This document shows positions 1 to 64,000 of a stretch of DNA of 64,000 nucleotides, one piece after another. Under the pieces are notes generated by a model. The model was not told where the DNA came from. It saw only the letters and a list, made by a program, of their open reading frames with translations, and did not search any database. Numbering within the stretch: the stretch's first letter is position 1; every line of letters starts with the position of its first letter. The stretch is from Octopus sinensis. Lineage: Eukaryota. The stretch is from the NCBI RefSeq assembly GCF_006345805.1, contig NC_043006.1, positions 26,040,001 through 26,104,000 on the forward strand, read 5' to 3'. A program made the translations under genes and the position numbers.

Positions 1-349
1 TCAGCCAAGCGGCATCCCATTTGCCCAATGTAGAGAGAAAGGCAAAGAGAGCAGGCGATGCAGTAGATGACATTGCTACAAATGCAGGTGAAGGAGTTGG
101 TGATATGATAGGGTTATTGATGGGTGCTGGTGAGGAGGGTGGTGTTGGAGAGTAAGGGCAAGTGCAGCAGCGTGGGTGGGAGCAAGGGAACAAGCTGGGT
201 TGGTAGGTTGGGTTAGAGAAGAAGCTGTGGAACAAGAGGTCTCATAAGTTGTGGCTCGTTTGAAGGAGGGGAGGGGTATGCATACATACACAAAACATGC
301 ATAGATATGTTAGCAGAAAGCTCCAGGATGATAGTAACAATGATAATCA

Positions 350-1650
350 AAGTCATCTATCATGGACCAACAACTAGATTACTAACTCTCACTTTGAAGG
401 TTGTGTGTTTGCAACTCCAGAACAAAAAATATCAACCAAATACCTGATGCTCAAAAGGGACAAAGATGCAGGGGAAATGTCAAAATGTGATAAGCGATGC
501 AGACTTTGTGGTGTTGACACTGAAGACATCACCTACATCATCAGTAGTTGTTCAAAAATCTCATCAGTATTATATGAGACATGGTGCTGTAGCCAGGGCA
601 CTGCACTATGAGATCCTTCAGAATGAGTAACCCTAAGGCCAAAGGAATAAAAGCCCACAGTATGGTAGAGGCCATAACCACTCATGATAGGAATGATAGA
701 ATGTGTCAATAAAATGTAAACATAATAGACCTGATGAAACGATTTGGGACAAAGATGAGAAACTGTGTACAGTAGCAGAAATCAGCTACCCAGCAGATGT
801 GAATATACAGCTAAATGTCAGTGAAAAGGAAAATACCTTTGCTGAACTATTGAGAAATCTAGTTACTCTATCCAGATTACAAGTCCAGGTTTGTACCTGT
901 AATTATGGGGTTACTGGAATATGTAACACACTGACAAAGTACCACTCTTAAGAACTCAGGCTTCTCAAGACCTGAAAGGAGAAAGCTGATTCAAAGACTA
1001 CAGATCCAAGCAAGCACTGGAACCTCTAAAACTTTTCAGAAGTTTATCGTTTAAGTATATATGCACATGTCTAAACAGGCAACTATATGCATAAGAATAC
1101 ATAAAACAAAACATACAAATCTGCACATAGGCGCAGGAGTGGCTGTGTGGTAAGTAGCTTGTTTACCAACCACATGGTTCCGGGTTCAGTCCCACTGCGT
1201 GGCACTTTGGGCAAGTGTCTTCTACTAATAGCCTCGGGCCGACCAAAGCCTTGTGAGTGGATTTGGTAGACGGAAACTGAAAGAAGCCCGTCGTATATAT
1301 GTATATATATGTATATATGTGAGTTTGTATATCTGTGTTTGTCCCCCCAACTGATGCTGGTGTGTTTATGTCCCTGTAACTTAGCGGTTCAGCAAAGAGA
1401 CCGATAGAATAAGTACTGGGCTTACAAAGAATAAGTCCCGGGGTCGAGTTGCTCGATTAAAGGCGGTGCTCCAGTATGGCCACAGTCAAATGACTGAAAC
1501 AAGTAAAAGAGTAAAGAGTATATACACACATACATGAAAAAATACCCTGATGATGTTGAAATTTCAATGAAGGAGCCTTGGGTCTAGGTTAGAAACTGGT
1601 TCTTTCTCTATTGGCAAGAAATTTTTAAATAAGACTTAATACATACATAC
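350..1650 (+). mobile_element. R4/Dong-like (RLE-type) non-LTR retrotransposon 3' fragment, degenerate, interrupted by a SINE
   Basis: Broken frames encode FEG.VFA..EQKISTKYL, a CCHC-type finger CRLC...EDITYIISSC, and an RLE-like HNRPD...AEISYPADVN...EKEN. The 3'UTR appears to resume after the SINE and end in (TACA)n near 1650. Confidence 0.75.
1130..1518 (+). mobile_element. tRNA-derived SINE family A (CORE-like head, central TA/TG microsatellite, conserved 3' half)
   Basis: Head GCGCAGGAGTGGCTGTGTGGTAAG...GGTTCAGTCCC with A/B-box-like motifs, CORE-like TTGGGCAAGTGTCTTCTACT, and tail GACTGAAACAAGTAAAAGAG. Many copies in the window. Confidence 0.9.
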
Positions 1651-2803
1651 AATAAGTCAAATATTACACACAGCCTTGTTTCTGTAATTTATTCAAACAA
1701 AAACTGAGTAATTGCCTCATTTCTGACATTGTCTCTTTGCTTTTCAATGCACTTCTTCCAGTGGTCCACAAGCTTACTTATTCCACCGAAGAAGGTTTTT
1801 GGCTGGCCACACAGCCATTTATGCACTTCTTCATCTATAACAAATTGACAACCTCGCAAAAGAGGTTTGAGCAGATCAAAGAGGTGATAGTCACAAGGGA
1901 TGAGATATGGACTGCATGCAGGGCACAGGGTGCATTATTGTGCAACATTTGCTTTGACAATAGACCTTGGCATTTGGTGTGAATTGCTGGTTTCAGTTTG
2001 ATGACCAGCCTTTCGCTATAGCTGACAGTGACCGTAGGCCCCATTTCCAGGTAATGTTCCAGTATAGGCACTTTTGCATCCCCAAAACGGTTAGTGCCAC
2101 TTATTCTGCAGAAGGTTGGGTCTTTAATTTCTTTTATATGCTGGCAATTCTGGGTGTTTCCACACCATACTCTGCTTTTTGGATTTTTACTCAGAGTAGT
2201 GAATCCAGATCTAATTGCTAGTGTCTATTCTCTTAAACTTCATCAGTATAGCAGTTGAATAAGTGTTGACAGATCTCCATACAATTGTACGTATGGGCTT
2301 CTGTAAACTTTCTAGGTACACATCTTGCAAGATCTTCACAAAAAGAAAGCTTGTTGTGGATGGGTTTTCTATGCAGAACCATGACTAATTTGCAGAGAAT
2401 ATGCCACATCATAGTCACTTGTTGGTTTGCCAAAACTATCTCTCCAGTTTTCACATCGGTGGTGGAAGTTGATGGGCATCTTGCACCCCCACCCCTCTTC
2501 GTGCTTGTTTGGCCACTTCTAAACTTCTTGATCCATACACATTTCTATGTAGTAGAGCACTATTCTCATATTGCTCTGAAAACCTGCAGTGAATTTCAGT
2601 CACTGATGCACCTTCAAACCAGAGAAACTGGATCAGTGGCTATGTTTACTTCGTAACATCAGAAAACTGGAGCAATCAAAGGTCAAACCTGGGTAATGTA
2701 ATCAAAAGAGTACCATCTTTTTGCACATGAGTGTTGAAGGCAGTGTGGCTAGCTTAAAGAAAGTTTTTGTGAAAGAGCAGATAATTTTTTACTTACCTTT
2801 GTA
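1648..2803 (-). mobile_element. Degenerate mariner transposon
   Basis: Minus-strand remnants CARCVPR(K), LKPAIHTK.QGLLSK, HNNAP, and C-terminal VHKWL...PKTFFGGISKLVDHWKKCIEKQ. Diverged TIR-like ends TAC..TAAGTCAAATATTA and TAATTTTTTACTTACCTTTGTA. Confidence 0.75.
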
Positions 2804-4869
2804 TTTATACATATGCCATTTTTTCCCCTCAGAATTAAACTAAAACATTTTTTTAAAAAATATGACTTTTCCATGCTGTCTTCTTTTAGTGTCTGTTGCT
2901 TTCCTGATGACAAACAGACAGACACACACACAGACTCTAAGCACATATTGCATATTCATTATGTTAATACTTTCATGTTTTCAAAACACAAACGAAATGT
3001 TTACTGCAGAGTGAATATGAACTTTTATTTTTAAAAGAATGGATATTGTAGAAAAATAATCATTTAGCATTATGATATATAACAACAGTAGTAACATTTC
3101 TGACCACTGCTGTATCACTTACCTGTATAGTAAACACTATTTCGTCTCAGTACTTGAATTAAACTACCATGTTTTTACATATTCACATTTTCTTAATATA
3201 ATTCTCCACATTTACCAATTGACCCATGAGTGATTCAATGACACCCCCCCCACATTGCCACTCAATCATAAATGACCCCCACATTGCCACTCCATCCTGA
3301 AATCATAGCCTTAGAGAGAAGGAAGGCAGCATTGGAAAATATATCTTTTCCTAGAATCCTATAATTAATGGGAAAGAAAAGAGTACAGAACTCAGAAACA
3401 ATATTAAAAAAAATTTCCATGTTTGGATAAAAATGTTTTCTGAATTGTAATTCCTGTTCTATAGGACACAAGGATACTAAAAAAATGAAGAAAAAAATTG
3501 CTTTTCATTTACCTTGATGTATGAGACTTCAAGGCTCTGCTATTAGAAAACTCCACCTAGTATGTTTAGAAACAAAAAGTACTTTATGGTAACACTTGGA
3601 ATGATGCTGATAAATGAATAATTTATTTCTTTATTGGATTTTTTTGTTTTGATGTCCTAATATTTATATTTTCATTTCAATCACATGCTAAGAGATATAT
3701 TATATTAGGGGGAGCACTCCGTCAGTTATGATGCTGAGGGTCCCAAGTGATACAATCAACAAAACAGCTTGCTAGTGAAATTAACGTGCAAGTGGCTGAG
3801 CACTCCACAGACACGTGTACATTTAATGTAGTTCTCAGGGAGATTCAGCGTGACACAGAGTGGCCCTTTGAAATACAGGTACTATTCACTTTTGCCAGCT
3901 GAGTGGACTGGAGCAAGAGGAAATAAAGTGTCTTGTTCTATCTAGGAATTGAACTCATGACCTTATGATTGTGAGCCGAATGCCCTAACCACTAAGCCAC
4001 ATTACATTATTTTACCAACTAATGCACAAATATGTTTTCAAAGGTGCACATTTTTTTTTACATTATTTTTAATTAAGAAACACACACACACACACAAAAA
4101 AAAATCAATACCTTTTTAACAGTTCATTAACTTGCTTGTGCTCATTGATTTTATGTCTACCCACCCCCCCACTACAATTTTTATCAAAAGAATTTTGAAT
4201 ATCTTGCAATGTGTTCTGTTTCTTTTATTTCCTGTTGTTATACTGTGCAACAATTGTTAGTTATTGAATAGTTAAAAAGAAAAAGTTTTTTCTTATTGAG
4301 TCACATAATTTGTGAGGTCAACAAAATAATGAAATTATTCAACTTGATAGGACTGTCTCTGCTTTTTTTTTTTATTCCCACATAATGTTTGTTATATTCA
4401 ATTTTTACTTTTTGTAAAATAGACTTTACACACAAATCAGATGTAGGCAGCTATGTCTGAATGGTTGGTAGTAAATGCTGAACAATAAAGTAACAGAAGG
4501 GTGATTAGATCAGAGAAGAAATTGAAAAACCAAACCAAATGCTTGCATATGAACCTCAATGAAAACAAAAGGAACCTGATTCTGCCAGGATTTCTCAAGC
4601 ACAAGAATCAACTTTTAGCAGAGACTCTAGATTAAAGATACAGGAGACTGAGTCAGTTTTCTCACTGCTGAATATTTTCATAAGCATATCTGAACTGTGT
4701 TTCATAAGCAAATGCAAAAATCTCACCGACAAGCTAAGTCATTTCTACCATCACAGAGAGGTGTTATTGCAACCATCATTTAACCATTTCAATACAACTA
4801 ATACTCAGCTGTTTCACTAAAACAGCTAAGCGTTAGCTGTTTATACACTGAGTGTATAAAAACGAAGCC

Positions 4870-5345
4870 ATAACAACCACCATCACTGGTTTGCTTCACT
4901 AGAATCACCAAAACGTTTTATTAGTAGAATCACTATTAAGCTATTTCGTTATAACCACCACTGAATTGCCACAAATATTTCTAAAATCTCTTTACGATAA
5001 ACAATGTTTCATTACAACTACAGTTTGTTTGTGCCATTACAATCATCACTAAGCAACACTGAGTTATGTCATGACAACCAACACCAAGTTCTCATTTCAG
5101 CTATCTGCACTGTCTCATAAACAATCAACATTGATCTGTATCATTAAAAACTACTGAGTCATGCCATTAAAAATCATTTCTTAACCATTTCGATACATCT
5201 ATCATCATGCTGAGCATCACTACTTAAACCACTGATCTATGTCATTAAAACTATGGTTTGGGTGCATTATTACATCTCCAACTAATTGTGTCATAATAGC
5301 ATTTGCTGACACTGAAACCACCACAGACTTTTTGTTACAACCAAT
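4870..5345. repeat. Degenerate minisatellite-like tract (recurring accactga...tgtcatta.aac)
   Basis: Imperfect recurrences of CACTGA and GTCATTA motifs seen by eye. Period not determined. Confidence 0.4.
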
Positions 5346-5400
5346 AGTTTCACATTTCCCTGTTTTATAACATGCAATTTTTCATAGAAATGTTTAACAT

Positions 5401-5770
5401 TTACTCTTTTACTTGTTTCAGTCATTTGACTGTGGCCATGCTGGAGCACCGCCTTTAATCGAGCAACTCGACCCCGGGACTTATTCTTTTGTAAGCCCAG
5501 TACTTATTCTATCAGTCTCTTTTGCCGAACCACTAAGTAACGGGGACATAAACACACCAGCATTGGTTGTCAAGCAATGCCAGGGGGACAAACACAGACA
5601 CACACATATATACAACGGACTTCTTTCAGTTTCCGTCTACCAAATCCACTCACAAGGCTTTGGTTGGCGCGAGGCTATAGTAGAAAACACTTGCCCAAGG
5701 TGCCACGCAGTGGGACTGAACCCGGAACAATGTGGTTGGTAAACAAGCTACTTACCACACAGCCACTCCT
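5401..5770 (-). mobile_element. SINE family A, near full length
   Basis: Reverse complement of the 1130-1518 element. Confidence 0.9.
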
Positions 5771-6369
5771 ATTAAATGTTTTAAGGTTACTTCCCTATTT
5801 ATTTCATTTTTTCTTATTAATGTTTAATAAAAGTTATAAGGTCTCTGTTTCCTGTTATTCATATTTCATTATTTTAACAAGTTTTGATCTTTTATAAGTC
5901 ATTTAAAGACAATGGACAATGCTATCTGATATAAAAAGATGAGATTATAGATATTACACAGACCAATAGAAAACTGTCCAGAGGGTGTTTTTTTTTTGTT
6001 TTTTTTCCTGCCAGGAACAATAACAGCTTGTAACTTTTGTGGTTTTGGAATGACGTGTATAAAATTGATCCCACATTTTATTAACCAAGGAAAGATGAAA
6101 AAGCAAAGTCAACCACAGCACAAGTTGAATTCAGAATTTAAACAGATGCAGCCAAAGAGCACAAAGAATTTCGTCCAGCCTTCTTCATGAATGAATTCTA
6201 TTATAACTTCAAATTCACAAAATAGTGTGCAGCCAATTAAGTTGACCCCATTCACTATTTGACTAAAAGTTTAAAATTTTATCAGCTAGTAGAAAGGGAG
6301 GCTAAGTAAGCCATAGTAGGATTCAGAACCAGATTGTACAAGGAACTAATGAAATTTTGCAAGTCATTT

Positions 6370-6590
6370 TGTTAAATGGTCTATTGACTGGGCAGTCCAT
6401 CATCCACACAAGTATAACTGTTTCTAATATAGGTACAAGGTCTGAAATTAGAGAGAAGGGGTTAGTCAATACCATTAAACTCAGTACTTGACTGGTATTT
6501 ATTTTATCAACCCTGGAAAGATGAGAAGCAAAATTGACAGCAGTGATATTTGAACTCAGAATGTAAAGGTCCATAACTAAATACTGTGTA
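6370..6590 (-). mobile_element. SINE family C, diverged
   Basis: Reverse complement similar to 30595-30790 (GAGTTCAAAT...TTTCATC...GATAAAATAAATACCAG). Confidence 0.6.
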
Positions 6591-9303
6591 ACAATTTGTC
6601 TGATGCTCTAATAATTCTGCCAATTAGCAGAGACAGAAAGCTATATTTTAAAAACTTAACTTAAAAGATTCAAGAAACACAAAAGTCAAAATAGTTATCA
6701 CTCCATTGCAATGTTTATTATATTTGAAATTTAAAAAATGCATAAATTTCTGACTATGATGCCATTTCATACTTTTAGGACTGGTTAAATATAAAGCCTC
6801 AAAAAATCATTTTAAGTTATGGTTTAAAAAGAAGAAAAAGGTAAGAGAGACAGAGGGGAAGAAAAAGAGATGGATAGATGGATGGACAATGAAAAGAGAG
6901 AGAAAATAGAGTCAAATTAGTCATGAGCAAAGAGCTAAGGTGAAGAAAAGCTGAGTGAAAGGCATTTACACAAATATATGGAAATAGGTAGGCAAAGAAT
7001 AGCCAAGCTTCCAAGGTTATATTGAGACAAAAATAATTATGACAAAAAAAAAATAAATATTCTGTTTTTAAAAGGGTTAAAGAATAGTGACTGAGAACGC
7101 AGTAAACTAATGTCAAAATTAAAAGCAGTTCGTCTCGTTCAAGCTTTGATATCATTTTTAAAACAAAAGTAAATAAAAAGTATTAAGTACACATGCACAC
7201 CAAAAACTGACTAGTCATTATTCTGCACAATAAGTCCTTTTCCCACTCTCAACTACATAATCTGATCAGACAATTATTGCTTCCCCTTGACCAGTATTCT
7301 GACTGATAATTGATAATTGTTCAAGACTATGTTGAAACCTGCTTACAATAATAATGATTGAACACAAAATGGTATTAGGATCATGTCTGACATTAACTAT
7401 CCGAATTAAGAGAGAGAGTGTGTGTGTGTGTACACTCATGCATATGCGGACAATGTATTTGGCATGTTTTATCATCTGTATGAAATTCTATTTTGCTATA
7501 TAGACACAAAATGAAATTCTGTTCGCCTGAAAAGCAAATAGCTGAATGTCTCAAGACTTTAAAAACAAAAAAAGTTCTGATAAGGCTATAGAAAAAAATA
7601 TTAAAAAATAAGACTATACCAAGAAATTTTTACTAAAAGTTCATTTATTGTGGCTGAGTTATTTTTAGTAAGACTGGATAAGTAATGCTAAATGAGCAAT
7701 TAAGTAAACCTTAATATACATAGAATTAAAAAAAATTTTGCAGTCTATGCTTAGTTTATGTACAGCTTCAGGATTTCAATAGAATCACAACACAAACACA
7801 CTTAAACTTTTTCCATAAACAATGGGCTGCAAGTACTCACATGAAGATTTTGGACTGATAACTAGCAATTAGTAAATAAATAAATGTGTATGTTGAGTGA
7901 AAGTATGGTAAAAAAAAAAGTGTATAGAAAGTTTTAAAAGACAAATAGAAATATTGTAAAAGACAGCTAATAGAATTGATGTAATGATAGAATCATCCCT
8001 CCATCACCTCATAGTAATATACAAGATATGCATTCACAGATTTCAGATAGTGTTTTTTTTTTTAAAAGAAGATTTTGTGGAAAACAAGGAATGTAAACAA
8101 AAATTTCGTATAGGATATGGTCCATATGAAAACATCCAACTTCATTTAAATGTTAAACAAGTAAATGCTGCAATGAAAATCTACAAAATGAGGGATTTTT
8201 AAACATTTTTATTAAGGACATTGAGATGAAGGCAGAAATTTCTCAGTCAAATTAATTCTCTTTTATCATACTTTATTTTGTTAAGTTGATTTAATTTGCA
8301 CTTTAATATATCTTGCATATCAAATGGCCAGTCAACTTGTATGATGGCAATTGTTTCACTTATTTTCAAAATTCTTTCTCACATAATTATTTATATTATC
8401 ACTTTGAGCTTCTACAACCACAATTATTAGAAACAAGAAAAAAAAATACATCTTTTTAGATCTTAGAGATGGTTAGCAAACATCACAAAACATCATCAAA
8501 TAGCATAAATTTCAATGTGTTCTTTTATTCTATAATTTACTCAAAAGGAAAACAAATCAAGTATATGATATTTTGCCATCAACTCACTGAATGGACTTGG
8601 AAGAGATGCAAACACTGAGTAGCAATTTCCAATACTCCAGAAGAATTTCAAATGCTAGCAGCAAAATGTATCACTATCATTCAATGTTAAATAGTGTCTC
8701 ATCACAGAACTGGCCAAGTTATTTATTATTTCAACAACAATATATTAAATCAGGTGCTATTGAAAACATTTTTACTTATCAAATGACTAAGGTTGTGGAA
8801 GGAGGGAATTTACTCTTACTGAAGAAGAAATGTTTAACAAATGAATGTCTGGTCTGAAATCAAAAGCTATTGAGGTACAACAAATTTGAAATTGATGAGC
8901 TTCAAAATAACAGAATTTAAGCCACTTTTCCCTCTAAGTTACAGGTAATTAACAGAACTTCTCTCCACAACTGTTATGAGTAAGAGTTCCCCACTCCTCA
9001 CAGCATCTTCAGTGTCAATAATACCATCCTATTACCTGCCCCTAACAGAGATAGTATAATTTCACACAAACACACACTGCTAGAATCGAAATTTCTGCAG
9101 GAACTGATTCTTTTCTCCACTTTTCATTTCTTCATTATTAGTTGCCTGGTTTGAACCTTATAATTATTGGTTACATAGTTATTGCAGCCACTTCATTATT
9201 CATATAAATCAATGGCTTCATCTTCCAACACAACAGGAAGTTTTAAATTTTATTTAAAAAAGAAAGGAATGTCAGATTCAGCAGTGAGTGTGCTTAGTGT
9301 TCC

Positions 9304-9306
<3 letters not shown>

Positions 9307-9343
<37 letters not shown>
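9307..9343. repeat. (GA)n microsatellite in the probable Ral 3'UTR
   Basis: Direct reading of the sequence. Confidence 0.95.
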
Positions 9344-9346
<3 letters not shown>

Positions 9347-9754
9347 TTAAGTCTCTATGTTGCATAAAAAAGTTTGTTTTTTTGCATTTCTGCAAACATA
9401 AGCTGCAAAAGAAAAGCTTTAATCTCCTCCTGAGAAAAATGGAAGAAATTGTATTAAGTATTCAGAGTCTGTCACACTGATACAGTCTGTCACATTGATG
9501 TGTAAGTTTAGCAAATTTATACTGACAGATGCAAAGTGCATGCATCAATGCACACAAGCAAGCAAAGATACATACACGCACACACACTTCCTTGCACATG
9601 CACAAGGGAACAGTTGAGATGAGGAGGTGATAGCCTAGGTTAATGGTAGTTGATGAACCAAAAGAGTGGGTGGACCAACGAGATGGAAGGAAAGGAGGAT
9701 AAGCAAGGAAAAGGACCAGAAATATAGTCAGTGATCAACTGCTCTTGCTCACAG

Positions 9755-9868
9755 TTAAAGAATTATACACTTCTTCTTGCGTCGGTCTCCATTGTGCTTC
9801 TTGCCATTATTTTGTCGACTGGCAGCCATTTTCCGAGAACTGATTTCTCTCATCAAATCATAAAATAC
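9755..9868 (-). CDS. Ral: Ral distal terminal exon (VFYDLMREISSRKMAASRQNNGKKHNGDRRKKKCIIL*), 201-aa isoform
   Basis: Acceptor ttttgcttgtag|GTA in phase 0. VFYDLMREI matches the canonical Ral VFFDLMREI. Ends in polybasic RRKKK plus CaaX CIIL and TAA. Confidence 0.97.
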   Translation of the reverse strand, partial: VFYDLMREISSRKMAASRQNNGKKHNGDRRKKKCIIL

Positions 9869-12127
9869 CTACAAGCAAAAGTGAAGGAGAATTGATTGGG
9901 AAAAGCAACAAAAAAAGGGAGCAAATGAATTCGGGTCAAGTTAAAAAAGGGAGAAAATGAGAAAACAAGGGCTCAAGAGCAACAATCTGAAAATTTGTTA
10001 ATTCTTATATTTTACTATGTTTTTATAGCTATTTTTAACTTTTGCTTTCCATCCAATAGTTGGACATTGCTATTTATAGAATTACAAGAAAAAATTAGTG
10101 GATTATTTACCAACCATAATAGTTGTGAAGTAAAGCTACTTATTTTCAAACAGACTACCCAAGATTTGGCTGATTGAGATATTAGTGGTAGCAGGGTCCA
10201 GCTATAACTATATCCACATAACCAGAATATCAGAAATGATTTTCTTTATTGACATGGCATAAAAGTTTAGTTATTGCCCCACCAAAAATAAGTACACTTG
10301 TGAAAGTGTCTTCAGCAAGTCAAAAATCAAAAAAGAAATTTCAAAGGAAGGATACAAAGTGATTACTACCACCTTCAACAGAACTTTGGGATAACTGGAG
10401 TCAGCACTATAAAGCTAATAAAATAATTGTAGTGTGTCTATTTCTTACAACTTCTAGTATTTATGTACCTCTGAATAAACTGAACATGTATTATGTGTTT
10501 TGGCAAACACATATTGCAATCTGGAATGGGGCTCTGAACCTCCATATACACAGACACTGTATCTTGTCAGTAGTGTAACCCTATTGATTTGTCAGCTGGA
10601 GTTGTACCATCATTAATATTCTGCTGTAATTAAATTGACATCATCAACAACTTCCAACAATATTCAGCAGAGCTCTCTGTGTGACATTTGTGACAGATTT
10701 AAATTAGAGGATTGGCTGGTTTTTATAAAGCCAAAAGTGCTCTCCAATTCCACATTCCAGAATCAAAAGAGAAGGATTATAATTTAACAAGGTTAAGCAA
10801 GATTTCAGTCAAGGTAAGTAATGTACTAAAGAACTCATCTATTATCCAGGCAGAGTAATGCAACAGAGAGAAAGAGAGAGAGTTTCACCATGTTTGCATT
10901 GTGTGCTTTTCTATGCTTGCAGGAGCCAAACAGAAGTTTCTGAATTGGATTTTCTACAACTAGATGCTCTTCTCGCTGCCAATCCGTACTTGTTTCCAAG
11001 CAAGTTAATACTCCCTAAAGGAAGACTAGAAATGAGCAATATCACTAGAAGACACTTACCCAAGTTTCCACACAGTGAGACTGAACCCAAGTCCACATGG
11101 TTGGGAAGCAGGCTTCTTAACTGCATAGCTATGCTTGCTAGAGTCAAGTTCACTGGGAAGGAAAAAATGGTGTTAAATAGTTAACAGCCAATTGAAACCT
11201 GCTTATGGACCTGGTATATACTCTTAGAGCTATGTATTCATTAATTAGACATTTCGTTATAGTCGTACACTCCCAAATCAAAAGTATGGAAGTTTTAACC
11301 AAAAAACCTCATATTTATAGAAATGTAGATATGAGATTGCACAATGCTCATTTCTTTTTCAAAAGTATGAGTATTGAATGAGCTATCAACAATCAAAACT
11401 AAGAAATACAAGCAGCTTGCCAAATTTTGAAGCAATTCTACTCTGAAAGAAGAGAAATTTAATGTTGACATTAAATTAGATCAAAAGTCTACTATATGTG
11501 TAGAGACATTGGCTTAAAATCCAGGAAACTAAAATATTGGACTCTTTTTTTTTTTGGTTGAGAGGTTAAATTGCTAACAATAAATTTTTTAATGGCAAAA
11601 TATACCAATTTTTGAAAAATTCTAAAAATGTGCCAGTTTTCTTTTTGTGTGTGTGAGTGTATGTGTGCATGCACGAGGACATGCATTGGCAGTACATTGA
11701 ACAAAATGTGTAGCCCTGTTTTTCATGGATATACATTTTGAATCTTTTGTTTCTAATGGGGATAAATTTTCATATTTTAGTGGTGGAGGATGTTTTCCTA
11801 TGTAATTTTGTAAAGAAAAGTATCAAAGTCAATTATTTTAACTTAAGTACATTATATACACATTTTTTTTCAGCCCAAAGAATACTGAGTTTTAAGTGAT
11901 TTTTGATAGAATTTTAGCTTGGAAACAAGTTAGGGGAACTAAATACTGAAATGTATTTAGCCCATGCTGTATCTTACATTACAAAATTTAACACTGAAAC
12001 TAATAACAAAAAATGGTTCACCAAAAATAATTCAAATTGTAAGAGTAAGAGCATAAGGGGTGGAAGATAAAAACTGAGATGAATTAAAGCAAAATAAATT
12101 AAGGAAAGAAAAACAAGGAAAAGGGAA

Positions 12128-12133
12128 TTTATT
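12128..12133 (-). terminator. Candidate polyadenylation signal for the proximal Ral terminal exon
   Basis: tttatt on + reads AATAAA on -. It is followed on - by a U/GU-rich tract (ccttttccttgtttttctttcc, about 12125-12100). Confidence 0.55.
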
Positions 12134-12199
12134 AGATATTTTGAACATTTTTTAAGAATTACTTGGAGGACTTAAGAAGGCTAAAGCTAGCTACCAAAA

Positions 12200-12340
12200 T
12201 CACAGAATAGTACATTTCTTTTTATGTTTGGTGCCCTTTCTGTGGCTTGAATTTCCCACAGAAATATTGGCATGTTGGGTCTGAGAAGAGCCAACAGACC
12301 GTTTCCATTTCTGGCTTAATGATAAAAGATTATAAAACAC
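12200..12340 (-). CDS. Ral: Ral alternative proximal terminal exon (VFYNLLSLSQKWKRSVGSSQTQHANISVGNSSHRKGTKHKKKCTIL*), 210-aa isoform
   Basis: Acceptor ttctttttctttttccag|GTG in phase 0. 47 open codons ending in polybasic KHKKK plus CaaX CTIL and TGA. Starts with VFY like the distal exon. AATAAA lies 67 nt after the stop. Confidence 0.85.
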   Translation of the reverse strand: MFYNLLSLSQKWKRSVGSSQTQHANISVGNSSHRKGTKHKKKCTIL

Positions 12341-12519
12341 CTGGAAAAAGAAAAAGAATAATTCACGTAATAGTGCATTAATGATTTGGCTAAAAAGACA
12401 ATGTTAAAACAATGGTAATGGTTTACTACATAAATTATGCAACAGCCTCAAACTTATATTCCCATAATTATACATTAGGACTTAAAAGACATTATAATTT
12501 TCAAAGAAACAAATAACAC

Positions 12520-12557
<38 letters not shown>

Positions 12558-14059
12558 CTTTGTCTAGTGGTTATGGAAAAAGAGGTTTTGTAGTGGATGA
12601 GTCTGAAAGGATTGAGTCAAGACACCTCCCTCTTCAGCCAAGCCTTCATTGACTTTTTAAGTTCCATTTGAAAAGGAAAGTGAGGGTGGAGAGAGAAATG
12701 CTCTCTCTCTGTTAATTTGGGAAAAAAAACAGCAAAAATTTGTTACAAAAATGGTTAGGGTGTATGGACCTACTCTAAGCATGCACTTATAGTTTAGAGA
12801 ACAACAGTTGAGTTAGGGCTCATGCTTTTGGTTGTCAAGGTAATGATGGATCTGGTTGGCCCTTGAATGATGCAATCCTCCTGTATCAGGAGGATTGCAT
12901 CATTCATGTATTCACATGCTTATATATGGCGCATGCTTTTATCTTATTTCACTGTCTTTTCCCACCACAAAAAGTATATTCTTGTAATGTTCCCTTCATC
13001 TATGCCTTGTGACAAATAAAAGAAATCATTATTATTATTGCAGCAGATCAGTTAAGTGATAGATACAATAATCAATTAGATTAAGTATCTTGTGGTGCTT
13101 ATATCCTGTTTATATTTTCTATATAAATCCTTCCAAAATAGAATTTGCCTTTCATCTGTCAGGAGTTGATAAAATATGATATACTAGACAGGGATTGATG
13201 TTAAACAACTATAGCTTTACCCCAATAATTCCATGATTATATCCTTCCCAATAAACACATGACATTGTGCCTACCTGAGAAGTCATTATCATTAATAGTA
13301 ATAAAAATGCTACTATTATTATAAGGATCACATTTTACAGAACATACATTGAAGGATGTTTTCAGTATCAATAAAGATGTGTTACATAATTATACTAGAG
13401 AATATTTAGGTTGAGGATTATTGATAATTTCAAAATATGTTAGGTTCAACACTGCTGCAAGACATAAACTAATCTTCCTTGAGTGGTAGCCTTTACATCA
13501 GATTATATCCCACCTCTCGATTTTAAATCAAATTAATCAGTAAAACATTGAAATAGGGTATGAAACTTACCTCAGTATATGTTTTATATGGAACTGTAGC
13601 AAATTTACATAAATTTCTTAATTTGTATACATGGGTATACTTCATTACTAGTTTAAAATAATTCTATTTTTCAGACTTTATAGGTTTTGCGCCAAATTAT
13701 AATGAAAGTAATAATGGTTCATAATATTAGGATAACACTACAATTGAACAAACTTTGGGGGTGATTTGATTTAATCAATTCAGTATTTTATTGGTAATTA
13801 TTCTATTAACCTTGAAACAATGCAAGGCAAAAATTGACCCCAGTGAGATTTGAACACAGAACATTCTTTGATTCAAATCATCTGAGTAAAACACAAATAG
13901 TAATGACATTTTATAAGCCCTGTGAACAATGGGTCCTATAGCTTCGCACTCCTGCAGTATAACAGAAAAAAATTTCCTTACTAGGTAAAGTGAGCACTGC
14001 TTGAAATAAAAAAAAATTAACTCAAATACTCTCAAAATAGAGAGCAGACAAAGAAGCCA

Positions 14060-14700
14060 AGGCTAATGCCTTCAATAGATTTGCAAAAGAGTCTGCTTCA
14101 ATACAGTACAAGATAGGGCCACTGTTTGAAGAAAATGGCTCACTGAGTGCAGACACCCAAAAAAACAAGTGAAAAATTAAATATGCAATACAAAAGTGTT
14201 ACTACATTTCTATTGGAACACTTGCAAATAAATATGCTAGATGAGTTCTTTGACACCACCACTCTACATGAAGGAATGGCAATTATCAATTACATGGAAA
14301 TAGAGAAAACTGATGTAATATCAGCCATTGATCAAATGAGCTTAGACTCAGTCACTGGCCCTGATGGATTCCCAGCAATCTTCAAAAAAAAAAAAAAAAA
14401 ACCCAAGCAAAACCACTGCAGATCTTCTCCAAAGCTTCCTTGCAAGTGATAGACTTCTCAGAAAGTTAAAGACAAAGCAAATATGTCCTGTCCATAAAGG
14501 ACATTAAAATTTATAGGCTTGCCTCTCTAACTTCACATGCCAGCCAATTCATAGAATGAACTGTCAATAAGAAGCTGATCATACTCTTAGAAGATAATGA
14601 CTTGCTTCCTGACACCCAGCAGGGCTTCTGCTCAGGAAGAAGCTGGCTTACATGGCTTCTGCAGCATTATGACTGGGTGTTGAAACAACTTATGAATCGC
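14060..14700 (+). mobile_element. LINE reverse-transcriptase N-terminal fragment (CR1/L2/Jockey group), degenerate
   Basis: IEKTDVISAIDQMSLDSVTGPDGFPAIF, followed by remnants of PVHKG, SLTSH and LLPDTQQGF.SGRS. Confidence 0.7.
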
Positions 14701-15149
14701 TAAAACTTATGGAAGCCTGATGTTAATTGATGATGAGATGCAAAAAGACACATATACACACAATCATAATCATCATTTAATGTCTACCTTTCATACTGGC
14801 ATGGGTTAGACAATTTTGCAAGATCCTACATGCAAGAGGACTGTGTCAAGCTTAAATGTCTGCCAAGGCATGATTTCTATGTTTGATGCTCTTCCTAATG
14901 TCAGCCATGTTACAGAGTGTACTGAATGCTTTTCCATGGCACCAGCACAAATGAGGTAGCCATGTAACTCACAAGACAAAATAGAGCTCTCAACTGAGTG
15001 GGGTAGTAGAAAGGGAGGAAGATGTATGCCACATATGACAGATGGACAAACAAGGTCATGATGTAGCAGAGATACATGGCTACCCCATACTATATAAGGG
15101 TGAATGGGAGAAGCAGGAAAGAGAGTTAAAGATGGTAGAGATAAATGTC

Positions 15150-16440
15150 AGGACATATTAAGGTACAAGGTGTGTAAAAGAAAGAATAGTGATAGAAGAC
15201 CTGGAATGGTTGGCAGTGTGCAAGAGAGGAAAGTGGCAGACAGTTAAAGATAGAGATAGAAGTGAATGTAGTGAATGGCAAACAAAGGTGGAGATATGGT
15301 GGATGGTATATATGAGTTTCAGGAAAAGGGGAAAGAAACAGGAGTGGCTCAAGAAGAAAGAGCTGATAAGTGACAGTACAGAAAGAGTGCAGAGGAGCAA
15401 TATAATAATGAAACGCATGCAATTCTCTCATATAATTACAGCAGCTGAATAGCGCCATAGTTAGATGGAGGGATGGGTATTAGGAAGATGAGAGATGGGG
15501 AAGGCTTGACAGGGATAGAGTGGGTGTGGGAATAAGGTCCACACACACACACACACACAGACATATGTGCACATATACACATATACACCATACTCATACA
15601 TAGGGGGAAGAGCTGGTAATGAGTTGTCTGGGGAGTAAATTATATACATCCTTCAAAGAAAGGGTTATAAGTGACAGAAAATGGATAAAAAGGTTCAGTC
15701 ACATGGCACTGTGTTCCTGAGTAACGAAGCTAACATTGTAAAGAATGAAAATTAAAGACTATTTAATACTAACAGAAATATATAGTTGAGAAAATAAGGA
15801 GAAATATGTAATGAATTATAACACTTACTAATAATAAACATTCTCTGGATCCAGTTTAGGATGTTTGTGTGTCCAGTAGCAATACCATCCCATTTGTGTG
15901 TGCACTACTCCACTGAAAGCCTCAATTGAGCTTTGTAGAGAGTCAACAGCTGATAGGGGCTGAGATATGTTCTGACCCTAAAGTGAATGGCCAGTTTTGG
16001 GGATACGGTCCTCACTACCTTATTGATATGCTTTTGCCTGGAGAGATCCTTGGTGATAGTAAGGTCCAGCATTTGAAGTGACTGTGAGGCTCTAGCTGAT
16101 TGTCATACATGCTTAAGGGGGGCTATGGCATTGTGAGTAGTGCTTTAGCTTTTTCTTTGTTAAAAGAGACAAGGTTAGCAAGGCCCCACAGAGTATGCTC
16201 TCAAGATTTTCATTTCTGGAATCAATCCAGGTTTGGTGTGTGGTATGTAGGTTATGTGTGGATGAAATATGGTTAGAGAATGTTAAGGAGGAATGAAAGT
16301 TCATGTCATCAGCATGGGTGTTGTTGGATGTGGCAGTAAGTAGATCATTGAAGCACAGAAGGAAGAGAGTTGGGGACAAAACCAAACCCTGACAAACATT
16401 CAAGTTGATTGAGAGGGTGACAGCAGGAGTCCCAACACAT
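15150..16440 (-). mobile_element. CR1/L2-group LINE RT-to-3' fragment, degenerate
   Basis: QG.VLSPTLFLLCFNDLL...HADD..FHSS RT core at 16400-16250. Similar to the plus-strand piece at 62630-63400. Confidence 0.65.
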
Positions 16441-16788
16441 CCTACAGTGGTAAAATCTGATAAGACAATTTAGATACAACTAAACAGAAGGGCAACTGTA
16501 AGGAAAGCAGAGTAAGACTCTACAGAACTTATAAGAAAGTGTACATTAATCATGAAATAATTCTGGTTTGATAACTTTGATCATACAAGCAGAGCTAATC
16601 CCCCTGTGGACACCCTATATGTTGCTATGGATCACCAATATAAAAACTTGAGTAGAAATTAATAATTGTGGTTTTAGTGATAGACTACAAACTTGAACAA
16701 TTAGTAGCTTGAAGGGAATCCATCTGTAAAAGCAATATATCCAACAATATTCAAACACAAAGGTCAATAATTAATCAACAATTCATAC

Positions 16789-16963
16789 CTTATCAACATT
16801 AGCTCTAGTTTTAGCTGAAGTTTCTACATAAGACACATTCCACTGGACAGCCCTCTGACTAGCTTCATCTGCACTGACTTGACGTTTGTCCTCAAGATCA
16901 GCTTTGTTGCCAACTAGTAGGAATGGAATATTGTCATCATTTTTAACTCTTAGAATTTGTTCC
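16789..16963 (-). CDS. Ral: Ral GTPase, coding exon 3 ([59 protein letters not shown])
   Basis: 175 nt with cag|G acceptor and AAG|gtatga donor. Phase matches exon 2. Contains G4 NKAD and G5 ETSAK. Confidence 0.98.
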
Positions 16964-18679
16964 CTGGGTAAGAAAAAAAAAGTGTAACATTATTAACTTG
17001 AAGAAATCAAACATATTTGGTGACATTAAATTAAATTCAAATGTGTGACTTTCTCTCAGAGCAGTTACTCAATTCACACATTTTAAAATTTATCATCACC
17101 AGCAATTGAATATTTGTATCTCAATGAAAACACACTTCAACGACAGAATATGATACTTAAAAGCAATTTTAGTTCTATTTTATAAAATAGAACTAAAATC
17201 AATGCAATAGCTTTGGTGTAGGAAAAACTGTCAACATGTTTGTCAATATGAATAAAATATTTTGAGTCTTTCAATCCCTATAAATAATCAATTGCTAGAG
17301 CAATTGTTACAACTTATCTAAATGGTTAATGTATATTTTCAATTATGGTCTGCTGATATGGCTTTCATGTAGGGACTGGATATTCTGTTGACATTGATCT
17401 AATCAAAAATATCTGCAAACACACATCAGCCTGTCATTGCATACAAAACACGAGAGAGACAACATTAGAAAATTACAACAGTTAGACAACAGCTGAATTA
17501 ACCAATTCTCTTTTACACCATTCCACGAATTGCTCGTTAATTAAAAACAGCCTAGTCATCATGAAGTCACAATAATTACAAATTTATTGGAAAAACTTCA
17601 ATACAAGATAAACAAAAGGGCCTAAATCAATAGAAATTTCCCAAGATTAGTCAGCAATGAAAACATGCTGAAACGAAGTTTCACACCTTAATTTGCAGAA
17701 TAAGATCAGCAGAGGGGATAGGCACATGTTCATCTGTTTGGTCACTGGTCACATATTGAAGTTGCTCAAGCAGATATCCCACTATTCTACATGTTATCCA
17801 TTTGACAGTGTAACAGCAATTTAATCTTCAATTAATGGCCATGCTAATGCAACAACTACAGATTCAAAGAACTCTTAAAGTTTGAAGAAAATGCATGAAT
17901 CAGACATACCATTTTCCCAGTTGACAATACAAAAGCAGTTTAATCTTCCACCAATGCACTTTGAAGTTTCAGACACATTTTTATTTTATCTACCTCAATA
18001 ACAGGCAACAGCATAGCTGGAGACATTAATGAACATGTTGATCAACAGAATTGTTACTCCAATGTACATGGAGGTTATGGCTATGACACAAAGAATGAAG
18101 AACAGATCAATGTTTTGTTGCACAAATGACCCAACAATTTTCAGCCACTCGATCATCTAACATTCAAGTGAACACATGAGTCCATACTCTTCAAGAAACA
18201 TGACTGTTGGATGTGAATACTAAATCTTCCCCTAGTGACATTAGGATAAGAGATATGAACTAAACACACCTACAGACACAAGAGAAACTAGAGAAGAAAA
18301 GTATGAAAACTGAAAAATGCCTTTGCTATATGGCTGTTCATAAAAGTATTAGATTGTGCCTATGGTGAAGATGTGATAGTCTTATAACAGAAAACTGAGA
18401 GTTTCTATAGGACAACCTGCCATAAGCCACATACTAGATCTGTGAAATTAAGGTTCCAGCTATACAACCAAAAGGGCCTTAATGATGTAAAGATAAGGAA
18501 AACAGTAGGACAGTCAAGGATATTCACTGAGATGCAGAAAGTATTTGACACAGATATGCACTTGTCACTCAAATAATTAATCATGTAGTACAGCAACAGT
18601 ATCATCAATTGCCACAAAAGTAAAAGGAGATACCTTAGAAAAGAGCAATTACAGCAGCAACTATTATAAAAGTGACAGA

Positions 18680-19010
18680 AAGAATATCAGGACAGCTAAT
18701 TAAGAAAATTATAATCTTAGATGTGATGCGATTTGGGTTTATACCAGGATGTGGAACCACTGAAGCCCTCATTTTGATAAGACAGCTACAAGAGAAGTTC
18801 TTACTCATGAGTGAACCACTCTAAATAGTATTTATTGAACTGGACGAGGCCTTTCACAGGGTATTGTACTCAGTAGTTTGATAATCATTAAGAAAATCAG
18901 ATATAGATTAATGATTTTCCAGAGACAAGCAAACTATACGTAGGAGTCCTTCCAGTAAAATGAGAATCAGAGTTCAGTAAAGAATTTAGCATACAGATAT
19001 ATGTCCATCT
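18680..19010 (+). mobile_element. RTE-type LINE RT fragment
   Basis: RFGFIPGCGTTEALILIRQLQEKF...FIELDEAFHRV. Confidence 0.7.
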
Positions 19011-19744
19011 TGCGTGGTGCACCAGATCTTATTCTGTTTTGAACATTTCCCAATTTTTTATATCTTTGAATAAATGAAGATATGGTAGAAAATGGAATAC
19101 AAAGGGTCTCTGATATTTTCCTGTAACTTTTACCTGCTTTCCACTGAATTTGTGAGTTCTTTACTTTTCGCCATTATTACGATACTACTTATGTTGTCTC
19201 AATGCTGAATGAAGAAGCTAGTGTTCTGACACTTAAAAATGACAACTGATAAGATTATTGGAACAAATGAGAAAGTTCTAGTAAAAAGCAGAAAATTATA
19301 ATCTTAGATTATAATTATAATCTGAGATGCAGAAAGTATTTGACACAGATATGTACTTGTCACTCAAATAATTAATCATGTAGTACAGCAACAGTATCAT
19401 CAACTGCCACAAAAGTAAAGGAGATACCTTAGAAAAGAGCAATTACAGCAGCAACTATTATAAAATATAACTATTATATTTTAACAGTATTTTGTGGCAT
19501 AGAAAATCATAAATTTATTCTGTACGAATACTTTTTTCACCCCTAAATATTTATAATTGTATATAAATTCATTAGTTACAATAATTTATTAGTTTCTTTT
19601 GTATATTCTTAATTTATGCATGTGTATGCATATATAGTATTGGTATATCCCATTTATGTTCATTAGAAATTAAATAAATAAAGAATTTTGATGTGTACGA
19701 ATATTTATTTCCTCCCACTGTATGTATGTATTTGTTATTTGTGT

Positions 19745-19938
19745 CTATGTTTGTCCCTCCACCATTGACAACTGATGTCGGTGTATTTACGTTCCCGTCA
19801 CTTAGAAGTTTAGCAAAAAAAGACCGATAATATAAGTACTAGGCTTACAAAGAATAAGTCCTGGGGTTGATTTATTCAACTAAAGTCAGTGCTCCAGCAT
19901 GGCAATAGTCAAATGAATAGATCAAGTAAAAGAATAAA
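19745..19938 (+). mobile_element. SINE family A, 3' half
   Basis: Matches 1335-1518. Confidence 0.85.
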
Positions 19939-19988
19939 AGAATACATATTATACATTATATTCTATATTCACTTAGTGTTAATAACAT

Positions 19989-20055
<67 letters not shown>

Positions 20056-20111
20056 TTATAACATGTATTTATTTTGGTGTTAATAACATACATATTTATA
20101 TATGTATGTTA

Positions 20112-20142
<31 letters not shown>

Positions 20143-20259
20143 CTGCACATCAGACGCACACAAATACAGACGCATTTATTTCAAGCCAAATTTTTATGTT
20201 CCACATACTACCTCTGTTAACAGCTATTTTTATTTAATATACATAATCTGGTATATACA

Positions 20260-21058
20260 TAAGCTGGTATGGTCATGTAGCGAGAATGGATGTGGATAGC
20301 TGTGTGAAAAAGTGCCACACCCTAGCAGTTGAGGGAACCTGGGGAAGAGGTAGACCCAGGAAGACCTGGGATGAGGTGGTGAAGCATGACCTTCAAACAC
20401 TGGGCCTCACCAAGGCAATGTGACCAGGACCTCTGGAAATATGCTGTGCTTGAGAAGACTCGGCAAGTGCAAGTGAGACCATAACCTTGTGGCCTATGCC
20501 AGGGGTGTAACCAGTCCCCTTATGTGTGTCTTTCCTTCATTGGACACTAAACTCTGCTTGCAAAGACTTGTTGAGGCAATCGAAATCAAATTCGATGACT
20601 GGCATCCGTGCTAGTGAGGCGCTTAGAGTACCATACAAGTGAGATCGGGGCCAGAGCAACAAGCTGGCCTCCAAGCCGATGGCACGTTAAAAACATCATC
20701 CAAGCCTGATCATTACCTGCATCACCTTACTAGCACTTGTGCTGGTGGCACGTGAAAAAACATTCAAGTGAGGTCGTTGCCAGTGCCGCTGGACTGGCTC
20801 CTGTGCAGGTGGCACATAAAAAGCACCATTTGAGTGTGGCCGTTGCCAGTACCGCCTGACTGGCCCTCGTGCCAGTGGCACGTAAAAGCACCCACTACAC
20901 TCTCGGAGTGGTTGGTGTTAAGAAGGGCATCCAGCTGTAGAAACTCTGCCAGATCAGATTGGAGTCCGGTGCAGCCATCTGATTTGCCAGGCCTCAGTCA
21001 AATCACCCAACCCGTGCTAGCATGGAAAGCGGACATTAAACGATGATGATGATGAGGA
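20260..21058 (+). mobile_element. RTE LINE 3' end (RT C-terminus plus 3'UTR with internal subrepeats, (GAT)n tail)
   Basis: WYGHVARMDVDSCVKKCHTLAVEGT.GRGRPRKTWDEVVKHDL. Repeated GGTGGCACGTAAAA units. Ends CATGGAAAGCGGACATTAAACGATGATGATG. Confidence 0.85.
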
Positions 21059-21226
21059 TGATTGAAACAAAACCGTACCTAACATACTCAAATCTGTCTC
21101 AAAGGACTATGCGTACTACCAAACATCACAACAAGAGTTTTATCAACATTCATAGATAAGCATATATTCAAAGAAATCATAACATCATTTAAATGTGCAA
21201 AAAAGACAGAGAAAGCTATATACTCA

Positions 21227-21484
<258 letters not shown>

Positions 21485-21779
21485 TTACAAAGAAACTGGA
21501 ACTATTCTTAACCAATCCACTGACTTTTCAGATATTTTCAATATTTTCTTTACCTTAAAACCTATCTCTCACTCAAACATCCCAAGATCTGTATTAATAG
21601 GTTCCCATTGCAGGTCACTAAATTTTAAAACACTACACTGACTGTTATTTCAAATCAGTCAGAACTTCATTGGTTCTAATTCTGACAGCCACTGACAGCA
21701 AATGTCCTTAATCCAAACCCACTTGAGACAGTTTAGTGATTGACAAATACTTATACACTTGATACCCATAATCCAGTAA

Positions 21780-22145
21780 TCTCTCTATATATAAACGGCA
21801 GTTTGTCTGTGTGTGTTTCTGTGTGTCTGTTTGGTTGTACCCTCACCCTGACCACGGCTTTCAACCGATTCTGATGAAACTTGACACACACATAGCCCAA
21901 TGTCATAATTCAAAACTAACGCAGCGAAAATTTTGAAAAGTTCCCCCAGTTCTGAAAAAAATCGATAAATTCGACATGGGATCGAGAATCAGAAACACAA
22001 ACCACAGACTGTCTAGGGGACGCAACTCGACCTTTTTTAACTCTCAAAAAAAAATTTACCATCATTTGTTTTCCATTTTTTTGCTATTTTTTGGCTATAA
22101 CTCTCTAAAAATGCTTTATAGTTATTTCCCTTACAAACCTGAGCA
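21780..22145 (+). mobile_element. Non-autonomous Helitron-like element, 5' portion
   Basis: Begins A|TCTCTCTATATATAAA followed by (TG)-rich tract and CCGATTCTGATGAAACTTG, a typical Helitron-N start. No 3' CTRR end identified. Confidence 0.5.
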
Positions 22146-22293
22146 ACATAAACACCACCACTGCAGTACAAACAAAATATATAATACACGACTCTGGGCC
22201 ACTTTCCCAATCTACAGTATGCACATATACAACAAACAATGGTCCGAAAATTACTATTTTTTAAATCTCACAAGAGATATTCAGCAACAGTAC

Positions 22294-22555
22294 TTTGGAG
22301 TAAAGATTGTTTGCCAACATAACATGGCAGTCCTGATTTAGGATAAATGTTGCTGTAATTTAGCCCCAAGAGACATTGTCTCCAGTTGGCTATACGATAC
22401 AATCTGTGACCTTATATTCCCTTGTTTGAAATTATAAGGACACAGATCGTGTTGTATAGCCAGCTGGAGATGATGTTTCTTGGAGCTAAATTGCAACAAC
22501 ATTTGTCCTAAACCAGGACTGCCATGTTATGTTGGCAAACAATCTTTACTCCAAA
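22294..22555. mobile_element. Palindromic MITE (about 262 bp)
   Basis: TTTGGAGTAAAGATTGTTTGCCAACATAACATGGCAGTCCTG at the left end is exactly inverted at the right end, and complementarity continues almost to the centre. Confidence 0.85.
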
Positions 22556-22999
22556 CAATGGTCCATTTTAAAATATGTTTAAATCTACTTCCTTCATCAA
22601 CATATACAAACAACTACTATGTATATTAATTTCATCAGTTAACTATTCCAATGTTCTAACCATAGAGCCTAAACTGTAGGTCTTAAGTTGAAATCGTTAT
22701 AGTAAACAAACTTTCTTTCTTTGGATTTCTATTTGAAATTGTGGAAACATGATAGCGTCCCCTTTCCAAAAATGGTAGCCTCTCAGATTATGCTCACCAC
22801 TAGTTTATTGCCTTCACTTCCAAATGTGAATGTCACCTTCTTTACTGACTTGAATGTTCTCTCCTCACTGCCACTTGTACATTATACTAAATATATTCAC
22901 AGAAGATTTGGTCACCTTTAATCATACACTTTCTAATGTATATGACCATTCATTCCTCTCAAACTAGCTTCATCCAGATAAAAGATTGACACTTCTGTC

Positions 23000-23480
23000 A
23001 AACAGGCAGCCCTCAATTCAGTTTCCGTGCCAATCCGCATCTATGATCATGAATGTTGGGTAATGATTGAAAAAGTACGATTGCAAATACGAGTGGCCAA
23101 AATGGGGTTCTTCTGAAGGATCTCTGGAGTAACGTCACTCAGCTGGATGTGTAGCTTGGAGATCAGGGAGCCATTACTTCTACACATTGACAGATCACAA
23201 CTCTGGTACTATGGACATGGGATTAGCAAGTTGCAGGAAAGAATCACAAGATAGATTTTTCAAGCCAAGCCAATTAGCAGGAGACATAGCTGTAGACCAA
23301 GAATGAGATGGTTGGATAATAGCAATTGTCTCAGTTGGTTATTATGCTTGGGAATCCAGTCGGAAAGTGTAATGACAGCTGCTTCTGATATGACCCAATG
23401 GAAGAGGTGCCTGATCTACCCCCATGGCTCTCCCAGGAATAGTGGGCAGAAAATAAAAGAATGACTGGATATCTCTAAGT
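23000..23480 (+). mobile_element. RTE-type LINE RT C-terminal fragment and 3' tail
   Basis: Remnants ...HECWVM..., HIDRSQLWYYGH, RPRMRWLD. Confidence 0.65.
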
Positions 23481-25113
23481 ATATAGGTATGCATTTCTCT
23501 CCTTGTTTCTTTCTGTGTTTCTTTTCTGTGTATCTTTCTGTTGAAGAGTGTAGGCTCGAAATGTTAAAGACTTGTTTTATTTATATTCCTGAGCGCCATA
23601 CTAATACAATTGTTTGTTTGTATTCCACCTGCCTTCGTCTTTTGTCTATTTTCATAAAGCTTCCCGTTATATACACATGTATGTATTAATGTTTGAGTAT
23701 TTATATGTATGTATGTATGTCTAGACACAAGCCAAATGAGAAAATCTCTGCACAGTTGCTAAAAATAACCAAATCTACCTCAATATCACACACTGCCATC
23801 TTTAAAAAATGGAACGACTCATTAGATGAGAAGAAAACAAAGACAATTTATAGCTTGAATACTTTAGCTTGTAGATCTACTTGATCATGTATGCTGTACA
23901 CATAGAACATTACATACAAATCTAAGAAAATAGCATTTCACAAACAGGCACAGAGTTGCAATTAAGTCAAACTCTTTTTTTCTTTCTTTCTTTCTTTCTC
24001 TCTCCCTATCTTTTACATTCCTTTTTATTCCCCTGTCTGCAACTCATTCTCTCCTACTCTCTCTTTCTTGTCTTTCATACCACTCTTTTGCTCCTGTCTC
24101 CCTGTTCCCCCTCTCTATCACACACATACATACACACAGTTATTTGACTAACATTTAAGCTGAAATTAACCAGAAACAACTGAAGTATTCCTTTTTCTAG
24201 TTGGGAGCAGAAGATAACTTTTAAAGAAGTTTCATCAATTGCTTAGACTCATAACTTTCGCTTGATGCCATGATTAATCACTGCACTCTTTATAAACAAG
24301 AAATCAACAAGGAAGGTGAAACACTGAATTTTTTGAGAAATATTTGGTATTTTTTTTTTTCTTTACTACTTATAAATTGTACTTAGCCATTCGTCTATCA
24401 CAAAGTTAGAAAAGTAATACACTGATATGTACATATATGTACACATACCTATCTATCCCCATGTGCATGCATACCTATAAACTTGGAGATATCCAGTCAT
24501 CCATTTTTTTCTGCCCACTATTCCTGGGAGAGCCATGGGGGTAGATCAGACACCTCTTCCATTGGGTCATATCAGAAGCAGCTGTCATTACACTTTCCGA
24601 CTGGATTCCCAAGCATAATAACCAACTGAGACAATTGATATTATCTAAGGAAATTGGTACTGCTTCACTCTTCTCAGTCTTTGGGGTTGAGATTATCAAT
24701 CACCATTCTCTTTGCAAAGTAACCATCTAAAGTTTAAATTCATTAAATCCATTGAAAAATATAGAACAAAATCATATCTTTTTCAAAAAAGTCATGGGTG
24801 ATGATTATTGCCTGTTTAGAACAGTATCACTATTGCTCAATAACAGCTTAATTTTCCAAACTCTTCAAAAGGAAGCTGTACAGTACCTATGCAATAACTG
24901 CAATTCCTAATAGCATAATACAGGAATAATAATCATGCATGAGTAAGGATGTAAGTCTTTAATGTTGAATTAGCTGGATATTTGGGAATTCTACAATTCT
25001 ACAGGTTCATTGCAAAAATTATTCTTCTGTTCATCATACAGATTCAAAAGTGACATATCTGAATTATAAAGTGGTCAAATTGACAACTATCACTACAATG
25101 CTCTCTTTCTCAT

Positions 25114-25454
25114 AACCAACCACATGGTTCCGGGTTCAGTCCCACTGCGTGGCATCTTGGGCAAGTGTCTTTTGCTATAGCCCCAGGCCGACCAATGCCT
25201 TGTGAGTGGATTTGGTAGACAGAAACTGAAAGAAGCCTGTCGTATATATGTATATATATGTATATGTATGTGTGTGTGTGTGTGTGTGTTTGTCCCCCTA
25301 GCATTGCTTGACAACCGATGCTGGTGTGTTTACGTCCCCTTCACTTAGCAGTTCGGCAAAAGAGACCGATAGAATAAGCACTGGGCTTACAAATAATAAG
25401 TCCCGGGGTCGATTTGCTCAACTAAAGGCAGTGCTCCAGCATGGCTGCAGTCAA
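25114..25454 (+). mobile_element. SINE family A, 5'-truncated
   Basis: Matches 1165-1490. Confidence 0.9.
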
Positions 25455-26229
25455 GAGTATAAAAGAAATATAGAGGAAAAAGAAACATCACAAGTGAGTC
25501 AAAAAGAAAATAATGGAATGAGAATTAAAAAATTAACAGTGCATAGTAGCAAGACAATATTAGAAGAAATTAAAAAAAAAAAAATGATGAAAATAGGGTT
25601 GCAAGAGAAAGGGAATATGAGAGATGACCAAGAGAACAAGAAAGTGATAAAGGTAGAGTAACATAATTACAAGGAGAGGAGAATTAGAGAAATAAAAAAA
25701 GCACAAGAAAAAAATACAATTGTAAAAAAAAGGAGAGAGAGAGAAAGATAGAATAAATAGAGTATATGACTGAAAAAGAATGAAAAATAAGATGAAAAAG
25801 GAAAAGTTTTGCAGAGACAATCTGCAGAAAAAGTATGGATAAATTCAATAGCAGGGTATGGCATTAAATTATATTCTTAATCATGATTATGCATCTGTAA
25901 AAATGTTATGCCTGGACTCTATGTGCAAAACATGTGACAGTGAATCATTAAGTATTAGGTAAATTATAAGGTCCTTTTACCTATAAGTGAGCCATCAAAA
26001 TTCGAAATGGCTTTTCTTTTTGAATACCACTTGAGAATAAAACACTTTCTCAAAAATATTTGAGCATCTGACAGTGCTTTACAAATAACATAATTTTGAG
26101 CAACAATTAATAGATAAATTAGATTTATGCTGTCTTTCAAAGTGCCACAACAAATTCATCGCAGAATTGGCTCTCTTAGAGCTTTTACAGAATAAAAATC
26201 CACAATTTTTACTGATATAATTTATAGGT

Positions 26230-26920
26230 GACATTCAAGAAACAATGTCACAGCAAACACTGCCCAAGCACAACATGATGGAGATGATGAGTACCACTTT
26301 GGTGGTACACAACATATTAATGGAATCACTTAAAAAAGAAAAAGATATTGTATACTATATGAATCATTATGCTTCTCAATCGATGATTCAAAGTAATTTG
26401 TTTAATTATTTTCATTACTGCCAAGATGTTTTTTCACCTGTATATTGTTATGTATGCCAAAACAGAGAATAAGAGGTTGTGGTATATAAAATACATCAAA
26501 AGAAGTATATTCAGAATTGTACATGCATTTACAATGATATTGCCACTCGGAGCTAGGATAACTTTGTATTCTCACATCCAGTTTTATACAAAGCCCAAGA
26601 AAAATGCATGAGAGGGTAGAATGTCATGACATATGTATGTAATTATGGACATCCAAATTTGTCCATTCCTTAAGCTTGTAATGCTAAATGGAACAAAACC
26701 TAAGCAAAGCTTTTTCTATGACATTTCTACTCAGACAACACCACCTAATTGCAAGAGTTTTTCATCTCAAGGTTTCCAAATTGATAGACCTTGTGAGTAT
26801 ATTGCACATATTTCAACCAGTACATTGCCACTTACATGGCAAAAAAGAGGCTTGCCTCATGCTCATATATCAATCTGGTTTTTGCATCCTAATGAGATTG
26901 ATTCCATAAATAACAGAAAT
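26230..26920 (+). pseudogene. Helitron Rep-domain fragment inside the Ral intron
   Basis: Frameshifted motifs MNHYASQ.MIQSN, LFHLYIV.MYAKTENKRL.YI, MTYV.NYGHP.L and the HUH motif WQKRGLPHAHI. Confidence 0.85.
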
Positions 26921-27131
26921 TCCACAACTGACAAAACTGGTATACTAGTGCTCCAATATTTTTTTGGCAAAGTCATAACACTCCACACAACTTATATATG
27001 TGTGTGTGTGTATTTGAAAATTTCTCCTGATTGTTATTTTTTAAACACTAGAAATGAAATTACAATTGTTTAAATAAAAAGCTTTTCAAAACTGCAATTA
27101 TTTATAGGTTTTTACCCACTTAGTTTCAAAT

Positions 27132-28693
27132 TACCGGAAAAAAACCATGTAATTTATGCACTTTTTTCGCAAAAAGAAAAATAAACTTTAGGGGGTGCGT
27201 AAATTACATGAGTAGACTGTGTCGAGAATTTTTTTTTAGAATTTTCTTTTTGTTGTTGAAAAATGGTGTACAAATGTAAACATTTATACAGGAAGTTGAC
27301 TCATTTAATATCAGAATAGGTTTTCACAGAAAAAATATGAAGTTGACTTTTATTTATGCTGGATGGTATCATGCTTACTTTTTCTGTATAACTTTACTAT
27401 TAAATGGTAAACTACTTTTTGAAGTTTGATGTTCATGCAGGTAATCACAGTCCGGGCCATATTTTACATTGCTTGGAGTGTGTACTTATCATAATGGAGC
27501 CCAGCAATTTCCTTAAATAGATCAGTTTTTCTCTGCTTAAGAAGTCTAGCTTGTGTTTGCCTCCGGGAAGCTATTGTTCACTTTCTATACATTATGACAA
27601 TGAAATTCATCACCGCTGACATCGCTGCTACCAGCTCTTACTGCACCTGACAACAACATCATAATCTATCCTTGCGCATGTAAACTCACTAAGTGGATAT
27701 GATTAAGCGTTCCTACAGAAACCTTCATTTACCTTATACGATGTTTAATATCATTTCACATTCATGTTGAATTATGCAGCAATCTTATGTTCTCTTCATA
27801 GAACACTTGTAATGTACGTATTACCAGTTCTTTTGGTATAGCAGATTTTTGCTATTCTTGTTTATGTCTCCTCGTAGAAGTGTATATTCTAACAAGTTGC
27901 TTCTTAAATTTTACACCTCACTTGTTCAATAAACATCAAGTTAAACTTGCAAAGCTATTTATTTTCTCCTTTTGATTTTTAATGTTTGTTTTAGTGGGTT
28001 ACCAAACTATCAGTTTGATCTCCTGGCTAAAACAGTAATGACAAATTTTTAAGCTTGCTTGACATTTTATAAGTGCCAAAGGGATTAAAATGTCAATACT
28101 CCGTATCAAAGGTTCCAACAAGAATAGGCAGAAAATCAGAGCTTCAGACAAGAAAACACTTTCAACCAATCAGAATTCTGTTTATATAATCAGTTTGATC
28201 AGTCACCTTCCTGTGTTGGTTGAGTAAAGTGTCATCCAAGCTGATGTTCATTGGTAATTAAACTTATTTTGCAACACTTGTGCATATTTATCAGCTTTGT
28301 TTTTGTTGATAAGAATTATCAAAAACTTTTCTTGTGATCGTGATTTGAGATGACATACAGGAGTATGCTAAAGATTGGACATAATCTCTTGTAGGCAAGA
28401 AGTGTAAAATAAAGTCTATTATAAACACAAACACTTCGTAATTCAATAGCTTTCAATGTGATACCTGTTAAACAGAAATTATTTTTATTTAATGAAAATT
28501 TAATAAAATCTAACCATAAGTAAGTGAAATTATGCTAAATACAACTAAATTGAAAACCTTTTACCCCTGGCCATATCAGCAATTCTGAAAACTTTTGGGT
28601 GCGAGTTTTACATGAGTAGCTTTAATAATTTTTACCCTGAAAATCACCTGCGTAAATTACACATGTGCGCAAATTACATGGGTTTTTACGGTA
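27132..28693. mobile_element. Tc1/mariner-superfamily (pogo-like) DNA transposon relic
   Basis: TA-flanked TIRs TACCGGAAAAAAACCATGTAATTT and AAATTACATGGGTTTTTACGGTA, with subterminal GCGTAAATTACA repeats. Internal coding sequence is too decayed to assign firmly. Confidence 0.6.
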
Positions 28694-28825
28694 TATACTT
28701 AGTGTTAGCTTTTTCATTTTCAAAACATTTTGCAAGAAGCATATGTTTTAAACATAGGAGATGGTGAGTCTGCACAAAAAATAGGATTACGGCCAGGGAT
28801 TGGGTTAGGATTTTGAAGTGAAGGT

Positions 28826-29045
28826 TTAATCCTCTAGCATTCAGATTACTCTGTCAAATGTAATGCTTCACAATTTTCTAATTGATTATGCATTATGTTG
28901 CAGTTTTGCAATTTCAATGATGTGATTGTTTATTTTTAGAATGACACTGTAAGGCAGATGTGAGAGGCTGGATCTGGCCAATTTCAACAAAAAGTAGTAA
29001 GAATATTTGGGCTCAATATGGACAGTTTAAATGCTAAATGGTTAA
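28826..29045. mobile_element. TTAA-flanked MITE (piggyBac-type ends), diverged
   Basis: TTAATCCTCTAGCATT at the left end and AATGCTAAATGGTTAA at the right end. Confidence 0.6.
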
Positions 29046-29772
29046 GGTAAGGGTTTAGGGCTAGGTTTCATAGTTAGCACTTAAGCTTAGGGTGTTGAGT
29101 TAAGGTTAAAATAACAATTATATGAAAATTGGGGAAATGAAAAGATTTGAATTTGTGTACAATATTTTGCAGAATTAAAATTGAATACATTTAAAACAGA
29201 ATATCTAAAAATATGTATTTAGAAACAAAATCTATGAAGTGTACTTAGCCAGAAACTTTGGTGAATATTTTTCTAAAAGATTTACTATAAATCAAATAAA
29301 TTGCATTCCAATGTTGCTGCTAATTTCTTGAGTTTTCAATTCAGGCAACACCATGTAGTTCAGCTAGTACACTCATAAATACACATATAAAGACACAGTT
29401 ATACAAACACAAACACACACACATTCATATACATACATCATCACTGCTTAATGTCCACTTTTCTATGCTTGCTTTGATCAAATAAGACGCATCAAGGTTA
29501 AAATTCTATGTCCAGATGTCCTTGCTGCTGCTAACCCTCAACTGTTTCCAAGCAAGGTATTATATCCCCTAGTTGTGTGTGTGCACATGCTAGATGTGTT
29601 TTTACAAAGTAATTTGTGACATTTGTGCAAAGAAAAACAGTTAAAGGAATCATATATCTCACTTAAGTAAAAGAAATAATTTTCATCTCTAAGACAAATT
29701 CAACCCTACATTCAATTTTCTGAAATCTTTAGCACTGCAACACTAAAAACCTGAAGTACTTAACTAACTTAC

Positions 29773-29880
29773 CTCATCGTACATAAATTGTAGGGTGAGG
29801 GCAGATTTGCCAACACCACCACTACCAACCATAATGACTTTGTGGATCACAGCAGGTTGTTGTGCCTTGGCCTTCGACAT
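29773..29880 (-). CDS. Ral: Ral GTPase, first coding exon ([36 protein letters not shown])
   Basis: Manual translation gives the G1/P-loop GSGGVGKS in the Ral-typical HKVIMVG...LQFMYDE context. Donor GAG|gtaagt at 29772. Upstream acceptor tttccag at 29912-29913 leaves 31 nt of 5'UTR in this exon. Confidence 0.98.
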
Positions 29881-30594
29881 GTTTTTGCAGAGTTGTGCAC
29901 CTTGCCAGCAACTGGAAATGAAACAACATATGTTAATGAGCAATATATCAATTAATAGCCATCAAAAAGATATGAAGCTCAAAGAAACATTGATTTCAAT
30001 CACAAGATCTCTTTCAAACAACAGAAAATAACCAGCTGCATCATGACTGCTTATAAGCTACTTCAAAAATTTACAACCCACTCCAAATAAAATGCAGAAA
30101 CATCTGTAGAAACAATATAGCTGGTTAGTACAGTAAAGAATAGATATCAACAACAAATATCTGATTTTCAATGATATAATTAAAGAGACTAACAGACAAA
30201 ACCAAACAGGAACAGGCTAGCTGACCAAGAAAGAGATGCAGACAAGCTGAAGCAAACAGTAATATGTTGATCAAATTTTCTTCTTAATTAACAATTATTT
30301 CAGTTAACAATTAAACGATGTAAACAGTGTGTATACCATTCATAAACAAGCACATCGTATTTACAATGGTTGAACATATGCTCATGAAGGTGTGCACTTG
30401 CACCCCCTAAAATTTTCAGGGAGCAATAAAAATGCTTTCAACATCCTCTTGAAAACTTCACCGCCAACATGAATGAGCATAGAAACGTTTTTGGACTGAT
30501 TTGAAACATTACTTGGATTTAGCCAGTTTGATTGGTGTACAAAAGTAATAATAATGATTAGTATTATAATTAATAAGGCAATGAGCTGGCAGAA

Positions 30595-30790
30595 GCATTA
30601 GCGCACCGGACAATATGCTTAGCAGTGCTTCGCCTGTCACTATGTTCTGAGTTCAAATTCTGCCGAGGTCGACTGTACCTTTCATCCTTTCAGAGTCAAT
30701 AAAACAAGTACCAGTTGAACACTGGGGTCAATGTAATCAACTCATCCCCTTCCCCCAAATTGCTGTCTTTATGGCAAAATTTGATACCAT
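30595..30790 (+). mobile_element. tRNA-derived SINE family C
   Basis: GAGCTGGCAGAAGCATTAGC head, B-box-like GAGTTCAAATTC, central CCTTTCATCCTTTC...AATAAAACAAGTACCAG domain, then (ATT)n tail. Confidence 0.8.
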
Positions 30791-31774
30791 TATTATTATT
30801 ATTGTTATTATTACTATTATTATTATTATTATACCCATGTTTGCTTTCATATTAATCAACTTTGTAAAGATATTTTGGACCTGGGTTTGTACCTTCTAAG
30901 TAAATGTGGTTCCTGCACTTATGTGCTTGGAATGTGTTTTTGAGTGAAAACAAGTGTTACTCAAGTGTATCTTCTTTTATATTTTCTTTTATCTTTTATT
31001 TGTCTTGAAGGATTTTAGTTGAACAAATTAACCCCAGTACACTAAGACATACATATATCTACGACAGGTTTCTTTCAGTTTCCATGGGCAACCCGGGACT
31101 ATAACAGAAGTCACTTGCCCAAGGTGCCACTCAGTGAGACTGAACCTGGAACCATGTGGTTGGGAGGCAAGCTTTTTACCACACAGCCATGCCTGCACCT
31201 ATAAAGTATGGGTAATTTTTTTTTTTCAATTGTTTCCTGAAACTACAAAATGGAAAAAACTCAGCAAAGAAAGTACAAGATTAACACAGGAAAGATAGCA
31301 ACAAATTTCATAAAAATTGAACTCTAATTATTGTATACATGCCATAATTCCTAATATTGCTCATAGGAGAAAAGCTATACTTCCAAACTTACCTATCATA
31401 CAACAGGTAACTTGCAACAAACTGACGAAATCTGTTAAGACAGATTTCCTATGACCAGATACTCTTCTGGTCATCAACACTCACCTGTTTCTAAGAGAGG
31501 TAATATTTTTCTTTGGCAAGATATTTTTCTCGTATGACTAGCAACAAACATCATTTATATGACAATGATGCTCACTTAAAGCTATCATGTGCTGTCAAGG
31601 GATACACACACAACACAACAGGCTTCTTTCAGTTTCCATTTACCAAATCCAATCTCAAAGCTTTGATCAGCCCAGTCTATACTAGAAGTCACTTATTCAT
31701 GGTTCCCTGAAATGGGACTGAGCCCGAGATCACATAATTCGGAAGCAAAGCACTTAACAATAGAGCCACACTAT

Positions 31775-31811
<37 letters not shown>

Positions 31812-33393
31812 AGATATATATAAATTTATAGATATATTTTATGATTTTAATTAAGCAATACTAATAATGAACTGTTACAACTCAATATGCATATGCTTTA
31901 GTGTTAGGCAAGTACAGACAGTAGTATTAATTATTGAATGATAAGAGAATGGGAATTACATCATCAGTTTCATTAGCTTACAGCTGTTTTTGCAATAGCA
32001 AGCAGAGCACTCAGAGCTCAATCCTTATGCAACATACACACACACACATATATATATATTAAAGAGAGTTTGTGTGTGTGTGTGCATATGTTCCTTATGT
32101 ATTCCAAAACAGAGTTGCCGATTTTGGCATAATGGGGTATCAAAAGATTCAGCATTATTTCTGTTACCAACTAAACTTTATTTTCATTGACATATTTGCA
32201 TTTCAAAAATTTTAAATTATAATCTTTTCCGGAAGTCAACTATTGTAAACATTTTATATGTTGATGATGACGTTATATTTTCTATATGTGTGTGTGTACT
32301 TTAAAACACATCCTTCATCACAACACACACCTTCACTCACTCACTTGCACATACACACACATCCATTTCATATACATAAACATACATCTTTCACTTCTCA
32401 TTTCCTTCACTTTCTGCTCTCCTCAAAGCATAAAGAAATAGATTTTTACAGAATGACCAACTGATACGCAGAATGAGAAAAAGACAGAGAGACAAAAGAA
32501 AGACACAGAGACAGACAAAAAGTCTCTATAGGAGAAGTTGAAAGACAGGGACAGCGGGCAAGAGACAGACGCTGATCTTTCATTCCCTACATAGGTTCTA
32601 TAGTTGAAAGACAGTACAAAATTGATACTGTATGTTCTATAGGTGAAGGTTAAAGAAAGCCAGCACAAAGAGAGGGGGGAAAGCGGGAGAGAGGGGGGAA
32701 AGCGGGAGAGAAGGGGATGCCAAGAACCCCTGAAATGAGGTCGTGTCATACAATTTTAAGGTCATTTTCATTTTTGTCCCATGTATGAATTGTTATTTTT
32801 TGCTGTGCACTAAATTACAGCTCAAATTTTATGGAAATTACTTTTTCCTATTCTTTCATTCCTGTTTGTGATGAGCGTATTTCAAAACTTGATCTTCCAT
32901 TTAAACTTACAAAGAAGTTATCTCAGTCCTTTACCTGTTGTTTCTAGCATGTCCAAGATGATATTTGCATGCGCACCCCTACCTCACTATTTCTTTCCTC
33001 AATTTACTCACATTCCTACTTTTCCATACAGGAGATTTGCATTTCACCAACAAAGCAGGTTGCTGATTGGTGGCTGAGGTGGGGGAAGGGGCATTCAGTA
33101 TTTCTTTCAGAAAAATTTAATTTTCAGAAACAAATTATATTTCCTACATTCGTAATCTCTGTATTTTTATGCACGCATAAAAAACAAAATTTGAAAAACA
33201 GTTGAAAATTAGGAAATTCCAGTGGGGAATATACAAATATATACATACACATTACATATAAAAGCATGAGCACAAATGCAAAAACATGCCCACACAAACA
33301 CACATGTACACATAGAGAAGACATACATACACATATACCTAAGAGTATATAAGAACTAATAAAAAATGAAAGAGAGGTAATCAAAAAGACTAT

Positions 33394-33620
33394 TTAACCC
33401 TTTAGTATTTAAACCGGCCATATCCAGCCAAAATATTTAATCTGTTTTATGTTCAAACTGCCCAGATCCAGGCTCTCACATCTACCCTACAATGTTATTC
33501 TACATTAAGTAATTACACCACCAAGATCTTGGAGATATGAGATAATGCATGATTAATTCAAATCAATGGGAATCAATAAGCATTATGTTTGATAGAATAA
33601 TCTGAACACTAAAGGGTTAA
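33394..33620. mobile_element. TTAA-flanked MITE (piggyBac-type ends)
   Basis: TTAACCCTTTAG...CTAAAGGGTTAA. A closely similar second copy lies at 40799-41003. Confidence 0.85.
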
Positions 33621-33869
33621 GGTTAATGAAAAGGAATTTGGATATATGTTTACAAGAAAAAACTCTTTCATCTCTCAAATTTAAGATGGTACCATTCATT
33701 TTCATAATTATATAAGACTCTTCTAGGCATAAAAGACAAGTTCTATTTCTAATCCTATAAGGGGCAGAAGAAACAATATTCCAAGAAACTGAGAAATTTA
33801 TGTATGTATGTATGTGTGTGTGCACGCATCATATGTGAATACGTACACCTTTATTAATGACTAGTCTAT

Positions 33870-34765
33870 GCTGTGGGGTGCATTCCTCATCCGGGAGGGT
33901 GTTTGTATTTATGAGCAACCCTGCGTCCCTCTGTCTCGTAAGGATGAAATGTATCTGGCCAGCAGAGTCCCTGATTGATAGGTTATCAGGTGGTTGTCTG
34001 GCTTCCTGAACTTAGTGTTGCTGATTAAAAGGTTACATGCATCACAGAACTCTAGTAGCCTAGTTCCCTCATCGTTCTGGGAACCAATACCATGCCCCGT
34101 GTACACCAGTGAAGATACCGGATTTCTGCCTGACATGCCCATTAAAATCTCCAGCCTTGAAGGTGAGGTCATTGCCACTCGTCTTTGAGGCAGCCTGTAA
34201 GAGGTCCTTCTGATCATTTGGCAGCCCCGCTTGTGGAGCGTAGGCAGAGATAACTGTAGCTGTGCTGTTTTGCAGGACTAGCCTGAGCTTAAGCATTCTA
34301 TCTCATACCCTGACAACCTCTATGACCTTATCCACCCATTTCTCTGCAAGGAGTATACCTACACCCCCTACTCCATCTATGTTACCTTGCTAGAAGACTT
34401 TATACCTGTGAGGATCCTAGCTGAACCTCCTCTCCATCTTACCTCTTGTATGCAGCATACATCAACCCGCCTCCTTTCAAGTATCTCTACAATCTCTCTA
34501 GATCTACCTTTCAGTGTGCCTACATTGACAGTGCCAACTCTGAAAATTGGGAAGGGAATGTGGGGTGAGGCTTGGGGAGGAGAGATGTTATTCAGCACCT
34601 GAAAAGAAGAGGGAGGTTGTCATGTTCATTTGTTAGGCATGCTTCACCTGTTCTCACTTCCGAGCTGACAATATTCAAACATTCAAGCATGTTAAGATTG
34701 TTGCCCCTACTGGATGTGAGAGCAGGTGTTAGCGGCGTTGTAAGCATAAGCATTATGGTCATCGA
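33870..34765 (-). mobile_element. RTE LINE 5' portion with AP-endonuclease domain
   Basis: FRVGTVNVGTLKGRS...VDVCCIQEVRWRGGS, VISAYAPQAG, GDFNGHV, EGTRLLEFCDACNLLISNT, with frameshifts. Confidence 0.9.
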
Positions 34766-37511
34766 ATAATGTAAATTTAAGCAGTGTAGTAAAATATGGA
34801 TATTCCAATGTTAGATTAGGTAGGGAGCCAGCTAAAACTGGTTGCATTTGTCCAGGAAGAGGGGGATTGCAGGTATGATGGAGGGTACCACCAGTGGGGG
34901 AGGGTTCAGACAGAGGGAGAGGAAACAAGCTCATCCCTACATACATACAAGCGCATGCATGCGCACCCACACACAGGGACAAGCACACATGGACAGCCAA
35001 ATAGCTTTCTCCTTCACTTGATAAGGCCAAGGAAAATTCCTGGGTAGTTGTTGGCATGTTTCTAGATGGAACGAAAACAAAAAGATAGCTGGTGAAGTAG
35101 GTGGGCAGATAACTTGGTTGCATTTGTCCCAGTAAAGAGAGAGAGAAAGAGAGGGAGAGAAATAGAGAGTGCAGGTTATATAGGGAACAGTACCAGTGAG
35201 GAGGGGGAATTGAGAGAAGAGACATCTGGTATTGGTGGTGACAAATTTTTTTGGAAATTTTTTCAGTGGATTCCTATGTTTTTGATGACGGAGATTCTAA
35301 ATATACCAAAAAACATGTTTTCAAAATTTTCAACTCCCCAAATTTTTTAATTTTAACTTTTTTCGAATTTTTTTTTTTTTTAAATCTGAGTGGAAAAATA
35401 TGGAGATTAAGAATATGGAAAAAAAATAATAATTTCGAATTTTCTATGAGGAAACTCCAAAATTGAATCATACACTGCTTGCCAGTCCATCCCGCAATCG
35501 AAAAGTGAAAAGCTTGCAAACATGAAAGGCTACTAAATGTGACAGAGCTGTCCTAATCTGAACATAAGTGAGGGTCCGACCATTCTTCTTGGCAGCAGTT
35601 AAGAATATGAAGACTATAAAAGCCCCTTGTTCATCAGGAACTATTTCTAAAATGCATAAAATACGTGGCATATTAGAATAACTTTGATAGGTCTTGGCCA
35701 GTATAGGCCCAGGCCATGTCTAACTCAATAGCACCACTGGCCTAATTTTGGAGGTAAGGTGGGGAATTTTGGAAAATTCACCAGAGTCCACTTCAATTTG
35801 TCTTAACTTTCAAGAAAACGGATACTTTTTAATGAAATTCTCTACAAATATGGACTTGTTCAGAAACACCCACGAGTGGGGAACAGTTCTCAAAAATAAC
35901 CCCCAATTGTTTTCCCCCAAAATTCCTATGTCCTCAAAATCTACATATTGTAGAGAATTTCATTAAAAAATATCCATTTATATGACAGTTATGATTATCC
36001 AAAGTCGGGGTGGGGCAGAAATCTGTAGTTATGCCTAGTAATATACCAAAATTTCATGAAACACGTTTGATATTCAATGGGGGTCTTTTTATGAGGGTCA
36101 ATGATTCACTCAATTTTTTTTTATCCAAATAACAACATCCATACTCAGACTATAGAAGGGCAATGGATGTTCATCAAGAAGAAAGGCGACATTGTGGAGT
36201 TACTCCTTTACTTGTTTCAGTCACTTGACTGCGACCAAGCTGGAGCACCGCCTTGAAGGGCTTTAGTCAAATGAAACAACCCTTATTTTTGAAGCCTAGT
36301 ACTTATTCTATTGGGGCTTTTTTGCTGAACCGCTAAGTTATGGGGATGTAAATACCGCAATATTAGTCAAGTAAAGGGTTGGGTTCAAAATTCCACCAGA
36401 ACACATGATGAAGGCTGGAGAGTACATCAGCCGAAACGTGATAACAACAAACACTACGAGGACAACTATCTCTTCATTGTAAATAATGTACAGCAACTGC
36501 GGTTATAAGCGGTGACAGGTTGTCAAACACAAAGACACACATAAATACATACATATATATATACATATATAGGCTGACTTCGGAGTTAAGAAGCACCAAC
36601 AAGTTGGAATTTCTCCATTTTGGCAGAGATTTTTCAGATATCTTTTTACAGTGTCCTTGGAAATGATCTGGAGTATCTGTTTAACAAAAAAACTTATCTT
36701 CCCTTCTCTGGAGCGATAGTGGTCAATTTTGTGGGCACCATGCAATTAAAATCAAGGCATAACTAAAGATTTCCACCCCACTGACTTTGGATGATCATAA
36801 TTTTCAGAAAAGTGGATATTTTTTAATGAAATTTTCTACGAATATGTGTTATATCATGTAGATTCTGAATATACAAAATTTTGGTGTGGGGTGGAGATAC
36901 ACATGAACGAAGTCCCATGAAGTTTTTATTCTTTCTGAATAAAGAACACAAACATATTGTTGAATATCATGATTGCTTCTATCAGGATCGTATACCTTTA
37001 AAGTGAAAAAGCAAAACCGACGTATATGACAGGTATGTAAAACATATTTTAGTGTATTTTCTCTGTTCATTCGCACACACAAACACACAAGCCGTTCATT
37101 TTCACTTTTAGATAGCGGGAGGGGTGAATAAATCAATTTTGGAGTTTCCTCACAGAAAATTTTTTAATTTGGAGTGGGGAGGAGGGAAGTGAACATTTTG
37201 AAAACATGGTTTTTAGCATATTCAGAATCTCTGTCATTGCAAACAAAGAAATCTGCTGAAAAAATTTTTAAAAAAGGTTGATATTTTCATGCCGGTGTAC
37301 TTGTAAACGTTAACCCTCCCCACCTCCTTGGAAAGATTCTTTCCCATAAATCCCTAGATATTCTGAATCTACAACATCTAAGCGGTATTTGCTGAAAATT
37401 TCGTTAAAGAGTATCTATTTTTCTGGAAGTTATGAGGCAACAAAGGGTAAATTTCCCCAATGAAGTTAGTGGGGGGTAGACATCTGTAGTTATGCCAGAC
37501 TCTCCAGTTAG

Positions 37512-37625
37512 CAAAAAGATGTGTACGACTTTGTTTTTAACAGTTTGGGGAGGAACACATCTGCATTGTTTTTCATTGATGCTTCAGGTGGGACAGGAAA
37601 GACATTCCTGATAAATAATCAATAA
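37512..37625 (+). pseudogene. Helitron PIF1-type helicase Walker A fragment
   Basis: Translates QKDVYDFVFNSLGRNTSALFFIDASGGTGKTFLINNQ*, matching the Helitron FFIDAPGGTGKTFL motif. Confidence 0.8.
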
Positions 37626-38687
37626 AACCTTAAACATAACTTGTAGACCAGACTTATGAGGACACGGATGAACTGAATTAACTTCCATTTCAATGCAATA
37701 TTGAAATCAGCTTCAACAGGTCACGGATAGCCTAGTATGTTGAATAAAACTATAACTGACCCTCCTGCATTTTCTTTTACCCAAAGCCCAGAACTTTTCA
37801 ACACCCCTTTGTACACACACACACACACACACGTGTAAGTACATACACAAATAAATACATACATATAAATAAGCATATACGTATGTATCTATGTATGCAT
37901 ATATGTACATACGTACGTACGTATGTGCATACATACATAGTAATAAACTAATTATACATCAAAATACTATAGACCTAAACCAAAGACAACTTTTGAGTGG
38001 ATTAGTAAAAGGAAACTAAAAGAAGCCTAATGTATGTGTGTGTGTGCATGTGCACATGCATATACAGGTATGACTGTGATTGAGAAACTTGCTTCCCAAC
38101 CATGTGGTTTCAGATTCAATTCCACAACACACCTTGGGCAAGTGTCTTCTACGATAGCCTCAGGCCAACCAAAGCCTTTTGAGCGAAGCAAACAGGCACA
38201 ACAGAATGAATGACTAGCAAAATTTAAACCCATATCCCATGTGTTTTTCCACTCATGTCTGCTAAAAACTGTAGATACTGAAAATATTTCTTGGAAATAT
38301 TTTTAAAAAGGCGTGGCAGAAATTTGTCTGCAGTTGCTGTTACCAAATAAGCAAGCATTAAATCCACTGGCCAAGATCAGTAGCATAACAATTTAATATG
38401 ATCTGCTCAAGTGTTGGTTTCATAATAATAAAAATGGCATGGTTACCCACATGATAATTTCTAGGAAATAAAAAGTAAAATGATTTTTACAAATGCAAAC
38501 TGAAATTCTAACAGTATATTGATCTTATCAAAAAAAAAAAAATTAATAAGGAAAAAAGAAAAAAATATTGACGAAGTCTGGTGATAATCTACAAGTGAGC
38601 TGGCACAATGGGCAAAATGCTTAGCAGTATTTCGTCTGTCTTTACGTTCCGAGTTCAGATTCTGCAGAGGTCAACTTTGCCTTTTTA

Positions 38688-38822
38688 GGCGTAGGAGTGG
38701 CTGTGTGGTAAGTCGTTTGCTTACCAATCACATGGTTCCGGGTTCAGTCCCACCTTGGGCAGACCAAAGCCTTGTGAGTGGATTTGGTAGAAGGAAACTG
38801 AAAGAAGCCCATCGTATGTATA

Positions 38823-38918
<96 letters not shown>

Positions 38919-39267
38919 TGTATATATAGGTGGAGGCACAATGGCCCAGTGGTTAGGGCAGCGAACTCGCAGTCGTAGGATTGTGACTTCGATTCCCAGA
39001 CCGGGCGTTGTGAGTGTTTATTGAGCGAAAACACCTAAAGCTCCACGAGGCTCTGGCAGGGGGTGGTGGTGATCTCTGCTGTACTCTTTCGCCACAAGTT
39101 TCTCTCACCCTTTCTTCTGTTGGCCTGCTCACTTAGCCAGCGGGGTGGTGTCATTTGAAGGCTAAAACAATGTAAAGTGCATTGTGACCAGCGATGTGTA
39201 GCAACATCTGATAGCCTGGTCGGTCGTGTGTGTGATATATATATATATGTATGTATGTATGTATGTA

Positions 39268-39304
<37 letters not shown>

Positions 39305-39529
39305 GTTATGTGTGTGTGTGTGTGTATATGTTTCTGTGTTTGTCCCCCCAACATCGCTTGACAACCGATGCTGGTGTGTTTACGTCCCTGTAACTTAGCA
39401 GTTCGGCAAAAGAGACCAATAGAATACGTACTAGGCTTACAAAGAATAAGTCCTGAGGTCGATTTGCTCGACTGAAGGTGATGCTCCAGCATGTCCACAA
39501 TCAAATGATTGAAACAAGTAAAAGAGTAA
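38688..39529 (+). mobile_element. SINE family A with SINE family B nested in its central (TA)n
   Basis: A head at 38688-38815, B at about 38929-39234, and A 3' half at about 39335-39529. A SINE C head directly precedes it at about 38595-38687. Confidence 0.85.
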
Positions 39530-40798
39530 GTGATGACTTAAACATAGAATTATGAATTAAGCCTATCTATAAACTTTCAATTATTAATACAAACATTAGA
39601 TTTCCTCTTTAATTACAGCCAAAACTTGCAAAATTATCAAAACCACAGTAAAAGAAATTGAGTATCAAGTTCACGCTCCATTTCTCTTACTGTGGCTTTG
39701 ATGGACCAAGGAAACTACAAATCTTATCTCTTTTAGAAAGTTTACTCAGCCATTGCTTAATTTAGGAATTTTGTTAAAATTCAAAAATCTAGAAGCTATT
39801 AAAAAATTAACCAGGTTGATAACTGAAGAGAGATAAAGTTAACATAACTTTGTACCCACTGATAAATTTAAAACCTGCTTGCTCCTAATGTTGAGAAATA
39901 GGCCAACAGGTTCTTGTGAAGTTAGGTATTTGCTGACTTTTAGATGATAAATTATGTGGTTCTATCTCAAAATTTAATCTACTTTAGCCATCACTCACAG
40001 AAAATTTAATGGTTTTAAAATCTCAGTTGCATGTAAACTAAGCTTTCACAGAGTTGTCTATGCTATTTAAAAAAACAAAAAGAATTCAGAAAGTTAAAAC
40101 CGCAGATAATGATTTAAAAATTAAGAGTTTTCTTAAAATTGTACAAACTCAGAAATGATTCAGTATAAGAGAATATTTAATTATGAAGAGCATACAAAAA
40201 CTTGCCAGTAAAGACAATACCTTTTACACAGAGACAAGTTATGAATACTATCATCTTTAGAATATGGGAGATGTCAAGAGGAAGACGATTCCAGAAAAGT
40301 ATCAAATACATTACTACCAACAACATCAGCATCAATAAGCCAGTGAAAGAGCTGTGTAATCATATGAACCAACCAATATAGCAACCAAATATCCTTGAAT
40401 AGATTTCCTATTGACTTTAAATGGAAACTACAGCATAAGTCAAAGAAATATAGTAACTTAGAATACCCGGGAAAAATAGGAAGGGAATCCTGCTGCATAA
40501 AAAACAAATAATAAAGTAGGTGCTAACATAATGTAGTGAGCCAAGATATTTCAATTAAAATTAACCCTAAGCAATGAGGAAAAAAAAATCAGTATTTGAA
40601 TTAATCTTTATCAAAAATTTTTAATTAAAAATAAACTGAGTGATCTGGTCTTTGACAGTACAGCAACACCTCTATTTTGGTATTAGTAGACTGTGTCAAA
40701 AAAACATGGCCTGTTACTACCAGATCTGAAAATGATGAGAGAAAACACAAGATTTTCACACAACTGGAGTTCAAGATATTTTTCTCCCAGCTCTTCCT

Positions 40799-41003
40799 TT
40801 AACCCTTTAGTATTTAAACTGGCCATATCCGACCAAAACAGTTAATCTGTTTTATGTTCAAACTGACAAGATCCAGGCTCTCACACCTACCCTACAATGT
40901 TATTCTACATCTTGAAGATATGAGATAATGCATGATTAATACAAATCAATGGGAATCAATAGGCATTATGTTTGATAGAATAATCTGAACGCTAAAGGGT
41001 TAA
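40799..41003. mobile_element. TTAA-flanked MITE, same family as 33394-33620
   Basis: Shared TIRs and internal sequence. Confidence 0.85.
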
Positions 41004-41557
41004 ATTATCACTCCACTTAATGCTTAATCACAAAAACTTACATCTTTCTAGTCATTAAGATCTAGCAGTAAAGAGTTAAATATGCTTCACTGTTATGGTT
41101 TAATAAGGTTGAAACATACCCAAAGCTATCACTATACTGCCAAAGATCAGATTCACTCTCCCAGTGAATTTAATAATAAATTCTGGAGTTTTCTCATCTT
41201 CTTGGCCAGAATAACCATTAGCATAATGATTTTCTTCCCTTATAAATACAGATGTAATTTTAATTAAAATGTCATAGTTCTTAACATTAAATATAATAAC
41301 ATCCCCTTAACTGTAATTATTTATAGCTAAATACTATGCAGGCTTTACGATGTGCTTCTGTGAACTTAATCAGTTATCTTCATAATATATATATATCAGC
41401 TCAAGCAGAAAGAAAAAGATAGCACGCACTACATTAAATACTTTCCTAGCTACCAAAACTGACTTTATTTTCAAACTTTCCAACTTGGTAAAATAAGTGC
41501 CAGTAATAAATAGCATACTTGGTTATTTAAATTATTTACACCCTGCACCCTTTAGTT

Positions 41558-41595
<38 letters not shown>

Positions 41596-41632
41596 GAAGG
41601 AAGGAAAAGAAAGAAAGAAAGAGAAAGAAAGA
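41558..41632. repeat. (AAAG)n/(AAGG)n microsatellite
   Basis: Direct reading of the sequence. Confidence 0.95.
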
Positions 41633-42231
41633 AAATAAAGAGAGAGAGCGAGAGAGTGTGTCAGTGCTTGTATACAGATAAGTAAATGTTGGAACACACC
41701 AGGAACTTTTGAAAAACTAGGTATTTCATATACTTATAAAGAATGTTCTTCAACTAGCCTGCTTCATCCATCTAGATAACTTAAATATCTAAGTGACAGC
41801 CTAAATAACTTATACAGAAGTAAGAATAAACAAATGAAAATAAAAACAGGTATTCTTTTTCAGTGTTAGCAATAGAATGGTTTCTGTTAACTATCTTTGT
41901 AAATAACTATTAATAACTTTTTTTTCACCCTGTATTTGGTGTTAGCTAAATACACCCATGAGCAATCCTATGTATCTTTCTATAGGTTGATAATATTGTT
42001 GATCAAACCAATGAGGTGCTGGCTATCTGCAAGTGCAATAGTCAGAGTGGTTGTTCCAGTGCATTTCCCTTACCATCATCTGCGGCAATGTCTTTGTAAT
42101 GGGTGCATGGAATACATTTTCGTTTGCAGACTGGCTAGCATTAGATTTGAAACCAAATCACTAGTTTTCCTCCTAGCTAGGTAATGCTATTGATTTTAGT
42201 TAAGAACAATAAGACCACACACGCTGACAGC

Positions 42232-43388
42232 TACGAGGGCTGTTCAATAAGTAATGCCCCTGACCCACTTCCCATAGCAGTAGAGCAACGAAACTTGGCA
42301 CAGTTATTAGTCTTTTTCTACATAGGAACCACCCAGAGTTACGCATTTCTCCCATCGTTTGATGCAGCTCTGGAGACCGTTTTTATAGAAGACCCCAACT
42401 TGATCCTCCAACCACAACATGACTTCAGAAATCAAGACTGCATCATCTGGGAAACGCTTTCCTTCATGGCTGGGATGAGGTGAAAATCAGAGGGTGCAAG
42501 GTCAGGAGAGTAGGGGGGATGGGGGAGCAGTTCATAGCCGCACACCTGGGCTTCTGATCTGGCGACACGCGAGTTGTGGACCGGAGCGTTGTCCAGCAGG
42601 AGGAGGATGCCTTTGCTGATCTTGCCCCGCCTCTTGATTTTGATAGCTTCTCTTAATTTCCTCAAAAGTGAAGCATAATAGGCTCCTGTAATTGTGGTAC
42701 CCTTTGCCAGGAAATCTGTCATCACTACTCCGTCCTGGTCCCAGAAAACTGTGAGCATGACCTTGCCAGCGGAGGGCTGCACCCTTGCCTTCTTTGGAGG
42801 AGGTGAGTCACGGTGCTTCCACTGCACTGACTGGGCTTTGGTCTTTGGATCATAGTGATGGACCCAGGTTTCATCCTGTGTAATCAGTCTTTTGAAAAAT
42901 TTTGACTCATCTTCTTGGCACATCTCCAAATTCATCATCGAGCACTCGACGCATTCTTGCTTCTGGAAAGGTGTGAGCAACCTGGGAATCCATCTGGTAG
43001 ACACCTTTTGCATATGCAAATGGTCATGACAGAGGGGGAGCGACCAGATCTGGAAGCTGTTTCCACAGAGTTCCGACCATGTTTGAATTCACGATGCCAG
43101 CATTTTACAAGGTCATATGATGGGGCATCATCACCATAAATTACTTTCATTTCATCAAAAGTCTCCCATGGTATGCGTCCTTTCAAATACAAACACCCGG
43201 ATCACTGCTTGACACTCAACAGGCTCCATTTCACACTTGACTCCGTTCAAACGCCTGTAAATCAGAAACCACAATTAGTTCAAAGCTGTAATTTGTCACT
43301 TAATCTATAGAGATATAAATAATTGCACATGCAAAATTTCAGCTAGATCAAACAACTGCAAGTGGGTCAGGGGCATTACTTATTGAAC
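42232..43388 (-). mobile_element. Mariner transposon with internally deleted and frameshifted transposase
   Basis: WIPRLL, ITQDETWVHHYDP, LLLDNAPVH and PYSPDLAPSDFHL motifs. Exact inverted TIR core GTTCAATAAGTAATGCCCCTGACCCACT at 42242-42269 and about 43361-43388. The right TIR lacks its outer ~10 bp. Confidence 0.95.
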
Positions 43389-43933
43389 GTCCAATGGCTA
43401 TCCTTGGCTGGTTAATGTTTTCGCCACTTGATTTCTAACCCCACAAGAGTAGATTCACCTGAAATTACCACACCCCCCACCCAGTAGATTACCTTGCCAT
43501 TGTTCTCACATAGATATACAATATAGCTCTTTGCATAGCTGATCAGTTTTCCTATATATACAAGCCATTTTAGCCTTAATACACAGAGTTCTACACATGA
43601 TGAATGAAGTCACATCGCCTCTCTGTCACACAAACAGAGATCGACTCTAAATACCCTAAGACACATCTCATCTTTGTCACGGAGATTGGCAGAACTTTGC
43701 TTTAATACTGACTGCACACACACAAAATCAGTGGGCCAACTATATCTTTCCTTTACCACCAAAAATTACTGCTAGCTGATATTTCTCCAACAGATTGCTG
43801 ACAAATGAGACAATTAGCCACTGCTGCTATAATATCAATTTGTCTGCTTCCTCAACCAAACTTTAAACCAAGAACAGTCTTAGTTAACCGAATTAGGGAG
43901 CTATAAAGAGAAGGGTTATCTCCACCCGTTAAG

Positions 43934-46227
43934 TAATATTTTGAATACTTTAAGGATTGCAAATGTAGAATTGTCCACATATCCTTTTCTCCATCTCATC
44001 CTTTCACTGTGACAGCTATACATTTTATAAGCAATGCTTTGACGGAATAAGTGTATTTTAGTTTGATCAATGTAGTGTTGTAATGATTGTTCAACAATTT
44101 CACCTAACATCAACCAACTACACCACTACATACTGGTGACCTACGACAAAGAATTACAGCTTCCTGAGTATACATTCACCAGCTAACAACCATAACATAC
44201 TCATAGCCCTGACGTAACAATCACTACATAATAGCTAATTCTGTCATCTCCACTAACCATATTTCTACAGATCTGCATCATGTTGCATTCTCCTCCAGTG
44301 CAACCACCACAGTTGCCATGAATCAACCTTCGATGCCAATTCTCACAAAGGACATTTCAGTCTGGTTCGCTCAACTAGAAGCATTCTTCACCACTAATAG
44401 GCACAATTCGGAGCAGCAACAATTATATATTATTCTACTAAGCTCGTTACTATCATCATTAACAGGCGAATATGAGACCTGATGACAACTCCACCAGCAG
44501 ACGCAACCCATTCATCTGTGGAGATGGAAATAATCAGTCAAACTTCTCCCTCTGCTGAGAAGAGGTTCCACAAACTCCTACATGATGAGCATGGGGGAGA
44601 CAGCACTCCATCACAGCTCCTGCATCATATATGATGTCTCATGGAAGGTAGCTCAGCTGTGACAGCAAGATACTCAAGCAACTTTTTCTCATCTACCAAA
44701 CAATCTTCAAGCAATCACGCCAATTTGTGATGTCTGCACTGTAGATCAGATTGCTACTGATAGAATAATGGAATTTACAACAACCATTTCAGATCGTCAC
44801 ACCTCATCTTCACCAGTTGCTTCCAGTATGTCTGATTTTCAGCAATTTTGCCAAACCACACAGAAGGCTATAGACAGCCTAGTTGCTGAGGTTTGCAACC
44901 TATGAGTGAGCAGAAGCAAGTCACCACACTGTTTTATTTGTTATCGTCCACATTCCCATTCCCCTAGCTCTCAGTCAAGACCTTTCTGCTGGTACCATTG
45001 CAAATTTGGCTTTGCAGCTGTCAAATGCACGCCACCTTGTTCATTTAAACACCAGAAAAACTAAAAAGCCAAGCTCCAAGCATGACCGCAGTTCCTGGCA
45101 CTATTTCCTCAAGTCACACATCTTTTATATTAGGCTGGCATCAAAGAAAGAATTTCTGGTAGATTCTGGGGCATCCTGCAACATTTGGTCATCAAAATAT
45201 GCGAAAGGAAAACGTCAGTTCAGACATCACCCTGCAAGCTGTCAACTGCTTGCAAATCAAAACTTATGGAGAACTTTCACTAACACTGGATCTGAATCTC
45301 AAACATAGCTTCCAGTGGAGCAGATTTTCTCCATTTTTTATTGATGGTCAACATCAAGAGAAAAAGACTGATTGATAGTAGCATTCACTTCTACAATTCT
45401 GGACAATATGTCAATTGTGCTTCTGTCAGTCCACTATATTTTTATTGCAGCCACTTCAGTCAGATATCATGCTTTACTTCAGTCGTTTCCTGATTTAACA
45501 AAATTAACTTCCACAGTTAATGCTGCTACCCAGACTACTTTTCATCACATAATGACCAAAGGATCTCCAGTTTTTGCACATCCTAAGTGTCTACCTCCAG
45601 ACAAACTTGCAGTAGCTAAGGCCAAGTTCAGTCACATGCTTCAGCTCAGAACAATTCATCCAAACGGTAGTTAGGCCTCACCCCTGCAAATAGTGATGGA
45701 AAAAATCAAGGGACTGGAGACCAGCAGAAGATTTTCAATGCCTCAATGGTATAACAGTCCCTAATCAATACCCTATCCCTCATCTGCATGATTTTACAAC
45801 TTCTCTGCATGGCTGAACCATTTTTTCAAAGACAGACTTCATCTGATTGTATCACCAAACTCCAGTCAATCAGGCTAACATTCCCAAAATTGCTATAACA
45901 ATGCCTTTTGGATCATTCGAATTCCTGACAATGCCATTTGGCCTGAGAAACGCTTCTAGCACTTTCCAACATTTCGCTTTCACCTATATTGATGATCATC
46001 TCATTGTCAGTTCTTCTCAGTTTATTTCAATAATATTTTGAATACTTTAAGGATTGCAAACGTAGAATTGTCCACACATCCTTTTCTCCATCTCATTTTT
46101 TTACTGTGACAACTATACATTTTATAAGCAACGTTTTGACAAAATAAATATAGTTTAATAGGATCAATGTAGTGTTGTAATGTTTATTCAGCAATTTCAC
46201 CTAATATCAACCAACTACACTACTACA
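43934..46227 (+). mobile_element. Ty3/Gypsy LTR retrotransposon relic (CsRn1/Mag-like), with RNase H and integrase deleted
   Basis: 197-bp direct repeats at 43934-44130 and 46031-46227 ending ...ACTACA. PBS-like TGGTGACCTACGAC at 44134-44147. Gag VWFAQLEAFF, protease FLVDSGAS, RT MPFGLRNASSTFQ and YIDD. Confidence 0.85.
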
Positions 46228-46679
46228 CCTTTTCCATTTTGTCTGCTGGGGCCATGAGGCAGTCTAAATTACAGGAAATTGAGAGAATGTAAGAATTTTG
46301 TAGCTTAATTCTTCTTCTTTCCTTTCGATTTCATTTAGATATTGTATATCTTTGAATTTACTGTAGATACAAGTACGCTATAGAACATTATCTCAAGTGA
46401 GTTGAAGAAATTGGTTAAAAAAAAACAACCGAAACCTCTTGGAATTGGAACTACACTTAACTCTCAACTACCTGGTTAAAGAGAGTGAATTCAGTGTTTA
46501 AATGATCGGGAGCACTGAATCCTAAACAATTATTTACTTCTCTTATAATTCAGATAAAATCTTTCCATGAACAAGGGGATGACAAGGATTAATTCCTATG
46601 TCTATCCCGAAACTAATTCCTACGTCTATCCTATTTGAAAAATATATAAAATAGACATTCAAAAACAATTTTCAATAAT

Positions 46680-47090
46680 GGCGCAGGAGTGGCTGTGTGG
46701 TAAGTAGCTTGTTTACCAATCGCATGGTTCCGGGTTCAGTTCCACTGCGTGGCACCTTGGGCAAGTGTCTTCTACTATAGCCTCGGGCTGACCAAAGCCT
46801 TGTGAGTAGATTTGGTAGACAGAAACTGAAAGAAGCCCATCGTATATATGTATATATATATATGTGTGTGTGTATGTTTGTATGTCTGTGTTTGTCCCCC
46901 CAACATCGCTTGACAACCGATGCTGGTGTGTTTATGTCCCCGTCGCTTAGCGGTTCGGCAAAAGAGACCGATAGAATAAGTACTGGGCTTACAAAGAATA
47001 AGTCCCGGGGTCGAGTTGCTCAACTAAAGGCGGTGCTCCAGCATGGCCACAGTCAAATGACTGAAACAAGTAAAAGAGTAAAAAGAGAGT
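46680..47090 (+). mobile_element. SINE family A, full length
   Basis: Complete head, microsatellite and 3' half. Confidence 0.92.
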
Positions 47091-48529
47091 AAAGAATGTA
47101 CAATTCATACAAAAATTGGTGTTCTGTTATTCCTATATATTTCTTAATTTTTTTATTCAAAATTCTTAATTTGTGCCAGATTCTGGAACAGTCTATTCAG
47201 ATAGAATACATTAACAAACAAAAAATATTTCTAAAATTTTCATTTTTCTGTCTAGTATATGCGACAATTCCATTTATGTTTTGGTCTTATACTTGCTAAA
47301 ATAGTGAATAACAAAGATACAAAACTACACATTTATTGGTGTAAGAAAAAAGAATGCTTTAGAGATCAATTCACAGAAGCCATCCACATGAAAAACCATA
47401 TGTTAGTATTATGATATCTATAAATAGAAGGCTAATTAACTAGAAATAAATATATGAAAAGAAATAAAAGCAATTAGTTGATAACATTATTTTTTACATG
47501 TATTTCATGTTTGACCTTAAAGATGTCTATCATTATGAAAGCAATCAATTCACATTGGTATATATATCAAACTTTCCGTTCTTGTTGTTTAACCCTAGGT
47601 CAAATTACTGAGTATTCCAGCAGTGACCATCTGTGACTACTTTACACAATGAATCTAGTCTTCAATATGATAGAGTTTGATTTGAAAAAATTTTAGCTGT
47701 TGTTTCTAGCAGATAAGATAACCATGTAGAGACTCTCCCTCTGTATTCGTTTGGTATTTCACAAGTAACAGAAACTAGACAACTTGTATATAGAGAGTTT
47801 TAAACATTCAAAATAACAATTGATACCATTATGCAGTAGGGAGGAGTAAGTTAGTGAAATTGGATATAAATATAATATTTAATTATTAAATATTTCTGGA
47901 GAAGAAAGAAACATAAAGCAAGTGTAAAAGATACTTTGCAGTGGTAAAAATTTTTAAAAAGAAATTACTTTTTTTTTTTAATGAGTGCATGACACATATT
48001 AAAGGACAAGTTAATATTTTCACAAGTTACAAACAGATTTTTAGATTTGAAAGTCAAAACTCAACTTCCATACAAGATTAGTTTCTTTTAATCAGAAAAT
48101 CTTGGTAACTAATCTCCATTTTGATAAATTAAAGCAATATGTGATTGTTTCTGGTCCAGAACTACAATTTGTTCTATTTTGCCTTTACAGTTTCGGAAGA
48201 TGTTATAATTGACTGAATCAACTGAATATTATTCGTAGCTATTTTGTAGGCCAGGGAATAATAAATGTCAAAGTTGATTCTGGCTTGATTAAAATTCAGA
48301 GTAGTGAAGCACCAAACTGATTAGAAAGAAATATTTAGGTCAGTACATAAGTCATCTTCAGTTTACAGGAAATATTAATCGTACAGGTTTATTTGCAATG
48401 CTTCAGCATAAACTTGCTGAAATTCACCCTTTGTTTCCAAATTTCTGTTGGAATATACTGCCTTTTCTTCAATTAATTTTGAAAACAATCACGAATTTAG
48501 TAAAATAGCTGTCGTTATTTAAGCTGGTG

Positions 48530-48740
48530 TGGCAGTGAGCTGGTAGAATGATTAGCACATCAGGCAAACTGCTTGGCGGTATTTTGGTCTGCTGATTCTG
48601 CTGATGTTGCCTTTGCCTTTCATTCTTTTTGGGTTGATGAAATAAGTACCAGTTATGCACTAGGGTTGATGTAATCAACTAGCTCCTCCCCCTCCTCAAA
48701 AATTACAGGCTTTGTGCCTATCATAGAAAGGATTATTAAG
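48530..48740 (+). mobile_element. SINE family C, diverged
   Basis: Similar to 30595-30790. Confidence 0.7.
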
Positions 48741-49026
48741 CTGGTGTTTCAAATATAGCATGAAATTTTCATGAAGATTTTAATCTAGATCACTTAAAAA
48801 GAGGAAGTTTGAGTTATAGAATCAAGAGTTATCCTGGAGACATGAGACGTTTTGGCACGCCCATTTTGGTGCCACTGATTCAACACTGACTTATTTATCA
48901 AATATTTTTAATGTTTCCCTCATTTTAATGTTCCTCTCTCTCTTTCCCTCCCCTTCTCACCCCACTCTCTATTTATGTGTGTGAGTATATTTCTCTTTAT
49001 GCATATGAGGAGAGTATTGTAACAAA

Positions 49027-49320
49027 GTGGAGGCACATGGGCTAGTGGTTAGAGCAATGGACTCACAGTCGAGGGATCGCGGGTTCGAATCTCAGACCGG
49101 ACTATGTGTGTTTATGAGCGAAAACACCTAAGCTCCACGTGGCTCCAGCAGAAGGTAATGGTGAACTTCTGCTGACTCTTTCAACACAACTTTCTCTTAC
49201 TCTTTCCTCCTGCATCTTGCAGCTCACCTGCGACGGACCAGCATCTCGTCCAGGTGTGGAACCTATACGCCAAGAAACCGGCCTTTATGAGCCAGGCATG
49301 GCTCGAGAAGGAACAAACAA
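49027..49320 (+). mobile_element. tRNA-derived SINE family B
   Basis: GGAGGCACATGGGCTAGTGGTTAGAGC...GGTTCGAATC head. Shares GAGCGAAAACACCTAA(A)GCTCCACG with the copy at 38929. Confidence 0.8.
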
Positions 49321-49431
49321 AACATTGTAGCAAAACAGGCTGACTGTCCAGTCAGCGGTGCCAAATCCTCAGCATCTAAACAGCTGTACTAATTCATCTC
49401 ATTCCATGATCATGGGTAAGTTAGTATGGAT

Positions 49432-50028
49432 TTTTCCTTTTGAACAGCACATGTCAACACAATTTCTAGTTAACTAAACACTTTAAAACTTCGTATACTG
49501 GTAGAATGTGTCAAAATAAAACATTTTTTTCTCTTGGCTTTCTTAAGAAAATTGTAATTCGTTTGTTTAACGTAGTTTAATTTTTCGAATTTTAACCAAT
49601 CAATTGCCTCTAATTGAGCTAAAATCATTTGCTGCATCTAAAACTGAGACAACATCCTGTTACTAACCCTCACCCTCATCCTAACCCTAAATTTTAGCCT
49701 TTCGTTTTTTTTTTTTCTTAATTGTTAAATTAATTTAAGGATAACAATTAAGAAAAAAAAATGAAAGGCTTAAATTTAGGGTGAGGGTTAGGATTAGTGA
49801 CAGGATGTTGTCTCAGTTTTAGATGCAACAAATGATTTTAGCTCAATTAGAGGCAATTGATTGGTTAAAATTCGAAAAATTAAACTACGTTAAACAAACG
49901 AATTACAATTTTCTCAAGAAAGCCAAGAGAAAAAAATGTTTTATTTTGACACATTCTACCAGTATACGAAGTTTTAAAGTGTTTAATTAACTAGAAATTG
50001 TGTTGACATGTGCCGTTCAAAAGGAAAA
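49432..50028. mobile_element. Foldback/palindromic MITE (about 600 bp)
   Basis: Arms of about 290-300 bp are reverse complements with few mismatches and one small indel. Ends are TTTTCCTTTTGAAC and GTTCAAAAGGAAAA. Confidence 0.92.
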
Positions 50029-50779
50029 GATCTGTTAGTATCAAAAAATTTAAAAGGGATCACAGCAGGAATATTTCTGATGGAAAAGTGTAAGTATAGT
50101 AGCAAAGAATTATGCATCTTACACAACTCTCCATTTCACCAATTTCAGTCACTAACCTAGATAAATGCAATGTAATACATCATTTATATTAAAAATGCAA
50201 TTCAGAAGAAAGAATACATGGCAAAAGATTTTGTGATATCTAATTTGAAAACTTGCAACATAAACACATATCTGGTGTTAACTCGTCCGGTTTGAACTTT
50301 TCACATTCTCTGTTAACTCTACCAGCATATGTGATACAGTCCTCTTCGTTGTTGTTGTGGCTGTTTTTGCAACTCAAGCAAACTGGCCAACAATTCTTCC
50401 ATAATTTTATGATTTTGTATACCGTAAAATTCACACAAAAATCTTTCGTGAGTTTCATAACTCCTTGTGAGTTTGTTTAACCCTCGTGAGTCCTTTAATT
50501 TCTCATCACCACTGTTGTAATCTGGTATAGCAGTTTAGTTAGTTAGACTATCTATGACAACTGCCCAACTAACACTGCCTTGACTTCCTACATCACAGTA
50601 TTTATAGCAACTAGCACATACCACTTGACACGTGGGAGGGGTGTTCCATTATTACTATTATACCCATAACACAGAGAAAGTATATGGCACATGTGCAAGA
50701 GCAATAAACACTAAGAGCACACACGAGGCAGATTTTATGAAATGTCCAGAATTCTTAGAGGTAGTAGATAGTTTGTTAC

Positions 50780-51130
50780 CAAGATGACCTTGTTAGTGGT
50801 GGATGTCCTGAAAGTAAGGAGCCAGAGTAAGAACAGGCTGGAAAAATTCAGGGTGTTATTATTTCTGTTAGTGACAAAAAGGCTTCTCTCTTTTGAAAGG
50901 TAGACTGCAAGGAGCTGATGTATGAACTGCAATGTTACATGACAGTGAGATGTGGACTCTAAATGTAGAGGACTTGCAAAGACTAGGAATAAATGGAGCA
51001 CATTGGCTGAACATACAATGCTAAAGTGCATGAATGACAGAATACAAATATGTTGAGAAAAAACAGGGCATAGAAATTTAAATCTTTCAAAGATGACAAA
51101 TGATGAAGTTGATTGGTTCTTGAAGAATAG
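50780..51130 (+). mobile_element. RTE LINE RT C-terminal fragment, degenerate
   Basis: Remnants resembling LYD.CVR.AMLH.SE.W.LNVEDLQRL.RN. Confidence 0.5.
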
Positions 51131-52260
51131 CACATATGGATGTAACTCCCACCCTCTTGCCCAATATGTCCCAGTCAAGCCTTCACCTGCTACCCCACGC
51201 TACCCTTCATCTCCTTACCACTCATCCCTCCATCTTGTGACATGCATCATCATCCCTAGAACCACATCCTTTCGACATTCATCTCTCATTCTTAACATCA
51301 GCCCTCCCCACTTGTATTTTCCATTGACCACTTTTTTCTGTGTTGCCAGTCATCACTCCCTATTCCCCAAGCCACTGTTGACACACATCCCTAATTTTAA
51401 CACCATCATATCAACTATTATCACATCTCACCTTTGTTCGCCACTCACTACTTTCACTTCTGTATACCTCTGACTATCAACATCCCAATTTCTATCCATC
51501 TCTCACTATCCCCCACCCCCTGCAACTAAATAGAGGTATAAGATGCCTAGCAGAATGGATCTGAGGACATCACCAAGTCTCCTGTGCAGTAACTGAACTC
51601 AATCAGGTATAACTCAACTTTCCTGAAGATGGTCTCTATGCATACATAGAATTCACTTTTTTCATGACGCATCTCAATTCACTACTTATTATTCTTGGTA
51701 ACTTTCATGTACACAAGATCTTCTAGTTTCACTCTCATATTGACGATACAAGCAGGGAGGCTAACATTTTCTAACTTGAACTGTTGAAACCAGTTAGTTT
51801 TGTCACACACCTACCAACTCTCCAAACACCATGATCTCTTTCTGACCTCTTCATCCAACTTTTACCCAGCTATCTTCACATTACAAGTATGAGACATTTT
51901 GGCGAAAGTGTTTCAGCACTGCCTGTTTGGCATCATTGATTCTATACCAACTTATCTAACTTCAGACATTTTAATGCTTCTCTTATTTTCTCTCTCTTTT
52001 TATGTCTATATGTGTGAGCATATTTGTATTTATGCATATGAGGAGAGGGAATGTGTTTATGCCAATTATGTTTAATTAATAAATTGCAATGGCTCTCTCT
52101 CTCTCTCTCACGATCCATATGTGTATATTTCTGTGTATGCATGCATGTGTGTGTTTACCTCCAGTGCTAAAAACTAGTTACCTAAACAAGTTCTATATCC
52201 AGTTGGCAGTTCCAAATAACCAAGTGCAGGAGTGGCTGTGTGGTAAGTAGCTTGCTTACC

Positions 52261-54314
52261 TTACTACAGAAGAGTTTGTGCTGCTTGGAAGTCACGTCTT
52301 TCGACGTGAAAAATTGAACATTTGAAGCACGACTACAGGTAGGCGTTTATTTTATTTTTGGGGGCTTAGTGGAGTTTGTTGTTCTGTAATTAATAATTTT
52401 TGTTGAGCAACATTCTCCACTCTGCTCCAGACATTTGCCTGCCTGTGGTCCTGTGAAAGGACTCACTTTGCAATGAGAATTGTTTTTGGGAGGCATATTC
52501 CCTCCGCAAAAATATTTTTCGTTGTGAAAATTGTCTCTGTTTGACTGTGTTTGTGCCCTGGAACTTCCATTGGATTTATCACAGGCAAGGAGTACGAAAA
52601 CAGCAAGAATTAATTTTTGTGCTGCGACAGTGAACTGGAGTACCTGTATTCTTGTGGATTACTTTTAGACCAGGATTACCGGAGTGGCAGAATTGCGTTG
52701 CCGTCAATTGAACTGTCTTCCTTTGTTCTTTTTTTCTGCTCTGTCTTTCTGTTCTTTTTTTTTGTGTTTTTTATTGAACTTTTATTTGGAATATTTGAAC
52801 TTTGTGTTGAACTCTTTTTCTTTCTTTGTTTTTGCAAGCATGGCAACAAAGAAAAACACTGTACTGGAGTGAGAAATTTTACCCTCTAAGCAGTGGATAA
52901 AGGAACTTAATGAGAGAATGGTGATGTTGAGGACATATTCCAAGTCCCTTGATACCATCACTGTGTTCCCTCAAGATAGAGAAAGAGTTAGCAGAATACC
53001 TGCCAACTATGAAGTTTATTGCAAGGGGTATCAAATTTGCAACAGTATGGTTGCTATTTGACACCCCTGAGGAGGATTGCATTTTCGCGAGTCAGCCCCT
53101 GGAAGGGGAAAAAATTTGTTTCTCCCCACATATCGTGGGAGGAAATTGACAAGAGCCTGGGTGTGTGGGCTGCCACCTGGAATAGAGCCCAAGTGGATAG
53201 AGGACACTATCCGCCGGGGTCTGGGTGGCAGCGGAGCCAGGCTCTTAAATGTTAAAATGCTTCCTGTAGCTGATTGAGTGGGGTCGAAAGCAATTTTAAC
53301 CCTATGGACCCAATCAGCCAAAGATGGCCGGTTCTAGATATCCGGTGATTCTTGAGGGATGCCCCCCACCCAAGTGTCACCTGTGCTTGGAATCGGGCCA
53401 CATAAAGAAACTGCTCTAAGAACCAAGCAAGGGTACTGGAGCAGTGAATAGAAGAAGATCTCCCTGTCCCCCCAAGAGAGGCTCCTGAATCTCTAGCAGG
53501 AGAGGTAGAGAAAGTCGAGGAGGAGGAAGTAACCTCTTCAAAAACAAAAGGAAAAAAAGAAAGAAGGTGGGCAACAATGGTTGCTCACCAATGGATCCTG
53601 AGGCGGCAGGAGGGACTTCCAAACATGACAGAGGAACTCCACCCTCCCATCGTAAACAAAAAGAAAAAAAGGAAGAAGAAAAACAGGGCATTGCCGGCGG
53701 TTGCTAGTGCACCAGCGGCATGTTCCAAAACCCCTTCAGTGGAACATGAGCCACCAGAGGGGGGGGGGGGGAGTAGACCCCTCCCAGTGGAAATGATGAA
53801 GAACATGTGATCTTCTATCTCAGGGGAGGGGCTATAGAGAATTATATAAACAGTTCCTTTGAGAGTCGAGACCTAATAGACTCGACTTGTATTCTGCAGG
53901 TGGCTGCTCGGGTACAAGAAGAAAGGAACCTCTACCATATAATGGACTCCTTCTCAAAGGAGGAGTACAGATCTTGTTTATGGGCCCCCAACTTGCGGCT
54001 GCTGGAATGCCTGCAGGAGGCAAGAAAGTTTATTAGGGACTCATTTGTGTAATAGGTTTATCGCCTATTAAATTGTTTGTAATTGTAATGGACTTTTTAG
54101 TCCATAAAGTGTAATAAAATTCTAAGAGGGTTAATACCTCATTCAGTATTTTTAAAAAAAGAACGTTTTAGAGAAGCAAAAGTCGGCAGGCACTTTTCGT
54201 TTTCTCCCATCCTTATCATCCTTGTATCATTATCATTCACCTCATTAATGTCCGTGTCCAACCCGCAAGCTACCTTACTCTATGTACTGCCTTTATGGCA
54301 AATTTGATCAAATA
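52261..54314 (+). mobile_element. ORF1-only Tx1/L1-like non-autonomous retroelement inserted into a SINE A head
   Basis: TSD AAGTAGCTTGCTTACC (52245-52260) and AAGTAGCGTGCTTACC (54315-54330). A disrupted gag-like frame runs from ATG 52840 to TAA 54052 and includes CHLCLESGHIKK.C (CX2CX4HX4C with an indel). A-rich 3' end. No RT or endonuclease motifs seen. Confidence 0.7.
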
Positions 54315-54670
54315 AAGTAGCGTGCTTACCAACCATATGGTTCCGGGTTCAGTCCCACTGATTGGCACCTTGGGCAAGTGTCTTCTACTATAGCCTCAGG
54401 GCGATTAAAGCCTTGTGAGCGGATTTGGTAGATGGAAACTGAAAGAAGCCCGTCGTATATATGTGTATGTGTGTTTCCGCCCCCAACATCGCTTGACAAC
54501 CGATGCTGGTGTGTTTATGTCCCCGTAACTTAGCGGTTCGGCAAAAGAGACCGATAGAATAAGTACTAAGCTTACAAAGAATAAGTCCTGAGGTCGATTT
54601 CCTTGACTAAAGGCGGTGCTCCAGCATGGCCACAGTCAAATGACTGAACCAAGTAAACGAGTAAAGAGAG
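54315..54670 (+). mobile_element. SINE family A, remainder of the copy whose head is at 52225-52260
   Basis: Resumes exactly at the duplicated site and continues to the GTAAAGAG tail. Confidence 0.9.
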
Positions 54671-57103
54671 TGTCTAGTCTCATTCTGCATCCAATCATTA
54701 CTCAGTGAAGGCAGCTCATATCATTCTGCAGTATATCAACTTCTGTTCACACCTAAATCTTTCATTACTTCACTAGTTAGTTCACGAGTTTATGTTATGC
54801 CAGCTCTATGCAAGATATTTTGGGGAATAATGCATATGCTTCACTCTTGACCCACTAAATACAGTCAAATAGATGACTTAAATTAGCTATTCATTTGTGA
54901 TATCCCACAAGCTGTCAGACAGAACACCTGAAGATAATCATAAACCATTACCAATCATTTCAACATAACAAAATTTCCTTCAAGAAAGTAATGGGTGTTT
55001 TCATGCAGTGCATGAATAGCATGCCCAATCATCATCTAAATTTTAGTTCCTAACCACCACTTCTCAACAACAATGGCTCTTAAAGTAGTACTCCTATGTA
55101 TACGTTACCACATTTGATGTTTATGCTATTTCCAATTCCACTCAGCACACAAAGCTTGTCCCAGACCTCCTCTTCATCTCTACCTGCCTCACCATTATGA
55201 ACACACAGCTACGAAACACAAAGACTCCACAAGTCATTTTAGATATAGCTGAATGAAGTTAGTAGTGTCCTTCCCATAGCATTCAATGTGAGCCCAAGAT
55301 AGCTTCTATCCTCACCAAACTCGTTAACCTTTCCATTTTTATGCCTCACTGGAAGCACTTAATAGGAAGCCAATGTGGTTACTTAACTTGTGAGAAACAA
55401 TAACCACATTCTCTTAAATACCTCTCATTCTTAAAAAGGGCTACAATGAACAAAAACAAGGTAGAATGGTTACAATGGAATGCCTCTGAATATAGGTCTA
55501 CTCTCTCAGTACTGACTTGGGACTAAAAACAGTAAACTTAATAATGTTACATTCTATAGAATGGCAGCCTCTTACTATTGACCTGTTGAACTTACTTCCA
55601 TCATCCCAAAGGTGACAGATGTGGTTACAAACAACTTTATTGCCATATAGTTAGAGCTTCAGTGAAAGTAAAGTTATCAACAAAGCATTCAACTTCCTGG
55701 CAAAGTTACTTGCTTATGGGTACCAGCTTTCATCTTCACATACATCAACAAGGCTGTTCCACACCCACAATCTATCAACTCTGGTGCTCCACTGGTTGTT
55801 TCCTACAGTTTCCTGTCCAGATATCATCAACACATGTCAGACCAAACTAAGTAACCTGAAACCTCCAATAAATAACCATCAGCAGTACCAAGACAGGTCT
55901 CCATATATAGGCTTTACAAACTGATTTTTCATGGTTACTAGATATCTATAATATAGTTAAAACAATTCCCAAAGGCTAGGTAGGCATTCCTTTCAGGCAA
56001 AGAATTTACTCCACCCCTATATAGTTCCAGTGTCTGCATATTGTTGTTCTAAATACAGAGTTATGCTGATACATCTGCTAGACGTTCTTCAGCAAATCCA
56101 ACTGATTGGCAGTTTGCAACTCAATGCTATACTAGATCGAAGAATCCATTGACATATTATGTCCTTACTCTGTATCACCTACTTCTTTTACAATAATTCT
56201 TACCCCTCTGAAAAGTGTATCACTTAAAACCAAGCCCTCAGCACATTCAGCATTTCTATCCTCAATATAAATGTTTTACTGAAGAGGTCTGATATGACCG
56301 AAACATATCTGGAGTTGTCATCATACCTGCTAAAGACCAGACTAATTTTTCATCATGCTGCACACCAAAGCTTCAATTTTAATTAATTGAGAACCTATTT
56401 CAATTTTTTCAACAATGAGAAATATCATCTCTGCCTATCTTGGGTATATTTGTCAATGTTAACTTCTCATTAATGAAGGTGGAATCTTGATTGTTTAAAG
56501 TTTTCTTGCTTTGTAATTGTGTTTGCCCTTACTTCACTCAATGTTATACTGCATCTAGTTTGACATCTCACTTTTCCGAGTTTAAAATATGTACATATTG
56601 ACTTTGCCCTCCTCCATCTCAAGTTAATGAAATAAGTATACATAACACACTGGTATTAGTTGTAATCAAGCATACTCCTCCTGTATGTCATCAGAGGAAC
56701 ATAACAGACAGGTAATTCCGAATCAATAATGCAACAATAATCTTTAATGGTTTAGTGATAAGATTAGTATTGGGATTGTTAAAGATGGTCATAAAAATGA
56801 TGAATGAACATATGTAAAATAAATATTAATAGTATGTACATCTGCTTTAGGTTCTGGTTAAAAATTTTAAGTTTTCTGAAAACTAACAGGTATTCCATAA
56901 GAGATTATATAGCAGATAACCAACCTAGAACAGTAATATGGAGAATATTTGAAGTTTATATAGTTTTTCTGACCATGACATAATTTGACATTAAGTTATT
57001 TACTCCTAAGTTCATTCCAGAATATATGAAACACAACCATGCTTTTTTGTTATATCTAATCAAAAATATTCATAAAAATTTGCCTGAATAAATTTTTTCA
57101 AAA

Positions 57104-58075
57104 TGGCTGTGTGGTAAGTAGCTTGCTTACCAACCACATGGTCCCGGGTTCAGTCCCACTGCATGGCACCTTGGGCAAGTGTCTTCTACTATAGCCTCAA
57201 GCCGACCAAAGCCTGGTAAGTGGAATTGGTAGACAGAAACTGGAAGAAGTCCATTGTATATGTGTATATATATATATATGGTACCCACTACACATTTTTT
57301 TTCTCTCCTTGTTCCTTTCTGTGTTCCTTTCTGTGGAAGAGCGTAGGCTCGAAATGTTAAAGACTTTTTCAATTCCTAAGCATTAAACTAATACATCTGT
57401 TTGTTTTCTACACCATCTGTCTTCGTCTTTTGTTTTTTTCGTGAATTCTTCCCCTATATATATATATATATGGGACACAAAACTCTACTTGTGAAGACCT
57501 GTTGAGGCAAGTGAGGATCAGAATCGAAATCGATCAATGGAAATTGCAGCTGAGTTACCAGTGCCGGTGGCACGTAAAAAGCACCATCCGTTCGCGGCCG
57601 TTGCCAGCACCGCCCTGACTGGCCTCGTGCCGGTGGCACGTAAAAAGCACCATCCATTCGTGGCCGTTTGCCAGCTCCGTCTGGCACCTGAGCGGGTGGC
57701 ACGTAAAAAGCACCCACTACACTCATGGAGTGGTTGGCGTTAGGAAGGGCATCCAGCCGTAGAAACACTGCCAGATCAGACTGGGCCTGATGCAGCCTTC
57801 TGGCTTCCCAGACCCCAGTTGAACCGTCCAACCCATGCTAGCATGGAAAGCGGACGCTAAATGATGATGATGATGTGTGTGTGTGTGTTTTTTCCCCCCA
57901 ACATTGCTTGACAACCGATGCTGGTGTGTTTACGTACCCGTAACTTAGCAGTTCGTCAAAAGAGACCAATAGAATAAGTACTAGGCTTACAAAGAATAAA
58001 CTCTGGGGTCGATTTGCTCAACTATAAAGGTGGTGCTCTAGCATGGCTGCAGTCAAATGACTGAAAAGAGTAAAA
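57104..58075 (+). mobile_element. SINE family A split by insertions in its central microsatellite
   Basis: Head at 57104-57280, hammerhead-like/PLE-like piece at about 57290-57455, RTE 3'UTR piece at about 57470-57875, and A 3' half at 57876-58075. Confidence 0.75.
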
Positions 58076-60174
58076 ACAAATCTAGAATCATATCACTGAT
58101 GTCACAGTCATGCAATTTTGACAAGGTCGCTGTAGATATGATTAAGCCTTTTATATGTAATAAATCAAAAATGTTAATCACTGAAACTGGAGTGGGAAAT
58201 AGGAAATTAGTATAATGACTAATCCATGATGGGGATTTTAAAACATGTAACGTTTCTATAAGATTACAAATTATTGTTGCTGCAACAGTAAAAACTAGTC
58301 TTTTCCACTAGATAAACAAAGACAGAGGACAAAAAAAAATACTGATTTATGTGGCAAAAACTGAAGGAGAAAGTAATAGTTTCGTAATAGTTTCCTATAA
58401 AGACCATAGAAAATATATGTGAGAGCAAAACATCAATCCAGAGAAAATATTGCATTGTTCTGGTATCTAGTTAAGAAAAATAAAGGTTGGAGTAAAGATC
58501 TGATCAATTCTATCCAAAACAATTGCCTTCAAAAATAGATGAAAACACGTATCTTAACAAAAAACTACTACATATTCATCAGCATTAAACAACAACAACA
58601 AAAAAAAAACAGCTAAGTTAATCTCTACCTCCCAGAATAGATATAAAATTCCTCTAACACTCATCTATTTCCAAACACAAAGGATTAAACTCTGGAGTTT
58701 TTATTTATTATACATAGTTTAATAGATGAAGAGGCAGTCTGGCTAAGCAGCAAGAAACACTGTGGCCAAATAGAGTAAGAGATACAATAATTCTATTCTA
58801 TACCAAAGGGTAAAAAGGGTTCTAATTTGTAAGAAAGAGTGTTGGAAGAAATTGGGTCACTGAGGAGAATTAATTTTAAATGTTATGCACTTACTATAGG
58901 CACATCTCACAAAGGTAATGCTTTAATAAATTTTAGAGAACAAAGAATATAAAAAAGATAGGTTCTACTCAAGTGGAACCAGCTAAAGAGATTATGTGTG
59001 TGGGGGGTGAGTAATTAAGTATCTAGAAATGAAAAACTGCCAAAATACTAGAAATATTAGATCGACTTAAGTTATCTGAAGATAAGAGTCAACATCAATA
59101 ACTGGCATAACATCAGATTAAGACGGTAAAGAAAATGCCAGGTGGTTTACTGTAACTTGTATACCTTGAAGAAATTACATAGAAATTCAGGACTAACTAT
59201 AGAATATGCTTGAAAATTTTAGACCAAAAAGTGAACATCACTAAGATTTGGGCGCTGTTTAGTAGTAAGAGCCACAATAATCTAATAATATCATGGAAGT
59301 GGTTTTGCATGATATTCAAGAGGGAAAAAGAACTTGATATTGTGTAGTTAGTGAATCCGTGTTTTGTTTAGTTTGATTATATGACATGATATATACAAAG
59401 TTAAGGAGTGGAAATGAATGTCATTTATATACAAGTGTGTATTATTAGATGTGACGGCAAGAAGGCTGTTAATATAAATAAAGAGTTTGGCAGATATAAC
59501 CAAATAAAATGCTCAATTAAGTTGATAGAATGTGAAACCGAAAGAACTCGTAAAAGGAAATTTCCTCTTCTAGAGATGAAAGACCTAGGTGATAGGTTTT
59601 CATACCAGTAATAGCCGAACGATTTGCTGATGCCAAGGGCATCAACATTGTTTCCATTAAAGTTCTTAAAAGGAGGTGATCATAGGTTATGACAGGAAAG
59701 GAATCTAGCAGATCTGGCTCTACAGAAACAGTACCAATACTTAGAGAGGGGAAAAGGGATATCAATTAATAAAAAAGGGGATTGTTTATAACTTTTTTAC
59801 CTTTGCGGTGTTGAAAGAGATGGGTATAGACAGCCAAGTCACAGTTATTGCTTGGGGATAGGGGAAACATGCACACTAATCAACTGCTTCTTGAAAATGC
59901 TTAAAAGTCTATACAAGAAATGGAACAAGTTTTAAATAGGTAGGAGAAATATAAAAAAAGAACATACACAAAAGAATTAAAAAGTAAACATCTCAGAAGA
60001 ACTTTAGACTATCACAAGTTTGTTTATAAGATACACGTTTTGTGCTTGTATTATAAATCAATAGTTATTGTGGTGAGTACCATAAAATTAAGCATATATA
60101 AACTAATACATCTGTTTGTTGTTTATACATTCATCTTCGTCTTGTTTTTTTTGAAAATTCTCACTATGTGTATC

Positions 60175-60705
60175 ATCATCATCATCGTTTAGCGTCCGCT
60201 TTCCATGCTAGCATGGGTTGGACGGTTCAACTGGGGTCTGGGAAGCCAGAAGGCTGCACCAGGCCCAGTCTGATTTGGCAATGTTTCTACAGCTGGATGC
60301 CCTTCCTAATGCCAACCACTCCAAGAGTGTAGTGGGTGCTTTTTACATGCCACCGGCACAGGTGCCAGATGAGGCTAGCAAACGGCCACGATTGGATGGT
60401 GCTTTTTACATGCCACCGGCACGGAGGTCAGTCGGGGCGGCGCTGGCAACGGCCACGTTTGGATGGTTCTGTTATGTGCCACCAGCACTGGTATCACAGC
60501 TACAATTTCCATTGATGTTGATCGATTTCGATTTTGATTTTTTTTATTTGATTTTCACTTGCCTCAACAGGTCTTCACAAGTAGAGTTTTGTGTCCCAAG
60601 AAGGAAAGGTATGCATAAGTGGACTGGCTACATACCAGGTAGAGGCCACGGGTTATGGTCTCACTTGTCCTGCCGGGTCTTCTCACGCACAGCGTACTTC
60701 CAAAG

Positions 60706-60710
<5 letters not shown>
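60175..60710 (-). mobile_element. RTE-family 3'UTR copy
   Basis: Reverse complement of the 20460-21058 and 57470-57875 sequence, with (CAT)n at its left end. Confidence 0.85.
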
Positions 60711-60746
<36 letters not shown>

Positions 60747-61084
60747 CATACATACAGACAAGCAGACAGAGACAGACAGATAAATTGGTTTCTAATCCAA
60801 GATTGTTTCACACTTATGCTACTAAAATCACATCTAATCTCTCCACTAAAATACATTGACTTTTTACTATCTAAGATATTAAATACCTTACTTGTTGATA
60901 TTTGTGCTTCCTTTTCCAAGATCAATGAACTGCAAATTTACAACACTCATCTATCTACCCAACATGCCAACCATGCTCAGAACAATCCCCCTGCACTATC
61001 ACATGCTTTGCAACATGCTTCTAATAGCACACTCAAGTGCATTTAATTTATCATTTCAATTATACTTCACTTTAAAACATACTA

Positions 61085-61325
61085 GTCTGAGAGACCCCCT
61101 TCGGTCACGACACAGACCATGGGATTGCACCAAGGAAGTTACCCTCCCAGGCACAAGTTTGGGCAAGGTTGTTTATGGAAGACCAGCAGTCGCCCATGCA
61201 TACCGGCCTCCCCTCTCTACGCCACCAGTGTTATCCAAGGTAAAGGCAACGGCCGATACAACTTGGCACCTGTGATGTCGCAACTCATAACCTCAACGCT
61301 CTAACCACTGAGCCATGCGCCTTCA
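61085..61325 (-). mobile_element. SINE-like element (tRNA-like head at 61325-61295)
   Basis: Minus strand reads GCGCATGGCTCAGTGGTTAGAGCGTTG. The body is typical of RTE-mobilised SINEs. Family not assigned. Confidence 0.55.
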
Positions 61326-62259
61326 CAAAAAACACTAGTACCGCTCATCTAACTGCAAATATCCAGGGCTATGGCCAAAGCAAGAAACTTTTATGAGAAA
61401 TAAAAATATAAACAGCATAAGCTTCTTCCAAGCAAAATTAACTTTTACAACTTCTTTTACTACCACTGGTTCATTCCTTGTGTAAGGTCTACAATTGCCA
61501 CTAATTTTGTTTCTACAACTTATCCTTTTCTTACTATAAACATTACAAATTGTCCCACCAGCACTGAAGAGATTATCCTGTATGATGAGTACTAAAATAT
61601 CTTCTCTCTACCCTATATTAACTCTTATTCAGAGTTACTTCCTCTTATCTAGACAGCTTGTGATATGGCTTGTCTCACTTTACGCGTTCCAGTTTTGGTT
61701 TGGTTTCTCTTGTCAGTTGTCTTTCATATCATCAACAACTTTATAGTGTATCGGATACTGTTTTTAATGCCACCAGCACTTGTCTCATATGGGAGGACTA
61801 AAATAATCCCCTCTACCCTGTATTCATAATCATAAGTTACTGCTTTGGCGTAAAGGTTAACACAGCTATATGGTTTGCAGTAGATATAGCATTCAAATCC
61901 ACAAGTGAAATTACAACTTTTATCAACTGTCTTCTATGTTAGATACAATGAAGAACTAATTACAGAAAAATTCTTTGTGGAAACATTTTCCCTCCATCAA
62001 GCCACATGGAATTCCCTTATTTTAAATTAATATAACATCTGCAATATCTTTCATGTATATTGCCGGAGTTCAACAACTACATAATATATGTTGTAGTACT
62101 TCTTTATATCCAGCCACATTCTGAGTTCAAATCCTGTAATGTTCAAATTTACTTACAGAATAGAAAAAATTCAGTAGCAGCAATATATTGAGACCAATTC
62201 AATTCACATCATTGTCCCAATTTATGAAAAGCAATCAATATGTATGTATATATATATGC

Positions 62260-62465
62260 GTGTGTGTGTTTGTCCCCCTAGCATTGCTTGACAACTGATG
62301 CTGGTGTGTTTACGTCCCCGTCACTTAGGGGTTCGGCAAAAGAGACCGATAGAATAAGTACTGGGCTTACAAAAGAATAAGTCCCGGGGTCGAGTTGCTC
62401 GATTAAAGGCGGTGCTCCAGCATGGCCGCAGTCAAATGACTGAAACTAATAAAAGAGTAAAAGAG
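62260..62465 (+). mobile_element. SINE family A, 3' half
   Basis: Matches the 3' half of 46680-47090. Confidence 0.88.
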
Positions 62466-62629
62466 TATATGTATTTCTGAAGAGTTAATTTAAAATTTTT
62501 CACTCAATTTTGTAATTTAAGATAAAATAATTATAGATAGCATAACTATTGAGAGAAAACATCAACATCCTCAGCTGGAAAGATATGATTTATATCCAAA
62601 ACTATGTTTAAATTTTAAAAAATCTCATT

Positions 62630-63400
62630 CTCCATCAACTTCAATATTCCCCAGGGATCTATTTTGCCCTCCACTTTTCCTTCTATACAACATAGACCTA
62701 CTTGCCACTACATCCAACAACACCTATTCTTATGCAAATGACACAACTTTTCATTCTTCCCTAACCTTTGCAAATCATGTATCTCCACACGCTGAACCTG
62801 CATTGATTTCCTAAAAAGACACTTTGTGAGCATTTTCCAAGAGAGGACCATGCCAATCTTGTCTCTTCTAACATGAAAAAACACTTGAGCATTTCTCACA
62901 TCAAGAAAATACTACTCCACCTTTCCACACACAGACCACTCAAGTGTCACTGAGCTACCTACAGTCATCACTGTCACTTCCAATGCTATCACTGTCATCA
63001 CCACAAAGAAAATATTTCAGCCCCCAACAGTTGCTGACACTCAACAAGGCTCAAGTGAAGCTCGCGGTTTCCATTTGGTTACAGTGCTGCTACAACGACA
63101 ACCTAGACTACATCCAGACAAGGGCCACTAGAATGATTAATAAATCACTAACAGATATGCTCCAGCCTCTGGCAACAAACATGTTTTATCTTTATTTTTC
63201 TGTTGTAACTATAATGGCCTCTGTTTCTCAGAGCTGACTGGTCTTTCAGATACCTGCAACCCACTGGTTACAGTTGTTGCATCCAACTGCCTCCCTCCAC
63301 CAACCTCACCCTCACCATTATGCCCAGTCCTTCCTCCTCAAGACAACGGACTTATGGAACAGTGACAATCTAAACATTAATGGCATCAAGACCAGCATGT
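62630..63400 (+). mobile_element. CR1/L2-group LINE RT fragment, degenerate
   Basis: PQGSIL, YANDTTFHSS and later IQTRATRMI remnants. Confidence 0.6.
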
Positions 63401-63410
63401 TTGGAGGACT

Positions 63411-63638
63411 TTAACCCTTTTGTTACCAAACCGGCTGAAACTGGCTCTGGCTCTGAGTACAAATGTCTTGTTTTCATAAGTTTTGAATTGAAATCTTCCA
63501 CCAAACCTTAGTCACAATTTATGCTCCTAACACTAGCTGAATGATAATGAAGTTATTTTACTAAATTCTTTGTTATATTTAAAGTAATTGAAAGAAATAC
63601 AGAGCATCTCAAAATAAATAGAGTAACAAAAGGGTTAA
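63411..63638. mobile_element. TTAA-flanked MITE, second family
   Basis: TTAACCCTTTTGTTAC...GTAACAAAAGGGTTAA. Confidence 0.85.
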
Positions 63639-64000
63639 AGATCATAGACACTGCCTCTTCCTCCAGACTCAACAAGTTAAAAAAAAATAAAATCAGAGAA
63701 AGATATACCAAAGCATATCCAAAAAAGAACTACAATCAAAATTATTTTTGGAAGGCATTTATATAGCTATTCTATGATGGAACTCATATAGGTTCTTATC
63801 AAAACAAAATTATTAGACTGTAACGAGGAAATCACCTTTCTAAAAAAAGAAAAAGGAAAACTGCCGACAAGGTAGTCACGATGTGATTGTTTTGACTACA
63901 AATAGCAGCTAAATCTCCCTCAAATCATACTTTACTATGCTGAAAAATGGACTGTTAATTTAATGCAGTCTTGCATTATTCCTGAAAAGCTGAACACTTT

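Follow-up and report, generated by a model that had tools for sequence, protein, structure and literature searches.

A single Ral gene in Octopus sinensis with two conserved tail exons that are probably alternative 3ʹ termini

A shared G-domain followed by two tail exons

The question raised by this locus is whether one octopus Ral gene makes two proteins that share a G-domain and differ in the C-terminal tail. The window that we analysed, a 64-kb stretch of DNA, lies on O. sinensis chromosome CM016868.1 (100% identity) and carries the Ral gene on the minus strand, as are all features given below. Coding exon 1 (MSKAKAQQ...FMYDE) has its coding part at 29773–29880 and ends at a GTAAGT donor. 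An acceptor near 29911 marks the true start of this exon, so in-frame reading from an upstream 5ʹ exon is possible, and the N-extended RefSeq models P0018 and P0024 fit such an in-frame 5ʹ extension. Coding exon 2 (FVEDYEPT...AEFR; 21228–21436) is 209 nt long and ends in phase 2. Coding exon 3 (..EQILRVK...TRANVDK; 16789–16963) ends in phase 0 at the boundary GAT AAG/gtatga, and this single donor, GTATGA, is common to both tail exons.

The encoded protein belongs to the Ral subfamily: a PDB sequence search scored RalA at 318 bits, above RalB (290 bits) and H/K-Ras (~187–190 bits). The three core exons are 94%, 83% and 77% identical to human RalA by tblastn, and the octopus Ral G-domain is ~85% identical to it. 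NKxD and ETSAK are among the G motifs that can be read in the translation, and both isoforms contain a small GTP-binding domain (TIGR00231 small_GTP, 114 bits; cut-off 42.5). The switch regions are near-identical to those of human RalA; binding of the Ral effectors Sec5, Exo84 and RalBP1, and activation by RalGEFs, are putative functions of the octopus protein. An AlphaFold2 prediction from a 44-sequence alignment had a mean pLDDT of 47, too poor for structural conclusions.

The distal terminal exon, which is the canonical one, has its CDS at 9755–9868 and encodes 37 aa (VFYDLMREISSRKMAASRQNNGKKHNGDRRKKKCIIL, then stop) with the C-terminus VFYDLMREISSRKMAASRQNNGKKHNGDRRKKK-CIIL. The CDS of the proximal, alternative terminal exon occupies 12200–12340. 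Its 46 aa (VFYNLLSLSQKWKRSVGSSQTQHANISVGNSSHRKGTKHKKKCTIL, then stop) comprise the end of helix alpha5, a Ser/Thr-rich linker and KHKKK-CTIL, and SVGSSQTQHANISVGNSSHR is a tryptic peptide specific to the proximal isoform. The proximal exon opens with GTG after the acceptor context ttctttttctttttccAG, and its pyrimidine tract and AG acceptor (tgaattattctttttctttttccag) lie at 12341–12365; the distal exon opens with GTA after cacttttgcttgtAG. An AATAAA poly(A) signal is present at 12128–12133, 67 nt past the proximal stop. Both tails have a polybasic stretch, CaaL and an immediate stop (CTIL in the proximal exon, CIIL in the distal). This is a layout of the KRAS4A/4B and CDC42 type, in which exons of the same phase lie past one donor, each with its own acceptor, alpha5 end, hypervariable region (HVR), CaaX and stop.

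These features had largely been seen in a first-pass annotation made from the sequence alone. The two tail peptides and coordinates that it gave are exact, both being reproduced by translation of 12340–12200 and 9868–9755. Its two acceptors and phase-0 end of exon 3 (ANVDK) also hold, a pyrimidine tract and AG preceding each tail exon, as do the AATAAA at 12133–12128 and the synonymous differences between the tails (GTG/GTA, AAA AAG AAA/AAG AAG AAG and CTG/CTT). Only the ends of the two octopus tail exons align (by hand count, 12 of the first 18 nt and 18 of the last 24 nt match), and tblastn of one octopus tail against the other gives E values of 0.026–1.2.

The sequence between the tail exons (9869–12199) would serve as proximal 3ʹ UTR, and would be intronic in transcripts that use the distal exon. 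Its divergence from that of O. bimaculoides is 5.8%, the neutral rate. It also contains a SINE-like repeat at 11046–11119, and a megablast search of this segment against a phage collection returned no matches. The start of the distal 3ʹ UTR (9000–9754) diverges from O. bimaculoides by 2.7%, as against 5.8% in intron.

Could the proximal frame be a chance ORF? Six-frame translation of the 64-kb window yields 71 CaaX-stop strings. Only two of the 71 are preceded by 30 or more stop-free codons and have four or more K/R among the 8 residues ahead of the Cys, and these are exactly the two tail exons. Furthermore, a scan of the interval from exon 3 to the distal exon for the motif xF[YF]xL...Cxxx-stop finds the two tail exons only, with AG before each. 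We reject a chance ORF on the strength of this window-wide control and of conservation.

Tail exons in octopods and other molluscs

Judged by patterns of substitution, both tail exons are maintained by selection across octopod species. Between O. sinensis and O. bimaculoides, the proximal CDS has 1 mismatch in 141 nt, compared with 150 in 2587 nt (5.8%) of flanking introns (binomial P = 0.0021), which amounts to a substitution deficit of about eight-fold. The proximal acceptor is identical in O. bimaculoides across its last 23 nt, and the AATAAA is kept. Conservation stops at the stop codon, past which the next 100 nt diverge by 6%. Protein identity is 100% for the proximal exon of O. vulgaris and for the distal exon of O. 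bimaculoides, O. vulgaris and Argonauta.

In Argonauta hians, the proximal exon is again found past exon 3 and ahead of the distal exon. It has the acceptor ttccag/G, one in-frame codon indel, the ending QKKCVIL followed by a stop, and an AATAAA downstream; the distal tail ends in CIIL and a stop. Blastn between Octopus and Argonauta finds no alignment in the introns or at the proximal exon, which is visible at the protein level only. The first-pass annotation had proposed a tblastn and dN/dS comparison of the tails, and had named stops, frameshifts, or loss of the AG or CaaX in orthologous exons as marks of a dead exon. For octopods, this comparison gives 63% aa identity between the proximal exons of O. 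sinensis and Argonauta (tblastn E 6e-15) and a dN/dS of 0.43 (pN 0.217, pS 0.411; one-sided Fisher P = 0.03), and the exons of O. bimaculoides, O. vulgaris and Argonauta are all intact. The proximal tail evolves far faster than the distal tail (dN 0.26 vs 0).

The proximal isoform is already present in automated RefSeq annotation, and is thus not unannotated. Its tail is matched exactly by XP_036362298.1 (O. sinensis isoform X3) and P0024 (O. sinensis X1), and with one different residue by XP_014789607.1 (O. bimaculoides X1). Automated RefSeq isoform models of this kind are the octopus evidence for proximal splicing. None of the three Ral products in the O. vulgaris annotation, which was built from Iso-Seq and RNA-seq via PASA, has the proximal tail. 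XP_052826522.1, a newer RefSeq protein of O. bimaculoides, is not labelled as an isoform, and the newest release is without the proximal isoform. Its absence from these two sets suggests that the isoform may be rare or tissue-restricted. An exact look-up for transcript-derived copies found neither the full proximal isoform nor any of nine truncated or extended variants; the canonical control was absent too, and hence this look-up says nothing on expression. A tail-only protein search among cluster representatives gave no candidate, because the octopus isoform is clustered under a Mya protein that has the canonical tail. In our literature search, alternative Ral tails were not described for any invertebrate, and the RefSeq accessions were cited in no paper. 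The earlier remark that no such description for cephalopod Ral was known agrees with this search, but the isoforms are annotated in RefSeq and the feature is common in molluscs.

Indeed, on the evidence of gene models and exon order, Ral with alternative tails is widespread among molluscs and apparently undiscussed, and is no peculiarity of cephalopods. Exon 3 is followed by one or more alternative tail exons and then by the canonical exon, with AG acceptors throughout, in Mya arenaria, Crassostrea virginica and Haliotis cracherodii; C. virginica has two alternative exons, and three tails in all. The alternative exon is sited between exon 3 and the most distal, canonical exon in Octopus, Argonauta, Mya, Crassostrea and Haliotis alike. 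RefSeq isoform sets with a core that is identical within each species and with alternative tails are annotated for C. virginica (X1–X3), Saccostrea echinata (X1–X3), Mya arenaria (X1/X2), Haliotis cracherodii (X1/X2), Pomacea, Physella, Babylonia and the nemertean Tubulanus. Spliced mRNA contigs from six sequencing runs of one bivalve contain the alternative tail and ~1 kb of its own 3ʹ UTR, without the canonical exon. The arrangement is shared by bivalves, gastropods and, by its isoform models, a nemertean, so that the duplication probably took place long before the time assumed in the first-pass annotation.

The canonical Ral tail (37–38 aa) is almost invariant across Lophotrochozoa, and the alternative tails fall in a length class of 45–54 aa. 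Most alternative tails other than the octopod one end in C-CaaX or CxCaaX, with M, A or Q as X (CCILM, CCILA, CCQLL), endings that predict a farnesyl and possibly a palmitoyl group with little basic charge. A second Cys beside the CaaX Cys is missing from the octopod tails (KKKCTIL, QKKCVIL) and from those of Haliotis (KKKKCVLM) and Mya (GGWCVLL). Like the octopod tail, the alternative tail of Haliotis combines a single Cys with a polybasic stretch. Octopus and gastropod alternative tails have in common an LL signature and K-[WYF]-K (LLSLSQKWKR in octopus, LLRTMNKFKQ in Haliotis). HMM profiles built from alternative tails score the octopod proximal tail at 13.5–16 bits and canonical-tail profiles at 11.3–15.1 bits, which is about equal. 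Searching with a profile of 17 alternative tails and a short anchor returned mostly short fragments with canonical tails, together with a few more bivalve alternative tails (P0142, P0209, P0216, P0217 and P0261) and nothing from cephalopods.

Origin and use of the proximal exon

Where does the octopod proximal exon come from? It is most likely a version of the old alternative tail exon of bivalves and gastropods, an orthology that we infer from exon position, length class and shared motifs. A separate history is possible but in our view rather doubtful: a tandem duplicate of the canonical last exon would have arisen in cephalopods (or in octopods alone) without any connection to the bivalve and gastropod alternative tails. 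Either history gives the same protein outcome. Such a duplicate could explain why the octopod proximal tail resembles the canonical tail in its polybasic-C[TV]IL ending and has no CC or CxC, and why the alternative and canonical profiles score it about equally. The oyster X3 and X2 tails, moreover, are clearly homologous (43% identity, E 2e-6), X3 being a younger copy of the canonical exon; hence, repeated duplication does occur at the Ral locus. However, the exon has the same position in four molluscan lineages, shares its length class with the other alternative tails and LL and K-[WYF]-K with those of gastropods, and the Haliotis alternative tail is likewise single-Cys and polybasic. The shared position, length class and motifs make a single origin of the alternative tail exons more parsimonious. 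We are evenly divided on a broader reading, that alternative HVR/CaaX last exons were ancestral in lophotrochozoan, or at least molluscan, Ral, possibly including nemerteans and annelids, and that octopods remodelled the second tail into a polybasic, geranylgeranylated one in which a phosphorylatable KG[ST]K is conserved.

A further set of alternatives concerns what the proximal exon does. If it were a cassette joined to the distal exon, for which KRAS4A is a precedent (PMC9882654), the distal exon would become 3ʹ UTR and the mRNA a possible target of NMD. GT dinucleotides are indeed present 3ʹ of the proximal stop, but the nearest (TTG/GTAGCT) has an altered -1 base in O. bimaculoides and no counterpart in Argonauta, and no GT donor past the stop is conserved among O. 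sinensis, O. bimaculoides and Argonauta. AATAAA is found 50–70 nt past the stop in all three. A conserved hexamer without a conserved donor points to terminal rather than cassette use, and the bivalve alternative-tail mRNAs, with their own 3ʹ UTR, also argue against a cassette, which we consider unlikely. It is very unlikely that the exon is dead or unused, that is, a decaying duplicate for which the RefSeq models are over-predictions. Decay would fit the fast evolution of the exon relative to the canonical tail, and its absence both from the evidence-based O. vulgaris annotation and from the newest RefSeq set for O. bimaculoides. Against it stand the eight-fold deficit of substitutions within Octopus by comparison with flanking intron (P = 0.002), the dN/dS of 0.43 given above, and the frame, acceptor, CaaL and stop position that Argonauta keeps despite saturated introns. 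In addition, two species have isoform models that arose independently. We regard it as highly improbable that the conservation reflects a non-coding function, as a regulator of splicing or polyadenylation or as an enhancer, with the open frame incidental. This idea draws on the count of synonymous changes in the exon within Octopus, which is 0 where only ~2 would be expected. Between Octopus and Argonauta, however, changes are about twice as frequent at synonymous as at non-synonymous sites, the sole indel spans a single complete codon, and CaaL runs straight into the stop in both species. Conservation also ceases at the stop, as noted above for O. bimaculoides.

Splicing, membrane anchoring and relation to other GTPases

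We think it probable that this is one Ral gene in which a shared G-domain (exons 1–3) is joined to either of two mutually alternative 3ʹ-terminal coding exons. This is in keeping with the core of the first-pass reading, a single Ral gene with two terminal exons of putatively common origin under protein-level selection, which octopod conservation, the RefSeq models and mollusc architecture all support. Splicing from the exon 3 donor at 16789 to the distal acceptor at 9868 would give the canonical 201-aa Ral. Splicing from 16789 to the proximal acceptor at 12340, with cleavage and polyadenylation past the AATAAA at 12133–12128, would give a 210-aa Ral with unchanged switch and effector surfaces, a different end to helix alpha5, a longer Ser/Thr-rich linker and its own polybasic CTIL.

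By an established rule, a CaaX box ending in Leu is geranylgeranylated by GGTase-I. Both octopod tails end in Leu and are thus predicted to be geranylgeranylated by this enzyme; its substrate motif, Cys-aliphatic-aliphatic-Leu-stop, is present on both tails in Octopus and Argonauta. By the same rule, the lysine run would hold both geranylgeranylated tails on acidic membranes. The isoforms would then differ in linker-dependent properties and in the 3ʹ UTR, not in lipid type. The proximal linker has the conserved segments QKWK, VGSS, QHAN and KG[ST]K, and may bind partners, or a phosphorylatable Ser/Thr inside the basic patch may act as an electrostatic switch. Splicing ratios, terminal as opposed to cassette use, prenylation and the phospho-switch are what we infer. 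Different classes of lipid anchor are not seen between the octopod isoforms, both of which are polybasic with CaaL, but are indicated by sequence in other molluscs. Hence, the analogy drawn in the first-pass annotation with RalA/RalB and KRAS4A/4B stands for architecture, a parallel in membrane chemistry being hypothetical.

KRAS 4A and 4B are made from homologous tandem last coding exons past a phase-0 intron, each with an alpha5 end, HVR and CaaX; of the two, the proximal exon gives the minor form and evolves faster, and the distal exon encodes the polybasic tail (PMC9882654). Octopus Ral likewise has two tandem tail exons after a phase-0 intron, the proximal evolving faster. However, 4A is a cassette exon, whereas the octopod proximal exon has an AATAAA of its own and is apparently terminal. 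Furthermore, 4A is palmitoylated and farnesylated and 4B is polybasic and farnesylated, whereas the octopod Ral tails are both polybasic CaaL. KRAS 4A originated in jawed vertebrates, and so the origins of the KRAS and Ral tail exons are unrelated. CDC42 has true alternative last exons, with separate 3ʹ UTRs and a swapped lipidation motif (bioRxiv 10.1101/366369; PMC13236570). The ubiquitous form ends in CVLL and the brain form in CCIF, and the CC-type Ral tails of bivalves and gastropods resemble the brain CCaX. CDC42 belongs to another GTPase family, however, and the alternative tail of octopods is without the second Cys, whether by loss or from the outset.

Within the Ral family, vertebrate RalA and RalB offer a likeness in their near-identical G-domains and in a functional divergence that lies mostly in the C-terminal hypervariable region. 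They are separate genes, both with canonical-type tails (CCIL or CCLL), whereas octopus has one locus and a choice of exon. Reviews describe invertebrates with "a single Ral protein" (PMC12407918). C. elegans ral-1 is a single gene with exon 1a/1b isoforms, whose N-terminal variation is reported to be dispensable (PMC12407918); unlike in octopus, the C-terminal tail is not involved. The alternative tails of other Lophotrochozoa are mostly of the CC/CxC type, with M, A or Q as X, whereas the octopod one is polybasic and ends in Leu.

What would alternative Ral tails mean for molluscs? Ral controls the exocyst and vesicle delivery, and the distinct roles of vertebrate RalA and RalB are decided largely by their C-terminal tails. 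If molluscs make two or three Ral tails, tail-dependent sorting would have evolved at least twice, by gene duplication and by exon duplication. One invertebrate Ral would have given two or three membrane-anchor variants over hundreds of millions of years, with a polybasic geranylgeranyl tail beside a Cys-Cys tail of the farnesyl/palmitoyl type, a third independent case after KRAS4A/4B and CDC42. The practical value is limited, the isoforms being in RefSeq already and the mechanism familiar from the KRAS4A/4B and CDC42 kind. Nonetheless, knock-downs, antibodies, single-cell expression and other work on Ral in mollusc neurons would have to separate the isoforms. The octopod pair would also be a natural experiment, with an identical G-domain and two anchors that are both polybasic and predicted to be geranylgeranylated, so that the linkers alone differ; this would allow a clean test of what the hypervariable linker contributes beyond lipid type.

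Two tail exons in the octopus Ral gene

By sequence comparison, the protein encoded in the window is unambiguously Ral. Against PDB sequences it scores 318 bits with RalA, 290 with RalB and about 190 with Ras, and its TIGR00231 score is well over the cut-off. A tblastn search of the window with human RalA placed coding exons 1, 2 and 3 at 29880-29773, 21436-21228 and 16963-16789, all on the minus strand. The same search, together with translation, placed the canonical (distal) tail exon at 9868-9755 (minus). Exon 3 ends GAT AAG|gtatga, in phase 0, after ...ANVDK. Within 9600-12500, read on the minus strand, two tail exons each follow a pyrimidine tract and an AG: the distal exon and a proximal exon whose 141-nt CDS (12340-12200, minus) was read by translating the interval. 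The first-pass annotation had proposed both exons from the sequence, and translation reproduces its peptides exactly; the AATAAA that it assigned to the proximal exon lies at 12133-12128 (minus), 67 nt 3ʹ of the stop. As a chance control, all 64 kb were scanned in six frames for CaaX-stop strings. Just two of the 71 strings had 30 or more stop-free codons upstream and four or more basic residues in the eight before the Cys, and these are the proximal and distal Ral tail exons. A motif scan of the interval from exon 3 to the distal exon found the same two and no third. The presence of two Ral tail exons in the window is thus confirmed.

Exact-sequence look-ups showed that public databases already list both conceptual isoforms. 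The proximal isoform corresponds to XP_036362298.1, “ras-related protein Ral-A isoform X3 [Octopus sinensis]”, from which O. bimaculoides XP_014789607.1 (isoform X1) is one residue off (R to Q); the distal isoform corresponds to XP_052826522.1, XP_014789608.1 and CAI9728260.1. O. sinensis isoform X1 (P0024) is a proximal-tail model with an N-terminal extension. The window is 100% identical to O. sinensis CM016868.1 over 8.1 kb. No second octopus Ral locus was found among the best 120 relatives, and the sequences are consistent with Ral being a single gene in octopus. Hence, the two-tail octopus Ral is real, yet already present in automated annotation.

Several other features of the locus and its gene models deserve mention. 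The intron after exon 3 opens GTA TGA (16783-16788, minus), and read-through would give ..ANVDKV*. This matches exactly the O. vulgaris model CAI9728261.1 (P0008; 165 aa, no CaaX box), which probably represents a transcript left unspliced or ending in the intron. Translation of the O. sinensis RefSeq isoforms X1 and X2 begins in a 5ʹ exon some 75 kb upstream, outside the window (near position 1001 of fetched locus L012), and stays in frame across the 31 nt that precede the canonical ATG (29881-29911, minus). N-extended Ral models repeatedly show a Cys with W, F or P as the next residue. It stands about 7-11 residues N-terminal to the canonical Met in Argonauta, Sepia, Aplysia, Mizuhopecten, Pinctada (MFSCW) and the nemerteans Lineus and Tubulanus, and 20-24 residues upstream in Lamellibrachia and three Logan proteins. 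This Cys could mark an N-terminal lipidation motif, or merely conserved splice-site or 5ʹ UTR sequence; a C. elegans paper called its own Ral N-extension nematode-specific (PMC12407918). Within the large 5ʹ Ral intron, a 195-aa ORF (42432-43019, minus) with the mariner/Tc1-type transposase motif HPPYSPDLAPSDFHL is a transposon remnant. An interspersed SINE-like repeat of roughly 74 nt lies between the tail exons (11046-11119), and copies of about 80% identity are found at other places of the Ral locus in O. bimaculoides (L011, 1528-1600 and 8208-8281). Microsatellites are present some 180 nt upstream of the proximal acceptor, (TAT)12 at 12520-12556, and within the distal 3ʹ UTR, (GA)19 at 9307-9344. 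“O-RAL” of the mole-rat Fukomys damarensis (P0025, 357 aa) scored 415 bits against the octopus isoform, above every non-octopus Ral among the matches listed; its gene model is probably fused or tandem.

Constraint on the proximal exon and its probable use as a last exon

Protein-level selection on the proximal exon, also claimed in the first-pass annotation, is borne out in three octopods. Relative to O. bimaculoides, aligned flanking introns differ at 150 of 2587 positions (5.8%), the proximal CDS at 1 of 141 (binomial P=0.0021 against the intron rate) and the distal CDS at none; the 100 nt past the proximal stop diverge by 6%, with the AATAAA intact. The O. vulgaris exon is identical at the protein level. 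Argonauta hians is a distant octopod: synonymous divergence from Octopus in the distal exon is about 1.3, and blastn aligned none of its introns to the window. Its proximal counterpart (L001, 60553-60690), between exon 3 and the distal exon, encodes AFYSLLSMSQKWKQRVGSSHVQHANASASGSNHKKGSKQKKCVIL*, 63% identical to octopus (tblastn E 6e-15). The acceptor is intact (...tcttccag|G), the frame is kept with a length difference of exactly one codon, CVIL is followed at once by a stop, and some 50 nt further on there is an AATAAA. Between Argonauta and Octopus, pN is 0.217, pS 0.411 and dN/dS 0.43 (Nei-Gojobori; one-sided Fisher P=0.03), against a distal dN of 0. These comparisons indicate that the proximal exon is coding, under purifying though relaxed selection across Octopoda.

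The proximal exon could be a KRAS4A-style cassette, spliced onward, or it could end the transcript as the alternative last exons of CDC42 do. Among Octopus, O. bimaculoides and Argonauta, no conserved GT donor follows the proximal stop; the nearest GT has an altered -1 base in O. bimaculoides and no counterpart in Argonauta. All three have a poly(A) hexamer 50-70 nt past the stop. The missing donor and the shared hexamer favour an alternative last exon. In one species, presumably a bivalve given its Mya-like tail, six contigs of spliced transcripts, taken from different sequencing runs, bear an alternative tail, each with about 1 kb of its own 3ʹ UTR and without the canonical exon; the alternative exon is therefore expressed and terminal there. 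The O. vulgaris annotation, built from Iso-Seq and RNA-seq through PASA, has three Ral products, one of them P0008, and none with the proximal tail. The newer O. bimaculoides RefSeq protein (distal tail) carries no isoform label, and the two annotations speak against strong expression of the proximal-tail isoform, which may be minor or tissue-restricted in octopus. Exact look-ups found no transcript-derived octopod Ral for either isoform, canonical included, and so carry no weight on expression.

Predicted properties of the two tails

The anatomy suggests that the exon 3 donor picks one of two acceptors. Use of the proximal acceptor, with cleavage at its own poly(A) site, would yield a 210-aa Ral; skipping to the distal acceptor would yield the canonical form of 201 aa, whose 3ʹ UTR is longer and more conserved. 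The distal 3ʹ UTR (9000-9754, minus) diverges by 2.7% between O. sinensis and O. bimaculoides, against 5.8% for intron, making it about twice as conserved, which suggests regulatory content. A CaaX box ending in Leu is a GGTase-I substrate. Since both tails end in Leu, both are predicted GGTase-I substrates, with a polybasic second signal, and the isoforms should therefore differ by linker rather than lipid type. In the proximal tail, Octopus and Argonauta have QKWK, VGSS and QHAN in common, which suggests a binding surface. A Ser/Thr within the basic patch (RKGTKHKKK in Octopus, KKGSKQKK in Argonauta), which the distal tail lacks, is a candidate phosphorylation switch, comparable to the known switch sites K-Ras4B S181, RalA S194 and RalB S198. 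CDC42 and KRAS4A/4B (PMC9882654) have the same architecture, and the RalA/RalB split is the nearest functional analogy.

Alternative Ral tails across Lophotrochozoa

Searching with the proximal isoform recovered numerous Ral proteins from molluscs that are annotated as isoforms of a single gene, with the same core and differing tails. Isoforms X1/X2 are found in Mya arenaria and Haliotis cracherodii, and X1/X2/X3, with three tails, in Crassostrea virginica and Saccostrea echinata. One core with different tails is likewise seen in Pomacea, Physella, Babylonia, Bradybaena and Mytilus, while Lymnaea has a single alternative-tail protein only. The nemertean Tubulanus has isoforms X2/X3 (P0062/P0043). 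Two very similar proteins, P0046 and P0065, have both tail types between them, the long tail being annelid-like; one core residue differs, and they may therefore derive from separate genes. Outside Mollusca, identical or near-identical cores with two tail types occur in P0062/P0043 and in the annelid-like P0046/P0065/P0032.

We mapped the tails on three fetched loci, from Mya, C. virginica and Haliotis. In each, exon 3 is followed by one or more alternative exons with their own AG acceptors, and the canonical exon is the most distal, the same layout as in octopus. The oyster has three tail exons in series (L009, 13531-13692, 14984-15082 and 16074-16184), ending CCQLL, CCVLM and canonical KCTIL in that order; the middle one is clearly copied from the canonical exon (43% identity).

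The canonical tail is of the polybasic-CxIL type. Most non-cephalopod alternative tails start xFYDLL, commonly have a K-[WYF]-K motif, and end C-CaaX or CxCaaX, where X is M, A, Q or L. They are predicted to carry a farnesyl or geranylgeranyl Cys with an adjoining Cys, an arrangement known from palmitoylated Ras, RhoB and brain Cdc42. In position, length class, LL and KWK, the octopod proximal tail agrees with other molluscan alternative tails; it departs from most in having one Cys and a lysine run, where Haliotis is similar. Alternative-tail and canonical-tail profile HMMs score it about equally, so the case for its orthology to the other molluscan exons, towards which we lean modestly, rests on position and parsimony rather than sequence. 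The pairs seen outside Mollusca hint that Ral tail switching is older than molluscs.

A recent Ral paper states that invertebrates have “a single Ral protein” (PMC12407918), and our searches of the literature turned up no account of alternative Ral tails from any invertebrate. To that extent the arrangement is apparently undescribed in cephalopods, as the first-pass annotation had surmised; the isoforms are already in RefSeq, and the pattern is wider than cephalopods. The molluscan survey thus alters the interpretation: octopus is one instance of a broader lophotrochozoan pattern that has apparently gone undiscussed.
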